From NCBI GenBank assembly GCA_027593235.1, contig JAQCIU010000012.1, positions 19,893-83,892 on the forward strand: a stretch of DNA of 64,000 bases, written 5' to 3'. Of this stretch, positions 1-64,000 are shown in pieces (the stretch's first letter is position 1; every line of letters starts with the position of its first letter). This DNA comes from Chloroflexota bacterium (lineage in GTDB: Bacteria > Chloroflexota > Dehalococcoidia > UBA2979). The translations under genes and the position numbers were made by a program. The notes below the pieces were generated by a model that did no database searches, was not told the origin of the DNA, and saw nothing but the letters and a program-made list of their open reading frames with translations.

Positions 1-2
1 TC

Positions 3-764
3 ACCATTCACGAGGTGAAGCAGGAGATCCTGCCGGACGCCGACGATGCGTTCGCCGTCTCGCTGGACGACGGGTTCGAGACGCTGGCGGCGCTGAAGGA
101 GCGGATCGATACCGATCTGACCGCTCACAAGGAGCAGTCGGTACGCAACGAGTACCACAACGAAATCGTCGACCTGCTGGTCGCCGGTGCGACGGTCGAT
201 TTCCCCGAAGTGCTGATCGACCGCGACATCGAGCGGCTGATCGACATCGAGTCCAACCACGCCTCGCACACCGCCGAGGGCCTGCAGCAATGGCTGGATG
301 CCACCGGGCAGACGGTCGAGGGCCTGCGCGAGCGCTTGCGCGGTGCCGCTGAGAGCAACGTGCGACGCGCACTGGTGCTCGGTGAGCTGGCGTCGGTCGC
401 CGAGATCGACGTGGACGATGACGCAGTGTCTGAGGAACTCGACACGCTGGTGCGCGGGATGTCCGGTGGCGAGGCCGCTGAGATGGAGCAGCTCGCACGG
501 GTTCGCGCGCTGGTGGACACCCCGGAAGGCCGGTCCTCGATTTCCAACCGGCTGCTGACGCAGCGCACGCTGGACCGCCTGGAAGAGATTGCCTCGCAGG
601 CGGAGGACGGGGACGGCGAAGCCGCCACCACCGCCCCCCGCCGCAGTCGCCGCCGCCGTAGTGGGGGCGACGCCGAGGCGAGCACGGAAGATCCCGAAGC
701 ATCTGCTGACGATTCTGTCAGCGAGACCGGAACCGCTGACGCGGAACCGGGCAACGACCCCTAG
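3..764 (+). CDS. tig: Trigger factor, C-terminal part (5' truncated by window edge)
   Basis: Open frame from the window edge. EVKQEILPDADDAFA...FETLAALKERI, VDFPEVLIDRDIERL and VRRALVLGELA match the trigger factor C-domain. Directly upstream of clpP-clpX (canonical order). Confidence 0.9.
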   Translation, partial: TIHEVKQEILPDADDAFAVSLDDGFETLAALKERIDTDLTAHKEQSVRNEYHNEIVDLLVAGATVDFPEVLIDRDIERLIDIESNHASHTAEGLQQWLDATGQTVEGLRERLRGAAESNVRRALVLGELASVAEIDVDDDAVSEELDTLVRGMSGGEAAEMEQLARVRALVDTPEGRSSISNRLLTQRTLDRLEEIASQAEDGDGEAATTAPRRSRRRRSGGDAEASTEDPEASADDSVSETGTADAEPGNDP

Positions 765-818
765 CGATTTCAGAGCCGATCGACCGACGATCAGCGCAAT
801 GGGAAGGCCTGAATCGAC

Positions 819-1457
819 ATGACCTACCGAGCACCCCGCCTGGAGGACTTCTCTCCGGGATTCCTCAAGCCCGAGAACATCGTGCCGATGGTGGTAGAGA
901 CGAGCGCACGCGGTGAGCGGGCCTACGACATCTATTCGCTGCTCCTCAAGGAGCGGATCGTCTTCCTCGGAACGGGGATCGACGATCAGGTAGCGAACAG
1001 CATCGTGGCACAGCTGCTGTACCTGGATCGGGAGGACCCGGACCGCGACATTTCGATGTACATCCACTCGCCGGGCGGGATGGTGTACGCGGGCCTCGCA
1101 ATGTTCGACACCATGAACCTGATCCGCTCCGATGTCTCAACGATTGCAGTGGGCGTCACCGCTTCCATGGGGACGGTCTTGCTGTCGGCTGGGAAGAAGG
1201 GCAAGCGGTTCGCACTGCCGAACGCCACGGTGCACATGCACCAGGCGCTGGGCGGCGGATCCGGTCAGGCCTCGGACGTCCAGATTCAGGCGCAGGAACT
1301 GATGCGCAACAACCAGAAGATTCGCCAGATCCTCGCCGACGCGACGGACCAGCCGATGGAGCGCATTGAGCGCGACACCGACCGGGACTTTTATATGTCG
1401 GCGCAAGAGGCCCAGGCGTACGGTTTGATCGACGAGGTGTTGGCCAAGCCCGAGTAG
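819..1457 (+). CDS. clpP: ATP-dependent Clp protease proteolytic subunit
   Basis: [30 protein letters not shown]; triad motifs TASMG (Ser), HMHQ (His), DRDFYM (Asp). Confidence 0.97.
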
Positions 1458-1495
1458 ATAGCTCGGGATTGACCAACGAACGGACCGGGGGACCG

Positions 1496-2803
<1,308 letters not shown>

Positions 2804-2948
2804 CGACCGCCGGGTTCTACCGCCGCGCGCACAGCCGCCGGGTGCACACCCAGCGGTTCGTGGTGCTCGGCAGGCACGTACCCGGTGATATCCTCCGCCC
2901 TGACTCGCGCGCCTTCGATTCCGCGCGTTTGATCGCGGGGGCCCACCC

Positions 2949-3728
2949 ATGACCGCGCCACCCAATGCCCGCCCCGCGGCCAAGCGCCGCGTCGCCAAAC
3001 AACGTCTCGATGACTTGCTGGTCGATCGCGGGCTGGCGACGGACCGCGCGCACGCCCGCGCCCTGGTGCTCGCGCGACAGGTGCTGGTGAGCGGCCAGGT
3101 GGCGCTGCGCGCCGCCGCGCCGCTCCCGACCGACGTGCCGCTCGAGCTGAAGACCGGCGCCCGCTACGCCAGCCGCGGCGGCGACAAGCTGGCGCACGCC
3201 CTCGCGCGGACCGGCGTCACGGTCGAGGGCCGGCGCTGCCTCGATATGGGCGCGTCCACGGGCGGGTTCACCGACTGCCTGCTCCAACACGGCGCGGCCG
3301 CCGTGGTCGCCGTCGACGTCGCTTATGGCGAGCTGTTGCCGAAGCTGCGCGACGATCCGCGGGTGACGGTGATCGAGCGAACGAACGCGCGCGATCTGGC
3401 GCCGCTGATTCCGCCCGCGGATCTCGCGGTGATCGACGTCTCGTTCATCTCCGTGACCGCGGTCTTGTCCGCGACGGTGCGATCGCTCAGGCCGGGCGCG
3501 GACGTGATCGCCCTCGTCAAGCCACAGTTCGAAGCGGAGCGTGGCGCGTTGGAGAGTGGCGGCGTGGTCTACGACCCGCTGGAACACGCGCGCGTGGTTG
3601 CGCGCGTGGCGGCCTGGGCGCTGGACAGCGGCCTGCGCGTGCGTGGCGTCGTGCGATCGCCCCTGCTCGGCCCCGCGGGCAATCGCGAGTTCTTCCTCTG
3701 GCTGCGCGTGGACGGAGCGGCCTCGTGA
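2949..3728 (+). CDS. tlyA: TlyA family rRNA 2'-O-methyltransferase (S4 + FtsJ-like)
   Basis: KQRLDDLLVDRGL, YASRGGDKL, LDMGASTGGFTDCLLQHGA, DVSFIS, LVKPQFE, GNREF; adjacent to NAD kinase. Confidence 0.93.
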   Translation: MTAPPNARPAAKRRVAKQRLDDLLVDRGLATDRAHARALVLARQVLVSGQVALRAAAPLPTDVPLELKTGARYASRGGDKLAHALARTGVTVEGRRCLDMGASTGGFTDCLLQHGAAAVVAVDVAYGELLPKLRDDPRVTVIERTNARDLAPLIPPADLAVIDVSFISVTAVLSATVRSLRPGADVIALVKPQFEAERGALESGGVVYDPLEHARVVARVAAWALDSGLRVRGVVRSPLLGPAGNREFFLWLRVDGAAS

Positions 3729-4606
3729 GCGACGTGTTGCCGCCGCAGCGGGTGGTCGTCTGCTTCAACCCGGCGGTGAACGGTGCCGGCGAGCTGGCGC
3801 GTGCCCTGGCGACCCAGACCGAGGCGGCAGGGCGCGCCGTATGGCTCGGCGCGCTCCCCGATCCGCATGAAGGGGATCCCGCCGAGTTTCGCGGGCACCT
3901 GTCCGACGCCGATCTGCTGGTCTGCGTCGGCGGCGATGGAACCGTACTCCACGCCTCGGAACATGCGGCGGCCACGGGGACACCGGTCTTCGGTGTGCGG
4001 ATGGGCCGGCTGGGCTTCCTCAGCGAGGTCACCGGCGGGGAGGCATCGCTCGCCCTCGATCGGGTACTCGCGGGCGCCGGGCGCTTCGAGCGGCGGTCCA
4101 CGGTGCGCGCGCAGGTGAACGGCGAAGCGCCGAGCTTCGCGCTGAACGACATCGTGATCGGGCGGGCGAGCCTCGGACGGACGATCTCCGTCGGCGCGCG
4201 CGTCGATGGCGTGCTGCTGGCGGAATACCGCGCCGACGCCGTGATCGTCGCGACGGCCACCGGGTCGACGGGCTACGCGCTGTCCGTCAGCGGTCCGATC
4301 CTGCCCCCGGAATCGCTCGAGATGATCCTGGTTCCGGTCGCCCCGCACCTGACGCGTTCGAACGCCCTCGTGCTGCCGCCGTCGAGCGAGATCAGCCTCT
4401 ACGTGGAGCGCGGCTACGAGGCGGTGTTCACCGTCGACGGGCTGCGCGAACGGCCGCTGGACTCCGGAACCACGGTGGTGATCGGCCACGGCGAACGCCA
4501 CGTCGACTTCGTGCGATTGGGCGAGCCGGCGCAGTTCTACGCGAACATCGCCGAACGCCTCGGATGGCTGCGCTCCGACCACGTGCTCGACGCCCCGGAC
4601 GCCTGA
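3725..4606 (+). CDS. nadK: NAD(+) kinase
   Basis: GGDGT motif, GRLGFL, ALND, ATATGSTGYALSVSGP; 4-nt overlap with tlyA. Confidence 0.93.
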   Translation: MSDVLPPQRVVVCFNPAVNGAGELARALATQTEAAGRAVWLGALPDPHEGDPAEFRGHLSDADLLVCVGGDGTVLHASEHAAATGTPVFGVRMGRLGFLSEVTGGEASLALDRVLAGAGRFERRSTVRAQVNGEAPSFALNDIVIGRASLGRTISVGARVDGVLLAEYRADAVIVATATGSTGYALSVSGPILPPESLEMILVPVAPHLTRSNALVLPPSSEISLYVERGYEAVFTVDGLRERPLDSGTTVVIGHGERHVDFVRLGEPAQFYANIAERLGWLRSDHVLDAPDA

Positions 4607-4730
4607 GCGCCGGCCGCCGGCGGCCCGACACATCGCCGTCGGTCACGGCTGCACTGATCCTCGCTAGACTCACTGCTCATCAATCATCGCGCCGCCGCGA
4701 TCCGGCGCGCGCGACACCCGGAGGGCGACC

Positions 4731-5177
4731 ATGTCGATCGACGCACGGCTGCAGGAGCTGGGAATCACGCTGCCCGAGGTGGGCGCGCCGATGGGGAGCT
4801 ACGTGCACGCCGTCCAGACCGGGAATCTGCTGTTTCTGGCGGGCAAAGGGCCACGCAACTCGACCGGCAAGGTCGGTGCAGGCGTGTCCGTCGAGGACGC
4901 GTACCAGGCCGCGCGCGACACGGGGCTGACGCTGATCGCCGTGATGAAGCAGGAACTCGGGTCGCTGGATCGCGTGACCCGCATCGTCAAGGTGCTGGGG
5001 ATGGTCAACGCCGCGCCTGACTTCGGCGATCAGCCGAAGGTGATCAACGGCTGCTCCGATCTGTTCATCGAGGTGTTTGGCGACAAGGGCCGCCACGCGC
5101 GTTCCGCCGTCGGCATGGGCTCGTTGCCAAACCAGATCTCCGTCGAGATCGAGTGCATCGTCGAGGTGAGCGACTAA
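4731..5177 (+). CDS. RidA/YjgF family protein
   Basis: YVHAVQTGNLLFLAG, KVINGCSDLFIEVFGDKGRHARSAVG, VEIE; GGAGGG RBS. Confidence 0.9.
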   Translation: MSIDARLQELGITLPEVGAPMGSYVHAVQTGNLLFLAGKGPRNSTGKVGAGVSVEDAYQAARDTGLTLIAVMKQELGSLDRVTRIVKVLGMVNAAPDFGDQPKVINGCSDLFIEVFGDKGRHARSAVGMGSLPNQISVEIECIVEVSD

Positions 5178-5244
5178 CCCCGCCGCCGGCGGATTCGGTC
5201 GAACCCCACCTGATTGCGGGGCCCGGAAGGACTATCCTTTCTTC

Positions 5245-5736
5245 ATGACGAGTGAAGTCGACACGGTGAAGCAGGCCCCGCCGACGGTCTATCCGGCGAC
5301 GGTGCACGACGCCCCCGGCATTCACCGGCTGGTGAACCACTGGGCCGCTCAGGGCCAGATGCTGCCGCGCACGCTGGCCGAGACGTACGAGAATCTGCGC
5401 GACTTCTTCGTGATCCGCGACGGTGACGAGGTGATCGCCTGCGGCGCGCTGCACATCATGTGGAACGACATGGCGGAGCTGAAATCGCTCGCCGTCGATC
5501 CAGACCGGCAGTCCGGCGGGTACGGCAGCGCGATCGTCGCCGCCTGTGTCATCGAGGGCCGCCGGCTCGGGATGCAGCGGCTGTTCGCGCTGAGCTACCG
5601 GCCCGGCTTCTTCGAACGCCTTGGCTGGCAGCAGGCGGACGTGATGAACCTGCCACGCAAGGTCTGGAACGAGTGCTACCGCTGCCCGAAGTTCCCGGGC
5701 TGCGACGAGATCGCGCTGATCTTTGACCTCGACTGA
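5245..5736 (+). CDS. GNAT N-acetyltransferase, short ArgA-like (N-acetylglutamate synthase)
   Basis: MLPRTLAETYENLRDF, LHIMWNDMAELKSLAV, LPRKVWNECYRCPKFPGCDEIA are typical of stand-alone short ArgA proteins. Confidence 0.8.
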   Translation: MTSEVDTVKQAPPTVYPATVHDAPGIHRLVNHWAAQGQMLPRTLAETYENLRDFFVIRDGDEVIACGALHIMWNDMAELKSLAVDPDRQSGGYGSAIVAACVIEGRRLGMQRLFALSYRPGFFERLGWQQADVMNLPRKVWNECYRCPKFPGCDEIALIFDLD

Positions 5737-6283
5737 TTCGACGCCGTCCGACCTGCCCGCGCTGGTCTCCTCCGAGGTCCTCGTCGAGGGCCACATCATC
5801 AACGTCGAACGCGACATCATCCGCTTCCACGACGGTCACGAGGCCGAACGGATGGTCGTGCGGCACCCCGGCGCGATTGCGCTGGTGGTCGTCGATGACA
5901 AGGATCGCTGGCTGCTCGTGCGCCAGTACCGGCACCCGGCGGGCGACATGCTGCTGGAGATCCCCGCGGGCACGCGCGAGCCGGGGGAACCGCCGGCGGA
6001 CACCGCCGCTCGCGAGGTGCGCGAGGAGACCGGCTACGCGGCCGCGTCGCTGATCCACCTCGGTGGGACCTGGATGGCGCCCGGATTCTGCAGCGAATAC
6101 ATCGACTTTTACCTCGCGAGCGACCTGTCGGAAGCGCCGCTGTTACAGGACGACGACGAGTACATCGGCGCGCCGGTGCGGATGACCGAGGCGCAAGTGG
6201 AAGCGGCGATTGGCGCGGGCGAGATCCGCGACGCGAAGACGCTGGTTGCCCTCACGCTCGTCCGATTGCGACGCGGAAGTTGA
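5723..6283 (+). CDS. NUDIX hydrolase, ADP-ribose pyrophosphatase-like
   Basis: HPGAIA, LVRQYRHP, Nudix box PAGTREPGEPPADTAAREVREETG, APGF, IRDAKT. Confidence 0.9.
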   Translation: MTSTDSTPSDLPALVSSEVLVEGHIINVERDIIRFHDGHEAERMVVRHPGAIALVVVDDKDRWLLVRQYRHPAGDMLLEIPAGTREPGEPPADTAAREVREETGYAAASLIHLGGTWMAPGFCSEYIDFYLASDLSEAPLLQDDDEYIGAPVRMTEAQVEAAIGAGEIRDAKTLVALTLVRLRRGS

Positions 6284-6384
6284 CCGATCATCACGTTCAC
6301 TTGACCGTGCAGGATGTGCGGCCAATAGTCTTGTAGGACCTCGATGAGATCGGGGCGAGCAGTGCAGGATGGCAGGCGAGGCTC

Positions 6385-7176
6385 ATGGCACAGGCGACAG
6401 CGCAACCACCTGAATCGCTGGAACGCCGCTACGGACTGACTCAGCGTCGCGATCGCTGGTGGGTTGAGCCGGCGCTTGTGGGCAGCGGGCTGCTCCTCTA
6501 CATCGTGTACTCAGGCATCTCCGCGATGCTCGGGGACCGCTGGGCCTTCGAGACCGATCACCACCTTTACCTCTCGCCGTTCTTTGAGCCGCTGATCACG
6601 CCGGGCTGGCTGCCGGAGTTCATCTCACCGGCGCTCTTGATTCTCTGGGCGCCCCTGGGGTTCCGCACAACCTGCTACTACTACCGGCGGGCGTACTACC
6701 GGTCCTACTTCTTGAGCCCGCCGGCCTGCTCGGTCCGGGAACCGGCGGGGAGCTACAAGGGCGAGGGTGTCTTTCCGCTCATCCTCCAGAACGTCCACCG
6801 CTACTTCATGTATGCGGCCGTCATCTTCCTCCCGATCCTCTGGATCGGTGCAGTCAAATCGTTCCATCTGCCCGGCGAGGGCGTCGGTGTCGGTGTCGGT
6901 TCGCTCGTGCTGGTGCTGAACGCGTATCTGTTGACGATGTTCACGATCGGCTGCCATGCCTTGCGGCATTTTGTCGCTGGCGGACTCAACCAGTTCTCGA
7001 AATCGACGCCGACCCGGGTGCGACGCCAACTCTGGGGCGTGGTGACGGTGGCGAACGAACGTCACCGTTTCTGGGCGTGGACGAGCCTGATCTTCGTGGG
7101 TGTGACCGACCTCTACATCCACCTGGTGGCGAGCGGCGTCGTCACTGACCTGAATACGTGGTCCAACCCGATCTAA
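6385..7176 (+). CDS. Succinate dehydrogenase membrane anchor (actinobacterial Sdh1/Rv0249c type)
   Basis: About five hydrophobic segments; YLSPF, FRTTCYYYRRAYYRSYFLSPPACSV, QNVHRYF, GCHALRH; first gene of the sdh operon. Confidence 0.85.
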   Translation: MAQATAQPPESLERRYGLTQRRDRWWVEPALVGSGLLLYIVYSGISAMLGDRWAFETDHHLYLSPFFEPLITPGWLPEFISPALLILWAPLGFRTTCYYYRRAYYRSYFLSPPACSVREPAGSYKGEGVFPLILQNVHRYFMYAAVIFLPILWIGAVKSFHLPGEGVGVGVGSLVLVLNAYLLTMFTIGCHALRHFVAGGLNQFSKSTPTRVRRQLWGVVTVANERHRFWAWTSLIFVGVTDLYIHLVASGVVTDLNTWSNPI

Positions 7177-7220
7177 GCCCGAGCGACATCGACGATCGCA
7201 CAGCTCCGAGGACGTGACTG

Positions 7221-9011
7221 ATGGCCGACTACGAGACGCATGAGTACGACGTACTCGTGATCGGGGCGGGCGGCGCCGGATTGCGCGCCGCCGTCGAGGC
7301 CTCCGCGCTGGGCGCGAAGACCGGTCTGGTCTGCAAGTCTCTCCTCGGCAAGGCGCACACCGTCATGGCCGAGGGCGGGATGGCCGCCGCGATGGGCAAT
7401 GTCTGGCCCGAGGACAACTGGCAGGTCCATTTCCGCGACACGATGCGCGGCGGCAAGATGCTGAACAACTGGCGCATGGCGCAGATTCACGCGCAGGAGT
7501 CCCCTGACCGCGTCGCGGAACTCGAGGAGTGGGGCGCACTCTTCGACCGCACGGCGGACGGCCGCATCTCGCAGCGCGACTTCGGTGGTCACCGCTACGC
7601 GCGGCTCGCTCACATCGGCGACCGCACCGGCCTCGAGATGATTCGCACGCTCCAGCAGCACGCGGTGCACCGTGGCATCGAGGTGCACCAGGAGTGCACT
7701 GTGAACCGGCTGGTGAAGGACGGCGACCGCATCGCGGGCGCCGTTGCCTACTGGCGCGAGAGCGGGCGTCCCGTCCTCTTCCGCGCGAAGGCGGTCATCC
7801 TCGCCACCGGCGGGCTCGGCAAGATCTGGTCGATCACCTCGAATTCGTGGGAAGGCACCGGCGACGGTCACGCGCTGGCGCTCTACGCCGGCGCGGAAAT
7901 GATCGACATGGAGTGCGTGCAGTTCCACCCGACCGGGATGGTCTGGCCACCCTCCGTGCGCGGGATCCTCGTCACCGAGGGTGTGCGCGGCGACGGTGGC
8001 ACGCTGCGCAACTCGACCGGCAAGCGCTTCATGTTCGACTACATTCCGAAGATGTTCGCCGCCGAGACGGCCGACACCGAAGCCGAAGCCGACAAGTGGT
8101 ACGACGACAAGACCGTCCGCCGGACCCCGGATCTGCTGCCCCGTGACGAGGTGGCACGCGCGATCAACTCCGAGGTGAAGGCGGGCCGCGGTAGCCCTCA
8201 CGGCGGCGTCTTCCTGGACATCGCGACGCGCCGCGACACGGACTACATCAAGCGCCGACTGCCCTCGATGTACCACCAGTTCATGCAGCTCGCCGGTGTT
8301 GACATCACCTCCGAATCGATGGAGGTGGGACCGACCGCGCACTACGCGATGGGCGGGGTGCGGGTGGAGCCGGAGACCGCGGCATCATCGGTCACCGGCC
8401 TGTTCGCCGCCGGAGAGGTCGCTGGCGGCATGCACGGTTCCAACCGCCTCGGCGGTAACTCGCTCTCGGACCTCGTGGTCTTCGGTCGCCGCGCCGGGAT
8501 TGGCGCCGCTGAGTACGCGGCGGGCCTCGCGGAGTTGCCCGCCGTCGACGGTGGCGACGTGGACGTGGCGCTGGCGCGGATCCGCGCGCCGTTCGAGGGC
8601 AGTGGCAAGGAAAACCCCTACACGCTGCACAAGGAACTCCAGGACGGGATGCAGGATAACGTCGGCATCATCCGCACCGAGTCGGAGATGCTCCAGGCGC
8701 TCGCCGACATCGCCACGCTGAAGGAGCGCGCCTCGAACGTCACCGTCGAGGGCAACGTTCAGTACAACCCGGGCTGGCACCTCGCGCTCGATCTGGAGCA
8801 CCTGCTGGTCGTCGCCGAGGCGATCACAAAGGGCGCGCTGGAGCGCAAGGAGAGCCGCGGTGGTCACACCCGCGAGGACTTCCCCGGACCGTCCGCCGAA
8901 TTTGGCAAGGTCAACGTGGTCGGCACCCTGACCGAAGACGGCGTCCAGGTACGGCAAGAGCCGCTGCCGGTGATGCCCGCAGAGCTGCAGCGCCTCTTCG
9001 AGGAGGACTAG
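7221..9011 (+). CDS. sdhA: Succinate dehydrogenase/fumarate reductase flavoprotein subunit
   Basis: GAGGAG FAD motif, AHTVMAEGG covalent-FAD His, QFHPTG, HYAMGG, HGSNRLGGNSL, RKESRGGHTR. Confidence 0.95.
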   Translation: MADYETHEYDVLVIGAGGAGLRAAVEASALGAKTGLVCKSLLGKAHTVMAEGGMAAAMGNVWPEDNWQVHFRDTMRGGKMLNNWRMAQIHAQESPDRVAELEEWGALFDRTADGRISQRDFGGHRYARLAHIGDRTGLEMIRTLQQHAVHRGIEVHQECTVNRLVKDGDRIAGAVAYWRESGRPVLFRAKAVILATGGLGKIWSITSNSWEGTGDGHALALYAGAEMIDMECVQFHPTGMVWPPSVRGILVTEGVRGDGGTLRNSTGKRFMFDYIPKMFAAETADTEAEADKWYDDKTVRRTPDLLPRDEVARAINSEVKAGRGSPHGGVFLDIATRRDTDYIKRRLPSMYHQFMQLAGVDITSESMEVGPTAHYAMGGVRVEPETAASSVTGLFAAGEVAGGMHGSNRLGGNSLSDLVVFGRRAGIGAAEYAAGLAELPAVDGGDVDVALARIRAPFEGSGKENPYTLHKELQDGMQDNVGIIRTESEMLQALADIATLKERASNVTVEGNVQYNPGWHLALDLEHLLVVAEAITKGALERKESRGGHTREDFPGPSAEFGKVNVVGTLTEDGVQVRQEPLPVMPAELQRLFEED

Positions 9012-9013
9012 TT

Positions 9014-9757
9014 ATGCCCAACGCACACCTCCGCGTCTGGCGCGGCGATCAAGACGGCGACTACGCCGAATACGATGTCGAGTACGAGCACGGGATGGTC
9101 GTCCTCGATGTCGTGCACCGGCTTCAGGCGACGCAGGCGCCGGATCTGGCGGTGCGCTGGAACTGCAAGGCCGGCAAATGCGGCTCATGCAGCGCCGAGG
9201 TGAACGGCACCCCGAAGCTGCAATGCATGCAGCGGATGGAGCTGTACCCGGAGGGCGAGACGATCTCGATCGCCCCGCTGAAGACCTTCCCGCTGATCCG
9301 CGACCTCGTCACCGACGTGAGCTGGAACTACGAGGTCGCGAAGACGATCCCAGAGATCAAGCTCAAGGCGCGCGAAGCCGACGGTACGCACCGGATGGCG
9401 CAGATCGACGTCGACCGCGGCCAGGAGTTCCGGAAGTGCATCGAGTGCTTCATGTGCCAGGACGTCTGTCACGTGATCCGCGACCACCCCGAGAACATGG
9501 ACAACTTCGCCGGGCCTCGGTTCTTCGTGCGGCTCGCCGAGGTGGCGATGCACCCGCTCGACACCAACACCAAGGAGTCGACGGTCCAGCACGGTTTCGG
9601 GCTGGAGTACTGCAACATCACCAAGTGCTGCACGGACGTCTGCCCCGAAGGCATCCACATCACGGACAACGCGATTATTCCGCTGAAGGAGCGACGCGTG
9701 GACGTGCACTACGACCCGCTGCGCGCCCTCGGGCGGAAGTTGTTCGGGAAGAACTAG
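9014..9757 (+). CDS. sdhB: Succinate dehydrogenase/fumarate reductase iron-sulfur subunit
   Basis: CKAGKCGSC...C [2Fe-2S], CIECFMCQDVC and CNITKCCTDVCP clusters. Confidence 0.95.
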   Translation: MPNAHLRVWRGDQDGDYAEYDVEYEHGMVVLDVVHRLQATQAPDLAVRWNCKAGKCGSCSAEVNGTPKLQCMQRMELYPEGETISIAPLKTFPLIRDLVTDVSWNYEVAKTIPEIKLKAREADGTHRMAQIDVDRGQEFRKCIECFMCQDVCHVIRDHPENMDNFAGPRFFVRLAEVAMHPLDTNTKESTVQHGFGLEYCNITKCCTDVCPEGIHITDNAIIPLKERRVDVHYDPLRALGRKLFGKN

Positions 9758-9785
9758 CTCGCGCAACCTTCGGAGCTGACGCCAG

Positions 9786-9811
9786 AACGGCGCCCGCGAG
9801 GGCGCCGTTTT
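9786..9811 (+). terminator. Intrinsic terminator of the sdh operon
   Basis: AACGGCGCCC-GCGA-GGGCGCCGTT perfect 10-bp stem running into a T-tract, about 30 nt after the sdhB stop. Confidence 0.85.
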
Positions 9812-10089
9812 CGTTGTGCGCTCGTTTGGTTCGAAGGGATGTGGGCATTGCCATCGGCAGTGTCTGCGGGAGTAGGTAGATCCTGTGCTCCCACCCGTGG
9901 GGGCTTGGCGCCCCACACCCGGCCTGTCCGGAGGCTTGGGCTTCGCCGCGCCGGACGGTTGCCCTCGGGACGGTCGGGTGCGGTGGCGGGGCCCCTCGGA
10001 ACGTGACGTGCGGCGGGGACGACCGGACGGGCGTGTTACCTCGGACGGCTCGGGAGCAGGCCCGAAGGGTCGTTGAGCGCCGAAGGCGC

Positions 10090-11484
10090 CTAGGGGCGGG
10101 TCATTTCCTCGGGCTTGATCCACTCGGCGAACTGGGCGTCGGACATCAGGCCGAGAGCGGCTCCGGCTTCGCGGAGGGTTGTGTTGTCCTCGTAGGCCTT
10201 CTTCGCGATCTTGGCGGCGTTGTCGTAGCCGATGTGCGGGTTGAGCGCGGTCACGAGCATCAGCGAGGACTCCATCAGCTCGCGGATGCGGGCCTCGTTG
10301 GCCTCGATGCCGACGACGCAGTGCTCCGTGAAGGAGCGCGAGGCGTCGGCCAGCAGGCGGATGCTCTGCAGGTTGTTGTAGGCGATCACGGGCTTGAAGA
10401 CGTTCAGCTCGAAGTGGCCGGTCGCGCCGCCGACGGCGACGGTCATGTCGTTGCCCATCACCTGCGCGCAGACCATCGTCATCGCCTCGGACTGGGTGGG
10501 GTTCACCTTGCCCGGCATGATCGAGGAGCCCGGCTCGTTCGCCGGCAAGATCAACTCGCCGATGCCGGCGCGCGGACCGGATCCGAGCATGCGGATGTCG
10601 TTGGCGATCTTCATCAGTGACACGGCGACGACCTTGAGCTGGCCGGACAGCTCGACCTGCGCATCGTGCGCAGCGAGTGATTCGAACTTGTTCGGCGCGG
10701 TGACGAATGGCAGGCCGGTGTAGCTCTCGATCGCCTTCGCGATGCGGACGGCGAACTCCGGGTGCGAGTTCAGCCCGGTGCCGACGGCGGTGCCTCCGAG
10801 GGCGAGTTCGTACAGACGAGGCAGCACGCCCTCGAGGCGAGCGATGCCGTTGGTGAGCTGCTGCACGTAGCCAGAGAACTCCTGGCCCAGCGTCAGCGGC
10901 ACCGCGTCCATCAAGTGAGTGCGGCCGATCTTGACGACGGCATCGAACTGCTGCGACTTCGCCTGCAACGCGTCCCGGAGCGTCGCCAGGGCGGGCAGCA
11001 ATGCGTGGACGACCTGTTCGGCCGTGGCCACGCTCATCGCGCCGGGGAACGTGTCGTTCGAGGACTGCGACATGTTCACGTGGTCGTTCGGGTGAACCGG
11101 CTGCTTCGAGCCGCGTTCGCCGCCGAGGATCTCGATCGCCCGGTTCGAGATCACCTCGTTGGCGTTCATGTTGGTCTGGGTGCCGGAGCCGGTCTGCCAG
11201 ATGACGAGCGGGAAATGGTCGTCGAGGTCGCCCGCGATCACCTGCTCGGCCGCCGCACGGATCGCGGTGCCGAGGTCGCCCTCGAGCTTGCCGAGATCCT
11301 CGTTCACCTGCGAGCTGGCGTGCTTGACGATGCCGAAGCCGCGGATCAGCGGGCGCGGCATCCGCTCGATACCGATCTTGAAGTTCTCGAGGGAGCGCTG
11401 GGTCTGCGCGCCCCAGTAGCGATCGGCGGGTACCTCGATGGTGCCCATGCTGTCGGATTCGATGCGCGTGCCAGCATCCGTCAT
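10090..11484 (-). CDS. fumC: Class II fumarate hydratase
   Basis: [31 protein letters not shown], signature [13 protein letters not shown]. Confidence 0.97.
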
Positions 11485-11527
11485 CGGGGTACCTCCATCG
11501 CCGCTGTGTCTCGAGTATGCGGCGCGA

Positions 11528-12460
11528 TCAGCCTGCGGGGGTGGCCTCCACCAGTTCCTTCACGGCGTCACCGGCGGCCTGCATCGCTGCCAGTTCGTTG
11601 TCCGAGAGGCCGATTTCGTAGACCTGCTGGATGCCGCCCGCGCCGAGGCGGAGGGGAGCGCCGACGTAGGCGTCGTTGATGCCGTACTCGCCCTGGAGGA
11701 AGGCACACGCCGGGAGGATCCGCTGCTCGTCGAGCAGGATGGAATCGACCATCTCGATTGTTGCCGCGGCCGGGGCGACGAAGGCGCTACCGGTCTTGAG
11801 CAGGTCGACGATCTCCGCGCCGCCGCGCATGGTGCGGGCGACGACGGCGTCGATCCGCTCCTGCGACATCAGCTTGTCGAGCGGAACTCCACCGACGGTG
11901 GCGTTGGAGACGATCGGGACCATCGTGGCCTCGGTGTGACCACCGAGCACCCAGGCGCTGACGTCCTTCACGGAGCTGCCGGTCTCCATCGAGATGAAGG
12001 TGCGGTAGCGACCGGTGTCGAGCATGCCGCCCTGGCCGACGACGCGCGTGCGGTCGAAGCCGCTGGCGTCGAGGGCGACGTGGCACATCGCGTCCATCGG
12101 GTTGGCGAAGATGACCAGCGTGGCGTCCGGCGAGTGCTGGACAGCGTTGCTGACCACGCTGCGGACGATGCCGGCGTTGGTGTTGAGCAGATCCTCGCGG
12201 GTCATACCCGGCTTGCGCGCGACGCCCGAGGTGACGACGATGACCTCGGAACCGGCGGTGTCGGCCCAGTTGTTCGTGCCGGTCACGGAGCCGCTGAAGC
12301 GGACCCAGGGGGCGGATTCGGAGATATCGAGCGCCTTGCCCTGGGGCAGGCCCTCGACGATGTCGACGAGCATGACGTCCGCGTAGCCGCGGGCGGCGAG
12401 GATCTGGGCCATGGTCGCGCCCGTGTTGCCCGCGCCAACGATGGTCACCTTCTTGCGCAT
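11528..12460 (-). CDS. mdh: Malate dehydrogenase (LDH-like)
   Basis: [23 protein letters not shown] (Arg specificity loop), [19 protein letters not shown]; between icd and fumC. Confidence 0.95.
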
Positions 12461-12569
12461 GGTGATCGGCATCCCTTCGTTCGCTCCGTGAACTGTTGTC
12501 CGCGGAGCTGGTGTGTGGTTGGTGGCTGGGTGTCGCCCGGTACGTGCGAGCTGGTGGGCCCGCCGCCGG

Positions 12570-13784
12570 CTACTTCATCCGTGCCTGGAGTCCTTCATCG
12601 AGCTTCGCGAGGAACTCGTTGGTGGTGAGCCATTCTTGGCCCGGCCCAACGAGCAGCGCGAGGTCCTTGGTCATCGCGCCGCCCTCGACGGTGTCGACGC
12701 ACACCGCTTCGAGGGTGTGCGCGAAAGTCGCGAGTGCATCGTTGCCGTCGAGCTTCGCACGGTGCGCGAGGCCGCGCGTCCACGCGAAGATCGAGGCGAT
12801 CGGATTCGTCGAGGTCTCGAGCCCCTGCTGGTGCTGGCGGTAGTGGCGGGTGACCGTGCCGTGTGCGGCTTCCGCTTCAACGACGCTGCCGTCCGTGGTC
12901 ATCAGGACGGAGCTCATCAGGCCGAGCGAGCCGAAGCCCTGCGCGACGATGTCCGACTGGACGTCGCCGTCGTAGTTCTTGCACGCCCAGACGATGCCAC
13001 CGTTCCACTTCAGGACCTGGGCGACCATGTCGTCGATCAGCCGGTGCTCGTAGGTGATGCCGGCCGCTTCGAACTGGGTCTTGAACTCCGCGTCGAAGAT
13101 CTCCTGGAAGAGGTCCATGAAGCGGCCGTCGTAGGCCTTCAGGATGGTGTTCTTCGTGGAGAGGTAGACCGGGTACTTGCGCTGCAGACCGTAGTTGAAC
13201 GAGGAGCGGGCAAAGCCACGGATCGACTCGTCCAGGTTGTACATGCCCATCGCGATGCCGGGCTCGGCGAACTGCATGACCTCGTACTCGATCGGTGCTC
13301 CGCCGCCCTCGGGCTCGAAGCGCATGGTGAGCCGGCCGGCGCCGGGGACGAGGAAGTCGGTGGCGCGGTACTGGTCGCCGTGGGCGTGGCGCCCGATGAC
13401 GATCGGTTTCTCCCAGTTGGAGACGATCTTCGGGATGTTCTTGCAGATGATCGGCTCGCGGAAGACGGTGCCGCCCAGGATGTTGCGGATGGTGCCGTTG
13501 GGCGACCGCCACATCTTCTTGAGGCCGAACTCCTCGACGCGGGCTTCGTCGGGGGTGATGGTGGCGCACTTCACACCAACGCCGTGGCGCTTGATCGCCT
13601 CGGCGGCATCGATGGTGATCTGGTCGTCGGTGGCGTCGCGCGCCTCGATGCCGAGGTCGTAGTACTCAAGTTCGATGTCGAGGTAGGGGAGGATCAGGCG
13701 ATCGCGGATGAACCCCCAGATGATCCGTGTCATCTCGTCGCCGTCGAGTTCGACGACCGGGTTCTGAACCTTGATCTTCGCCAC
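12570..13784 (-). CDS. icd: NADP-dependent isocitrate dehydrogenase
   Basis: [50 protein letters not shown] 13784 is the likely start. Confidence 0.97.
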
Positions 13785-13946
13785 GGAAAGCCTTCCCACG
13801 TGACATGTCGAAGCGCGGCGGCCGTGAAACCCGCTGCGTGCTGGTACTGCTGAAGGGCGCGGAACCTGTGGAAGTATACGCGGTCGGTCGGCTACCCGCG
13901 CGGCGCAACTGCCACGTCCGTGTTCACCCGCCGGGCAGCGAGGACG

Positions 13947-14891
13947 CTAGCTGGCCTGGGCGAGCGGCTCCGAAGCGTCGTAGGCGTCGCCGAACAGATG
14001 GGCCGCGAATTCGAGGCTCGTGACCTGATCTTCGGTGAAGGCTCCCGGTCGATCGTAGTAGGCGACGAGGGCGCCCATGTTGGCGCTTCCGGGGCGGAAG
14101 CAGGGGGCAATGATGAGGGATCGCATCGGGTGCGGGAACTCCGCGACGACGTTCGCGCCGTAGATGTCCGTGTCCTGCACATCGCGATTGACGTGCGCGT
14201 TCGGCGCGCCCCAGCGGTCGCGCTGGGCGGTGGTGTAACGCCCGCGCCGCGGAAGCAGCGGGTTGCCGAAGCCGTGCACCAGTGGCAACGTTTCGTACTC
14301 GTCGCCCTCGCCGTCGCGGATTGCGAGGGCGATGTTCGCGCCGGGGATCAACGTGCTCAGGGGGCCCTCGAACGTGGCGGTGAGGGCATCGCGGGAGAGC
14401 GACTGTTGCTCGATCTGGCGGCTGAGCGCGAGCAGGGCGCCGCGCGCCGCGATCTCTCGCTTGCCGGCATCCACCTGCCCGATCAGGTCGGTCACGTCCG
14501 TGGCAACAGTGAGTACGCTCCAGCCCTCCGGACCGCGTTCCATCGGCAGGGTGCTCATCCTCAGCCAGATCTCGCGGTTGTCGTCGTCGGAGACGAGGCG
14601 GCGCAGGACCTCGCGCTGTGCGGCGCCGGTGATCCGGGTGATCGCCGCGGGGTACTCGGAGCCGGGCAGCAGGCGGCCCTGTTCGTCGAAGACGCGCAGA
14701 TTCCGCGGCTGGCTGGCGCCGGGGCTGGCGATGATGCCGGCACGATCACTCAGCACTTCGCTCAACTGAACGAAGTGACCCTCGGTGTCGCGGGTGAAGA
14801 TGATCAGACCGGAATCGAGGAGCGCTTCCAGCGCGCGGGCGATCGGATCGTCCGCACGTGACTCGCGGATCAGCGTGGTCAGCGACTGCAT
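13947..14891 (-). CDS. PAS-like + GAF domain sensory protein without an output domain
   Basis: PAS/PAC-like ALLDSGLIIFTRDTEGHF...EIWLRMSTLPM...TVATDVT, followed by GAF-like MRSLIIAP...GALVAYYDRPGAFTEDQVTSLE. Confidence 0.65.
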   Translation of the reverse strand: MQSLTTLIRESRADDPIARALEALLDSGLIIFTRDTEGHFVQLSEVLSDRAGIIASPGASQPRNLRVFDEQGRLLPGSEYPAAITRITGAAQREVLRRLVSDDDNREIWLRMSTLPMERGPEGWSVLTVATDVTDLIGQVDAGKREIAARGALLALSRQIEQQSLSRDALTATFEGPLSTLIPGANIALAIRDGEGDEYETLPLVHGFGNPLLPRRGRYTTAQRDRWGAPNAHVNRDVQDTDIYGANVVAEFPHPMRSLIIAPCFRPGSANMGALVAYYDRPGAFTEDQVTSLEFAAHLFGDAYDASEPLAQAS

Positions 14892-14981
14892 CGCTTCCTC
14901 CCGGTACACCGAATCATCGGCACTGGGAAGGACGGTCGACAGCGGCTGATGAGCGCGCGCCGAGGCTCGAAACAGCCGCCG

Positions 14982-16520
14982 CTAGAGCGGGATGCTGCCG
15001 TGCTTCTTGGGCGGGACCACTTCCGATTTCTGGCGCAGCACCTTGAGGGCGCTCGCGACCTTGATCCGCGTGTCTCGCGGGTCGATCACGTCGTCGATGT
15101 AGCCCTTGGCCGCGGCGATGTATGGGTGCTCCAACTGCGCCTGGTACTCGGAAATCAGGCGTTGTCGCTCGGCATCGGGATCCTCCGCGGACTGGAGGTC
15201 GCGGCGGTTGATGATGTTGACGGCCTGGCTGCCCGCCATCACGGCGACGGCGGCACCCGCCCATGCGTAGTTCACGTCCGCGCCCAGGTGCTTCGAGCCC
15301 ATCGCGTCGTAGGCGCCACCGAAGGCCTTGCGGAGAATGATCGTGACCTTCGGGACGGTGGCCTCCGCGTAGGCGTACACGAGCTTGGCGCCGTGGCTGA
15401 TGATGCCGCCGTACTCCTGCGAAACGCCCGGGAGGAAGCCGGGGACGTCCACCAGTGTGACGATCGGGATGTTGAAGGCGTCGCAGAACCGCACGAATCG
15501 CGCGGCCTTACGCGACGAATCGATGTCCAACACACCCGCGAGGTAGAGCGGCTGGTTGGCGACGACGCCGACGGCGCGACCGCCGATGCGGGCGAAGCCG
15601 ACCACGATGTTCTGGGCGAAGAACTCGTGGACCTCCATGAAGTCACCGTTGTCGACGAGGCGCTCGATGATGTCGCGCACGTCGTAGGGGTTGGAGGCCT
15701 CGGAGGGGAGGATGTCCAGGACGTCCTCCATGCGGCGATCGGTCGGATCGCCGGTATCGACGGTGGGGACCTCGTCCATGTTGTTGCTGGGGAGGAAGGA
15801 GAGGAGCCGGCGCACTTCCTCCAGGGTTTCGGCTTCGCCCTTCACGGCGAAATGGGCGACTCCGGACTTGCTGGCGTGCGACTGCGCGCCGCCCAGTTCC
15901 TCCACGTCTGTGATCTCGCCGGTGACGCTGGCGATCACGTCCGGGCCAGTGAGGAACATCTGGGAGGTGCCTTCGACCATGAAGACGAAGTCGGTCAGGG
16001 CGGGCGAGTAGACGGCGCCACCGGCGCAGGGGCCGAGGATGACGCTGAGCTGTGGGATCACGCCCGAGGCGCGGACGTTGCGGTTGAAGATCGCGCCATA
16101 GCCGGCCAGCGAGCCGACGCCTTCCTGGATGCGGGCGCCGCCGGAGTCGTTGAGGCCGATCATCGGAATGCCGGTCTTGGTCGCGAGATCCATCGCCTTC
16201 GCGATCTTCTCGCCAACGACCTCGCCCAGCGACCCGCCGAAGACGGTGAAGTCCTGCGCGAAGACACCGACGCTGCGGCCATCGATCGTGCCCCAGCCGG
16301 TGACGACGGCGTCGCCGTGGAAGCGCTCGCCGCCGTTGTCGTCGTGAACCGCGAGGGCGTCGAGCTCCTCGAAGGAGCCGGGATCGAGGAGCGTGTCGAT
16401 GCGCTCGCGCGCCGTGAGCTTGCCGCGTTCGTGCTGCGCATCGACGCGGTCCTGGCCGCCGCCGAGCAGCGCACGCTGCTTGAGCTGACTGAGGTATTCG
16501 AGGCTGTCTGCGATCGCCAT
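14982..16520 (-). CDS. Acyl-CoA carboxylase carboxyltransferase (beta) subunit, PccB/MmdA-like
   Basis: QHERGKLTARERI, QDFTVFGGSLG, DSGGARIQEG, GPCAGGAVYSPA, VDVPGFLPG, PKKHGSIPL. Confidence 0.93.
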   Translation of the reverse strand: MAIADSLEYLSQLKQRALLGGGQDRVDAQHERGKLTARERIDTLLDPGSFEELDALAVHDDNGGERFHGDAVVTGWGTIDGRSVGVFAQDFTVFGGSLGEVVGEKIAKAMDLATKTGIPMIGLNDSGGARIQEGVGSLAGYGAIFNRNVRASGVIPQLSVILGPCAGGAVYSPALTDFVFMVEGTSQMFLTGPDVIASVTGEITDVEELGGAQSHASKSGVAHFAVKGEAETLEEVRRLLSFLPSNNMDEVPTVDTGDPTDRRMEDVLDILPSEASNPYDVRDIIERLVDNGDFMEVHEFFAQNIVVGFARIGGRAVGVVANQPLYLAGVLDIDSSRKAARFVRFCDAFNIPIVTLVDVPGFLPGVSQEYGGIISHGAKLVYAYAEATVPKVTIILRKAFGGAYDAMGSKHLGADVNYAWAGAAVAVMAGSQAVNIINRRDLQSAEDPDAERQRLISEYQAQLEHPYIAAAKGYIDDVIDPRDTRIKVASALKVLRQKSEVVPPKKHGSIPL

Positions 16521-16715
16521 CGTGCCTCCTGCCGTCTCGATGAGACGCGCGCCGTCACGAGCGAGATGGGCACCCGAAACGAGCGATTCTGAACCGGAAG
16601 TGTCGCGAGTATCCCTGAGTTCAGGGGCGGACGCTAGTTCTCTAACGCGGTTTGATTACGGACGGAGGGTGACGATCGATGGCCCGGCGAAACGACAGTG
16701 AATCGAGCGTCTGGG

Positions 16716-17276
16716 CTACGGCGCCGGGATCTGCAGTTCCTGGCCCACCTGAATGTCGGTGAGCTGGTCCACGGAGATGCCGTTCGCGGCCGCGAGCGCC
16801 TCAAGCGTGGTGTCGAACTCCAACGCGATGCCGAAGCCGGTGTCTCCCGGCTGGACGACGTAGGTCTGCACGCCGCCGCTGGGCCGCGGTGTGGGGGTGG
16901 CGCCGATTGGCGAGCCGGGCGCGCCGGGGATGATCAACTCCTGGCCGACGAAGATGTTGGCATCGTCGAGGCCATTCGCCTCCAACAACGCCTCGACGCT
17001 GGTGTCGTATTGCTCGGCGATCAGCGAGAGCGAGTCGCCAGGAACGACGACGTAGATGGTGTCGGCTGCGACCTCACCGCCGGATCCGGCACCTGAACCA
17101 TCGAGGATGGTCGGCGCCGGAACGAGCGGAAGAGGCGACGCGGTAGGGATCGGGGTGCCCCCGTCGGGGCCGGGGGTGGCGGTGGGGTCGTCGGACCCGC
17201 CGCCACAGGCGGCGACGAGGACGATGAGGCTGACAGCGGCGCCGATCAGCGAGGGGCGGAGCGTGTGACGCGCCAT
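16716..17276 (-). CDS. Lipoprotein with two LysM domains
   Basis: Lipobox LVAAC; two repeats YVVVPGDSLSLIA...IFVGQELIIP and YVVQPGDTGFGIA...IQVGQELQIP. Confidence 0.88.
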   Translation of the reverse strand: MARHTLRPSLIGAAVSLIVLVAACGGGSDDPTATPGPDGGTPIPTASPLPLVPAPTILDGSGAGSGGEVAADTIYVVVPGDSLSLIAEQYDTSVEALLEANGLDDANIFVGQELIIPGAPGSPIGATPTPRPSGGVQTYVVQPGDTGFGIALEFDTTLEALAAANGISVDQLTDIQVGQELQIPAP

Positions 17277-17375
17277 GCGGGCCTTTCTCGGGGAGCCGGG
17301 TTCGAGCGTACGTCACCGGTTGTTGAGAAGGCTAGCGACGACGCGTGCGAGCCGCCGCGGACGCGCGTCCGGCAG

Positions 17376-18752
17376 CTATCCGGAGGCGGTGATCGCGGCC
17401 TCGAGGGCGCGCGCGCCGGCCTCGAGCATCACTGCGAGGTCGTCCCGCGACACGTTGGCGACGTCATCACCGGCCGTGTGGACGCGCGGATCGTCGCCGC
17501 TGGTGATCGTGACCGCCGGAATGCCGCGATTGAGGAAGCTGACGTGATCGGAAGAGGCGAACGGGGGGAACTGACCGGCGCGAAGTGGCAGCCCCTCGAG
17601 GGCCGCGAGCAGCACGTCGGTGAGTGCGGCATCGCCGATCACGATCGGACCACCGAGGCGCCCTGCCTGATCGAAGTTGAGCATGAAGGCGCCGTCCGCG
17701 AGCGACTGGGTGGCGACGAACGCTTCCGACCCGAAGAGCCCGATCTCCTCCGAGCCGAAGGCGATCACGCAGAGACCGTCCGTGCGCTGGACGCGCGCGA
17801 TCTCCAGCATCAGCGCGGTGCCGGACGCGTTGTCGTTGGCACCGGGGCCCTGCGGCACGGAGTCGTAGTGCCCGCCGATGTAGAAGCGACAGACCGCGCC
17901 GGACCGTCCGACGACGTTCTGCGACTCGCCGCGGATATCGTCGATCGCGGCGCGGAGCGTCGCCTCAACGCCGGCCGCGGCGAGCGGGCGAAGCAGCGCG
18001 CCTTCGGCCTCGCTGATCGCGACCACGGGGACGGTGGCGGGCCGGGTGCCAAGCGCGCCCGAGAAGGCGCCCGGCTGGTTGTTCGCGATGATCACACCCA
18101 GCGCGCCGGCCAGCTCGGCGGTGCGCACCTTCTCGCCAAACGGGATGACACCACGGTCGAGCAGCAGGATCTTGCCGGCGACATCGATGCCGGCCAGATC
18201 CGCCGGCGCGCCGAGCGCGCCATAAACGAGGGCGCCCGTCGCCTCGGCGGTGGCGGACCCGGAGAACATGCGCGGGCGCACGGCAACATCGCTGCCAGTC
18301 ACGGAGACGGCAGAGGCGTCCACACGGGTAGCGATCGGGAACGGCTCGATCGCGGTCTCGTAGCCGGCGTCCTCCAGGACCGCGGCGATGTAGTCCGCGG
18401 CATCACGCTCCGCTGCTGTCCCCGCCGGCCGAGGGCCAATGTCACCCGCGAGCGCGACCACGTGCGCGAGCACGTTGTCGACGTCGACCGTGGTGCTGCT
18501 TGCCGCTGGGGTGGTGGATTCGGCTGCGCCCGTCGACGCCGTGGCAGCCGATGTGGCGGTCGCCGCCTCGGACGTCGCCGCGGTCGTTGCCTCGGTCGTT
18601 GGGCTGTCCTCGGGGTTCGGGGTGGCGCTGCTGCTGCTGGAGCAGGCGATGGCGAGGAGGGCGACGACCGCTAGGAAGCTGACGCCAAGCGCGCGGACAC
18701 GCCCTCGGAGGCTTGCGCGGAACGGCAGTAGTTCGCTACGGCGCTGGGTCAC
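17376..18752 (-). CDS. M28 family aminopeptidase with PA domain, lipoprotein
   Basis: Lipobox LAIAC, Thr/Ala linker, PA domain GKILLLDRG...AGALGVII, metal ligands GGHYDS, GANDNASG, SEEIG, NFD, HTAGD. Confidence 0.88.
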   Translation of the reverse strand: MTQRRSELLPFRASLRGRVRALGVSFLAVVALLAIACSSSSSATPNPEDSPTTEATTAATSEAATATSAATASTGAAESTTPAASSTTVDVDNVLAHVVALAGDIGPRPAGTAAERDAADYIAAVLEDAGYETAIEPFPIATRVDASAVSVTGSDVAVRPRMFSGSATAEATGALVYGALGAPADLAGIDVAGKILLLDRGVIPFGEKVRTAELAGALGVIIANNQPGAFSGALGTRPATVPVVAISEAEGALLRPLAAAGVEATLRAAIDDIRGESQNVVGRSGAVCRFYIGGHYDSVPQGPGANDNASGTALMLEIARVQRTDGLCVIAFGSEEIGLFGSEAFVATQSLADGAFMLNFDQAGRLGGPIVIGDAALTDVLLAALEGLPLRAGQFPPFASSDHVSFLNRGIPAVTITSGDDPRVHTAGDDVANVSRDDLAVMLEAGARALEAAITASG

Positions 18753-18800
18753 GGAACGGCCTGTCCTGGTGGGAGCTGACCGAACGGAGAAGGTTGCTGC

Positions 18801-19241
18801 CTAGCGACGGGTACGGCGCGTGTCCCACCAGCGGCGGATGCGGTCGACGGGGCTCGACTGCCGGTAACCCGGCTGGATGTCGCGGCCGCGCCAGCGTTGC
18901 TCCGCCTTGCCTGAGGAGGATCCACGGCTACCACGGGAGAAGACCATCAGCGTGAAGCTGGTGAGGAACAAGATGATGCCGGCGTAGAGCAGCCAGACAG
19001 TAAGCGGGCTGACGCGACGGAAGAAGAGCGCCACGAGGATCATCAGGAACGACGTGAGGAGCACCTGCGAGATCGAGACGCGACCGAGTTGAGAGGCGAA
19101 CGCACGCTGGCGCTCGGCAATATTGCTGCCGAGCTGACGGAAGAATCGCTTGCGAGCGCGGGCGCGCCGTGATTCCGGCGTCGGGAAATGCTCGATCTTG
19201 TCGAGGATTTCCTCGATCTCACGCTCGAGTCGGTCCGACAT
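18801..19241 (-). CDS. Hypothetical membrane protein (2 TM)
   Basis: Charged N-terminus MSDRLEREIEEIL, two hydrophobic helices and a basic tail; host-like codon use. Confidence 0.7.
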   Translation of the reverse strand: MSDRLEREIEEILDKIEHFPTPESRRARARKRFFRQLGSNIAERQRAFASQLGRVSISQVLLTSFLMILVALFFRRVSPLTVWLLYAGIILFLTSFTLMVFSRGSRGSSSGKAEQRWRGRDIQPGYRQSSPVDRIRRWWDTRRTRR

Positions 19242-19435
19242 ATGGTGTTCCGTCGTGTGCCGTGGTGGGCGGCGTTGGTTATGGAATCAGTATAGACCTC
19301 TCCAATCGGCCCGCGTGTTCGGGCTCACCCGCGCTCTTGCTCACGATCTGCGCCCGAATGCTCACACCGGTGACCTCGGCGACCGATCCGGGCACACCGG
19401 AGCAACTCCGCACGCGGCCGACAGCCGGCTCCGCG

Positions 19436-21049
19436 CTAGCTCGACGGACGCGGTGGCGGCCCCCAGCCGCCTCCGCCGGGCGTCTCGACGCGGACGCGGT
19501 CGCCTGGAGCGACATCCACCTCGGCGCGAGGACCGAGGTCCTCGGTCGATCCATCGGCGCGGATCAGGGTGTTGTGGCCGAGGGCGCCCGGTTCGCCGCC
19601 GGCGAGGCCCCAGGGGTGAAAGTGACGCCGTTCGCTGACGATCGAGACCGTGGCGTGGTCGTGGAAACGGTATTCGCGGGTCACGCCGTCGCCACCGGGG
19701 TGTTGGCCGTCGCCGCCGGTGCCGCGGCGTAGTTCGTAGCGCTCGACGGTGAATGGGTAGGCGAGCGGGAGCGCCTCGATCGGGGTGTTTAGCGTGTTCG
19801 TCATGTGTGTGTGGACGCCGGAGCGACCGACCCGCCTCGGCCCTCCGCCCGCGCCGCCGGCGATCGTCTCGTAGTAGGCGTACGGGCGCTGCCGCGCGCG
19901 GTCGTAGCCGCCGATCGTGATGTTGTTCATCGTGCCGGAGGAGGCGGCCGGGATGCGGTCCGGCACCGCCTGCGCGAGCGCTCCGAGGGCGACATCGGTG
20001 ATGCGCTGGCTCGTCTCCACGTTGCCGGCGCTGACCGCGCGCGGCGGGCCGGCGGCGACGATGCTGCGCTCGGGCAGTGTGAAGCGGATCGGGCGGTAGC
20101 AGCCCTCGTTGCGTGGTGCGTCGGGACCGGCCAGACAGCGGATCGTGTAGTAGCAGGCCGAGCGCGTGACGGTGGCGACGGCGTTGACGGAGGCGTCCTC
20201 GGTCTCGGGGTCGCTGCCGGTGAAGTCGAAATGGGCCTCGTCGCCGGCGATTTCGAGGGTGACACGGATCGCGAGGCCGTTCGGCCCGACCTCCATGCGG
20301 TCCTCGAAGGGATAGCGCCCGTCGGGGATCGCGGCGATCACGGCGCGCACCACGCGCTCGCCGTGATCGAGCAAGGCAGCGAAGCGGTCGAGCAGGCCCG
20401 GCACGCTGAAGCGTGCGGCTGCGGCCTCGAGGCGGCGCGCGCCGACGGCGGTGGCCGCGAGTTGGGCGCGGAGGTCGCCTCGACGCTCATCGGGGGCGCG
20501 GGAGTTGCGGACGATCAGCGCGAACGCCGCCTCATTGCGCTTGCCGCCATCGACCAGGCGGATCGGCGGGATCACGAGGCCTTCCTGCAGCAGCTCGCGC
20601 GCGACCGGCATCGAGCCGGGCGCCATGCCGCCGATGTCGGCGTGGTGGGCACGCGTGGCGACGAAGCCGATCAGTGCGCCCTCGACGAAGACCGGCGACA
20701 CCGTCGTGAGGTCGGGAAGGTGCGTACCACCGGCGAACGGGTCGTTTACGGCGAGGACGTCGCCGGGCTCGAACGGGGCCAGTCCCATCACGGCGCGGAC
20801 GGCGGCCGGCATCGCGCCGAGGTGGACCGGCATGTGTGCGGCCTGCGCGACCATCTGACCCTCGGCGTCGAAGACGCCGCAGGAGAAGTCGCGCCGCTCT
20901 TTGATGTTGGGCGAGTAGGCGGTGCGTCCGAGCGCCTCGCCCATCTCCTCGGCGATCGAGGTGAGCACGGCGTCCGCGATCGCGAGGTCGGCGGCGCTCA
21001 GCTCGGTACGCGACGGTCCGGTGGTCACAGTGTCTTCCTCATGTCGCAT
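19436..21049 (-). CDS. Hydantoinase B/oxoprolinase family protein
   Basis: [64 protein letters not shown]. Confidence 0.93.
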
Positions 21050-23012
21050 CCGCGACGGGGCGCTCCAGGATCAGGTTGCCGTCGTCGTCGACCGTCGCTA
21101 CCCAGTTCGGCTCGACCAGCGTCGTGGTGTCGAGCTGGTGGATGACGGCGGGGCCAACGAGGCGTGTGCCGGGACGCAGGTGCTCGCGTCGGAAGTTGGG
21201 CGTGTCGATCTGGGTCTCACCGAACCAGACGGGGGTCACCTCGGGTGCCGGGTCACCCTCGGCGAAGGTCGTGCGGGCCGGTTCGCCCGCACCGGGGACC
21301 GTCGCGGTGGCGCGCACATTGACCACCTCGACCGCAGCGTCGAGGTCGCTGTGCGCGAAGCGCTGCTCGTGCAGCGCGTGGAACGCCGCTCCCGAGGGCG
21401 CAAGGTTCGCCGGGTCGGCCTCGATCGTGAGTTCGTAGGACTGGCCGGCGTAGCGCATGTCGAAGCCGTAGCGGAGCGTCGCGGCCTCGAGGCCGGGCTC
21501 GCCTCGGACTTCCTCGCCGACCGCGAGCAGCGCGGCGGAGAGCGCGGGGAACGAGGCGTCCTCGAAGCTCGTGAGCACGGAGCGGCTGCGCGTGCCGGTG
21601 ACGTCGCTCCAGACCGCGCCCTGGGCGGCGAGCACGCCGGGTAGCAGCGGGATCAGCACGCGCGGCATCTCGAGGGCGTCGGCGAGCGAGCAGGCGTGCA
21701 GCGGACCGGCGCCGCCGAACGCGACCAGCGTGAACTCGCGTGGGTCGTGGCCACGCTGAACCGAGACGACGCGGACCGCCGCCTCCATGTTCGCGGTGGC
21801 AACGGCGATGACGGCGTGGGCGGCCGCCTCGAGACTGCCGAACGCCTCGACGAGCGGCGCGCCGGCCGCGCGAGCGCGCTCGACGTCGAGGGCCATCGCG
21901 CCACCGAGCAGCCCGCCACCGGCGAGGCGTCCGAGGACGACCTGGGCGTCGGTGACGGTGAAGTCCTCGCCGCGGCCGTAGCTCGCGGGGCCGGGATCGG
22001 CGCCAGCCGACTGCGGTCCGACGCGGAGCGCACCACCGGCGTCGAGGCGTGCGATCGATCCACCGCCCGCGCCGACCGTGTGCACGTCGACGACTGGCGT
22101 GCGCGCCGGGAAGCCGCCGATGACGACGTCCGCGCGCGTCGGGATCGCTCCGTCGCAAAGCGCGACGTCGGTGGAGGTGCCGCCCATGTCGAAGGTGACG
22201 ATGCGGTCGATCCCGGCGGACCTCGAGATCTCGAACGCACCGGCGACGCCGGCCGACGGGCCGGAGAGGAGGGTGGCGACCGGGAGCTGGGCCGCGCGGC
22301 GGGCGTCGGCGGAGCCGCCGTCCGACTGCACGATCCGGAGCGGGCCGCAGCCGCGCTCCTCGAGCCCGTCGGAGAGGCGCTGGAGGTAGCGCGCCATCAC
22401 CGGGCCGACGTAGGCGTTCAGCACGGCGGTCGCGGTGCGCTCGACCTCGCGATACTCCGGCGAGACGCGCGACGACACGGAGAGATACATGTCGAACTGG
22501 CCGGCGACCTCGGCGAAGGCTTCTTCCAGTTCGGGGTTGGCGTAGGCGTAGAGCAGCGACACGGCGAGCGCCTCGGCACCCCCGGCACGCGCGGCCTCGA
22601 GCAGGTGGCGCGCCTGCGCGGCGTCGAACGGACGCTCGACGGCGCCGTGGTGGTCGAGCGCGGCGGAGATTTCGAAGCGCAGTTCCTCGGGCACGAGCGG
22701 CTCGGGCGTCTCTGGTTCGAGGTCGTAGATGTCCTGCCGGTTCTGGCGGCCGATCACCAGCAGGTCGCGCATGCCAGCGGTGGTGACGAGCGCGGTACGG
22801 GCCCCGCGCCGCTCCAGCACCGCGTTCGTGGCGACGGTGGACCCGTGGATCACGAGGTCCGGCGCGACCTCGAGGGCATCGATGCCCTCGAGCACCGCGC
22901 GGGATGGGTCATCGGGCGTGGAGGGGCGTTTGTGGGCGCGAAAGCGCCCGTCCTGCCAGAGCAGGAAGTCGGTGAAGGTACCGCCAACATCGACGCCGAG
23001 CAGTGTCGCCAT
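21039..23012 (-). CDS. Hydantoinase A/oxoprolinase family protein
   Basis: GVDVGGTFTD, HGSTVATNA, LLSGPSAG, DMGGTSTDV, GAGGGSIA, FGGAGPLHA. Confidence 0.93.
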   Translation of the reverse strand: MATLLGVDVGGTFTDFLLWQDGRFRAHKRPSTPDDPSRAVLEGIDALEVAPDLVIHGSTVATNAVLERRGARTALVTTAGMRDLLVIGRQNRQDIYDLEPETPEPLVPEELRFEISAALDHHGAVERPFDAAQARHLLEAARAGGAEALAVSLLYAYANPELEEAFAEVAGQFDMYLSVSSRVSPEYREVERTATAVLNAYVGPVMARYLQRLSDGLEERGCGPLRIVQSDGGSADARRAAQLPVATLLSGPSAGVAGAFEISRSAGIDRIVTFDMGGTSTDVALCDGAIPTRADVVIGGFPARTPVVDVHTVGAGGGSIARLDAGGALRVGPQSAGADPGPASYGRGEDFTVTDAQVVLGRLAGGGLLGGAMALDVERARAAGAPLVEAFGSLEAAAHAVIAVATANMEAAVRVVSVQRGHDPREFTLVAFGGAGPLHACSLADALEMPRVLIPLLPGVLAAQGAVWSDVTGTRSRSVLTSFEDASFPALSAALLAVGEEVRGEPGLEAATLRYGFDMRYAGQSYELTIEADPANLAPSGAAFHALHEQRFAHSDLDAAVEVVNVRATATVPGAGEPARTTFAEGDPAPEVTPVWFGETQIDTPNFRREHLRPGTRLVGPAVIHQLDTTTLVEPNWVATVDDDGNLILERPVADAT

Positions 23013-23058
23013 GGGTGGCATCGTACGGGAGACCTCGGAAGTGTTGGGTCGGTGAATC

Positions 23059-23087
23059 TTGACCCTCGGATCAGGCGTTGCTAGCGT
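23059..23087 (+). promoter_or_regulatory. Sigma70-type promoter of rplY
   Basis: TTGACC-17 nt-TAGCGT, 55 nt upstream of the rplY ATG. Confidence 0.7.
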
Positions 23088-23142
23088 CGACCCTCTTGGG
23101 CGGAGTCCGCCTACCTCACTGTGTCTCCTGGGAGCATGACCG

Positions 23143-23811
23143 ATGCCGGATAGCTATGACGTTGAACTGCGCTCGGTCACGGGCAAGGGCCTGAAGCAAC
23201 TGCGTCGCGACGGGACGACCCCGGCGAACATTTATGGCCGTGGGCTAGAGTCCGTTGCCGTGCAGCTCCCCTGGGCGCGCGCGCGTTTCTTGTTGAACGC
23301 GCACGGTCGGAACACCCTGATCGAGCTGAAGCTCGGCGCCGAGGGGAAAGCCCGTCCAGTGGTCGTGCGAGACATCAGTCGCGACCCGGTCAGCGGCGCC
23401 GTGTTCCACATCGACTTCTTTCAGGTTGACCTCACGCGGCCGATTCAGGCCGCGGTACCGATCCACTTCATCGGCGAAGCCCCGGCGGTTCACACCTTCG
23501 GCGGCGTGTTCGTGCAGGCGCTCGACGTAGTGCACGTCGAGGCGCTGCCGAACGAGATGCCCGAAGCGGTCGAAGTGTCGATCGAGTCGCTGACAGAGCT
23601 GGAGCAGTCGCTCACGGTCGCGGACATCACGCTGCCACACGGCGTCACGATGCTGACGGCCGAGGACCAGCAGATCGCCCAGATCGCGCGTCCGCGCCTC
23701 GAGGTCGAAGAAGACGAGACCGTGCCCGAGGGCGAAGAGGGTGTCGTGCCTGCGGAGGGCGACGAGGCCGACGAGGCCTCTGGCGAGGAGAGCGAGTCCT
23801 CCGAGGGCTAG
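23143..23811 (+). CDS. rplY: 50S ribosomal protein L25/general stress protein Ctc
   Basis: GKGLKQLRRDGTTPANIYG, HIDFFQV, VPIHFIGEAPAV, and the acidic tail of Ctc-type L25. Confidence 0.95.
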   Translation: MPDSYDVELRSVTGKGLKQLRRDGTTPANIYGRGLESVAVQLPWARARFLLNAHGRNTLIELKLGAEGKARPVVVRDISRDPVSGAVFHIDFFQVDLTRPIQAAVPIHFIGEAPAVHTFGGVFVQALDVVHVEALPNEMPEAVEVSIESLTELEQSLTVADITLPHGVTMLTAEDQQIAQIARPRLEVEEDETVPEGEEGVVPAEGDEADEASGEESESSEG

Positions 23812-23849
23812 CGTTTCGCGCCTGCGGCGCGGAGATCCGATTCACCTAA

Positions 23850-23893
23850 CTCGGTATTCGTCATGGGGGTACAGCCCCCGTGACGCACCCGAG
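23850..23893. terminator. Hairpin between convergent rplY and rlmN (probable terminator or REP-like element)
   Basis: CGTCATGGGGG-TACAG-CCCCCGTGACG 11-bp stem with one G-U pair, extended by CTCGG/CCGAG; no clear U-tract. Confidence 0.45.
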
Positions 23894-23997
23894 CGCCGCT
23901 TCAAGATCGAACCTACTGCTGTTGGCCGGCAGTCTGCTGTTCGTTGCCTGGAAGCGTCGTGCGTCGCGGATGTCGCGACCACTGCTGCTGTGACGGA

Positions 23998-25101
23998 CTA
24001 GCTGCGGCCGGTGACCGCTCCGAGCGTGATCGGCCGGGCTCCACGCGCGACGTCCGTGCGGAGCTGGCCGCAGGCGGCGGCGATTTCCGTCCCACGTTCG
24101 ATGCGCACCGTGGCGTTGATCCCCTGTTCGAGCAGGGCGATGCGGAAGCGGCGCACGCGATCGCGGCTCGGACGGCGCAAGTCGTCACCGGCGGTTGGGT
24201 TGTACGGCACCAGGTTCACGTGCACCGGGAGCCCACGGATGCGTGCGGCCAGCGCGCGTGCCTGCTCCGGTCGGTCGTTGACGCCCTCGAGCAGCGCGTA
24301 CGCGAAGGTGACGCGGCGGCCCGTGATCTCGTGGTAGCGCGTGCCGGCCGCGATGAGCGCGTCGATCGTGACGCCGCCCGCCGTGGGGATGAGGTGACGT
24401 CGTAGCTCATCGTCCGGCGCGTGCAGTGAGATCGTCAGGCCGATCTGGAGGCCTTCCTCGGCGAGCCGCTCGATCGGGCGGATCAGGCCGACAGTGGAGA
24501 CGGTGATGCCGCGCTGGCGCATATCGAGGCCGCGCTTGTCCACGAGCCAGCGGATCGCCCGCATCATCGCGTCGTAGTTCGCCAGTGGTTCGCCCATGCC
24601 CATGAAGACGACGTTGCTGACGCGGCGCTCGCGGGAGAAGTGCAGCACCTGCGCCACGATCTCCGCCGGGGTGAGGTTGCGGGTGAAGCCCTGCTGGCCG
24701 GTGGCGCAGAAGATGCAGCCCATTGCACAGCCGGCCTGGGTGGAGACGCAGACGGTCGTGCGGCTGCGATCCGAGCTGCGTTCGGTCGCATCGAGGTCCT
24801 CGGGGTCGTAGTCCATGCGCACGGATTCGATGGCCTCGCCGTTGCCGAGGTCCAGCAGGACCTTGGTGGTGGAGCCGTCGTCGGCCGCGCGGGTGGCGAG
24901 CACGGCGGGCGGGCTGATCTCGAAGGCCGCCGCGAGGCGAGCGCGGAGCGGGGCGGGGACGTTGGTCATGTCCTCGAAGCTGGTCGCGCCGTCGCGGGCG
25001 GCCCAGCGGGCGATCTGCCAGGCGCGATAGCGCGGCTCGTCCCAGGCGGCGATCTGCGCCTCGAGTTCGTCGAAGGAGAGGTTGAGGAGGTGCGGGTTCA
25101 C
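23998..25101 (-). CDS. rlmN: 23S rRNA m2A2503 methyltransferase (radical SAM)
   Basis: CVSTQAGCAMGCIFCATG, VFMGMGEP, ISLHAPDD, IAAACGQL. GTG 25101 is supported by a TACACT box 6 nt upstream. Confidence 0.95.
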   Translation of the reverse strand: MNPHLLNLSFDELEAQIAAWDEPRYRAWQIARWAARDGATSFEDMTNVPAPLRARLAAAFEISPPAVLATRAADDGSTTKVLLDLGNGEAIESVRMDYDPEDLDATERSSDRSRTTVCVSTQAGCAMGCIFCATGQQGFTRNLTPAEIVAQVLHFSRERRVSNVVFMGMGEPLANYDAMMRAIRWLVDKRGLDMRQRGITVSTVGLIRPIERLAEEGLQIGLTISLHAPDDELRRHLIPTAGGVTIDALIAAGTRYHEITGRRVTFAYALLEGVNDRPEQARALAARIRGLPVHVNLVPYNPTAGDDLRRPSRDRVRRFRIALLEQGINATVRIERGTEIAAACGQLRTDVARGARPITLGAVTGRS

Positions 25102-25146
25102 GCTTCGAGTGTACGGGGCGACCCCGGCTGCGTCGGGCACGGGCGG

Positions 25147-26115
25147 CTAGCCGAGGTGGGAGCCGATCAGCGCGGGATCGCCGTTGAGATACGGCTCGAT
25201 GTCCTGTGCCTGGCGACCGGGGCGTTGGATCCGGAGCAGCGCCAGCGCGCCGCTGCCGCAGACGACGACGGCGCGGGCCTTGCGGCCGGGGAGCAGCAGG
25301 CTGAGCGCCGCAGCGTCGCCGGGGAGGACCGTGCCGGGCGCCTCGGAGGTCTCGAGCGCGGGGAGTGGCCATGCTTCGTGGATCGTTATTGGCTGGTTGT
25401 CATAAGTAGTCGTTGCCGATGGCCAGGGATGAAACGCCCGAATCAGGCGGCCGATCGCCTCGCACGACTGATCCCAGTCGACATAACCATCGGCCTTGGT
25501 GAGGCGCGGGGCGTAGGTCATCTGCGCCTCGTCCTGGGGGACAGCCTCGATGTCGCCGGCCACCCATCGCGGGAGCAGCTCCGCGAGGCGGTCCGCACCG
25601 AGCTGCGCGATGCGGTCGGTGAGTTCGCCGGCGGTATCGAGCGGACCGATCGGCGTGCGTACCTCGCCAACGGTGGGGCCGGCATCGAGGGCGCGCACGA
25701 CCTGCATGATCGTCGCGCCGGTCTCGCGGTCCCCGGCGAGGATCGCGGCGGCCACCGGCGCGGCTCCGCGGTGCCGGGGCAGCAGCGAGGCGTGCACGTT
25801 CAGCAGCCCGTGCGGGAACGCCTCCAGCAGGTGGGTTGGCAGGATGTTGCCGTAGGCGGCGACGACGCCCACATCGGGCGCGAGCGCGGCGATCGCCTCG
25901 GTGGTGTCGCGACGCGTCCGCTCGGGTTGGAGGATCGCCGTGACGCCGGCCTCGAGCGCCAATTCCTTCACGGGGGTGGCGAGCGCCTTGCCGCTGCGGC
26001 CGCGCGGGCGGTCCGGCTGCGTGACGACCGCGACCACCTCGGCGCCTGGAAGCGCGAGGCAGGCGCGGAGCGACGGAACGGCGTAGTCGGGGGAGCCGAA
26101 GAAGACGATTCGCAC
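25147..26115 (-). CDS. fmt: Methionyl-tRNA formyltransferase
   Basis: MRIVFFGSPDYA, VVTQPDRPRGR, VVAAYG, NVHASLLPRHRGAAP, IRAFHPWP. Confidence 0.95.
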   Translation of the reverse strand: MRIVFFGSPDYAVPSLRACLALPGAEVVAVVTQPDRPRGRSGKALATPVKELALEAGVTAILQPERTRRDTTEAIAALAPDVGVVAAYGNILPTHLLEAFPHGLLNVHASLLPRHRGAAPVAAAILAGDRETGATIMQVVRALDAGPTVGEVRTPIGPLDTAGELTDRIAQLGADRLAELLPRWVAGDIEAVPQDEAQMTYAPRLTKADGYVDWDQSCEAIGRLIRAFHPWPSATTTYDNQPITIHEAWPLPALETSEAPGTVLPGDAAALSLLLPGRKARAVVVCGSGALALLRIQRPGRQAQDIEPYLNGDPALIGSHLG

Positions 26116-26195
26116 GCGCGCGATGGTAGCAGCGAGGTGCGGTGAGACCTCGTGCGTGCCGCTCGCTTCACGCAGGCTGCGACGCCGAGGCTGCC

Positions 26196-26546
26196 CTAGA
26201 CGGCGAGCGCGAGTTCGCCCGCTGGCGCGGCGGCGGGCCTGGTGGCGGGTCTGGCGATGCGGTGCGTCACACGCACGCGTGAGCCGCTGCCGTCCGGCTC
26301 GATCGTGATCTCGACGAGGCCGCCAAACCGCTCCGCGCCATCCGCGACGGTGACCTCCCAGGCGACGCGGGACGGCGCCTCGCGGATCACCTCGGCGCCG
26401 ACGTCCAGCGTGTCATCGCGGCCAAAGGGGCGACGCTCTGGATCGGTCAGGTACTCGAAGACCTCGGCGGGCGCGGCCTCGATGTGCTCGTCCAGTTCGA
26501 CGTGATCCGAGTCCGGGCTGGGGACGCTGGCTGGCTGGTCGCTCAT
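26196..26546 (-). CDS. SRPBCC/AHSA1-like protein
   Basis: IEAAPAEVFEYLTDP and VEITIEPDGSGSRVRVTH; 4-nt overlap with the upstream ArsR gene. Confidence 0.75.
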   Translation of the reverse strand: MSDQPASVPSPDSDHVELDEHIEAAPAEVFEYLTDPERRPFGRDDTLDVGAEVIREAPSRVAWEVTVADGAERFGGLVEITIEPDGSGSRVRVTHRIARPATRPAAAPAGELALAV

Positions 26547-26872
26547 CGGGTGCTCCTGTCTGGCGGTGAATCGGGACGGGACGCCTCGAGATCGCGTCTG
26601 GCCTGGCTGAGGGCGGCGCGCCAGTAGCGCTCCACCTCGGCGCGCACTTCCTCGAGGCCGTCGCTGGAGGCACGGTAGATGCGGCGGCGGCCGTCGCGGC
26701 GAACGGTGACCAGGCCGGCATCGAGCAACACGCGGAGATGTTGGGAAACGGCCGGCTGGGAGAGCCCAAGCGCGGAGACCAGCTCGCTGACCGCTCGCTC
26801 GCCCTTCAGCAGGTGATCGAGGATGGCGCGCCGGCTTGGGTCCGCGAAGGCCTGCACCGCATCGGTGGTCAT
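26543..26872 (-). CDS. ArsR/SmtB family transcriptional regulator
   Basis: [39 protein letters not shown]. Confidence 0.9.
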
Positions 26873-26988
26873 GGTTTCAGTGTATCGTGACGCATCGCCC
26901 TGTGCTTATATATTGGGACTGGCCGATTGAGCCGATGGTCGAAACGAGTTCGCCGCGCGATCGCGGCGAACGGGGACGGAGCGCACGC

Positions 26989-27612
26989 ATGGACATCTCG
27001 CCACGAGGGATGATTCCGATGGTGGTCGAAACGGGACCACGCGGAGAGCGCGCGTACGACATCTACTCGCTGCTGCTCAAAGAGCGAATTATTTACCTCG
27101 GCAGCGGTATTGACTCGAACGTCGCCAACTCGATCGTCGCTCAGCTCCTCTGGCTCGACCGTGAGGATCCCGATCGAGACATCACGCTGTACATCCAGTC
27201 GCCGGGCGGTGAGATCTACTCCGGCCTGGCGATCATCGATGCGATGGAACTCGTCCGCGCGGAGGTGGCCACGATCGCCGTGGGGTTCACGGCGAGCATG
27301 GGCACGGCAATCCTCGCCGCCGGCACGAAGGGCAAGCGCTTCGCGCTGCCGAGCTCGACCATCCACATGCACCAGGCGTTGGGCGGCGCGCGTGGGCAGG
27401 CCAGCGACGTGGAGATTCAGGCCCGCGAGCTGATGCGCCTGAACGTGCATATGCGTGTGTTCCTGGCGGAGCGGACCGGACGCACACTCGAGGAGGTCGA
27501 GCGCGACTTCGACCGCGACCGCTTCATGGACGCGCAACAGGCGCGCGAGTACGGGCTGGTCGACGAGGTAATCGAAACGACCGCCGCGCTTCCCTCGACC
27601 AAGAACTCCTAG
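26989..27612 (+). CDS. clpP: Second ClpP paralog
   Basis: [42 protein letters not shown]; ATG 26989 with GGAG upstream. Confidence 0.95.
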
Positions 27613-27615
27613 CAG

Positions 27616-29277
27616 CTACTCGCTGGTCGCGAGCGACCAGAGTTGGATATCGCGGAAGCGATCGGCCGGGCTGAACAGCAGGCCCGGCGTGAATCCTTCG
27701 ACGTTGCCCGGGTGCACGTAGAGCCGCGAGGGGTAGGCGAGGATCAGGCTCGCAGCCCGCTCCGCGAAGCGCGCCTCGAAGGCGGCGTACAGCTCACGCC
27801 GTTCCCCCGTATCCACGGTCACGCGCGCGGCCTCGAGGAGGGCGTCGCTGGCTGCGTCCTGGTAACCCGCGATGTTCCTGCCGGATTCCGAGATCTGCGA
27901 GGTGTGCCAGCCGAGGTACGGATCCGGATCCGTGTTCGCCTCCCAGCCGAAGAGCGCCAGCTCGTAGTCGCGCGGCACGAGGCGGCGATCGAGCAGATCG
28001 CTCGCAGGGAGCGGCGTGACCTCGATGGAGACGCCTGCGGCATCGAGGGCGTCTGCGACCGCCTCGGCGAGGCGAATGCGCGCGGGATCGGCGTTGGTCA
28101 CCAACTCGAGGCTGAGCATCACACCATCGCGTTCCAGCCGCCCCGCCGCGTTTGGCGTGTAGCCGGCGGCCGCCCAGGCATCGACCGCATCCGGTAGCGG
28201 CGTGTCGGACGCCGGCGTCGCGCCGGCGGTCGGCGTGATGGTAGCGGCGGCATTCGGCTCCGGTTCGGGCAGCTTGAGGTAGGACCGAGGGACGATCACG
28301 CCCTCACCGGGCAGGCCACGGACGCCGGCGGTGCGGATGATCTGTGCTGGATCGATCGAGGCAGCGATCGCTCGACGCAGCGCGACGTTGTCCAGCGGCG
28401 CGCGCTGGTTATTGAGGTAGAGCACCGTGAAGGCGTGTCGAATCAGCGGCGTCGCGAGCAGTTCCTCGCGGGCGAGAATCCCCTCGCCCTCGCGCGGATC
28501 GGGCTGCTCGCCGCGCAGTGCGGCGTCGATCTCGCCCTGGGCCAGCGCCTCGAGCTGGCGCGTGGCGTTGGCGTAGAAGCGCAGCTCCAGGTGCTCGATC
28601 TGGGGCGCGCCGCGGTGGTAGCTGGTGTTCCGCTCCAGCCGCGCGCGCTCGCTGTTGAGCGAGGTGAGCCGGTAGGGCCCGGTGCCGATCGGGCGGGCGT
28701 TGGCGCGCGCCGTTGCCAGATCGGCGGCGGCGATGCCCTCGAAGAGATGTGCTGGGAGGATGCCGACGGCGAGCCGGGTGAGGAAATCGGCGGAGGGATC
28801 GGGCAGGCGCAAGAGGACCGTGCGCTCGTCGATCACGAAGACGTCGACGGGCGCCCACTCCGCGGCCAGCGAGAGGTTGCCGCTGAAATCCGGATCCTGG
28901 AGGTAGGCGATCGTCGCGGCGACGTCGGTGGTGGTGACCGGCGGGCCGTCGTGCCAGGCGATGTCATCGCGCAGCACGAAGGTGTAGGTGCGACCGTCCG
29001 GCGTGAGTTCCCAGCGCTCCGCGAGATCGGGGAGCGGTGTCCCATCACCATCGATGCGAATCAGGCCGTTGAAGATCAGCGCGACGAGATCGGCGTCCGT
29101 CGAGTTCGCTTCGGCGAGTAACGGGTTGATCTGGTTCGCGCCGCCGATCACGCCTTCGACCCAGCGGCTGGTGGCGGCGTCCTCGGACCGCCCGGTGGCG
29201 AACCAACCGAGGGCGACCAGTAGGACGCCGGCGGCGAGGAGTCCGAGATAGGCGCGGCGGAGCGTGAGCCGAGGCAC
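27616..29277 (-). CDS. ABC transporter peptide/nickel-type substrate-binding protein (family 5)
   Basis: N-terminal anchor, INPLL, LIFNGL, PDLAERW, WHDG, PIGTGPY, LRRAIA. Start uncertain (29277 or 29322). Confidence 0.88.
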   Translation of the reverse strand: MPRLTLRRAYLGLLAAGVLLVALGWFATGRSEDAATSRWVEGVIGGANQINPLLAEANSTDADLVALIFNGLIRIDGDGTPLPDLAERWELTPDGRTYTFVLRDDIAWHDGPPVTTTDVAATIAYLQDPDFSGNLSLAAEWAPVDVFVIDERTVLLRLPDPSADFLTRLAVGILPAHLFEGIAAADLATARANARPIGTGPYRLTSLNSERARLERNTSYHRGAPQIEHLELRFYANATRQLEALAQGEIDAALRGEQPDPREGEGILAREELLATPLIRHAFTVLYLNNQRAPLDNVALRRAIAASIDPAQIIRTAGVRGLPGEGVIVPRSYLKLPEPEPNAAATITPTAGATPASDTPLPDAVDAWAAAGYTPNAAGRLERDGVMLSLELVTNADPARIRLAEAVADALDAAGVSIEVTPLPASDLLDRRLVPRDYELALFGWEANTDPDPYLGWHTSQISESGRNIAGYQDAASDALLEAARVTVDTGERRELYAAFEARFAERAASLILAYPSRLYVHPGNVEGFTPGLLFSPADRFRDIQLWSLATSE

Positions 29278-29300
29278 CGGGGACCGCCGGCCGCCCCCGG

Positions 29301-29525
29301 CTATGAGGCGGCGACGCTCCACGCAGAAACCGCGAGGAAGATCGCGACGACGACGATGGTGAGGTTGTGTAACGACCGCTGGAGCCCACGGCGACTGCGG
29401 TAGCTCTGGTCGGCGCCGCCAAGAGCGGCACCGAATCCGGTGCCCTTGACCTGCATCAACACCAGCACGATCACCACGGCGGAGATCAGAATCTGGGCGA
29501 GCGAGAGGAAGTCACGAAGTTCCAT
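29301..29525 (-). CDS. secG: Preprotein translocase subunit SecG
   Basis: Two TM helices with LVLMQVKGTGFGAALGG and RSRRGLQRSLHNLT. Confidence 0.9.
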   Translation of the reverse strand: MELRDFLSLAQILISAVVIVLVLMQVKGTGFGAALGGADQSYRSRRGLQRSLHNLTIVVVAIFLAVSAWSVAAS

Positions 29526-29646
29526 GAGCGTTCGACGTTAGGGCTCGCGAGAGCCGAGGGCAAGCGACCCGCCGATCACCACCCGTGGCGCGCCGAATCC
29601 TGACTCGTCATAGCATTCCGGCGAGACGTGGAGAGCGGGGGATCAG

Positions 29647-30471
29647 GTGCAGGACTTCGAGGGTCGGGTCGCGGTGGTGACGGGCGGAGCGAGTGGGATC
29701 GGACTGGCGATGGCGCGCCGATTCGCTCGCGAGGGCATGAAGGTGGTCCTCGGCGACTTCGAGCAGGCAGCGCTCGATCGCGCGGTCGCCGCGCTCACGC
29801 AGGAGGAACACGAGGTGCTGGGCGTCCACATGGACGTGACGCGCGACGAGGATGTCGAACGGCTGCGCGACGAAGCGCTGGAGCGGTTTGGCGGCGTGCA
29901 CGTGCTGTGCAACAACGCCGGCGTGATCGATTCGGCGCGGGTGCCGATCTGGGAGTCGACCGCCGCCGACTGGGACTGGGTGTTCGGGATCAACTTCGAT
30001 GGCGTGCTGCGCGGCATCCGGGCGTTCGTGCCCACGATGGTCGCCCAGGGCGTGCCCGGGCACGTGGTAAACACCGCCTCGGTCGCTGGCCTGATCGCGG
30101 GCTCCGGGATCTACGGCGTTTCGAAGCACGCGGTGGTCGCGCTGACCGAGGCGCTCTACCAGAACCTGCAACTGGAGGGCGCGCAGGTGGGCGCCTCCGT
30201 GCTCTGCCCGCCGTTCGTGCAGACGGAGATTTTCCACTCGGCGCGCAACCGCCCGGGCGCCGAGTCGATCGATCCGGACAACCGCCACTCGCTGGTGGAG
30301 AACGGCATGCTGCCCTCGGAGATCGCGGACTTCGTGCTGGACGGCATCCGCGAGGATCGGTTCTACCTCGCGCCGTTCGCGTCCTTCGACGAGGCGATCG
30401 AGGAGCGCGCGTCGAACGTGGTGGCGCGCCGCAACTGGGTGCCGCGGGCGATGCGCGCGCCCTCGGAGTGA
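29647..30471 (+). CDS. Short-chain dehydrogenase/reductase
   Basis: TGGASGIG, NNAGV, VNTAS, YGVSK. Confidence 0.92.
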   Translation: MQDFEGRVAVVTGGASGIGLAMARRFAREGMKVVLGDFEQAALDRAVAALTQEEHEVLGVHMDVTRDEDVERLRDEALERFGGVHVLCNNAGVIDSARVPIWESTAADWDWVFGINFDGVLRGIRAFVPTMVAQGVPGHVVNTASVAGLIAGSGIYGVSKHAVVALTEALYQNLQLEGAQVGASVLCPPFVQTEIFHSARNRPGAESIDPDNRHSLVENGMLPSEIADFVLDGIREDRFYLAPFASFDEAIEERASNVVARRNWVPRAMRAPSE

Positions 30472-30642
30472 CGGCGGCGCGGGGCCAGCGCCCGGGATGC
30501 CGACCCCGGTGGGTGGTCGGTGTGGCAGGCGGGCCTAACCGAAGGGTCAGTACCTCTTGTTGAAGGCAGCGGTTAGCCTGCGGCGCGGTGGATCCGGTAC
30601 CGCGATCCAGCGGTGGTACCGGTGCGGGAGGCGAGCGTGACG

Positions 30643-31503
30643 ATGGCTGCGACCGAGGGTTTCGAGGGCAAGCGGGTACTGGCGGTCTACGGCCACCCGG
30701 ACGACGAGGGGCAGGCGACGGGGTCGCTGGCCGCGTTCCTGGCGGCCGGTAGCGCGGTGACGCTGCTCTGCGCGACCCGCGGCGAGGTGGGCGAGATCTC
30801 CGATCCCGCGTTGAGCACGCCGGACACGCTGGGCTACACCCGCGAGCTGGAGCTGCGCGCCGCGATGGCGCAGCTTGGCCTCCGCGATGTCCGCTTCCTG
30901 CCGTTCCGGGACAGCGGGATGGACGGCACCGAGGAGAACAAGCGACCCGACGCGTTCCATCAGCAGACACCGGAGGTGGCGGTGCCCGCGATCTTGCAGG
31001 TGATGCGCGAGGTGCGCCCGCACTTCGTGTTCACGTGGCAGGAGGACGGTGGCTACGGCCACCCGGACCACATCGCCGCCCACAAGCACACGCTTGCCGC
31101 CTTCGATGGCTGCGCCGACGCCGCGCTGTACCCGGAGACGGGCACTCCCTGGCAGCCGGAGCGGCTGTTCTGGGGCGCGCGGACGATGGCGCGCTTCGTC
31201 GGGATTCGCCTTGAGATGGAGAAACGTGGCCTGCTGGACGAGCCGATCGACGACGAGACACGCGCCCGCTTCGAAGAGCTGGCGAAGCGGCCGGCCGCCC
31301 CGGCGAGCGTGATTGTCGACACCTCGGCATTCATCCAGGCGAAGCGCAGCGCCGCCTCGATGCACCGCACGCAGTTCGGCGAGAACGGGATGTGGTCGCG
31401 GATCCCCGAGGATCTCCAGGCGCAGTTTTACGGCGAGGAACGGTTCTACCAGGCACGCCCGGCGTGGCCCGAAGGCGCGGAACCCACCCACAGCTTCGCG
31501 TAG
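30643..31503 (+). CDS. PIG-L family deacetylase (MshB/Mca-like)
   Basis: GHPDDE, ATRGEVGE, RELELRAA, FRDSGM, GGYGHPDH, HRTQ. Confidence 0.88.
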   Translation: MAATEGFEGKRVLAVYGHPDDEGQATGSLAAFLAAGSAVTLLCATRGEVGEISDPALSTPDTLGYTRELELRAAMAQLGLRDVRFLPFRDSGMDGTEENKRPDAFHQQTPEVAVPAILQVMREVRPHFVFTWQEDGGYGHPDHIAAHKHTLAAFDGCADAALYPETGTPWQPERLFWGARTMARFVGIRLEMEKRGLLDEPIDDETRARFEELAKRPAAPASVIVDTSAFIQAKRSAASMHRTQFGENGMWSRIPEDLQAQFYGEERFYQARPAWPEGAEPTHSFA

Positions 31504-31533
31504 CCGGGGCGGCGTCCGCACACCGCGGGAACG

Positions 31534-32601
31534 CTAGATGTAGTCGAAGTCGCCCAGCGTGAGGTGGGCGGCAAGGCCGGGCTCCTCGAGGAACGCGAAG
31601 TCCTCGATCGGGCGTGTGCTGCCGTCGTACTTCACCTCGGTCTGGCGACCGAGGTCGACGAAGCCGAGCTTGAGCAGGACGTCGCGGTAGGGGTGGCGCG
31701 TCGGCAGCATGCAGCCGACGGAGCGGTGTCCCTGCGCGCGGGTCTGCCGAGCAGCGTCGATCGCCAGATCACGGACGACATCCGGCCGATCGGGGTGCAC
31801 GAGCATGTCGGCGATCACCGCGCCATCCTGTGCCGCCCAGCGCAGAACGGTGTAGCCGAGCACGGCGTCGCCCTGGGTGGCGATGCGGATCAGCGACACG
31901 CCACCGCGCGGATCCGCGTAGCGCCAGTTGAGGAACGCCGCGTCCCGCACGCCGATCAGATCGAAGGCCGGCGCAGTCTCAGCCCAGAGGTCATCCAGCC
32001 TCGAGTCCAGCGATTGCACGGTCTCGATCTCGATTCGCGGCTCCGGCAGCCGTCGCACCGTGTCGCGCGTCGCGTGTGGCAGGCCGCGCCAGCCGGCGGC
32101 GTGCCAGCGGATGCCGGCGGCGCTGGCGGGCGTCAGCCCGAGCACGAGCCTGCGGAACGGATTCCCGATCGAACGGGATGTCCCTCGCGATGCGGCTATG
32201 GCGCGCAGGCTGGGGTGGTTGCTCTCGGTATTGAGCGAGAGATCGAATAGTCCCGCAATCGTCGCCATGTAGAACGGGGTGCCGAGCCGCGAGAGTCCGG
32301 TGCCCTGCAATCGGGGGACGAGCGCGACATCCGCGGTCGACTGAGCGATCAGCGTCTCACCACGGATCCGAACGTCACGCGCGAGTTGCACCATCGCGCC
32401 AACTACCTCGCCATCGAGGATGGAGAGCATGTGCCCGTCGATCACGCGCGGGTGGCTGCGCATCTTCCAGGCGAGATGCTCCCGCGCGGGGACCGGGACA
32501 TCGATCAGCGGCCAGCGTGGGAACGCGGCTTGAAAGACCGCGACCATCCCATCCAGGTCGCCGTCGTTGCCTGTCCGGTACTCCATCGGCGGTGATGCCA
32601 C
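31534..32601 (-). CDS. GNAT family N-acetyltransferase (tandem GNAT)
   Basis: DVALVPRLQGTGL acetyl-CoA motif, RDAAFLNWRY, C-terminal LTLGDFD. Confidence 0.75.
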   Translation of the reverse strand: MASPPMEYRTGNDGDLDGMVAVFQAAFPRWPLIDVPVPAREHLAWKMRSHPRVIDGHMLSILDGEVVGAMVQLARDVRIRGETLIAQSTADVALVPRLQGTGLSRLGTPFYMATIAGLFDLSLNTESNHPSLRAIAASRGTSRSIGNPFRRLVLGLTPASAAGIRWHAAGWRGLPHATRDTVRRLPEPRIEIETVQSLDSRLDDLWAETAPAFDLIGVRDAAFLNWRYADPRGGVSLIRIATQGDAVLGYTVLRWAAQDGAVIADMLVHPDRPDVVRDLAIDAARQTRAQGHRSVGCMLPTRHPYRDVLLKLGFVDLGRQTEVKYDGSTRPIEDFAFLEEPGLAAHLTLGDFDYI

Positions 32602-32826
32602 GCATGCTCCTGCCAGTGACGCTCATGATGACCCGGGTTAACGCTAGCGAGACTCGCATGGGCGCATCCTCGGGGAAACCCACGGGCGGGCTGCTACTCA
32701 TCTGCTGACACTTGACTGAGCCGGTGACCTCCGGCTCTGGAGATGCCGAAGATCGTGTGGTTAGCTGAGGTTCGGAGTGACCCCGGGCCCACCATCCCAA
32801 TCGACAATGCCCAGCAAGGTGCGCCT

Positions 32827-34221
32827 GTGCTCGCGTCTCCACACCTGTCTAACCTTCCGACGACCGGCGCTCTGGCCGGATCGCGCCGCAGCGGCCCCGC
32901 GGATCGTCGCGGCCAGCGCCGAGGCGCCGAGGTGCTGTATTACGCCTCACGGCTGACCAGTCAGACCGGCCAGGGCGTCTTCTTCGCGTTGCTGGTGCTG
33001 GTGGCCGGGCCGGGTACCGGCGGTGCGCTGGGCCTCGGCAGCGTGATGGTGGCGATGACCGTTGCCGCGATCGTGCTGGGGCCGGTGGGCGGCGCGATCG
33101 TCGACCGCCTCGGTCCTCGAGTGGCGCTTCCCGTTGGCGCGTTGTTGCGCGCGCTGGCCGTCGGGCTCGCGTTGATCGTGATCGCCCGCGGCGAATACGC
33201 GTGGATTGCCGCCTTCGGCTATTCGGCCGCGTCGCAGATCTTCTCGCCCGCGGAACTGGCACTGGTATCGACGATTCGCCGTCGCCGACCGGCCGGGGCG
33301 CACGCGTCGTTGTTCGCGCTGCAGTTCGGCGGGCAGGCGATCGGCGCCTTCCTGCTGGCGCCGGCGCTGTTCTGGTTGGGCGGCACCAGCGGGATGCTGG
33401 TGGGAGCGTTCGCCTTGTTCGCTAGCGTGGTCGCGTTGACGACCGTGCTCAGCGCACGCTTGCCGATCGCCGCGGTGCGTCACGCGGCGCGACCCCGTTC
33501 CGCACGACGGTTCATCCCAACGCTCCGGTTCATGCCGGCGTTGCGATTCATCACCGGCGAGCCGCAGGCGCTCTACGCCGTGGGCTTGTTGGCATTCGTT
33601 GACGTGTTATCGAAGTGTCTGGTGATCGCCGCGCCGATCTACTTCCAGGCGGAATTGCACCTCGGGCGTGGCCAGGTCGTGGTGCTGGCTGCCGCGGTTG
33701 CCCTCGGTGGGTTGATCGGGCTCGGCTGGTCGGCGCGGTTCGTGTCGCCTCGGCAGTCGCCGTTGGCGATGCGGTTGGTGCTGCTGGCGGCGCTGTTGTC
33801 GATCTTCGCGCTCGCGCCGCTGGGGGACGAGCTTGGCTCGCTGACCGTGAGCGGCGCGTCGATTGACCTCGGCGGCATCGCCGGGCCGATCGAGGCGGGG
33901 TCGTTGGCGGCGTTGCCGGCGCTGTTGGTGCTGGGGATGACGCTGAGCATGGCGCCGATCATCGCGCGGAGCGTGCTGACCAGCACCGCGCCAGCGGAGC
34001 AGCAAGGTCGCGTCTTCGCCGCGGAAGCGGTGTTCTCCAACGTGCTGGCGGTACCGGCGGTGTTGCTGGCGGCACTGTCCACGGACATCGCTTCCGGCCG
34101 CGCGACGATGATGTTCATCGGCATCGTCGGCGGCGCGGTCTTCCTGATGCTGGAGTACCACGCGCTGCGCCGGCGCGGCTGGGCCGCCGCAAACCCGGTC
34201 CCCGCACCGACCGTCGCCTAG
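32827..34221 (+). CDS. MFS transporter
   Basis: About 12 TM segments, GAIVDRLGPR motif A, APAEQQGRVFA. Start uncertain (32743 or 32827). Confidence 0.85.
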   Translation: MLASPHLSNLPTTGALAGSRRSGPADRRGQRRGAEVLYYASRLTSQTGQGVFFALLVLVAGPGTGGALGLGSVMVAMTVAAIVLGPVGGAIVDRLGPRVALPVGALLRALAVGLALIVIARGEYAWIAAFGYSAASQIFSPAELALVSTIRRRRPAGAHASLFALQFGGQAIGAFLLAPALFWLGGTSGMLVGAFALFASVVALTTVLSARLPIAAVRHAARPRSARRFIPTLRFMPALRFITGEPQALYAVGLLAFVDVLSKCLVIAAPIYFQAELHLGRGQVVVLAAAVALGGLIGLGWSARFVSPRQSPLAMRLVLLAALLSIFALAPLGDELGSLTVSGASIDLGGIAGPIEAGSLAALPALLVLGMTLSMAPIIARSVLTSTAPAEQQGRVFAAEAVFSNVLAVPAVLLAALSTDIASGRATMMFIGIVGGAVFLMLEYHALRRRGWAAANPVPAPTVA

Positions 34222-34276
34222 TTCGCGGCTGCCGAGGGCGCGCACTCACTGACCGCCGTCGTTCGCTGCCGGCCAC

Positions 34277-34972
34277 TCACGGGCGCGGCCGGCGCTCCGA
34301 CCGAGTGCTGATCGCTCGGATCACCTCCAGGCTGTCGGTGATGATCCCGCCCACCCCCGCCTCGATCAGGCGCATCGCGCGTTCCAGGTCGTTGACGGTC
34401 CAGGTGAAGATCAGCGGGGTCCGCTCGCGCAGATCCGCGATCACCTTGGGCGTGAGTAGATCCACCTGTAGTCCGATACCCGCGCCCGTCCACGTATCGA
34501 GCTGATCGCGCATCAGGCGCAACGCCTCCGGCGAGCCGATCGAACGGATCACGCGGGCGCGCTCGACCTCCAGGAACGGCTCCAGGTGGGCCCAGTGCTG
34601 CGAGGAGACGCCGTATCGGCGTCCCGGCAACAGCTCGTCCGCCAGCACGCGCAGGGCGGCGGGCAACCGTGGATGCGTGCCTTTGAGATCGAAGAACAGC
34701 TCGACGTTCGGCGGGAGCGTTGGGAGCAGATCGGGGATGGTGACGCGGCGGCTGCGTCCAAGGGCGAGCGACCAGCGGTCCCAGCGCAGCGGGACCGGGC
34801 CGAGCGTCTTGTCGTGCCCGACCTCGATGCGGCCGCGGTGGAACCAGACATCCACCTCGATGAGCTGGGCGCCCGCCGCGGCAGCGGGGGCGACCGTGCG
34901 CGGGCGATTCCCGGCGCGGTGAGCGATCAACAGCGGCTGCGGTTTCGAGTCCACTCCGGCTCCATCAGCCAT
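34277..34972 (-). CDS. Glycerophosphodiester phosphodiesterase family protein
   Basis: LIAHRAGN, IEVDV, HD, FDLK, FTWTVND, GIITD. Confidence 0.85.
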   Translation of the reverse strand: MADGAGVDSKPQPLLIAHRAGNRPRTVAPAAAAGAQLIEVDVWFHRGRIEVGHDKTLGPVPLRWDRWSLALGRSRRVTIPDLLPTLPPNVELFFDLKGTHPRLPAALRVLADELLPGRRYGVSSQHWAHLEPFLEVERARVIRSIGSPEALRLMRDQLDTWTGAGIGLQVDLLTPKVIADLRERTPLIFTWTVNDLERAMRLIEAGVGGIITDSLEVIRAISTRSERRPRP

Positions 34973-35145
34973 GCGGCCCAGATGACCTCGGACGGGATGC
35001 TCAGGGTAGCGCGCGGCGGCGGGGCGGACGTTCGCCCGGCCGGGCGGTGACCTTCGGGGCGGGCAGCACGAGGCCGAACGGTGCATGCTGCTTAGAGCAT
35101 CGCGGCAGGCGCCGTTGCACGACGGCTGCTCGGTGGGGGGCATCG

Positions 35146-35982
35146 TTGACCGCGCTGATCGTTCCGCTGCTGCTCGCGACCGTCCTCGTGATCCTCGCGG
35201 TCGCAGCCTTGCGGATGCGCGGGTCACGTCGTCCTGCGTTTCTGCGCGAGGTCACGTTCGTCCTCTCCGCTTACTTCCTCTACTTCGTGATCCGCGGCGT
35301 CACCGAAGCGCGTGAGAGCGAGGCGATTGCTCGGGCGCTCGCGCTGGAGCGCCTCGAACAGCGCCTGCATCTCTTCTACGAAGTGCGCCTGCAGGCCGCC
35401 GTGCTCGACCATTCGTGGCTGATCGAGCTCGTGAATGCGGTCTACATCTGGGGGCACTGGCCGGTGGTCGGGGCGGTCGGCCTGTGGCTCTACCTGACGC
35501 GACGTCGGGCCTACCGGCGCTATCGGAACGCGATGCTGATCTCCGGAGCGGTCGGGATTGTGATCTTCATGCTGTTCCCGACCGCCCCGCCCCGGCTGGC
35601 CAATCCGGAGTTGATCGACACCGTGGTGGAGCGGACGGATGCCTATCGGGTGATGCAACCGCCTCAGCTCACCAACCAGTTCGCCGCGGTCCCCAGCCTG
35701 CATCTCGGCTGGAATTTGCTGATGGGGATCGCGTTGGTCCGTGAAGCGAAGCGACAGTGGATGCAGATGTTCGGCTGGCTGATGCCGCCCGTCATGTTCG
35801 CGGCGACCATCATCACCGCCAACCATTATCTGCTGGACGCGGTCGCGGGCGCGGTGGTGGTGCTGGTTGCCCTGGGGATTGTCGAACGGTGGGGGCCGCG
35901 ATCACGGATACGGCTGCCCGCCCGGCTGGGCGGCCGGCCCGTCCGGCGCGCGCCAACGAAGGCGTCACTCGGCGAGGATTGA
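35146..35982 (+). CDS. PAP2-like membrane phosphatase/phosphotransferase (IPC synthase-like)
   Basis: FPTAPPRL, NQFAAVPSLHLGW, TANHYLLD and several TM segments. Start uncertain. Confidence 0.85.
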   Translation: MTALIVPLLLATVLVILAVAALRMRGSRRPAFLREVTFVLSAYFLYFVIRGVTEARESEAIARALALERLEQRLHLFYEVRLQAAVLDHSWLIELVNAVYIWGHWPVVGAVGLWLYLTRRRAYRRYRNAMLISGAVGIVIFMLFPTAPPRLANPELIDTVVERTDAYRVMQPPQLTNQFAAVPSLHLGWNLLMGIALVREAKRQWMQMFGWLMPPVMFAATIITANHYLLDAVAGAVVVLVALGIVERWGPRSRIRLPARLGGRPVRRAPTKASLGED

Positions 35983-36073
35983 GCGGCGCCTTCGGGCCCG
36001 GACCGCGCGACGCCGAGTGGGCCATGGCCCGTTCCGTTTGTCGGCGCAGTCGCGATCGGCGACTCTGATCGCC

Positions 36074-37534
36074 ATGTCACTGCTCTGGGCACGACTGCTG
36101 GTCTTCGGCACCTCGGCCGCCGTGCTCGTCCTCGAGATCCTGGCGGGGCGGCTGATGGCGCCGTACGTCGGTGTCACGCTGGAGACGTTCACCGGGATCA
36201 TCGGCGTCGTGCTCGCGGGTATCGCGGCCGGGGCGTGGGTGGGCGGCCGCGCGGCGGACGACGTGGAACCACGACGGCTGCTCGGGCCGGTGCTTGTGCT
36301 CTCCGGCGTGCTCGTGCTGGCAGCGCCAACCCTCGTCGACTGGGTCGGTCCCTCGATGCGCGCCGGCGGTCCCTTCGAGATCACCGTCCTCACCGCCAGC
36401 GCCTTCTTCTGGCCCTCGCTTACGCTCTCCACCGTCACGCCGATCGTCGTGAAGCTGCGGCTGCGCTCGCTCGATCAGACCGGCCGCGTCGTCGGCGAGC
36501 TGTCCGCCCTCGGCACGCTCGGCGCCCTCGCCGGGACCTTCCTGACCGGCTTCGTGCTGCTCGCCGCGGTGCCATCGAGGTCGCTCGTGCTGATCGTTGG
36601 CGTCGCCTTGGTGGTGGTCGGACTGCCATTGCTGCTGCGCTCCGCCTCGAAAGGCGTCTCCGCGCTGGCGCTTGTTGCCACCGCCGGCGCCGGTGGCGGG
36701 CTGTTCATCGAGGGCGGTCCGTGCGACGTGGAGACGACCTACTTCTGCGCCACCATCGAGGTGGATCCGGCGAACGAGGGCGGTCGCACGCTCTGGCTCG
36801 ACACGCTGCGGCACAGCTACGTGGACCTCGATGACCCGGAGCACCTCGAGTTCCGCTACTCGCGGATCATGGCGGACGTGATCGCGGAGCTGCCGGACGG
36901 GCCGCTGCGCGGCGCGTACGTCGGCGGCGGTGGATTCACGCTGCCGTGCTACTTCGCCGCGGTCCGTCCGGGAACGACCGCGCTCGTCTTCGAGATCGAC
37001 GGCGATCTGGTCAGGCTCGTCGAGGACGAACTCGGCCTGGTACTGAGCGACGACCTCCGCGTCGAGGTCGGCGATGCGCGGCTCGCCTTGCCCGACCAGC
37101 CCGATGGCGCCTTCGACTTCGTCGTCGGCGATGCGTTTGGCGGCCTGAGCGTCCCCTGGCACCTCACCACCCGCGAGTTCTTGCGCGAGATCGATCGCGT
37201 GCTCGACGAGGACGGCGTTTACGTCATCAACCTGATCGACTACCCGCCGCTCGGCTTCGCCCGCGCCGAGGCGGCGACGTTCCTCGAGGTGTTCGACCAC
37301 GTCGGCATCGCCTCGACGTTCGACCGGCTCGCAGGTGCGGACGGTGGGAATTTCGTGCTGATCGGATCACGCACGGAGCTGGACTGGGCCTCGATCGGTG
37401 CGCGGATCCTCGACCGCGGCGGGTTCGACGCCGTGCTCGCCGGGGCGGAGGCCGAGGCGTTCGCGGTCGGTGCGCGCGTACTGCGTGACGATTTCGCGCC
37501 GGTCGACCAACTGCTCTCGCAGCCGCCGCGCTAG
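36074..37534 (+). CDS. Fused membrane domain/spermidine synthase-like methyltransferase
   Basis: LVLEILAGRLMAPYVG TM block followed by GGGGFTLP, EID, VGDAR, GDAF, PWHLTTREF, LRDDFAPVD. Confidence 0.88.
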   Translation: MSLLWARLLVFGTSAAVLVLEILAGRLMAPYVGVTLETFTGIIGVVLAGIAAGAWVGGRAADDVEPRRLLGPVLVLSGVLVLAAPTLVDWVGPSMRAGGPFEITVLTASAFFWPSLTLSTVTPIVVKLRLRSLDQTGRVVGELSALGTLGALAGTFLTGFVLLAAVPSRSLVLIVGVALVVVGLPLLLRSASKGVSALALVATAGAGGGLFIEGGPCDVETTYFCATIEVDPANEGGRTLWLDTLRHSYVDLDDPEHLEFRYSRIMADVIAELPDGPLRGAYVGGGGFTLPCYFAAVRPGTTALVFEIDGDLVRLVEDELGLVLSDDLRVEVGDARLALPDQPDGAFDFVVGDAFGGLSVPWHLTTREFLREIDRVLDEDGVYVINLIDYPPLGFARAEAATFLEVFDHVGIASTFDRLAGADGGNFVLIGSRTELDWASIGARILDRGGFDAVLAGAEAEAFAVGARVLRDDFAPVDQLLSQPPR

Positions 37535-37965
37535 GCGCCCGGCTCCTCGGTGTCCTCGGCGATCGCGAGCGCTTCGAGTCGCGTGTCGACGAAGGTGAGG
37601 ACCTCCTCGGCGATCGCGATTGCGCGGGCGGCATCCAGCGCTTCGTACGCCTCGGACGGAACGCCGGCGGGGATGCCGCTCGGGTAGCGCGCGCCGAGGT
37701 AGTGCTTGTCCAGGTGTCCGGCGCTCGATTTCACGAGGTCGAACGAGGGATCGAAGGCCATCGCGTCCTCGCAGAGGTCGGCGAGCCCGTGGCCCCAGAC
37801 CAGCTCCGCGCCACGGGCGTAGAGGTAGGCCACAACGGCCTTCTCCGCCGCCTGGTGGCTGAGGAAGCAGGCGAGGGCGTGACGGTCGCCCTGCGCGGCG
37901 TAGCGCGCATCCGCGAGGTCATGCGTCGCCTGGGCGCGCCAGCGACCGGACTCGCTAGCCGGCAT
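37531..37965 (-). CDS. HEPN domain protein
   Basis: W-x-x-QA-x-x-DL, ACFLSHQAAEKA, WGHGL, LDKHYLGARYP; overlaps the upstream MNT gene by 11 nt. Confidence 0.88.
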   Translation of the reverse strand: MPASESGRWRAQATHDLADARYAAQGDRHALACFLSHQAAEKAVVAYLYARGAELVWGHGLADLCEDAMAFDPSFDLVKSSAGHLDKHYLGARYPSGIPAGVPSEAYEALDAARAIAIAEEVLTFVDTRLEALAIAEDTEEPGA

Positions 37966-38296
37966 ACGCCGGTTCGCCAGCGGCGAGCGTGCGGATCAGC
38001 AGCGGATCCTCACCCGCCAGGGCTGCGAACTCCTCGGGTGTGTAGACGAGGAACCGCGTCTGCAGCCGCGGGCGGAGGTGATCGACGAAGAAGTCGGCGC
38101 GGCGGTGGAACGGCTCGTCCGTCGGGTGGACGAGCACGACCTCGAGCGGTGTGTCGGCGCGCACGTCGTCTCGAGCGAACGCGCCCGCCACGTAGACGCG
38201 CTGCACGCCGAGTGGCGGCAGCTCCTCGACAAAGCGCGCCAGCTCGGCCTCGATCATCGCGCGGCGCTGCTGGGCGAAGCCGATCATCATCGGCAC
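37955..38296 (-). CDS. Minimal nucleotidyltransferase (MNT)-fold protein with degenerate active site
   Basis: Aligns by eye to the MNT pattern FGSxARG...SDxD...DxLVYTPEE but reads AGAFARD...TPLE...RFLVYTPEE; paired with HEPN. Confidence 0.75.
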   Translation of the reverse strand: MPMMIGFAQQRRAMIEAELARFVEELPPLGVQRVYVAGAFARDDVRADTPLEVVLVHPTDEPFHRRADFFVDHLRPRLQTRFLVYTPEEFAALAGEDPLLIRTLAAGEPAYAG

Positions 38297-38331
38297 CGGG
38301 CGAGGCCGATCACTGGCCGCACGAGGCGTCG

Positions 38332-39357
38332 CTAAACCGTCGAGAGCGACGGCGAGCGCGGCACCGCCATCACCTCGGACGCCGCCAGCGGCAGTGCGTC
38401 CTTTTGGTAGACCTGAAAACGGTGACTGCCGTAATCGCCGACGATCATCTGCCCCGCGTCGTCCACGTGGACGGAGACAGGCGAGCGGAATCGCTTCTGT
38501 GGCTCCAGGTGCGCCATGTCGCGCAGGCGCAGCACCTTCGGGTTCGCCAGCACGTAGTCGCGGCCCATCCTCGAGAGCGTCGCGTCGCCGATGAACTGCT
38601 CCACGTAACGTCCGTTGCGATCGAAGAGCTCGACGCGGTTGTTGCCACGGTCGACGACGTAGATGTCGCCGTGGTGATCGATGGCTATGCCGGCCGGGCG
38701 GTTGAACTGGCCGTCGCCGCTCCCGGAGCTGCCGAACTGCGTCAGCAGCTCGCCGCTCTGCGTGAACTTCTGCACGCGGTCATTCCGCCAGTCCACGACG
38801 TACACGGCGCCGGCGGCGTCGAACGTGATGCCCCAGGGGTTATCGAGCTGTCCCGCGCCGTTGCCGTGGCTACCGAAGCTGCTGATGTACCCGCCGTCCT
38901 TGCTGAAGCACTGGATGCGGTGATTGCCGGTGTCGCTGACCCAGAGCCGCTCTTCTGCGTCGAACGCCATGTGCGAGGGGCGATCGAGCTGACCCAGCTC
39001 GGATCCGCGCGTACCCCAGCGCGTGACGACCTCGCCCTCGGGGGTGAGCACCGTGATCTGGTGCGTGCCCTCGTCCGAGACGTACAGGCGCCCGGCCGCG
39101 TCTCGCACGATCGAGGCCGGCCAGGTGAATCCCGGCCCGACCGCGCCGAGGTCTTCGTCCTCGAAGCTGATTGCGCGGATCGATCCCGAACCGTCGAACC
39201 GTGAGAGGCAGTAGATGCGCCCGTCGTCGCCGCGCGCGAAGTCGATTGGGTACCAGGTGAGACGCCGCATCCCCAGCGTCTTCACATAGGGGAACCCGGC
39301 GCGGAGGAGTACCTCGTAATCGCCCGTGTGGCCGTTCTGGTGACCGTTTTGCGTCAT
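38332..39357 (-). CDS. NHL-repeat beta-propeller protein
   Basis: Repeats such as GQLDRPSHMAFD...WVSDTGNHRIQ, GQLDNPWGITFD...YVVDWRNDRVQ and GQFNRPAGIAID...YVVDRGNNRV. Confidence 0.9.
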   Translation of the reverse strand: MTQNGHQNGHTGDYEVLLRAGFPYVKTLGMRRLTWYPIDFARGDDGRIYCLSRFDGSGSIRAISFEDEDLGAVGPGFTWPASIVRDAAGRLYVSDEGTHQITVLTPEGEVVTRWGTRGSELGQLDRPSHMAFDAEERLWVSDTGNHRIQCFSKDGGYISSFGSHGNGAGQLDNPWGITFDAAGAVYVVDWRNDRVQKFTQSGELLTQFGSSGSGDGQFNRPAGIAIDHHGDIYVVDRGNNRVELFDRNGRYVEQFIGDATLSRMGRDYVLANPKVLRLRDMAHLEPQKRFRSPVSVHVDDAGQMIVGDYGSHRFQVYQKDALPLAASEVMAVPRSPSLSTV

Positions 39358-39406
39358 GTCGTCCTCCTCCCTCATTGGCGTAGGCCGCCGCGTGTCCTCG
39401 ATGCGC

Positions 39407-40555
39407 CTAGTCCGCTGTCACCTTGTAGGGCGAGATCTGTTCGAACTGGCCGTTGACGATCGCGGTCGGGTCCATGCGCATCCACTGCTCCAGCACGGTG
39501 CCGTAGATGCCCCGGAAGTCGATCGTGTGACGCAGGTCCTCGCCGTAGAGCCAGTCCTCCGGCTTGATCGACGGGTACTCCGAGTACAGGCCACCCGCGA
39601 CGTGGTCGCCGATGATGTAGGCGCCGCCGCCAGAGCCGTGGTCGGTCCCCGAGCCGTTGTCCTTGATGCGGCGCCCGAACTCCGTGAAGACCATCACCGT
39701 GACCTCTTCGGACGCGTTGTGCTCGCGGAGGTCGGCCATGAAGTCGGAGAGCGCCTCGGTCAGCTCGGTGAGCAGCCGCGGGTGCGTTTCCGGCTCCAGC
39801 GAGTGGTAGTCGTAGCCGGCATGCTGCGTGTAGAAGACGCGGGTTCCGAGGCCCGCCGTGTGCACCCGCACCACGTCGCGGAGCGCCCTCGCGATCGGGT
39901 TCTGTCCGTACTCAATCGTCGAGCTGTACCGCGACGGCACGTCGCGCAGCATGTCGACGCCCTTGAGGACGTCCCGCCCGGTCTGCGCGAGGTAGTCGCG
40001 GACGATCCCCGTGCCGACGGCCGGGGTGTACATCCGCTTGAAGATGGCGAGGTCCTGCTCGCGCTCCTGCTGCGCCTCGACCTTCGTCATCAGGCCGAAG
40101 TGGTCGAGGTCGCCGATTGAGGTCGTCGTGACGCCCGCTGCGGCGAGCGCCCTCGGAAGCCCGCGCCCGAAGCTGACCGCGGTCAGCGGGTTCTCGCTGT
40201 TCGGGTCGAGGTCGCGCGTGGCTCGGGCGAGCCAGCCCTCCGTCGATATCTTCGTCGGCTCGCAGGTGTGCCAGATATCCATCGCGCGGAAGTGTGAGCG
40301 ACTGGAGTTCTCGTAGCCGATCCCCTGCACGACGGCGACGTTGCCGGCGTCGTACAGCTCCTTTAGCGGCGCCGTGGCCGGGTGCCAGCCGAGTTCATCG
40401 TTCAGCGGCAGCACGTCCTCCGAGGCGACGCCGACCGTCGGTCGCGACTTGCGGTAGTACTCGCTGGTGTGCGGGATCAGCGTGTTCATGAAGTCGAGGC
40501 CACCGCTGAGCTGGACGACTACCAGCACGGGGTCGCGTCCGTTGATCTTGGGCAT
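39407..40555 (-). CDS. DUF1501 family protein (no Tat signal)
   Basis: LVVVQLSGGLD, SRSHF, YDYH, TEFGRR, GTDHG, DFRGIY. Confidence 0.88.
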   Translation of the reverse strand: MPKINGRDPVLVVVQLSGGLDFMNTLIPHTSEYYRKSRPTVGVASEDVLPLNDELGWHPATAPLKELYDAGNVAVVQGIGYENSSRSHFRAMDIWHTCEPTKISTEGWLARATRDLDPNSENPLTAVSFGRGLPRALAAAGVTTTSIGDLDHFGLMTKVEAQQEREQDLAIFKRMYTPAVGTGIVRDYLAQTGRDVLKGVDMLRDVPSRYSSTIEYGQNPIARALRDVVRVHTAGLGTRVFYTQHAGYDYHSLEPETHPRLLTELTEALSDFMADLREHNASEEVTVMVFTEFGRRIKDNGSGTDHGSGGGAYIIGDHVAGGLYSEYPSIKPEDWLYGEDLRHTIDFRGIYGTVLEQWMRMDPTAIVNGQFEQISPYKVTAD

Positions 40556-40600
40556 CAGATCCTCCTGATGTGAGCGACCGTCTGGCCGACCTGGTCTCGG

Positions 40601-42004
40601 CTAGGCGAACTGGTATTCGGGGCAGGACACGACGAGCTGTAGCATGCGGCCGATCCGCGCTTCGCTCTGCGCGCACTCCTCGTCATTGCCGAAGGTGAGC
40701 GGGCCGTCTTCCGAGGCGAACTCCTCGAGGACGCGCCGCGTGTCCTCGCTGGCCGCGATCGGACCGGCGAGGTCGAGGCACTGCTCGACGAACGCGCCCG
40801 GTGCGACCGGGCCGCCGGCGGCCGCTATCCTCGAAACGATCGACTGCACGCCGGGTTTCGAGGTGTCCATCACCTGCTCCACGGCGAAGTTGACGCGTTC
40901 GGTGAGCGTGCCGCCGTCGAGCCACTCCTTGCCGGTATGCCAGCCCTCGACGCTGGGCGGGTCCATCAGCTTCTGGCCCATCGCGTCGGTGGCGACCGAC
41001 CAGCCGGTGATCGCGGGGTCCGGGGTCTGCGGCCAGTTGGCGAGCTTCACCGCGCTACCGACCAGCTCCAGCGGGCTCTTCACGCGGGTGAAGCGAGCGG
41101 TCTTGAAGAAGTCGGAGGTCAGCAGCGCACGCATCACAGCGCGGATGTCGCCGTCCGACGCCATGTAGGCGGCGACGAGTTGGTCGATCGCCTCGGGATC
41201 GCGCGGCGGGTCGATGCTCCAGGCCGGGACCTGCTGCTCGTCCGCGACGAAGAAGCTGTAGAGGTGCCGCGCGATGAAGCGAGCGGTCGCCTCCTGCCCG
41301 ACGATCACGTCGATGATGTCTTCGCCGTTGAGGTCGCCGGTGCGGCCGAGGAACGTCTTCTCGTCGTGGTCGTGGTCGTCGTCGCGATAGCTGAATTGCG
41401 TGTCGTAGCCGCCGAAGGGATAGAGCGGGATCGGCTGCTCGAAGGTCCAGCCGGTGAAGGCGCGCGCGGCGGCCTTGATGTCGTCCTCGCTGTAGTTACC
41501 GATGCCCATCGAGAACAGCTCGAGCAGCTCGCGTCCGTAGTTCTCGTTGATCTGGTCGGCGTGGTTCTCGGAGTTGTCGAGCCAGTGAAGCATCGCCGGG
41601 TCACGCGAGAGGTCGAGCAGGATCTGGCGCAGGTTGCCGAGGCCGTTCCCGCGGAACGTCTCGATCTGGTGGAGGATCGCCGGCCCGTGCTCGGCCTTGA
41701 ACCAGCCTGTCGCGAAGACGTGGTGCCAGAACAGCGCCATCTTCTCGCCCAGCGGCGCGCCGCTGTTCGCGAGGTTGAAGATCCAGAGCGACCCCGCGGC
41801 CACCGGCACGTCGGGGCTGTTGATCGCCGGGAAGTAGCGGTCGAGGAGGTCGGCGGAGGGGTTCGGATGCGCCTCCGGGTGGAGCAGCTCCTCGACGATT
41901 TCGTCGTAGGGCTGGTCCGCCAGCGCTTCCAGCTCGTCGCGGGTCGCGCCGACGCCGACACGGCGCATCAGGTGGGCGCGCAGTTCGATCGCTTCTGTCG
42001 CCAT
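40601..42004 (-). CDS. DUF1800 family protein
   Basis: AHLMRR, EKMALFWHHVFAT, DPAMLHWLDN, NENYGRELLELFSMG, ARAFTGW, PPSVEGW, PEYQFA. Confidence 0.9.
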   Translation of the reverse strand: MATEAIELRAHLMRRVGVGATRDELEALADQPYDEIVEELLHPEAHPNPSADLLDRYFPAINSPDVPVAAGSLWIFNLANSGAPLGEKMALFWHHVFATGWFKAEHGPAILHQIETFRGNGLGNLRQILLDLSRDPAMLHWLDNSENHADQINENYGRELLELFSMGIGNYSEDDIKAAARAFTGWTFEQPIPLYPFGGYDTQFSYRDDDHDHDEKTFLGRTGDLNGEDIIDVIVGQEATARFIARHLYSFFVADEQQVPAWSIDPPRDPEAIDQLVAAYMASDGDIRAVMRALLTSDFFKTARFTRVKSPLELVGSAVKLANWPQTPDPAITGWSVATDAMGQKLMDPPSVEGWHTGKEWLDGGTLTERVNFAVEQVMDTSKPGVQSIVSRIAAAGGPVAPGAFVEQCLDLAGPIAASEDTRRVLEEFASEDGPLTFGNDEECAQSEARIGRMLQLVVSCPEYQFA

Positions 42005-42123
42005 TGGGCCCTCACAAGCTCGGTTCACCGGTGTCGGTCGCGTTATACCAGATGTGCTGGTGTGACCCCCGCTGGATCGGGCGACGCGGACGAGGCGCGG
42101 CGCGAACTCGCCCTCGTCGAGGG

Positions 42124-42579
42124 CTAACTGGCCGCCGACGCGCCCGGACCCGGCACCGCGCGCACCTCGCGAGCGGTCAGCGCGCGGCCGTCGCTGCTGC
42201 GCACGCTCATCGGCGCGATCGGCTCACCCGAGGCGCGTTCGACGAAGACGAGGCGGTCGCCGCGCGGGTTCGGGCGGTACTGGTCACCCCAGTGCGTCAG
42301 CGCTACCAGCGCCGGCTGGAGATCGAGGCCCTTCGACGTGAGCACGTACTCGTGCCGCCCCGCCTCGACCGGTCGCTTCTCGAGGATGTCCTCCGCCACC
42401 AGGCGTTCGAGCCGGACGGCGAGGATGTTGCGCGAGATGCCGAGGCTCGACTGGAACGCATCGAAGCGACGCACGCCTCGGAAGGCGTCTCGCAGGATGA
42501 GCAGCGTCCAGCGTTCGCCGACGACCTCGAGCGTCTGCGCGAGGGAGCAGTTCATGTCCTCGAAGGACTTCAGCTTCAT
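42124..42579 (-). CDS. HxlR family winged-helix transcriptional regulator
   Basis: CSLAQTLEVVGERWTLLILRDAFRGVRRF, LGISRNILAVRL, EYVLTSKG. Confidence 0.92.
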   Translation of the reverse strand: MKLKSFEDMNCSLAQTLEVVGERWTLLILRDAFRGVRRFDAFQSSLGISRNILAVRLERLVAEDILEKRPVEAGRHEYVLTSKGLDLQPALVALTHWGDQYRPNPRGDRLVFVERASGEPIAPMSVRSSDGRALTAREVRAVPGPGASAAS

Positions 42580-42708
42580 GGGCGAATTCTAGCAGCGGGT
42601 TGCGTCATGCCATCCAAGGGACACGGCGGGCCGCCACGCAATCCCGGTATGCTGCTGTCATCACATACGTGGCGAACCCAGCCAGCGGGTCGCTCGGGAG
42701 GTGCTGGG

Positions 42709-44418
42709 ATGGCAACGGCGACACACGAAACGCGAACTGGCGACACCGCGTCGCGATATGCCGAGCTGGAGGAGCGCATCCTCGATCGCGACCAGGTCGC
42801 GGCCAGCGAGGTCTTCTACGACCTCGTACGGGATGGCAGGCCGCTGAAGGAGCTGCTGCGCGAGACGGTGCGGGTCCACGCTCCGTACACGCACGCGCCG
42901 TACCACCAGCGGATCGACGACGGGGTCGTTCGCTTCGTCAACAACGATCACTGCCTGCTCAGCGCGCGCGCCAGCTTGCGGTTGCCCGACGTGTTGCCGG
43001 AGCGGCTGCGCTTCCTACCGATGGCGCAGACCATGTGGTACGTCCCGACCGGCCTCGATGCCTGGAGTCAGCTCCTCGGCAAGGCGCCCGGTCACTACGG
43101 ACGCCGGGTCTACGACGCATCGAAGTTCGACGAGGTGCCGCGTCCGACACGGCACTGGCCCGACGGCGACGCGATCGCCAGCGAAGGCACGCTCGACGAA
43201 CGCCTGAACCACTGGCTTACGCTCGTGCAGTACGGCCACGTCGAGCAGTCCTACGGGGTGTTCCGTGGATTGCTGGCCGAGCCGACCGACCGGCCACAGG
43301 TGCTGTCACAGCTCATGTTCGCGGGGCTGATCGACGTCCAGGACCGCATCTACATGAACCGCAGCTACACGACCGGCCACAAGTCCTACCGCGCCCGCGC
43401 CACGATCGAGCTGGCGCAGGCCATTGGCTGGGAAGACGCGCACGACGTGATCTACGCGGGCGTACCCGACATCGCCGTTGGACCGCGCTGGTACTCCGCC
43501 TACGAGATGGCCTGCGAGGTCGCACTGCGCCGTCTCGAAGAGGAGCCGCCTGCCTCGTCGCTGGCGCCGACGTTGATCACCGGTCGTGACGAGGAGCTGT
43601 TTGCCCAGACCGACGACCTCAGTTCAGTCGAACGGTCGATGCTGATGCACGCACTGCTCGAGGAGCCGGAGCCCGGCTACATCGAGGCGATCATCGCGCT
43701 GTTGCTGGCCGGTCGTTCCCCGCGCGCGATCCTCGACACGATTCAGATCGCGGCCGCCGAGGTCGTGCTGCGCTGTGGCGAGGGCCCGAGCTTCTCGATG
43801 CCGCAGCACGGCTACGAGTACACGAACACGCTGTCGTGGTTCTATGCGAACTTTGAGCACCGTCACAAGACGAAGCTGCTGTTCGTGGCTGGCTCCTTCA
43901 TCAACCAGTGCGGCGCCTGGGTGCGTCACTCCCCGGGCAACGGCAAGCCGGTGTTCACCGCCCCCGCGGCGGCTGGCGGGATGTCCCGGGACCAACTGCT
44001 GACACAACTCGATCGCGCGATGACGTCCCTGGAGCCGGACGAAGCGGCGTGCTGGGTGCAGGCGTACCTGGACGCCGGTCACGAGCGCCGTCCGTTGATT
44101 GCCACCCTGGCCCTGGGCGCGGCGAAGCAGGGAAACGATCCGCACAACCAGGAGATCGGGCTCTGCATGATCGAGGACTACGCGCGGACCTCGTCCCCGG
44201 ACCGCGATCGGCTGCTCCTCGCCTGTGCGAAGCACACCGCGGGGCACACGAAGTACGGCGATTCGCTGGAGTCCTACAACCGGTTCGCGCGTGAGTTCGA
44301 CTTGCCGCCCGCGACGGGCAAGGGCGGCGATCGCGATCCGCTCGAGGCCGTGCTCGAGGAGATCGAGCAGGTCCCGCTCGCGGACGAGGAAGCAACGCCG
44401 ACCGGTCTGCTGACGTAG
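42709..44418 (+). CDS. Uncharacterised all-helical protein with four His-containing internal repeats
   Basis: GGGAGG RBS before ATG 42709; 569 aa with host-like codon use; repeats centred on H81, H224, H367 and H479. Confidence 0.8.
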   Translation: MATATHETRTGDTASRYAELEERILDRDQVAASEVFYDLVRDGRPLKELLRETVRVHAPYTHAPYHQRIDDGVVRFVNNDHCLLSARASLRLPDVLPERLRFLPMAQTMWYVPTGLDAWSQLLGKAPGHYGRRVYDASKFDEVPRPTRHWPDGDAIASEGTLDERLNHWLTLVQYGHVEQSYGVFRGLLAEPTDRPQVLSQLMFAGLIDVQDRIYMNRSYTTGHKSYRARATIELAQAIGWEDAHDVIYAGVPDIAVGPRWYSAYEMACEVALRRLEEEPPASSLAPTLITGRDEELFAQTDDLSSVERSMLMHALLEEPEPGYIEAIIALLLAGRSPRAILDTIQIAAAEVVLRCGEGPSFSMPQHGYEYTNTLSWFYANFEHRHKTKLLFVAGSFINQCGAWVRHSPGNGKPVFTAPAAAGGMSRDQLLTQLDRAMTSLEPDEAACWVQAYLDAGHERRPLIATLALGAAKQGNDPHNQEIGLCMIEDYARTSSPDRDRLLLACAKHTAGHTKYGDSLESYNRFAREFDLPPATGKGGDRDPLEAVLEEIEQVPLADEEATPTGLLT

Positions 44419-44523
44419 GGCGGTCCGGCCTCGGGTTTGGATCATCGCACTCGCGGCGGTACGACGCCGTCCTGGCGTTGCGCGGATATGATCACCTGAG
44501 TGAGCGTTCTTACGTAACGTCCG

Positions 44524-44549
44524 GGAACCGAAGTGGGGCGACGCTCGTT
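44524..44549 (+). promoter_or_regulatory. ECF sigma-type promoter
   Basis: GGAAC-17 nt-CGTT, 45 nt upstream of the DUF4349 gene ATG. Confidence 0.55.
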
Positions 44550-44594
44550 TTGTCGCTATGGCCCGGCGCACGCGCGTCGGCAGGGAGGGCGACG

Positions 44595-46016
44595 ATGCGA
44601 AAGCAGCTCTGGGCATTCGTGGGCGTACTGGTGATGGCGATGCTGTTGCTGGTCGCCTGTGGCGGCAACGACAGCAGCGACGACACTGCACTAGCGTCGG
44701 GAGAGTACGGCGCCGTCACTGGGGGGGCCGTTTCCGAGTCCTTCTCGCGCGATGCGGACGGCAGTGCGCCAAATGGGGCGCCATCCGACGCGGTTACGAG
44801 CCCCGGTTCGGAGCCGGCACCGGGCAACACCGGCGATTCCGAAACGTTCGGCGGCAAGGGCGCGGATGGCGGGTTGACTCCGCTGGCGCTGCAGCAGGTT
44901 GGTGACGGGCGCGTCATCATCTTCACCTCCTCGATGGTCGTCGAGGTCGAAGACGTCCCGGGTGCCACGCAGCGGGCGCAGGCGGCGATTGCCGGCCTCG
45001 GCGGGTTGCTGTTCGGGCAGAACACCACCACCGAGCCGTACGCCTACACGACCCTCACCTTCAAAGTGCGTCCCGAGGACTTCCAGGAAGCGCTGCGGCG
45101 CCTCGAGGAGCTGGGCAAGCTGGAGAGCCAGCAGATCTCCACGGACGACGTGACCGAGCGGGTCGTGGATCTCCAGAGCCGCATCACCACCTCGGAGGCG
45201 TCGGTCGAGCGGCTGCGCGCCTTCCTCAGCAACGCCACCGACCTCGAGGGTGTCGCGCAGATCGAGGCGCAGCTCCTGATCCGCGAGACGGACCTCGAGG
45301 TGCTGCGTGGGCAGCTCCGCACGATCCAGGAGCAGGCCTCACTCGCCACGATCTACCTCACGCTGACCGAGCCACAGCCGGATGAGCCGGAGGCGAGCAT
45401 CGATCTCGTCCAGACGGCCTACCTCGATCACGACCGCGGCGCGCACTGCCCCGGCGACGACGAGCTGAAGGTCGACGAAGGCGAGGCGATGACCGTCTGC
45501 TTCTCGATCGAGAACACCGGCAACCTCGCGTTGACCGAGATCGAGATTCGCGACGTCGGTCTCGATCTCGATGAGGACGACTTCGTCGTGCTAGAAGGGT
45601 CGCTCGAGGTCCTCGAGCCTGGTGACACGCTGATGGGCTACTTCGAGACGGACGCCGAGTTGCGGCACTACGCCGATCCTCGGTTCTCGGCCGTCCCGGT
45701 TGACGAGGATGGCGACCCGGTCCGGGTCGGCATCGAGATCGATGGCGACCTGGTCTCCTTCGACATCGTCGAGGACACCTCGGTGCCATCATTCACTGAT
45801 GGGCTGTCGGGCAGCATCGACGCGGTGATCTCGCTCGGTCAGCTGGCGATCCTTGCTGTCGGCGTCGCGATTCCGTTCCTCTGGGTGCCGCTGCTGGTCG
45901 TCGCCCTCGTGTGGTTCATCCGTCGCCGGACGACCCCATCACGGACGCTGGCTTCGCCCGTTGCAACGACGGCCACGGCGGCCGCTCCGACCAACGACGT
46001 GGAGAGCGACAACTAG
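44595..46016 (+). CDS. DUF4349 domain lipoprotein with an additional Ig-like segment and C-terminal TM
   Basis: Lipobox LVAC; IIFTSSMVVEVED, LTFKVRPEDF, DVTERVVDLQSRI, LEVLRGQLR, SLATIYLTL; C-terminal hydrophobic hairpin. Confidence 0.85.
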   Translation: MRKQLWAFVGVLVMAMLLLVACGGNDSSDDTALASGEYGAVTGGAVSESFSRDADGSAPNGAPSDAVTSPGSEPAPGNTGDSETFGGKGADGGLTPLALQQVGDGRVIIFTSSMVVEVEDVPGATQRAQAAIAGLGGLLFGQNTTTEPYAYTTLTFKVRPEDFQEALRRLEELGKLESQQISTDDVTERVVDLQSRITTSEASVERLRAFLSNATDLEGVAQIEAQLLIRETDLEVLRGQLRTIQEQASLATIYLTLTEPQPDEPEASIDLVQTAYLDHDRGAHCPGDDELKVDEGEAMTVCFSIENTGNLALTEIEIRDVGLDLDEDDFVVLEGSLEVLEPGDTLMGYFETDAELRHYADPRFSAVPVDEDGDPVRVGIEIDGDLVSFDIVEDTSVPSFTDGLSGSIDAVISLGQLAILAVGVAIPFLWVPLLVVALVWFIRRRTTPSRTLASPVATTATAAAPTNDVESDN

Positions 46017-46028
46017 CCGCACCGACGC

Positions 46029-46064
46029 ACCGCGGGCCGGTCACGCCATTGGCCGGCCCGCGGT
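46029..46064. terminator. Long GC hairpin after the DUF4349 gene, abutting the next -10 box
   Basis: ACCGCGGGCCGG(TCA)...(TGG)CCGGCCCGCGGT 12-15 bp stem. Confidence 0.5.
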
Positions 46065-46075
46065 ACAGTCACCCG

Positions 46076-46861
46076 ATGACGACACCATCCTTCGAGGCCA
46101 GCGAGTGGATCGCGCAACCTCGCAACCTCAGCCCCAACGGTATCCATGACGACGATCGCGCCCGCGAGCTGGGCTTCTCCGGCGGCTTCGTCACCGGCGT
46201 GGTGCTCTACGAGCACATCGCCGCGGAGCTGATGAACCAGGGGCTGCCGTGGCTCGACGAGGGCCGCGTTTCACTCAGTTTCCGACGGCCCGTCTACCAC
46301 GACGAAGCCGTGACCTGCCGCGTCGATCCCGCGACGAACAGCTTCGAGATTCGCAGCGACGACGGCATGGGCCCGCGCGCGAGCGGCACCTTCGAGGTCG
46401 GCGGCGACGACGCGCCCTCGGTGCCGAGCGGCGCAGCCGCGCCATCGCCGGCTGGCGTGGCGCTGGGCGATCCGTCGCTGGTCGGCATGGTGATGCGAAT
46501 CGAGGAGCGCCTCGACCCGGCGCTGTTCGATCAGATGGCGGAAAACTCGCGATTCCCTCGGGAGCTGGGTGGACGGAAGCTGATCCCGATCGGCCAGTGG
46601 ATCAACCCGATCGATCTGATCTACGAGTACTTCGGGCGGTCCACCACCATCCACTTCGCCGGTCGAATCTGGCACCACTCGCCGCTGTTCGAGGACGAGT
46701 CGTTCACGACCACCGGCGTGATCACCGGCTTCTCCGAGCGGCGCGGCAACCAGATCGTCGACTTCAACGCGCTGGTCGCCGCCGGCGATGGCCGCCCGAT
46801 CGCGACGATCGAGCACAGCAGCGTGTACAAGCTCGCGCGCGAGCGGGTCGCCGAGGGCTAA
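46076..46861 (+). CDS. Double hotdog-fold (MaoC-like dehydratase) protein
   Basis: NGIHDDDRARELGFSGGFVTG hydratase motif, SFRRPVY, and a second hotdog half IHFAGRIWHHSPL...ERRGNQIV. Confidence 0.75.
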   Translation: MTTPSFEASEWIAQPRNLSPNGIHDDDRARELGFSGGFVTGVVLYEHIAAELMNQGLPWLDEGRVSLSFRRPVYHDEAVTCRVDPATNSFEIRSDDGMGPRASGTFEVGGDDAPSVPSGAAAPSPAGVALGDPSLVGMVMRIEERLDPALFDQMAENSRFPRELGGRKLIPIGQWINPIDLIYEYFGRSTTIHFAGRIWHHSPLFEDESFTTTGVITGFSERRGNQIVDFNALVAAGDGRPIATIEHSSVYKLARERVAEG

Positions 46862-46878
46862 CGCCGCGCGCGCCCTCG

Positions 46879-47265
46879 TTAGTCGAGCGGCTCGAGCCCG
46901 CGTGGTTGGCTGCGGGTCTGGGCGGCGCAGACGATGAACTCGAGGTCAGCGCCGGCATCGGCGTGGATCTCGTGGTGGATCGCCGCCGGGAAGAACAGGA
47001 AATCGCCCGGCCCGACGCGCTTCGTCCACGGCCCGCAGATCACCTCGCCGGTCCCGCTCAGGAAGTAGTAGACCTTCTCCACGTCGTCGTGGATGTGCCG
47101 CTCGTTCGCGCCGCCCGCGGGCAGGCGATTCCGCAGTACGAACTGGAGGCCGCTCTCAAACGGGAACGTCGTGGCATCAAAGATGCGGCGCACGTGAAGG
47201 TCGCCGCGTGACTGGGTTTCGTCGATCGACGATTCGGCGGTGACGATCAGGCGTTCCTCGGACAT
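46879..47265 (-). CDS. Cupin domain protein
   Basis: HIHDDVEKVYYFLSGTG and GDFLFFPAAIHH cupin motifs; AAGGAG RBS. Confidence 0.88.
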   Translation of the reverse strand: MSEERLIVTAESSIDETQSRGDLHVRRIFDATTFPFESGLQFVLRNRLPAGGANERHIHDDVEKVYYFLSGTGEVICGPWTKRVGPGDFLFFPAAIHHEIHADAGADLEFIVCAAQTRSQPRGLEPLD

Positions 47266-47333
47266 GGGGCTCCTTGCTCCAGGCTGTGCTCAGACGACGC
47301 TCACATAGACGTCGGGCGCGAGCGTACGCGGGG

Positions 47334-50300
47334 TTAGTTGGGTGGCGGTGGGCAGACGCGGGTCTCGCCGGTGCTGGCATCCAGGAATGCGCCATCCGCC
47401 TGCTCGAAGCCAGAGAAGCTACTGCCGTCCGGGCAGATCACTAGCGTCGGAATCTGGGCCGGCGTCATCGTCGCCCCGCCGGCCGGTGCGCTCGGCGCCG
47501 CCGTGGCGAGGACCGTCGCGGCCGCGGTTCTCGTCGGCGCGGCAGTCGAGGTGGGGGCGACACCACCCGCACCGCCGCTCGCGCCAGTCGCGGACGGTTC
47601 GTCCGCGTCACCCCCGCCGAGCAGCAAGAACGCGCCGAGGGCGATCGCCACCACCCCGGCGAGCGGCCAGACCCAGATCGGAACCCGCCGCCTCGGTGGC
47701 TGGCCCGCTGCGGACGCGCCCGACGTTGCGGCGGTGGCGAGTTCGCGGTCGACCGCCTCGAACGGGCTCGACGGCGAGCGCTCCGCTTCGGGATCGATGT
47801 AGTCGAGCACGCTCTCGGCGGGTGGCACCGGCGTCTTGCCGAGATCCGCCTCGCCACCGAGGTAGTTGAGGACGCTCTCCTCGGGCGGCGCCTGCTGCTC
47901 GCCGAGCGTGTCGAGTCGATCGAGGTCCGCGAGGCTGGCGTCGGGCTCGTCGTCGAGGCCGCTCTCGTGGTCGAGGATGCTCCCCTGTGAGCGTGCCTCC
48001 GCCTGGGCGACGACGGCGTCCCATTCCGGATCGGGCTCCTCGGGAATTTCGGTTTCGCCCTCGGACGCGTCGGCTGGCCCGATGACGGAGGCGAAGGGCG
48101 ATTCGTTGAGGAAGTCGAGGATGCTGGGATCGCGGCCGGCCGCTTCGGCCTGGCGAATCCACTCTTCCCAGGCGGCGTCGTCCTCGGGATTGTCGGTGAC
48201 CTCGTCATCCGCGTCGTCGGTCAGGCTGCGGCGACCGAGCACCGCGTGCGACTGGGCGACGATCGCGTCCCAGTCGTCCTCCCAGTCGTCGTCGGCGTCG
48301 CGGTCGAGGAACAGCGGTGAGATGCCGCTGATCAGCGTGCCGTTGGGGGAGACGTTGCGGGCGAAGGCGGCGTGGATGTTCTGCGGCAGGTCGGCGAGGT
48401 GGCGGGTCGGGAGATCCTCGGACCAGACGGCGAACGGCGGGCGGTCGCCGCCGAACACGACCAGCGGCTCCTCGCCGCCGCGCTGATGTTTGCCGATCAC
48501 GTCGGTGAAGATGCTGAGGTTGTCCGCGAGCTTCGAGGGCTTGCGGAAGTCAGGCATGTCGAGCCAGCGCATGTGCGCACCGTGGAGCGCCAGGAACGCC
48601 TCCGAGTTCATCAGATCGGCGACAACGGCGTCATAGACCGCGGTGGAAACAGGATTCCCGTCGAGGTCGGTGATCTCAAAGAGGTCGTAGTCGCCCGTGA
48701 TGCCCTTGCCGGTGTTGCCGTAGAGACCGGTGTCGACGACGACGCCGTTGTCGAATCGGATCTGCCCGTCCGCCTCGAGCTGTCGCATGTGTTCGCCGAT
48801 GCCGCCGTTGAACTCGTTCATGCGCTGGTTGAAGCGACCCTCGATCTTGGCGAAGAAGGCGGGGTCGAAGGACGCGCGTGAGGGGAGGACGGGTTCGAAG
48901 AAGCCAACGAGGCCCTGCGTGCCGAGTTCTGCGCCCAGCAGCACATCGATGTCGTTGATCGTCTTCGACTTAATCTCGACGCCCTTGGGCGGGTTGCCCA
49001 ACCGCCGCCACCTGAGACCAGCGATGTTCGATGGCCGTGTCCAGCCCAGTGTGCCGTTGGGGTGGCCGTCACGCGGTTTGCGAGCGATCCGCTGGGCGTC
49101 AATCATCGCCTCGCGCATCATTCCGACTTGCTCGGGCGAGAGGATGTCGCCGGTCTCCGCGTGGGCGAGGTTGTCGCCGCGGAAACGCGGTGCGCCGACG
49201 TTGCCGGTGGCGCGCGTCGGGCCTCCGGCGTCCCCGAGGTCTGCGGCGCTGCGCCCTGGTGATCCGGGATCGGTACTGCGAGGGCGAGGGCCGTAGCCCT
49301 CGTAGGCGGGCAGGCCGCGGGCGGATAGGAGCGGCGTATCGCCACCCGCGGGCGGGACGATCACCCGTTGCCGGGTGGGTGTCGCGAGGTGGTCGAGCTG
49401 GAACTTCATGCCGGCGCCGGTCATCGCGACCTCGGTGATGAGATCGAGGAGGGCGAGGGTGCGTTGGTCCCAGCCGACCTCCTGCCCCATCTCGTTGACC
49501 CCGAACAGCAGCGTGCGCACCTGCGCGACGAGGGTGGCGGCGGCGAAGAGCCGGTAGGCGCCGATCGTCGCGGCACCGATGCCGCGCAGCACCATCGCGC
49601 TGACCTCGGCGTCGGATCGCTCCTTGTTCGCGCGTTCGCGCGACAGCGCGTCGGTCCAGGGGATCGCGCCCAGTAGCTCCGGTGGCTGCTGCAGGTAATC
49701 GAGGTAGCCCTGGGCGACGGCCAGCCGCGCGCGCTCGGTCCACGCGTCGCGGTTGAGCGATCCGCTGGCGGCGACGACGTAGCTGAGTCGCTGCAGCGTG
49801 TCCGCCTCGAGCGCGTCGAGGGCTGCCTGGATCTCGTCCTTCTCGCCGCTCTCCGGGTACTGATCGAGCTCCGCGCGGGCGGCGGTGATGTTGACGAGCG
49901 TGGCGTTGAAGACCTCGTCCGCCTTCGCGATGTACTCGCCGGTCTGGAACAGGCCCATCGAGATCGGGGTGTCATAGAGGAGGGCATCGTCCTCCGCGAC
50001 CACACCGTCTGCGGACTCGAAGCGGACGGTGAGCGTCTTGCCGTCCTCGTAGTCGATCTCGCCGCGATCGAGGTTGCCGGTCGACCAGGAGAAGCCCAGC
50101 GCGCCGACCTCGCCGGCCCCCTCGCCGCCGCCGGAGACGGAGAGCGGGGTGGAGGTGAACACCCACTCGCCATCGATCGTGTTCGTCCAGGTGATATCAA
50201 GGTCGGCGGTGCCCTCGGAGGTGACGAACTCGATCTCGGTCGTGTTGCCGGGATCGGCCATCGTGTCGGGGACGTAGAGCTCGATGCGGAACGTCTGATC

Positions 50301-50366
50301 GGAGACCAGGTCGTCCAGCGGACGCCCGCTCAGATCGACGATGCGGATGCGGAAGCCCTCGGCCAT
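47334..50366 (-). CDS. Membrane-anchored protein with a class II (edema factor/ExoY-like) nucleotidyl cyclase domain
   Basis: GAGGAG RBS. Motifs R444-P-S-N, G457-x3-K461-G-x3-K466-S-K468-T, T-G-D559-Y-D561-L-F and H595-G; acidic repeat region; one TM (about 47619-47684) preceded by RRR; Cys-pair C-terminal tail. Confidence 0.75.
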   Translation of the reverse strand: MAEGFRIRIVDLSGRPLDDLVSDQTFRIELYVPDTMADPGNTTEIEFVTSEGTADLDITWTNTIDGEWVFTSTPLSVSGGGEGAGEVGALGFSWSTGNLDRGEIDYEDGKTLTVRFESADGVVAEDDALLYDTPISMGLFQTGEYIAKADEVFNATLVNITAARAELDQYPESGEKDEIQAALDALEADTLQRLSYVVAASGSLNRDAWTERARLAVAQGYLDYLQQPPELLGAIPWTDALSRERANKERSDAEVSAMVLRGIGAATIGAYRLFAAATLVAQVRTLLFGVNEMGQEVGWDQRTLALLDLITEVAMTGAGMKFQLDHLATPTRQRVIVPPAGGDTPLLSARGLPAYEGYGPRPRSTDPGSPGRSAADLGDAGGPTRATGNVGAPRFRGDNLAHAETGDILSPEQVGMMREAMIDAQRIARKPRDGHPNGTLGWTRPSNIAGLRWRRLGNPPKGVEIKSKTINDIDVLLGAELGTQGLVGFFEPVLPSRASFDPAFFAKIEGRFNQRMNEFNGGIGEHMRQLEADGQIRFDNGVVVDTGLYGNTGKGITGDYDLFEITDLDGNPVSTAVYDAVVADLMNSEAFLALHGAHMRWLDMPDFRKPSKLADNLSIFTDVIGKHQRGGEEPLVVFGGDRPPFAVWSEDLPTRHLADLPQNIHAAFARNVSPNGTLISGISPLFLDRDADDDWEDDWDAIVAQSHAVLGRRSLTDDADDEVTDNPEDDAAWEEWIRQAEAAGRDPSILDFLNESPFASVIGPADASEGETEIPEEPDPEWDAVVAQAEARSQGSILDHESGLDDEPDASLADLDRLDTLGEQQAPPEESVLNYLGGEADLGKTPVPPAESVLDYIDPEAERSPSSPFEAVDRELATAATSGASAAGQPPRRRVPIWVWPLAGVVAIALGAFLLLGGGDADEPSATGASGGAGGVAPTSTAAPTRTAAATVLATAAPSAPAGGATMTPAQIPTLVICPDGSSFSGFEQADGAFLDASTGETRVCPPPPN

Positions 50367-50435
50367 GGGGCGCTCCTCAAACTGGCGTTCCCGGCGGGAG
50401 CGTAGCCGATGGTGGCTCGCCTGTGGGCAGCCGCC

Positions 50436-51146
50436 CTACACGAGCAGCAGCGCTCCGAGGGCGATCACGGCGATGTAGAGCACCTGCTGGAACGCGGCGG
50501 CGGGGATGTGCCCGGCGAGCCGATGCCCGAGCCAGAGCGCCACGAGGCCGAACGGGAAGTACAGCGCGTAGGCCGTGGCGACGTCGCTAGTCCACAACCC
50601 GGAGGCCCCATGTCCGATCCAGACGACGATCGCCAGCGGCACGAAATACGCCTGGAGCGTCGCGCGAAACACGTCCGGCGGCCATCGACGCAGCGTCCCG
50701 AACACGACCACCGGAGGCGAGTTCGTGTTGTAGGCACCGCCGAGGACCCCGCTCACGAAGCCCAGTCCGTACGCCCAGCCGTCGTGGCGGGCCTCGAACA
50801 GCGGCGGTCCGACGAGCGCGTAGATGGCGTACGCGATCAGCAACACGCCGAGGCCGCGCTGGATCAATTCGGCCGGCGCCTGGGTCAGCAGCAGGATGCC
50901 GACCGGCACCCCGAGGACAGAGCTGACAATCAGCTGCACCGCGGCGCGCGGTTCCAACCGGCGCCAGTTGCGACGCAGCAGCAGCAACGTTGTGCCGACG
51001 ATCACGAAGGCGACCAGCGCCGTCGCCTCCTCGACACCGACGAGCAGCGTCAGCATCGGCATCGCCACCAACCCCGTGCCAAAGCCGAGCGTCCCGTGGA
51101 ACAGCGTGGCCAGGCAGAGGATCGCGACGACGAGGGCAAGCTCCAT
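50436..51146 (-). CDS. Sulfite exporter TauE/SafE family membrane protein
   Basis: HGTLGFGTGLVAMP, GFVSGVLGGAYNTNSPP, FRATLQAYF; about 8 TM. Confidence 0.88.
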   Translation of the reverse strand: MELALVVAILCLATLFHGTLGFGTGLVAMPMLTLLVGVEEATALVAFVIVGTTLLLLRRNWRRLEPRAAVQLIVSSVLGVPVGILLLTQAPAELIQRGLGVLLIAYAIYALVGPPLFEARHDGWAYGLGFVSGVLGGAYNTNSPPVVVFGTLRRWPPDVFRATLQAYFVPLAIVVWIGHGASGLWTSDVATAYALYFPFGLVALWLGHRLAGHIPAAAFQQVLYIAVIALGALLLV

Positions 51147-51199
51147 CGAGCGACGCTACGCGCCTCGCTCGGTAGCGGCATGCGCCAGCGCGGCTCGCG

Positions 51200-52276
51200 C
51201 TAGGTGAACGCGAAGTCGAGGCCCAACTCGCCCTCGATCGTGCGGAACCACTCGATCACCTCGCGGTGATACGGGATGCCCTCGACGCGGCGCACCGCCT
51301 CCTCCTCGGCCTCGAGCAGGCCGGGGTAGACGACGCGGCTGTGCCCGGGCGCCGGCTTCGTCTCGGCGAGGCCGCGCAGGAATGCGTCCATATTGGCCTT
51401 GAACTCGGGGACGTCGATGAAGGCGTCGATGCGGTACGCCAGCAGGTGGAAGCCGGGCACGCTGGCGATGAAACCGGGACCGATGCCACTGAGGCTGCTG
51501 CACATGATGTCGATCACGGCGCCGATGCCGTAGCCCTTGTGCGAGCCCTGTTCGCGCGTGCCACCCATCGGGAGCATGTAGCTCTCCTCGGGGATGTCGC
51601 TGCGCTCCATGATCGGCGTGCCGTCCGTGCGGGCGATCCAGCCAGGCTCCACCTGCGCGCCGACCCGCCGCGCGAGCGCCAGCTTGTTGTTGGCGATCTG
51701 GGTGGTGCCGATGTCGATCATGAACGGCGGCATCTCGCCGGCCGGCGCGGCCCAGGCGATCGGATTCGTCCCCAGCCGCGGCTCGGCACCCCAGGTCGGC
51801 AGTCCCACCACCTTGCCGCTGGAGGACATCGCGACGCCGATCATGTCGTGCGGCAGCGCGCGCATCGCGTGGTAGCCGGTGCCGCCCATGTGGCCGACGC
51901 CAGTGACACAGACTGCGCCCATTCCTAAGCGCGCAGCCTTCTCGATCGCGATGTCCATCGCCCGAGGCGCGACGTGCAGCCCCAGCGATCCACCGCCGTC
52001 GATCAGCGCGGTGGTCTCGGTCTCGCGCGTCGTCGTGATCTCGCCGGTCGGCTTGAGGGTGCCGTTGCGGTACCCGGCGACATAGGTGCGCAGCATGTTC
52101 GAGACGCCGTGCGTTTCCACGCCGCGCAGGTCGTTGAACAGCAGCACGTCGGCCGAGAGGGCGGCGTTGTCCGCGGACTGCCCCATCGCCGCGAAGATCG
52201 CCTCGGTGGCGGCGCGCATCTCCGCTTCCGGGACGACGACGCGATCGGCCTCGGGAACCTTGAACCGCTCGAGCAT
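51200..52276 (-). CDS. Ldh_2 family oxidoreductase (malate/L-lactate/sulfolactate dehydrogenase type 2)
   Basis: DLRGVETHG, IDGGGSLG, GHMG, LGTNPIAWAAP, GSHKGYG, VVYPG. Confidence 0.9.
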   Translation of the reverse strand: MLERFKVPEADRVVVPEAEMRAATEAIFAAMGQSADNAALSADVLLFNDLRGVETHGVSNMLRTYVAGYRNGTLKPTGEITTTRETETTALIDGGGSLGLHVAPRAMDIAIEKAARLGMGAVCVTGVGHMGGTGYHAMRALPHDMIGVAMSSSGKVVGLPTWGAEPRLGTNPIAWAAPAGEMPPFMIDIGTTQIANNKLALARRVGAQVEPGWIARTDGTPIMERSDIPEESYMLPMGGTREQGSHKGYGIGAVIDIMCSSLSGIGPGFIASVPGFHLLAYRIDAFIDVPEFKANMDAFLRGLAETKPAPGHSRVVYPGLLEAEEEAVRRVEGIPYHREVIEWFRTIEGELGLDFAFT

Positions 52277-52435
52277 GCGCGACCTCCCAGTCAGCTCCGG
52301 CGCCGAGACGCCGCGTAGCGAGGTGGAGCGTAGCGCCTCGCTCGCCCCGGCGGTGCCCGCCGCCGCAACGCCGAACGCAGTCCGTTCGAGGTGCAGTGGA
52401 GCGACCGAGGACGGGCGGTGGAACGATGCGGCGCG

Positions 52436-54331
52436 CTACTGCGTCAGCGCGCTCTCCTCGATCGCCAGATCGTCCGCCAGCACGCCACTCTCGCCGGTCG
52501 CGGCGAACGCCATGCGGTAGAGGCGGGCGTAATACCCGTCGGACGCGAGCAGTTCGTCGTGCGTGCCCTGTTCGACGATCTGCCCGCGATCGAGGACCAC
52601 GATGCGACTGGCGCCTCGGATCGTCGAGAGCCGGTGTGCGATCACGAACGAGGTGCGGCCGGCGAGCAAGGTTTCGAGCGCAGCCTGGATCACCCGCTCC
52701 GTCCGCGTGTCGACGTTGGCCGTGGCCTCGTCGAGCACGAGGATGCGCGGCTCCGCGAGGATCGCGCGCGCGAACGAGATGAGTTGGCGCTGCCCGACCG
52801 ACAGGTTGTGCGCGCGCTCCCCGAGGATGGTGTCGTAGCCATGCTCCAGGTGGCGGATGAAGCCGTCGGCGCCGACCAGCCGCGCCGCTTCCTCGACCTC
52901 GTTGTCGCTGGCCTCGAGGAGACCGTAGCGGATGTTGTCGCGGACGCTGCCGGAGAAGAGGAAGGGGTCCTGCAGGACCACACCGATCTGGCGGTGCAGC
53001 GACGCGAGCTGGAGATCGCGCACGTCGACGCCGTCGATGCGGATCGCGCCCTCGGTCACGTCGTAGTACCGCCCCAGGAGGTTGGTCATCGTGCTCTTAC
53101 CGGCGCCGGTCTGACCGACGAACGCGATCGTCTCGCCCGGTTCGACGCTGAGCGACACGTCGTTGATCACCGGGCGGCCGGCGACGTAGGCGAAGGTGAC
53201 GTGATCGAACTCGACGCGACCGGCGAGCTGTATGTCCTGAGCCGCGGCGGCGTCCTCGATCTCCGGCTTCGTGTCGAGCACCTCGATGATCCGTTCACCA
53301 CCGGCCATCGCGCGCTGGATCTGGGTGTACTGGAGGACGAGATCGCGGATCGGATCGAAGAAGCGCTGGATGTAGAGGACGAAGGTGACAACCGCGCCGG
53401 CGGTGATGTCGCCGTGCGCGACACGCCAGCCCCCCACGACCATCACGAGGGCGGTCGAGAGGGCGACGATGCCCTCGACAGCCGGTAGCACGATCGCGCT
53501 GAGGCGACCGGCCTCGACGTTCGCGCGCAGGTTGCCGCGGTTGATCTCGTCGAAGCGACGCGTGTTCTCGGACTCGCGGGAGAGCGACTGGATCACGCGG
53601 ATGCCGGAGACGTTCTCGTTGAGCGTCGAGTTCACCGTGGAGATCGCCTGGCGCACCTCGACGAAGGCGACGCGAGCGCGACGCTGCCAGATCACCATGA
53701 TGACGATCAGGATCGGCACCGCGGCGAGCGTGACGCCGGTGAGCGCGAGATCGCGGCCCAGCATCACGGCGACCACGACGAACAGCACGACGATGTCCGA
53801 CAGCACCGTGAGGCTGCCGGAGGTGAGCAGCTCCTGCATCGCAGTCACGTCGCTGGTCACGCGTGACATGACGCGGCCAACCTCGTGGCGATCGAGGAAG
53901 GAGAGGGAGAGGCGTTGGATGTGATCGAAGAGCTGCGTGCGGAGCCGCAATAACACGCGGTGCCCGATGTACCCGGTCTGCGAGAGCTGGAGGTACTGGA
54001 GCGCCCAGCCGCCGAAGGTGAGCGCGGCGAGACCGGCCGCGATCCGAGCGACGCCGTCCGCATCGCCCTCGATGCCACGGTCGACCGCCCAGCCGATCAG
54101 CAGCGGTTGCAGCGACGAGGTGACGGCGAAGCCGAGCACCCCGATCATCGCGAGCGTCAGCCGGAACCGGAACGGCGCGAGGTAGGGGACGAGCCGCCGT
54201 ACGACCTTCGCGTCGTAGACCTTGCCCAGCTCCTCGTCGTTCCAGCCGTCCATGCCGCGGCGTGCCGGACCCCCGATCGAGGTGCCGCTGGAACTCCAAC
54301 CGCCGGCGGCTCCGCCGCCCCACATACCCAT
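52436..54331 (-). CDS. ABC exporter half-transporter (TMD+NBD), consensus Walker B
   Basis: TM domain; GQTGAGKST, LSVGQRQ, LVLDEAT, IAHRL. Confidence 0.92.
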   Translation of the reverse strand: MGMWGGGAAGGWSSSGTSIGGPARRGMDGWNDEELGKVYDAKVVRRLVPYLAPFRFRLTLAMIGVLGFAVTSSLQPLLIGWAVDRGIEGDADGVARIAAGLAALTFGGWALQYLQLSQTGYIGHRVLLRLRTQLFDHIQRLSLSFLDRHEVGRVMSRVTSDVTAMQELLTSGSLTVLSDIVVLFVVVAVMLGRDLALTGVTLAAVPILIVIMVIWQRRARVAFVEVRQAISTVNSTLNENVSGIRVIQSLSRESENTRRFDEINRGNLRANVEAGRLSAIVLPAVEGIVALSTALVMVVGGWRVAHGDITAGAVVTFVLYIQRFFDPIRDLVLQYTQIQRAMAGGERIIEVLDTKPEIEDAAAAQDIQLAGRVEFDHVTFAYVAGRPVINDVSLSVEPGETIAFVGQTGAGKSTMTNLLGRYYDVTEGAIRIDGVDVRDLQLASLHRQIGVVLQDPFLFSGSVRDNIRYGLLEASDNEVEEAARLVGADGFIRHLEHGYDTILGERAHNLSVGQRQLISFARAILAEPRILVLDEATANVDTRTERVIQAALETLLAGRTSFVIAHRLSTIRGASRIVVLDRGQIVEQGTHDELLASDGYYARLYRMAFAATGESGVLADDLAIEESALTQ

Positions 54332-54356
54332 CGCTGTCCTTGCTACTGCTGCGCGA

Positions 54357-56282
54357 TCATTCGGGTGCCGGTACGCCCGTTGGCGCGCCGCCGCGTATGG
54401 CGGACGGCACCGGCGAGCCTGCCGGCTCGGACGCCGCGCCGTTCGCGCCCTTGGTGCCGTTCGCCCCGGCGGCGACGCGCTCGGCGTCGAGCGCGGCATC
54501 TTCCTGGTCACGGAGTTCGAGGTCGTAGATCTGGCGGTAGAGGCCGTCCGCGGCGAGCAGTTCCTCGTGCCGTCCGCGCTCCACGATCTGCCCGCGATCG
54601 AGCACGAGGATCAGGTCGGCGTCGCGGACGGTGCGCAGCCGCTGCGCGATCACGAAGGTCGTGCGTCCCTGCATCAGATCGGCGAGCGCCGCCTGGATCA
54701 GGTACTCGGTCTCCATGTCGACGCTCGAGGTGGAGTCATCGAAGACGAGGATCGCCGGATCGAGGACGAGCGTGCGCGCGATCGCGATGCGCTGCTTCTG
54801 GCCGCCGGACAACGTCACGCCACGTTCGCCGACCCAGGTGTCATAGCCCTCGGGGAGGCTGGTGATGAAGTCGTGGATGCGCGCGACGCGCGCGGCGTCT
54901 TCAACCTCTTCGTCGGTGGCGTCCACGCGGCCGTAGCGGATGTTCTCGCGGATGGTGTCGATGAAGAGGAAGACATCCTGCTGCACGGTGCCGATCGAGG
55001 CGCGCAGCGACTCAAGAGTGAGGTCGCGGATGTCGACGTCGTCGATGCGGATGGCCCCCTCGCTGACGTCGTAGAAGCGAGGCAGCAGGTTGACCACGGT
55101 GCTCTTGCCTGAGCCAGTCGGTCCGATCAGCGCCACGACCTGGCCGGGCTCGACCTCGAAGGCGATGTCGCGGAGGACGGGGCTGATGCGGTCGTAGCCG
55201 AAGGCGACGTGATCGAAGGCGACGCGGCCCTCGACGTGGGGGAGCACGCGGGCGTCGGGTCGCTCCTGGACGGCGCTCTCGGCATCGAGGATCTCGTAGA
55301 TGCGCTCGCCGGCGCTCGCCGTGCGGGCGAGGACGTTGGTCAGGAACCCGAGCATGCGCATCGGTTGCTGGAGGATGTAGAGGTACGACAGGAACGCGAG
55401 CAAGTCGCCCGTGGTGAGCCGCCCCGCCGCGAGTTCGCGGCCGCCGACCCAGACCGTTGCCACGAGCGCGAGCACGCCGAGCATGTTGAGCAGCGGGGTG
55501 TTGAACGCCTGGATCTGGTTCTGTGCGTAGGAAGCGTCGAAAAGGCTCTCGGCCTCGGCGCGGAACTTCCCGCTCTCGTACGGCTCGCGACTGAACGCCT
55601 TCACCACCCGCGCGCCGGAGAGGTTCTCCTGCAGCACGTTGCTCATGCGGCCCATGCCGTCCTGCACCAGCGTCCAGTACGGCCGCATCCGCCGCGCGGC
55701 GAACATCGCGACGATCGCGGTCAGCGGCAGGAAGCTCCACGAGACGAGGGCGAGCTTGACGTTGGACTGCGCCATCAGCGCGAGCGAGGCGACGAGCAGG
55801 AAGAGGATGTAGAGCATCCGCATCACGCCCATGTTGATGTACATGCGGATCGCTTCGACGTCTTGCGTTGCGCGCGACATCACCTGCCCGATTTGCGCGT
55901 CGTCGTGGTAAGCGAAGCTCAACCGCTGGAGCTGGTCATAGATCGCGGCGCGGATGCTGTACGCGACGGATTGCGAGAGCTTCTCGCCGATGTACTGCTG
56001 CCCAAAGGCGAAGAGGCCGCGGAACGCGGCGACGAGCAGCACGGCAGCGAAGGCGATCAGCAGCGGATTCCACTGCAGTTCGCCCTCGGCCTGGCTTTCC
56101 ACGGCGCTGTCCAGCGCCTTGCCGACGATCTTCGGAACGAGCAGCGAGAAGACCGCGGCGCCGATCAGCGCGATCCAGCCGAGGAGCACGAGCCGGCGAT
56201 AGGGACGAACGAACGAGAGCAGGCGGACGAGCGTGCGCACCGGCGTCCTTACTCGCCGCCGGACGCGCAGCGAGATCGCCAA
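54357..56282 (-). CDS. ABC exporter half-transporter (TMD+NBD), degenerate Walker B/H-loop; heterodimer partner
   Basis: GPTGSGKST, LSGGQKQ, LVFDDST (E to D) and IAQRL (H to Q), as in TM287/288-type heterodimeric exporters. Confidence 0.92.
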   Translation of the reverse strand: MAISLRVRRRVRTPVRTLVRLLSFVRPYRRLVLLGWIALIGAAVFSLLVPKIVGKALDSAVESQAEGELQWNPLLIAFAAVLLVAAFRGLFAFGQQYIGEKLSQSVAYSIRAAIYDQLQRLSFAYHDDAQIGQVMSRATQDVEAIRMYINMGVMRMLYILFLLVASLALMAQSNVKLALVSWSFLPLTAIVAMFAARRMRPYWTLVQDGMGRMSNVLQENLSGARVVKAFSREPYESGKFRAEAESLFDASYAQNQIQAFNTPLLNMLGVLALVATVWVGGRELAAGRLTTGDLLAFLSYLYILQQPMRMLGFLTNVLARTASAGERIYEILDAESAVQERPDARVLPHVEGRVAFDHVAFGYDRISPVLRDIAFEVEPGQVVALIGPTGSGKSTVVNLLPRFYDVSEGAIRIDDVDIRDLTLESLRASIGTVQQDVFLFIDTIRENIRYGRVDATDEEVEDAARVARIHDFITSLPEGYDTWVGERGVTLSGGQKQRIAIARTLVLDPAILVFDDSTSSVDMETEYLIQAALADLMQGRTTFVIAQRLRTVRDADLILVLDRGQIVERGRHEELLAADGLYRQIYDLELRDQEDAALDAERVAAGANGTKGANGAASEPAGSPVPSAIRGGAPTGVPAPE

Positions 56283-56434
56283 ACCTTTACGTGAACGTTA
56301 GGGATTGTACCGCCTCGTCAGCGAATGCAACACGGCTGTTGTCCGCGCGTGCCTGGCGGCTGCGAGGAAGACCGGTTCGCATTCCGTGAGGGCCGCTGGT
56401 TGCTCACGTCCGAGCGATCGAGGAGGGACGCACA

Positions 56435-56459
56435 CAGGCCCCGGGGTCGCCGGGGCCTG
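56435..56459 (-). terminator. Terminator-like hairpin closing the putative ncRNA
   Basis: Perfect 10-bp stem CAGGCCCCGG/CCGGGGCCTG with a 5-nt loop, followed by UGUGCGU on the minus strand (weak U-tract). Confidence 0.6.
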
Positions 56460-56476
56460 CTCTGTCGCGAAACCTT

Positions 56477-56695
56477 GTTGTCTGGGTGGGTCCGTTGCCT
56501 CTGTGCCGATGCTGTCGAGCTGGGACGCGTCACGTCATGCGTTGCGTCACCATGCGGGTGTGAGGGCTAGGACCCGGACGCGGACTCTACGTAGTACAAG
56601 GGTGGACTCCTTGTCGGCTCAGCGCGGTATGTGCGCCATTCCCTGCTGGTTCGATCCGTAAGACAGAAGCGACCTCCCTTACTCCCCAACCGGCT
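56477..56695 (-). ncRNA. Structured non-coding RNA, 6S RNA-like
   Basis: TACGAT -10 box at 56702-56707. Long-range end pairing GUUG/CAAC, GGUC/GACC, GCUUCUGU/ACAGAGGC, AGC-A-GGGA/UCCC-A-GCU. 6S-like words UCGAACC...AGGGA and CCCAGCU...GGCAACGG. No convincing ORF; downstream hairpin. Confidence 0.5.
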
Positions 56696-56806
56696 ACGCC
56701 GATCGTAGTACTTCAGAAGTTCGTGAGAGTGCGCACCAGCACGTATTCGAGGGTGGCCGGGGGCGCCGTCGCGCGGCGCCGATCGGGTCGCCGATCGTGC
56801 GCTCGT

Positions 56807-57073
56807 TCAGCCGGCGTGCGGGTCGATGTGATCGAGTAGTGCGAGCCCGTGCTGGTAGGCGATCACCAGCTCCTGGACCCACTCCGCCCGCCGCGGCAGC
56901 CAGTCATCGAGGCGTGCCCGCACCTCCTCCAGCGTCGGCCGCGCGGGCTGTTCGAGCGCGGCGACGTGCTTGATAAAGCGGTAGTACCGCTCCCAGTCGG
57001 CGTCGGAGCGCATGAAGCGCGAGGGGCGACCGCCCACGGCGAAGTCGAGCCAGGCGGTGGTGTGCCCGTCCAC
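56807..57073 (-). CDS. Small hypothetical protein
   Basis: 88-aa ORF starting 11 nt after the S9 peptidase stop; normal composition (DWERYYRFIKH). Confidence 0.6.
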   Translation of the reverse strand: MDGHTTAWLDFAVGGRPSRFMRSDADWERYYRFIKHVAALEQPARPTLEEVRARLDDWLPRRAEWVQELVIAYQHGLALLDHIDPHAG

Positions 57074-57084
57074 GGCGGCGCGGC

Positions 57085-58926
57085 CTAGGTGCCGTTGAGC
57101 AGGTGCTCACGGCAGAAGGCGACGATGCGCTCGCCCATGTCCAGGCGGTGCGGCAGCTTCTGGATGCCGTGGCCTTCCTCCGGGTAGACGACGTACTCGA
57201 CGATGCCCTCGTTGTGGCGAATCGTCTCGACGATCTGCTCGGACTCCTCGGGCGGGACGCGCACGTCGTGGTCGCCCTGGACGACGAGCAACGGCGTGCG
57301 AATCTGATCGGCCTTGTGGATCGGCGAGATCGTTCGCAGGAACGTCGGATCCTCCCCGTACTCGCGGGCGCGGTGCCGGCGCCGCCACGGGCCGGTGAAC
57401 TGGAGGAAGGTCTCGAAGTCGGCGATGCCGAAGAGGTCGATCGCGGCAGCCCACCGGTCGGGGGCCTCGGTGATAGCCGCCAGCACCATGAAGCCGCCGT
57501 ACGAGCCGCCCATCACGCCGATTCGATCGGCATCGATCTCGCCGCTGCCGGCGAGCCAGTCCGTCGCGGCGATCAGGTCGCGGACCGAGTCCATCCGTAG
57601 CTCGACATCGTCCGCGTGGCAGTACTCCTTGCCGTAGCCGGTGGAGCCGCGAACGTTCGGGACGAGCAGCGCGACACCCTGGGTGAGCAGGTAGTGCGGC
57701 GCGGAGTAGCGACCCCAGAGCGCCGGTCGGCTCTGGCCTTCGGGACCGCCGTGGACGAGCACGAGGCAGGGCACGCGCGTGCCGGCTGGGACGCCGGCCG
57801 GCCGGTAGAGGTACGCCGGGATCTCGCGCCCGTCGAATGTCGGGTAGCGAATCGGCTCCGGCTCCGCGAGCGCGGCCACGTCGACGGCGCCGCTGGCGCT
57901 CGCCGAGAGCGGCGCCGCCCGCCCGCTATCGAGGTCGGCGAGCCAGACGTTCGAGAGGTGACGCGCGCCCTCGAAGCTGAACGCGATTGCGGCTCCGTCG
58001 GCACGCCAGTCCGGCGAGGCGAGGACGCCGCGTGGTAGCTCCGGCAGCGCGATCGCGTCGGCGAGGCGGCCGTCGGTTCCGAGGGCGAAGGCTTCGAGGC
58101 GTGAGTAACCGTCCTCGTTGACCACGAGTGCCACACGGGTGCCATCGCGCGTGGTCGCGGCGGCCTCGATGTCCCAGTCGTAGCCGCGCAGGAACTCACG
58201 CGCGCCGCTACCGCCGTCGATGCGCTGGAGCGCGACGAAATCACGCCCCTCATCCGACACGGCGAGGACGGTGCCGTCCTCGAAGAGATGCAGCGCCGAC
58301 CACTGGGCGGCGTGCGCGGGCGTCGCCTCGTGCGCCGTGATGCAGCGCGGTGATCCGCTGGCCGCGCCGTCCGCTGCCAGCGGGACGAGGAAGAGGTCGT
58401 TGTCCCCGGGGACGTCGAGGTTCGGTCGGGAGATGAGCAGCGCGCGTCCATCCGGGGCGAACCAGCTCGCGCCGTTCATCCCGTCGTGCTGCAAGACGAG
58501 GTGCTCGACGCCTGCGTCCACGTCCAGCACGTAGACGTCGAAGAACTGGCGGTCCCGCCGGTTCGAGGCGTACGAGAGCAGCCGCCCATCCGCGGACCAG
58601 GCGCCGAGGTTGTGGATGACCTGCGGCGCCGAGGCGAGCGCCCGCGATGTGCCCGAGGTGAGGTCGAGCAGGTGGAGCTGAAACTGCTCGTCCCCGCCGT
58701 CATCGGCGATCGTGAGCAGTTCGTTCCGGTGGGGGCGCGGGGCGAGGCCGTAGATGACGCCGCCGGTGTCGGTGAGCTGGGTCGCGTCACCACCGACCGC
58801 CGCGACGCGGAACGCCTGCGAGACGCCCGGCCGGTTCCAGCGAAACGCGAGGTCGCCGCCCTCGATGAAGTGCGGTTCGAGGGCGGTCTCGACGCGGACG
58901 AAGTCCTCGACGGTTGCTGCGGTCAT
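57085..58926 (-). CDS. S9 family (prolyl oligopeptidase/acylaminoacyl) peptidase
   Basis: N-terminal propeller; VHGGPE, NVRGSTGYG, GGSYGG nucleophile, DVRVP, EGHG; GGAGG RBS. Confidence 0.93.
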   Translation of the reverse strand: MTAATVEDFVRVETALEPHFIEGGDLAFRWNRPGVSQAFRVAAVGGDATQLTDTGGVIYGLAPRPHRNELLTIADDGGDEQFQLHLLDLTSGTSRALASAPQVIHNLGAWSADGRLLSYASNRRDRQFFDVYVLDVDAGVEHLVLQHDGMNGASWFAPDGRALLISRPNLDVPGDNDLFLVPLAADGAASGSPRCITAHEATPAHAAQWSALHLFEDGTVLAVSDEGRDFVALQRIDGGSGAREFLRGYDWDIEAAATTRDGTRVALVVNEDGYSRLEAFALGTDGRLADAIALPELPRGVLASPDWRADGAAIAFSFEGARHLSNVWLADLDSGRAAPLSASASGAVDVAALAEPEPIRYPTFDGREIPAYLYRPAGVPAGTRVPCLVLVHGGPEGQSRPALWGRYSAPHYLLTQGVALLVPNVRGSTGYGKEYCHADDVELRMDSVRDLIAATDWLAGSGEIDADRIGVMGGSYGGFMVLAAITEAPDRWAAAIDLFGIADFETFLQFTGPWRRRHRAREYGEDPTFLRTISPIHKADQIRTPLLVVQGDHDVRVPPEESEQIVETIRHNEGIVEYVVYPEEGHGIQKLPHRLDMGERIVAFCREHLLNGT

Positions 58927-59027
58927 CGGACCTCCGGGCGTTCGCGCGGGTGGTCGCAAGAGTATGGACCGGCGGGACCGTCGCCGAGTGACGACGGTCG
59001 ATTACGCGGTGGCGGGTGTGTCGAGGA

Positions 59028-60377
59028 TCAGCGGGTCGCGACGGCCTCGGCAGCCTGCTCGCGGAGGTCGCGCTCGTAGTAGAGGCGCATCACCGCGCTG
59101 GCCAGGCGCTCGCCGTCATGCCGGTAGCGGCGTTCGTGATCGACGATGTCGAGCAGGATCAGCCGTGCGCCACCGTAGTCGGCGTCGCCGGGGGCGGTCA
59201 CCGGCGTCGACTTCCATTCGGCGGGCAGCGGCTCGGACGGCAGGTTGCTGTTCGCCAGCACCATTTGAAAGACGTCCGGCCGGCCCATGTGGCGCTGGAT
59301 CGCGTGCACGTGATCGGCGGCGGTGTAGCCGTCGGTCTCGCCCGCCTGGGTGGCGACGTTGCTGATGTAGATGCGATGCGCCTTCGACTCGAAGAGCGCC
59401 TTGCGCAGTTCCGGCACGAGCAGGTTCGGGAGGATCGAGGTGTAGAGGCTGCCGGGGCCGATCACAATCATGTCGGCTTCGCGGATCGCACGCACGGCCA
59501 GCGGGTGGGCGGCGACATCGGCGGGCTCGATGAAGACCTCGACCGGTGGTTCGCCGGTCTCGGGTATGCGCGATTCGCCTCGGATGATGCTGCCGTCGCG
59601 GAGCTTCGCGCCGAGGGTCACATCGGCGAGCGAGGCGGGGAAGATGTTGCCGCGGACGGCGAGCACGCGCGAGGTCTCGGCGATGCCGCGCTCCATGGAG
59701 CCGGTGACGTCCGCCATCGCGGTGATGAAGAGGTTGCCGAAGGAGTGCCCGCCGATGGAGTCGCCATCGCGATCCTCGAAGCGGTGCTGGAAGAGCTGGG
59801 TGACGAGCGGCTCGGCCTCGGCGAGGGCGGCGATGCAGTTACGGATGTCGCCGGGCGGGATCACGTTGCGGTCGCGGCGAAGGCGGCCGCTCGATCCGCC
59901 GTCATCGGCGACGGTGACGATCGCGGTCAGGTTGCCGGTGTACTGCTTCAGGCCGCGCAGCAGATTGGACAGCCCGGTGCCGCCACCGATGGCGACGATC
60001 TTCGGACCGCGGGTGAGCGTGCGGTTCTGGTAGACGAGATCGACGATGTCGGACTCGGAGCTGCCGGGGACGAGTGCGGCGGCCAGCGAGCGGTTGAGCC
60101 GCCAGCCGGCGAACAGCGTGAGCGAGGAAGCAAGGGTGACGAAGAGCAGGCCACGCGCCCAGCGCGGGATGAACTGCAACGTCGCGTAGTAGGCCCACTC
60201 GGGGAACGTATAGGTGACGTAGAGCTCCCGCAGGAGATAAGCAAACCCGAGGCCCATGATGGCGACGGCAAGCACGAGCAGGATGAGCCAGCGCTTGATG
60301 TGCAGGCCGACGTACATCCATTTGGTGATGCCGGAACGGCTCAATGGGATCCTTTGTCTGATACCCGCCACCAACAA
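59028..60377 (-). CDS. yvcK: YvcK/GlmR (UPF0052) family protein with N-terminal membrane extension
   Basis: GPKIVAIGGGTGLSNLLRGLK, VTVADDGGSSGRLR, PPGDIRNC, GHSFGNL, GPGSLYTSILPNL. Start uncertain. Confidence 0.9.
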   Translation of the reverse strand: MLVAGIRQRIPLSRSGITKWMYVGLHIKRWLILLVLAVAIMGLGFAYLLRELYVTYTFPEWAYYATLQFIPRWARGLLFVTLASSLTLFAGWRLNRSLAAALVPGSSESDIVDLVYQNRTLTRGPKIVAIGGGTGLSNLLRGLKQYTGNLTAIVTVADDGGSSGRLRRDRNVIPPGDIRNCIAALAEAEPLVTQLFQHRFEDRDGDSIGGHSFGNLFITAMADVTGSMERGIAETSRVLAVRGNIFPASLADVTLGAKLRDGSIIRGESRIPETGEPPVEVFIEPADVAAHPLAVRAIREADMIVIGPGSLYTSILPNLLVPELRKALFESKAHRIYISNVATQAGETDGYTAADHVHAIQRHMGRPDVFQMVLANSNLPSEPLPAEWKSTPVTAPGDADYGGARLILLDIVDHERRYRHDGERLASAVMRLYYERDLREQAAEAVATR

Positions 60378-60532
60378 TCCAATCGCCTCGCCGCTTGGCG
60401 GTCAACCGGACTGTCACCGGCTGAACGTTCCGGAGCGGCGTGAGGTTCCCGCAGCCGGACCTGGCACGATCGATCGTGGGCGGGCGATTGTTTAATGGAC
60501 ATAAAGCCTGTCTCGGAACGATGTCTGCGGCG

Positions 60533-61020
60533 TCATCCCTCGAGCCTCGCGATCAGGGCATCGATGGCGAGTCTGCTGGCTCGGATGTTGAACGCGTCGT
60601 GGTCGCTGACCGCGCCCCAACGCGCCAGTTCAGCGTCGTTCAGGTGTCGCTCCCGATACTCGCGAGGCGGCAGCCACGCCGCGTCCGAGTGTTCGTTGCT
60701 AAGCTAAGCAGGAGGGGGCCGTCGTCGCATTGGGCGACATAATGGAATCGCAGAATGTCGACGTCATATGCCTGGAGCGGAAGGACACAGAGGTATTCGG
60801 AGGGACCGGTTGGCCTCAAGCCTGATTCCTCGTGGAGTTCGCGGAGCGCCGCGGTCTGCGGATCCTCGCCGGGATCGACCATGCCGCCGGGTAGTGTCCA
60901 GAATCCGACCATCGTTCCGCGGGCGCGCTGCAGGAACGCGACCTTGCCGTCCCTGACCGCGTAGACGCCGGCGGCGAGGCGGTAGGAGCGGGTGTCGTCG
61001 CCCCAGAGGTTCGTGGTCAT
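60533..61020 (-). pseudogene. NUDIX hydrolase frameshifted by a 5-bp tandem duplication
   Basis: Nudix box LPGGMVDPGEDPQTAALRELHEESGL. Removing one CTAAG copy (60699-60708) restores LSNEHSDAAW...ARLEG* and a 160-aa ORF ending at 60533. Confidence 0.8.
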
Positions 61021-61126
61021 CGCGGGATTCGCCTCGAGACGGGGAGTCGTGAGGAGCAGTGCCAGCGTAGCGCGGGGTGAGGCGAGGCGACGAGCACTGC
61101 GCGCCCGATGTGGTCGCCCGTGGCAG

Positions 61127-62614
61127 CTATGCGTCGAGGGCGGCCTTAATCAGCTCCGCTGCTGAGTTCGGGTCGGTACGACCCTTTATCTCGCGCATCA
61201 CCTGGCCCACGAGGAACTTCACGGCGCTGTCCTTGCCGCCCCGGTAGTCCTCGACCGCCTTTGGGTTGGCCTCGATCACCTGCGTAATGACGGCGTCGAT
61301 CGCGCCGCTGTCCGTGACCTGCTTGAGCCCGCGCGCCTCGACGATCGCCTCGGGCAGGTCGCCGCTGTCGAAGGCGAAGCCGAGGACGTCCTTGGCGGTG
61401 CTGGCGGTGATCGTGCCGGCCTCGACGAGGCGGACAAGCTGGGCGACGTGCTCGGGCGTGATGCCAGTGTCGGCCAGCTCGGCGTCGGCGCGGCCAACCT
61501 CGTTGATGCGGCCGGCGACGTCGCCGATGAACCAGTGCGCGACGGCGCGCGCCTTCGTGGGGTCGCCCACCGCGGTGACGGCCGCCTCGTAGTCGTCGGC
61601 GCGCTGGCGCGTCTCGGTCAGCGTCTGCGCCTCGTCGAGCGTCAGGCCATGCTCGCCCTCGAAGCGGGCGGCACGGGCGCGCGGTAGCTCCGGCAGCGCG
61701 GCGCGCAGCTCCTCGACCATCGCGGGCGCGATGTGGAGCGGCGGGAGGTCCGGCTCGGGGAAGTAGCGGTAGTCGTGCGCACCCTCCTTCGAGCGTTGCG
61801 AGGCGGTTTCGCCGCTCGCGTCCACGAAGCCGCGTGTCTCCTGGTCGATCGTGCCGCCGGCGTCGAGGATCGCCGCCTGGCGCACGATCTCAAACTCGAT
61901 CGCCCGCTGCACGGAGCGGAACGAGTTCATGTTCTTCACCTCGACCTTGGCGCCCAGCTCCTCGGCGCCGTACAGCCGCAGCGACACGTTCGCGTCGCAG
62001 CGGAAGGACCCCTTTTCGAGGTCGGCGTCGGAGACGCCCGTGTAGCGGAAGACCTGCCGCAGGTAGCGGAGGAAGGCGACCGCCTCGTCCGAGGAACGGA
62101 GGTCGGGCTTGGAGACCAGTTCCATCAGTGGGACGCCGGCGCGGTTGAAGTCGATCAGCGAGTAGTCCTCGCTGCCGTTGTTGCGGTGCAGCAGACGCCC
62201 CGTGTCCTCCTCGAGGTGGATCCGCTCGAGCTGGATGGTGCGCTTGCCGCGCCCCTCGGTCTCCACCTCGACGTCACCGTCGACGCAGAACGGCTGATCG
62301 AACTGCGTGATCTGGTAGCCCTTCGGGAGATCGGGGTAGGGGTAGTTCTTGCGGTCGAACTTGGCGAACTCGGGGATCGTGCAGCCGAGCGCGAGGCCGG
62401 CGAGGATCGTGTAGGACACCGCCTGCTCGTTGATCACCGGCAGCGTGCCCGGCAGCCCGAGCGTCACCGGGTCGATCAGCGTGTTCGGTTCCTTGTCGAA
62501 GTAGTCCCGCGGGCAGTCCGAGAACATCTTCGACCGGGTGCGGAGCTGGCAGTGCACCTCGAGGCCGATCACGACCTCGTATTTGTCGGTCGGGGCGGCG
62601 GCGGTCGTTGTCAC
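61127..62614 (-). CDS. gatB: Asp-tRNA(Asn)/Glu-tRNA(Gln) amidotransferase subunit B
   Basis: YEVVIGLEVHCQL, FDRKNYPYPDLPKGYQITQ, HLEEDTG, RCDANVS, DYRYFPEPDLPP, FLVGQVM. Confidence 0.97.
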   Translation of the reverse strand: MTTTAAAPTDKYEVVIGLEVHCQLRTRSKMFSDCPRDYFDKEPNTLIDPVTLGLPGTLPVINEQAVSYTILAGLALGCTIPEFAKFDRKNYPYPDLPKGYQITQFDQPFCVDGDVEVETEGRGKRTIQLERIHLEEDTGRLLHRNNGSEDYSLIDFNRAGVPLMELVSKPDLRSSDEAVAFLRYLRQVFRYTGVSDADLEKGSFRCDANVSLRLYGAEELGAKVEVKNMNSFRSVQRAIEFEIVRQAAILDAGGTIDQETRGFVDASGETASQRSKEGAHDYRYFPEPDLPPLHIAPAMVEELRAALPELPRARAARFEGEHGLTLDEAQTLTETRQRADDYEAAVTAVGDPTKARAVAHWFIGDVAGRINEVGRADAELADTGITPEHVAQLVRLVEAGTITASTAKDVLGFAFDSGDLPEAIVEARGLKQVTDSGAIDAVITQVIEANPKAVEDYRGGKDSAVKFLVGQVMREIKGRTDPNSAAELIKAALDA

Positions 62615-62704
62615 GGTGCGTCCTCGGAACTGCGGGCTCGGCGTCTGCGTCTAGTCTAGCGACCGTGTTGCGCGAGGTCGTGTAGCTCGACGAAGGGATC
62701 GGTT

Positions 62705-63949
62705 GTGCGTCTGCCATCGTTCGTCATCGGTGTGCTGACCGTTCTGGTCGCTGCCGCATGTAGCGGAGAGGGTGATGGAACGCCGACGTGAACAGTAGTC
62801 GCGACGGCTGAGCCGTCGAGCGTCGCCAGCGTGACCACCAGCGTCCCGGCGACCGCTGTGCCGACGGCGACACCGGCGGCCAGCGACCCGATCTCCGGAC
62901 TGTTCCGCGAGCCTCGCTTCGAAGATCCTGACGCTTCGGTTGCCCTCGGGCCGGTGCCGTCCTCGGCGTTCCCCGAGCACGACGGGGTGTCGGTGGTGCT
63001 CTACGACATCGAGGCGGGAACAGTCCGGGATCTCGGCATCGGGATGATGGGAGTGTTCAGCCCCGATAACCGCTACATGGCCTGGCGGGCCTTCGCCGAC
63101 GATCGGAGCAAACCGGCGTCGTTGCATGTCATCGAGATCGAGAGCGGCGCGATCGCGGACCTCGGACAGGTTGGCTGGCCAGTCGAGTTCGAGGACGGGC
63201 GGCATCTGCGGATTCGGCCCGAGGACGGAGGATTCATCGAGCTGATCGATGTTGAGACCGGCGAGCAGAAACCAACCGATGCGGCGGACGTGAAGCAACC
63301 TGAACTGCGTTCCGACCACTTCCTGGGCGAGCGGCGCGACATCGGCGGAAGCGGCGAGTTCCTCTACCGGATCTTCGATCGCGACACCACCGATCTGGTG
63401 CTGCAGGTCAGGGCGCTCGACGCCCGGATTGTCCCGCAGGATCAGTTGCTGCTGCTGGTCGATGCGGGTCTTGGGGTCGGCAACATCTTTCTCGTTGACC
63501 TCAAGTCGTTCGAGGCGAACTTCGTGGCCACGACGCTGACGGAGCCGTTCGCGTTCTCGACGATCCCCCTGGTCGCCAACGAGCACCACATCGTGTGGAC
63601 GCCTAACGCCTGCGACTTCGACTACTACCAGGCGCTCGAAGGTGTGGCTGCGGAGAACCTCGAGCGGCGGCCCGGCAGCGAACCGGCGCAGGGCAACACC
63701 TTGATCTACGACCGGGCGACAGGAACAACTACCGAACTGCGGGACGCGCGGGTGATTGTCGTGGAGTTCACCCCGGACGGCCGGCTGGTCGATGGGATCT
63801 TTGGCGGACTGGCATTGCTCGACCCCGCAACGCTGACGTGGGACGTCGTCCTGCCTTCGTCCGGCAGCACCGATGTCAGTTGGTCCGCGGACTACCGATA
63901 CGCGAGCCGAGGCGAACAGCCCGGGCACGGTGGCTATTGTCCGCCATAG
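62705..63949 (+). pseudogene. Beta-propeller-like lipoprotein interrupted by an in-frame TGA (62789-62791)
   Basis: GTG 62705 with AAGGGA RBS encodes MRLPSFVIGVLTVLVAAAC (lipobox), in frame with the 62831-63949 ORF. One TGA lies in the Thr/Pro linker. FSPDNRY, FTPDGR and WSADYRY resemble propeller turns. Confidence 0.7.
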
Positions 63950-64000
63950 CGACACCAAATGAGCCAAGATCGAAACGGCCGGCGCTCACGCGCCGGCCGT

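Follow-up and report, generated by a model that had tools for sequence, protein, structure and literature searches.

A toxin-family class II nucleotidyl cyclase predicted to face the cytoplasm in a membrane protein without an adjacent partner gene

The 64,000-nucleotide (64-kb) stretch of DNA that we analysed, referred to here as the window, carries a long single gene (Table 1) between genes for a TauE protein (PF01925, E 3e-29) and a cupin (PF07883, E 6e-11). The sequence GAGGAG stands 6 nt ahead of the ATG, and a TACGCT hexamer at 50399–50404 reads along the gene's own strand. The original prediction had assigned the gene a ribosome-binding site and a TACGCT box of its own, and both are present; because a consensus scan of 46700–51300 gave 0 sigma-70-type promoters, the hexamer is weak evidence of a promoter. 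The open reading frame is real and intact and is not an assembly chimera. Positions 46700–51200 are spanned by a single contig in run X1 (10,341 nt, 0 differences) and by another in run X3 (5,018 nt, 1 difference), the two runs coming from different studies, both flagged as possible sources of this DNA and both covering the two gene junctions; colinear full-length homologues occur in four other records (58–67% identity), and an orthologue sits in the same TauE–cupin context. We found no evidence in favour of a chimeric assembly, an outcome that would have undone the original prediction, and as far as the contigs show that explanation is refuted, which leaves it a negligible probability. The gene is a single-gene accessory insertion: TauE adjoins the cupin gene without any cyclase gene in two genomes of the genus, and TauE and cupin are ancestral to the site. 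Neither flanking repeats nor a target-site duplication could be convincingly made out around the insertion; all that was seen is a direct repeat of 37 nt (70%) over the two start-codon regions. A HIT gene beside the orthologue was considered as a possible partner and rejected, since a genome without the cyclase has it too, which makes it ancestral to the site.

Table 1. Coordinates in the window of the cyclase gene and of the segments that it encodes
Feature	Position	Strand	Residues and remarks
Whole gene	47334–50366	minus	1010 aa; ATG start, TAA stop, intact frame
Upstream spacer, 69 nt	50367–50435	minus	Holds GAGGAG (RBS) and the TACGCT hexamer
Ig-like beta-sandwich, N-terminal	49974–50366	minus	aa 1–131; AlphaFold model
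Long helical bundle	49386–49967	minus	aa 134–327; AlphaFold; contains the PT-TG-like segment
PT-TG-like segment	49362–49601	minus	aa 256–335; FGVNEMGQ... at 49440–49505
Gly/Pro-rich linker	49050–49361	minus	aa 336–439; from composition
Compact class II (ExoY/CyaA/EF-fold) nucleotidyl cyclase domain, as modelled	48351–49049	minus	aa 440–672
Acidic linker, probably disordered	47697–48299	minus	aa 690–890
PPRRR and single TM helix	47610–47699	minus	aa 890–894 and aa 897–919
Predicted ectodomain	47337–47609	minus	aa 920–1010; Ala/Thr/Pro stalk and two-Cys cap (C978, C1005)

Every segment that the original prediction had listed, from a beta-rich N-terminus to a small two-cysteine cap, was found in the protein. 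Searched as a single sequence, the whole protein matched nothing in Pfam at E ≤ 1 or in the PDB (phmmer) at E ≤ 10, and gave only two sub-threshold low-complexity matches in NCBIfam. The Gly/Pro-rich linker differs in length among homologues. Residues 690–880 of the acidic linker contain 55 Asp and Glu residues (net charge −46), and the linker carries four S[IV]L[DN][FHY] motifs, at residues 748, 796, 831 and 852, two of which are accounted for by a 63-nt tandem duplication at 47782–47906.

The central domain had been described as a cyclase from the outset, and both a profile and a predicted fold now identify it as one of the EF/CyaA/ExoY type. As modelled, residues ~440–672 have the ExoY/CyaA/EF (class II) cyclase fold, and by this likeness the domain would be an active enzyme. 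It was invisible to Pfam, NCBIfam, PADLOC and the single-sequence PDB search; the top 14 PDB sequences retrieved with a family profile were all ExoY, CyaA or EF (E 6e-5 to 1e-2). An AlphaFold model of the domain (pLDDT 86.7) gave 23 Foldseek matches at E ≤ 1e-3, every one of them a class II cyclase, and VIA-align placed it on class II cyclases with Z of 8.6–12.3 (173–210 residues aligned, rmsd 3.3–5.1), compared to a Z of 2.7 for the next-best fold. K461, K468, D559, D561 and H595 are conserved. K461/K468 and D559/D561 align on ExoY K81/K88 and D212/D214, the Asp block aligning below threshold; these Lys and Asp positions are invariant or nearly so among 37 aligned sequences, and all invariant family residues are kept in this protein. 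The Pfam family PF03497 (Anthrax_toxA) had no match in this protein (P0001) at E ≤ 1, reached only E 0.08 in 2 of 29 clade members, and matched partially in three distant relatives (P0026, 35.1 bits; P0072, 30.1; P0083, 27.1; cutoff 25). Between two orthologues that both lack the partner gene described below, dN/dS was 0.098 for the cyclase compared to 0.30 for the whole gene, indicating strong purifying selection on the cyclase domain.

The N-terminal module gave no Foldseek match at E ≤ 1e-3, and its beta-sandwich (AlphaFold model m1c235d51e979, mean pLDDT 84.4) drew just generic Ig-like structural matches in a wide VIA search (Z up to 9.8). The sandwich is found in 30 of 156 related proteins and evolves fast (dN/dS 0.63). 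For the helical bundle that follows, neither Foldseek nor VIA returned a specific fold match (generic helical matches, Z ≤ 9.8). The bundle contains FGVNEMGQEVGWDQRTLALLDL at residues 288–309, where the original prediction had placed a hydrophobic segment resembling the pre-toxin TG motifs of polymorphic toxins. The segment is present, with the qualifications that it ends at 49505 rather than ~49512 and that its hydrophobicity is moderate (Kyte-Doolittle ~1.4), and its resemblance to PT-TG is weak. At E ≤ 1, Pfam PT-TG (PF14449) matched neither P0001 nor any of the 29 clade members searched, and F replaces the 'T' of the TG motif in this protein. When the segment of the clade was compared with the genuine PT-TG of P0083, hhalign gave P=3e-4 and a probability of 38% over 27 columns around the TG core; over the whole alignment, it matched the cyclase alone. 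Against P0064, whose own Pfam PT-TG match (E 0.0028) lies below the cutoff, the hhalign probability for the PT-TG-like segment was 99%. The segment is kept in 35 of 156 relatives.

By hydropathy, the protein has one strong TM helix (KD up to 2.24) and no N-terminal hydrophobic signal segment. Three K/R residues flank the helix on its N side and none on its C side, where the flank is acidic. C978 and C1005 are the only cysteines of the protein, both fall in the predicted ectodomain, and their cap is a probable disulfide; a two-Cys ectodomain is also kept in P0002–P0005. Hydropathy and charge rules thereby predict a single-pass, N-in/C-out membrane protein with its cyclase in the cytoplasm, the arrangement that the original prediction had drawn from the positive-inside rule, and of the 30 clade members whose TM helix is strong, 27 likewise have more K/R on the N flank. 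In two distant relatives in which the TM helix lies upstream of the cyclase (P0111 and P0141), six K/R residues follow the helix and none precede it, so that the cyclase is predicted to be inside in these proteins too. Within the clade, the shortest ectodomain has 87 aa and the longest 547 aa.

The cyclase domain is widespread, with 475 cluster representatives, and often occurs within giant multi-toxin proteins. Pfam domains were scanned in 28 carriers out of 150 listed; WXG100-like leaders were found in 6 of these 28, and other carriers have deaminase, ADP-ribosyltransferase, GH-E nuclease, RelA/SpoT or glutamine-deamidase domains, so the description of the module as toxin-like is borne out by the company that its family keeps in polymorphic-toxin-like proteins. 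All 30 proteins with a downstream TM helix fall within one clade of 47 tips (support 0.93), in which the domain order is beta-sandwich, PT-TG-like helical bundle, cyclase, one TM helix and a variable ectodomain. A single clade fits the proposal that the module was domesticated; the direction of change is unrooted. The cyclase gene is patchy, occurring in 10 of 99 genomes of the family, and its carriers are labelled as two phyla, Chloroflexota and Actinomycetota.

At 9 of 13 homologue loci, the cyclase gene adjoins a gene for a dedicated partner protein, which we call X (precomputed label PF28040). Among the 99 family genomes, the other 9 that carry the cyclase all have X, and the 89 that lack the cyclase all lack X. 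At three loci of the same architecture, with the module N-terminal (L015, L016 and L033), the X gene lies upstream and overlaps the cyclase start, an order typical of toxin-antitoxin pairs. At four others (L017, L020, L021 and L022), the same three-part module lies downstream of an N-in TM helix, and X directly downstream of it; because of its position after that helix, the module is predicted to be outside the cell in these four, and thus fit for export. In one homologue, X and Imm35 form a single fusion protein. Most likely, X is an immunity or antitoxin protein, and because this partner is bacterial, it would imply that the cyclase is active in bacterial cells without a eukaryotic cofactor. 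X had 0 matches with a PDB profile, 0 of 9 in NCBIfam and 0 in local Pfam for the two members tested; the ESM Atlas offered no usable match and a poor model, and our literature search found no paper naming 'PF28040'. In the present case, the 64-kb window has no X, and a search of the genome, which is 89.7% complete, gave none either, though one could lie in the missing part; nor does any X adjoin the cyclase gene here or at the locus of its orthologue. With flanking genes that are ancestral to the site, the original statement that the locus has no immunity gene stands. Comparisons of X by hhalign with the tail of the protein (aa 656–1010), the cupin, orf316 and the Y lipoprotein all gave probabilities ≤0.4%.

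No secretion genes lie at this locus, as had been noted originally, or near any of 12 homologue loci. Had homologues consistently been accompanied by both secretion and immunity genes, the original prediction would have suffered; half of that pattern does appear, as the probable immunity partner X, and the secretion half does not. The protein has no WXG100-type domain in Pfam. The YxxxE motif is a T7SS signal, and two such motifs in the acidic linker suggested T7SS export, a candidate route that we rejected when EccB, WXG100 and WXG100_2 were not found in the genome searched (89.7% complete). PADLOC at E ≤ 10 found 0 defence families, and the locus has no linked gene for an effector or a cNMP reader. 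Cyclic-nucleotide-binding or STAND/BTAD neighbours occur at 3 of the 12 homologue loci: a cNMP-binding protein is encoded nearby at L019, and STAND/BTAD regulators, one with a class III cyclase domain, are next door at L032 and L034.

We tentatively favour an inward-facing, X-less, membrane-anchored class II cyclase that would be triggered in its own cell. The protein would be a single-pass membrane protein whose first ~890 residues (sandwich, bundle, cyclase and acidic linker) lie in the producer's cytoplasm, with the ~90-residue Ala/Thr/Pro stalk and its probable disulfide cap outside. The cyclase module would derive from a large toxin-domain family of bacterial conflict systems that normally travels with X; the clade places this module upstream of the TM helix, so that it would point inward, and X would be gone in this lineage. 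The anchored enzyme might be kept silent until an envelope, ectodomain or phage-linked trigger arrives, whereupon it would convert NTPs to cyclic NMPs and pyrophosphate in its own cell, with growth arrest (abortive defence) or a signal as the outcome. Several results weigh against this proposal. At the four loci where the module is predicted to be extracellular with X downstream, the arrangement is like that of exported toxin-immunity pairs. An intact cytoplasmic toxin-type cyclase without X should harm the cell unless otherwise restrained, and no restraining factor was identified, X being unlike the protein's tail and neighbours. The locus has neither a PADLOC defence family nor an effector or reader gene, and X may sit in the part of the genome that the assembly lacks. 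A fuller history, in which a class II cyclase passed through a polymorphic-toxin/immunity pair, became an inward-facing receptor-toxin, shed PF28040 and is now set off inside the producing cell by an external or phage cue, is possible but on balance unlikely.

A less likely explanation is that the protein is a cyclase toxin, aimed at bacteria or at eukaryotes, that is exported or delivered by contact along an unrecognised route, perhaps lysis or proteolysis. The beta-sandwich would then bind the target, the hydrophobic helical bundle would carry the enzyme across the target's membrane, and the TM helix and stalk would anchor or present the protein. The giant multi-toxin relatives and their WXG100-like leaders, the extracellular prediction with X immediately downstream at four loci, the X–Imm35 fusion, the PT-TG-like segment, the patchy distribution across two phylum labels and the fast-evolving sandwich all suit export. 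Against it stand the missing signal peptide, with 890 residues ahead of the only TM helix, the N-in charge bias of the clade, the confinement of cysteines to the C-terminal part, and the failure to find secretion genes near the 12 loci or EccB, WXG100 and WXG100_2 in the genome; moreover, the cyclase is not C-terminal, and neither this locus nor that of the orthologue has an immunity gene.

It is improbable that the protein is a receptor-type second-messenger cyclase, whose ectodomain would sense a cue and whose enzyme would make cAMP or cGMP at modest, non-toxic rates. The single-pass, receptor-like layout with ectodomains of varied length, the regulators and cNMP-binding protein near some homologues, and the purifying selection on the enzyme are as expected of such a receptor, but the gene is accessory and patchy rather than a core signalling gene, a harmless signalling enzyme would rarely need a dedicated partner such as its relatives have, the suggestive neighbours are confined to those 3 loci, and the ectodomain here is tiny. 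Less credible still is an orphan toxin remnant without a present role, or a catalytically silent structural or decoy protein: X has been lost here though every other carrier genome in the family keeps it, but the full-length frame is open with all invariant residues in place, the cyclase is constrained even between two X-less orthologues, and two separate studies each yielded an assembly with a nearly identical copy.

Among known arrangements, polymorphic toxin systems, as described by Zhang et al. (2012, PMC3482391), resemble the relatives of this protein: the domain recurs at the C-termini of large WXG100-led proteins, together with other toxin domains and PT-TG, and a small dedicated gene lies directly downstream in the C-terminal-cyclase relatives. 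In those systems the toxin is C-terminal, whereas here it is central, the core ending at aa ~672 with 338 residues to follow, TM helix included; they have an N-terminal trafficking domain, and none is recognisable here (no Pfam domain, no hydrophobic N-terminus); and they have an adjacent immunity gene, which this locus lacks. The first 300,000 characters of PMC3482391 do not contain 'adenylyl cyclase', 'adenylate cyclase', 'edema factor' or 'ExoY', and 'cyclase' and 'anthrax' have 0 occurrences in the main texts of the Pandoomain PT-TG paper and a toxin-discovery preprint, whose supplements may list them. Our literature search found no interbacterial cyclase toxin with an immunity protein. 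Type II toxin-antitoxin and abortive-infection modules share the upstream, overlapping partner of L015, L016 and L033 and the accessory, patchy character of the gene; unlike them, this locus has no partner and no PADLOC match, and the place of the 'toxin' is taken by a membrane protein of 1010 aa. Transmembrane class III cyclases of the receptor type likewise join an ectodomain through one TM helix to a cyclase in the cytoplasm, but their catalytic fold is unrelated, and here the polarity is reversed (enzyme N-terminal to the TM helix) and the ancestry is that of a toxin family. No PADLOC model of the CBASS/Pycsar-type anti-phage cyclases matched.

The closest comparison is with ExoY, CyaA and EF themselves, which have in common with this domain the catalytic-core fold, the phosphate-binding Lys pair and the metal-binding Asp pair; ExoY also has a Lys two residues ahead of the second Lys, as here (K466). 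PMC9223806, PMC5150216 and PMC8595890 treat class II cyclases as toxins that lie dormant in the bacterium until calmodulin or actin of a eukaryotic host activates them, and the fold is not known outside such exotoxins. Compared to solved class II toxins, with an aligned range of ~340–380 residues, the domain here (~270) is ~70–90 residues shorter, and because the Lys-to-Asp spacing is also shorter (98 residues, compared to 131 in ExoY), parts of the class II core appear to be missing; these may include the activator-binding switch regions. ExoY, CyaA and EF come from pathogens, whereas this domain comes from environmental MAGs labelled Chloroflexota or Actinomycetota and, unlike them, here forms part of a membrane protein in which its predicted place is the cytoplasm of the producing cell. 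What is new here is that most relatives carry a dedicated partner encoded beside the cyclase gene. The comparison thus extends the class II fold to a much wider, compact branch in environmental genomes with its own bacterial partner, one clade of which appears to turn the enzyme inward, towards the cytoplasm of the cell that makes it. If the receptor-toxin reading is true, this would be the first self-directed class II cyclase, and it would indicate that class II cyclase toxins acting on bacteria form a large family with immunity proteins of its own, a family of which we found no description. Should the enzyme work without a eukaryotic cofactor, the cyclase and X would make a tractable enzyme–partner pair, cyclic-nucleotide overproduction or NTP depletion would join the interbacterial or abortive weapons, and the understanding of how the fold shared with ExoY, CyaA and EF is activated would change.

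The minus-strand ORF 47334-50366 is genuine, running from ATG to TAA and encoding 1010 aa, and its GC content resembles that of the surrounding DNA. It is not an assembly chimera: single contigs of two sequencing runs from different studies, both flagged as possible sources of the window DNA, cover 46700-51200, one without a difference and the other with a single one, and full-length colinear homologues (n = 4, 58-67% identity) exist in other records. Most of the gene is also covered, in pieces, by a more divergent population. The protein segments listed in the original prediction were all confirmed by sequence, hydropathy, and the AlphaFold model, and a consensus scan around the gene detected no sigma-70-type promoter. 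The S[IV]L[DN][FHY] motif occurs four times in the acidic linker (aa 748, 796, 831, and 852), and two of these copies are encoded by a 63-nt tandem duplication (47782-47906, 76% identity); motif copy number differs among homologues, and the repeats might act as a multivalent short linear motif.

Features of the window cyclase gene and its protein
Feature	Position	Basis or remark
Beta-sandwich	aa 1-131	AlphaFold model of aa 1-345, mean pLDDT 84.4
Long helical bundle	aa 134-327	AlphaFold model of aa 1-345, mean pLDDT 84.4
FGVNEMGQ... segment	aa 288-309, nt 49440-49505	hydrophobicity only moderate
Gly/Pro linker	between FGVNEMGQ... segment and conserved core	minus-strand gene
Acidic stretch after conserved core	aa 690-880	D+E 55, net charge -46
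PPRRR, then one strong TM helix	TM aa 897-919	hydropathy
Ala/Thr/Pro tail	C-terminal of TM	holds C978 and C1005, sole cysteines of the whole protein
RBS-like GAGGAG	6 nt upstream of ATG	
TACGCT hexamer	50399-50404	upstream of cyclase gene

As a single sequence, the window protein matched nothing meaningful in Pfam, NCBIfam, PADLOC, or PDB. An exhaustive HMMER search with aa 1-720 recovered 475 cluster representatives (E ≤ 1e-3), and in nearly all of them the matched region is aa ~443-650. When the window domain was aligned with 36 short relatives, K461, D474, R511, R515, D559, and D561 were invariant and K466, K468, and H595 nearly so. Searched against PDB, the resulting profile placed ExoY, MARTX ExoY-like, CyaA, or anthrax EF sequences in all of the top 14 positions (E 6e-5 to 1e-2), the other six sequences being unrelated (E 0.28-0.87). 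In these alignments K81/K88 of ExoY fall on K461/K468, and its TADYDLF motif (D212/D214) falls on TGDYDLF (D559/D561) in an alignment below threshold. The AlphaFold model of aa 395-700 was confident (pLDDT 86.7, pTM 0.82); all 23 of its Foldseek matches at E ≤ 1e-3 were ExoY/CyaA/EF cyclases, with low TM-scores of 0.26-0.35, and VIA-align aligned 173-210 residues with these enzymes at Z 8.6-12.3, compared to 2.7 for the next unrelated fold. Comparison with the orthologue in a same-genus relative gave a dN/dS of 0.098 for the cyclase, indicating a maintained enzyme, 0.20 for the PT-TG-like part, 0.63 for the beta-sandwich, and 0.30 overall. The cyclase assignment of the original prediction was borne out: profile and modeled structure show the central domain to have a compact class II cyclase fold whose catalytic residues are intact, and the dN/dS shows that it is under selection.

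The proposed likeness of the FGVNEMGQ... segment to PT-TG pre-toxin motifs is weakly supported. Pfam PT-TG matched 0/29 clade members at E ≤ 1, and hhalign of the segment against the genuine PT-TG core of P0083, a relative carrying the cyclase, gave P = 3e-4 and a probability of 38%. With the whole alignment against P0083, the cyclase alone aligned; the segment alone reached 99% probability against another relative, P0064, whose own PT-TG match is sub-threshold (E 0.0028). The segment is plausibly a distant relative of PT-TG rather than a member. Together with the beta-sandwich (found in 30 proteins), the PT-TG-like segment (35 proteins) travels with the cyclase as a single module.

All 30 proteins with a TM helix downstream of the cyclase fall within one 47-tip clade (support 0.93) of a midpoint-rooted FastTree phylogeny labeled with architectures assigned here, and six more tips share this arrangement, their TM helix scoring slightly lower. 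The N-terminal flank of the helix is richer in Lys/Arg in 27/30 strong-TM members, and the C-terminal flank is mostly acidic. This bias, together with the window protein's Cys pair, which is confined to the ectodomain, predicts an N-in/C-out topology and hence a cytoplasmic cyclase. The window protein belongs to a distinct clade whose enzyme is predicted to face the producer's cytoplasm, in agreement with the orientation proposed earlier. Post-TM regions across the clade are 87 to 547 aa long and matched no Pfam family.

The window gene lies between a TauE exporter and a cupin gene, and the orthologue occupies the same interval together with a HIT-family hydrolase gene (L014:8044-8508, minus strand) between it and the cupin. 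In two further members of the genus the arrangement is TauE-(HIT)-cupin with no cyclase gene, and in one of these HIT is at L029:11255-11683; HIT is missing from the window. These sites show that the cyclase gene is accessory, a single-gene insertion among ancestral housekeeping genes, and the neighbors are, as originally described, neither secretion nor recognizable immunity genes. One contig of a further run joins the cupin end to TauE (47266/50440), skipping 3,173 bp that correspond precisely to the cyclase gene with its spacers; at a depth of 4.4 and with a short side of 28 letters, this single contig is a weak hint that an empty-site allele may exist in a related population. The regions around the start codons of the cupin and cyclase genes are spanned by the two copies of a 37-nt direct repeat (47234-47270 and 50335-50371, 70% identity, 3,101 nt apart), which might reflect either chance or a remnant of the insertion boundary. 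Nearby are two conserved plus-strand ORFs without a Pfam family (45911-46861, 316 aa; 42640-44418, ~592 aa) and, with synteny kept across the genus, a DUF4349 protein gene (44478-46016, plus strand; E 4e-43) encoding an N-terminal lipoprotein-like signal and a C-terminal TM helix. One genus member has a 750-aa ORF without a Pfam family between Ldh_2 and TauE (L029:8112-10364, minus strand).

A conserved protein, X (core of ~215-290 aa), is encoded beside the cyclase gene in 9/13 homologue loci. Over 99 genomes of the taxonomic family, the X profile matched precisely the nine other cyclase-carrying genomes and 0/89 cyclase-free ones. X was not found in the window, the orthologue locus, L032, L034, or L035, nor did its profile match the window's genome (89.7% complete); a dedicated partner present in relatives is therefore missing at the window gene. 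The position of X tracks the architecture of the cyclase protein. In proteins that end with the cyclase, the X gene follows immediately downstream (L017, L019, L020, L021, and L022); where the module is N-terminal, as in the window protein, the X gene precedes the cyclase gene and overlaps its start (L015, L016, and L033, with a TM downstream of the cyclase in L016 and L033); and in P0034 of L018, X is fused onto the C-terminus of the cyclase protein. X had no match in PDB, NCBIfam, or the Pfam copy searched; its 77 recovered homologues all bear a precomputed PF28040.1 label. Fusions occur among them, to Imm35 in one homologue (E 6e-6, narrowly missing the cutoff), to DUF4926 in another, and to TPR or zinc-ribbon domains in others. 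Zhang et al. 2012 (PMC3482391), in the portion consulted, describe polyimmunity proteins in which immunity domains unrelated to each other are joined, and note occasional fusion of Imm35 with toxin domains. From its linkage, co-occurrence, Imm35 fusion, and this precedent, we read X as a candidate immunity or antitoxin protein of the cyclase family. Homologues thus often have a candidate immunity gene, but no secretion genes were found at any homologue locus examined. Other neighbors are sporadic. They include a small cNMP-binding protein (L019:3256-3696, minus strand) and, at Acidimicrobiia loci, a BTAD, class III cyclase, and NB-ARC protein (L032:2391-5888, plus strand) and a STAND, TPR, and BTAD protein (L034:867-3959, minus strand). 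A lipoprotein unrelated to X, with a lipobox, Thr/Pro stalk, and Cys-containing domain, is encoded upstream of and abutting the cyclase gene in two Acidimicrobiia-labeled loci (L034:4143-4877 and L035:4414-4884, both plus strand).

The window cyclase domain is of toxin-family origin. Among the 28 of 150 listed carriers taken into a Pfam scan, six have WXG100-like N-termini, four have partial Anthrax_toxA matches, one (P0083) carries a genuine PT-TG domain (E 2.5e-14) immediately before the cyclase, and 17 have no Pfam family; several giant carriers also contain glutamine deamidase, RelA/SpoT, GH-E nuclease, deaminase, or ADP-ribosyltransferase domains. The 151 labelable cores are C-terminal (44), short stand-alone (31), internal (46), or TM-followed (30). 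The domain occurs in 10/99 genomes of the family, and carriers are labeled Dehalococcoidia and Acidimicrobiia MAGs. In P0107, P0072, P0045, and P0070 (2.4-3.4 thousand aa), the cyclase is strung with such added domains in a layout like that of MARTX multi-effector proteins, behind a WXG100-like leader in all but P0045.

Export of the window protein by an unrecognized route is the main rival to a cytoplasmic role, and a serious one, because the same module is predicted to be extracellular in sister architectures: in L017, L020, L021, and L022 a TM upstream of the module has an N-in bias (no TM was seen in L019). Against export, the predicted topology puts the window cyclase inside, no secretion signal or secretion system was found, and the enzyme is not terminal within the protein. 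For a cytoplasmic cyclase we infer, arguing from the existence of X, activity in bacterial cells that needs no eukaryotic cofactor; the membrane-anchored enzyme would be restrained and then triggered, and its output would be arrest or signaling.

In the part of the literature consulted, class II cyclases are described as toxins from Proteobacteria and Bacillus that become active in eukaryotes (PMC9223806), and a preprint, seen in part, mentions a cluster of similar structure that lacks annotation and is enriched in eukaryotic (algal) proteins. Main texts outside subscription journals yielded neither a bacterial-conflict branch of class II cyclases with an immunity family nor a membrane-anchored, inward-facing member; the existing Pfam entry PF28040 shows that X, at least, is already catalogued. 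Compared to the solved toxins, whose aligned ranges cover ~340-380 residues, the window domain has ~270, and its Lys-to-Asp spacing is 98 residues rather than the 131 of ExoY.
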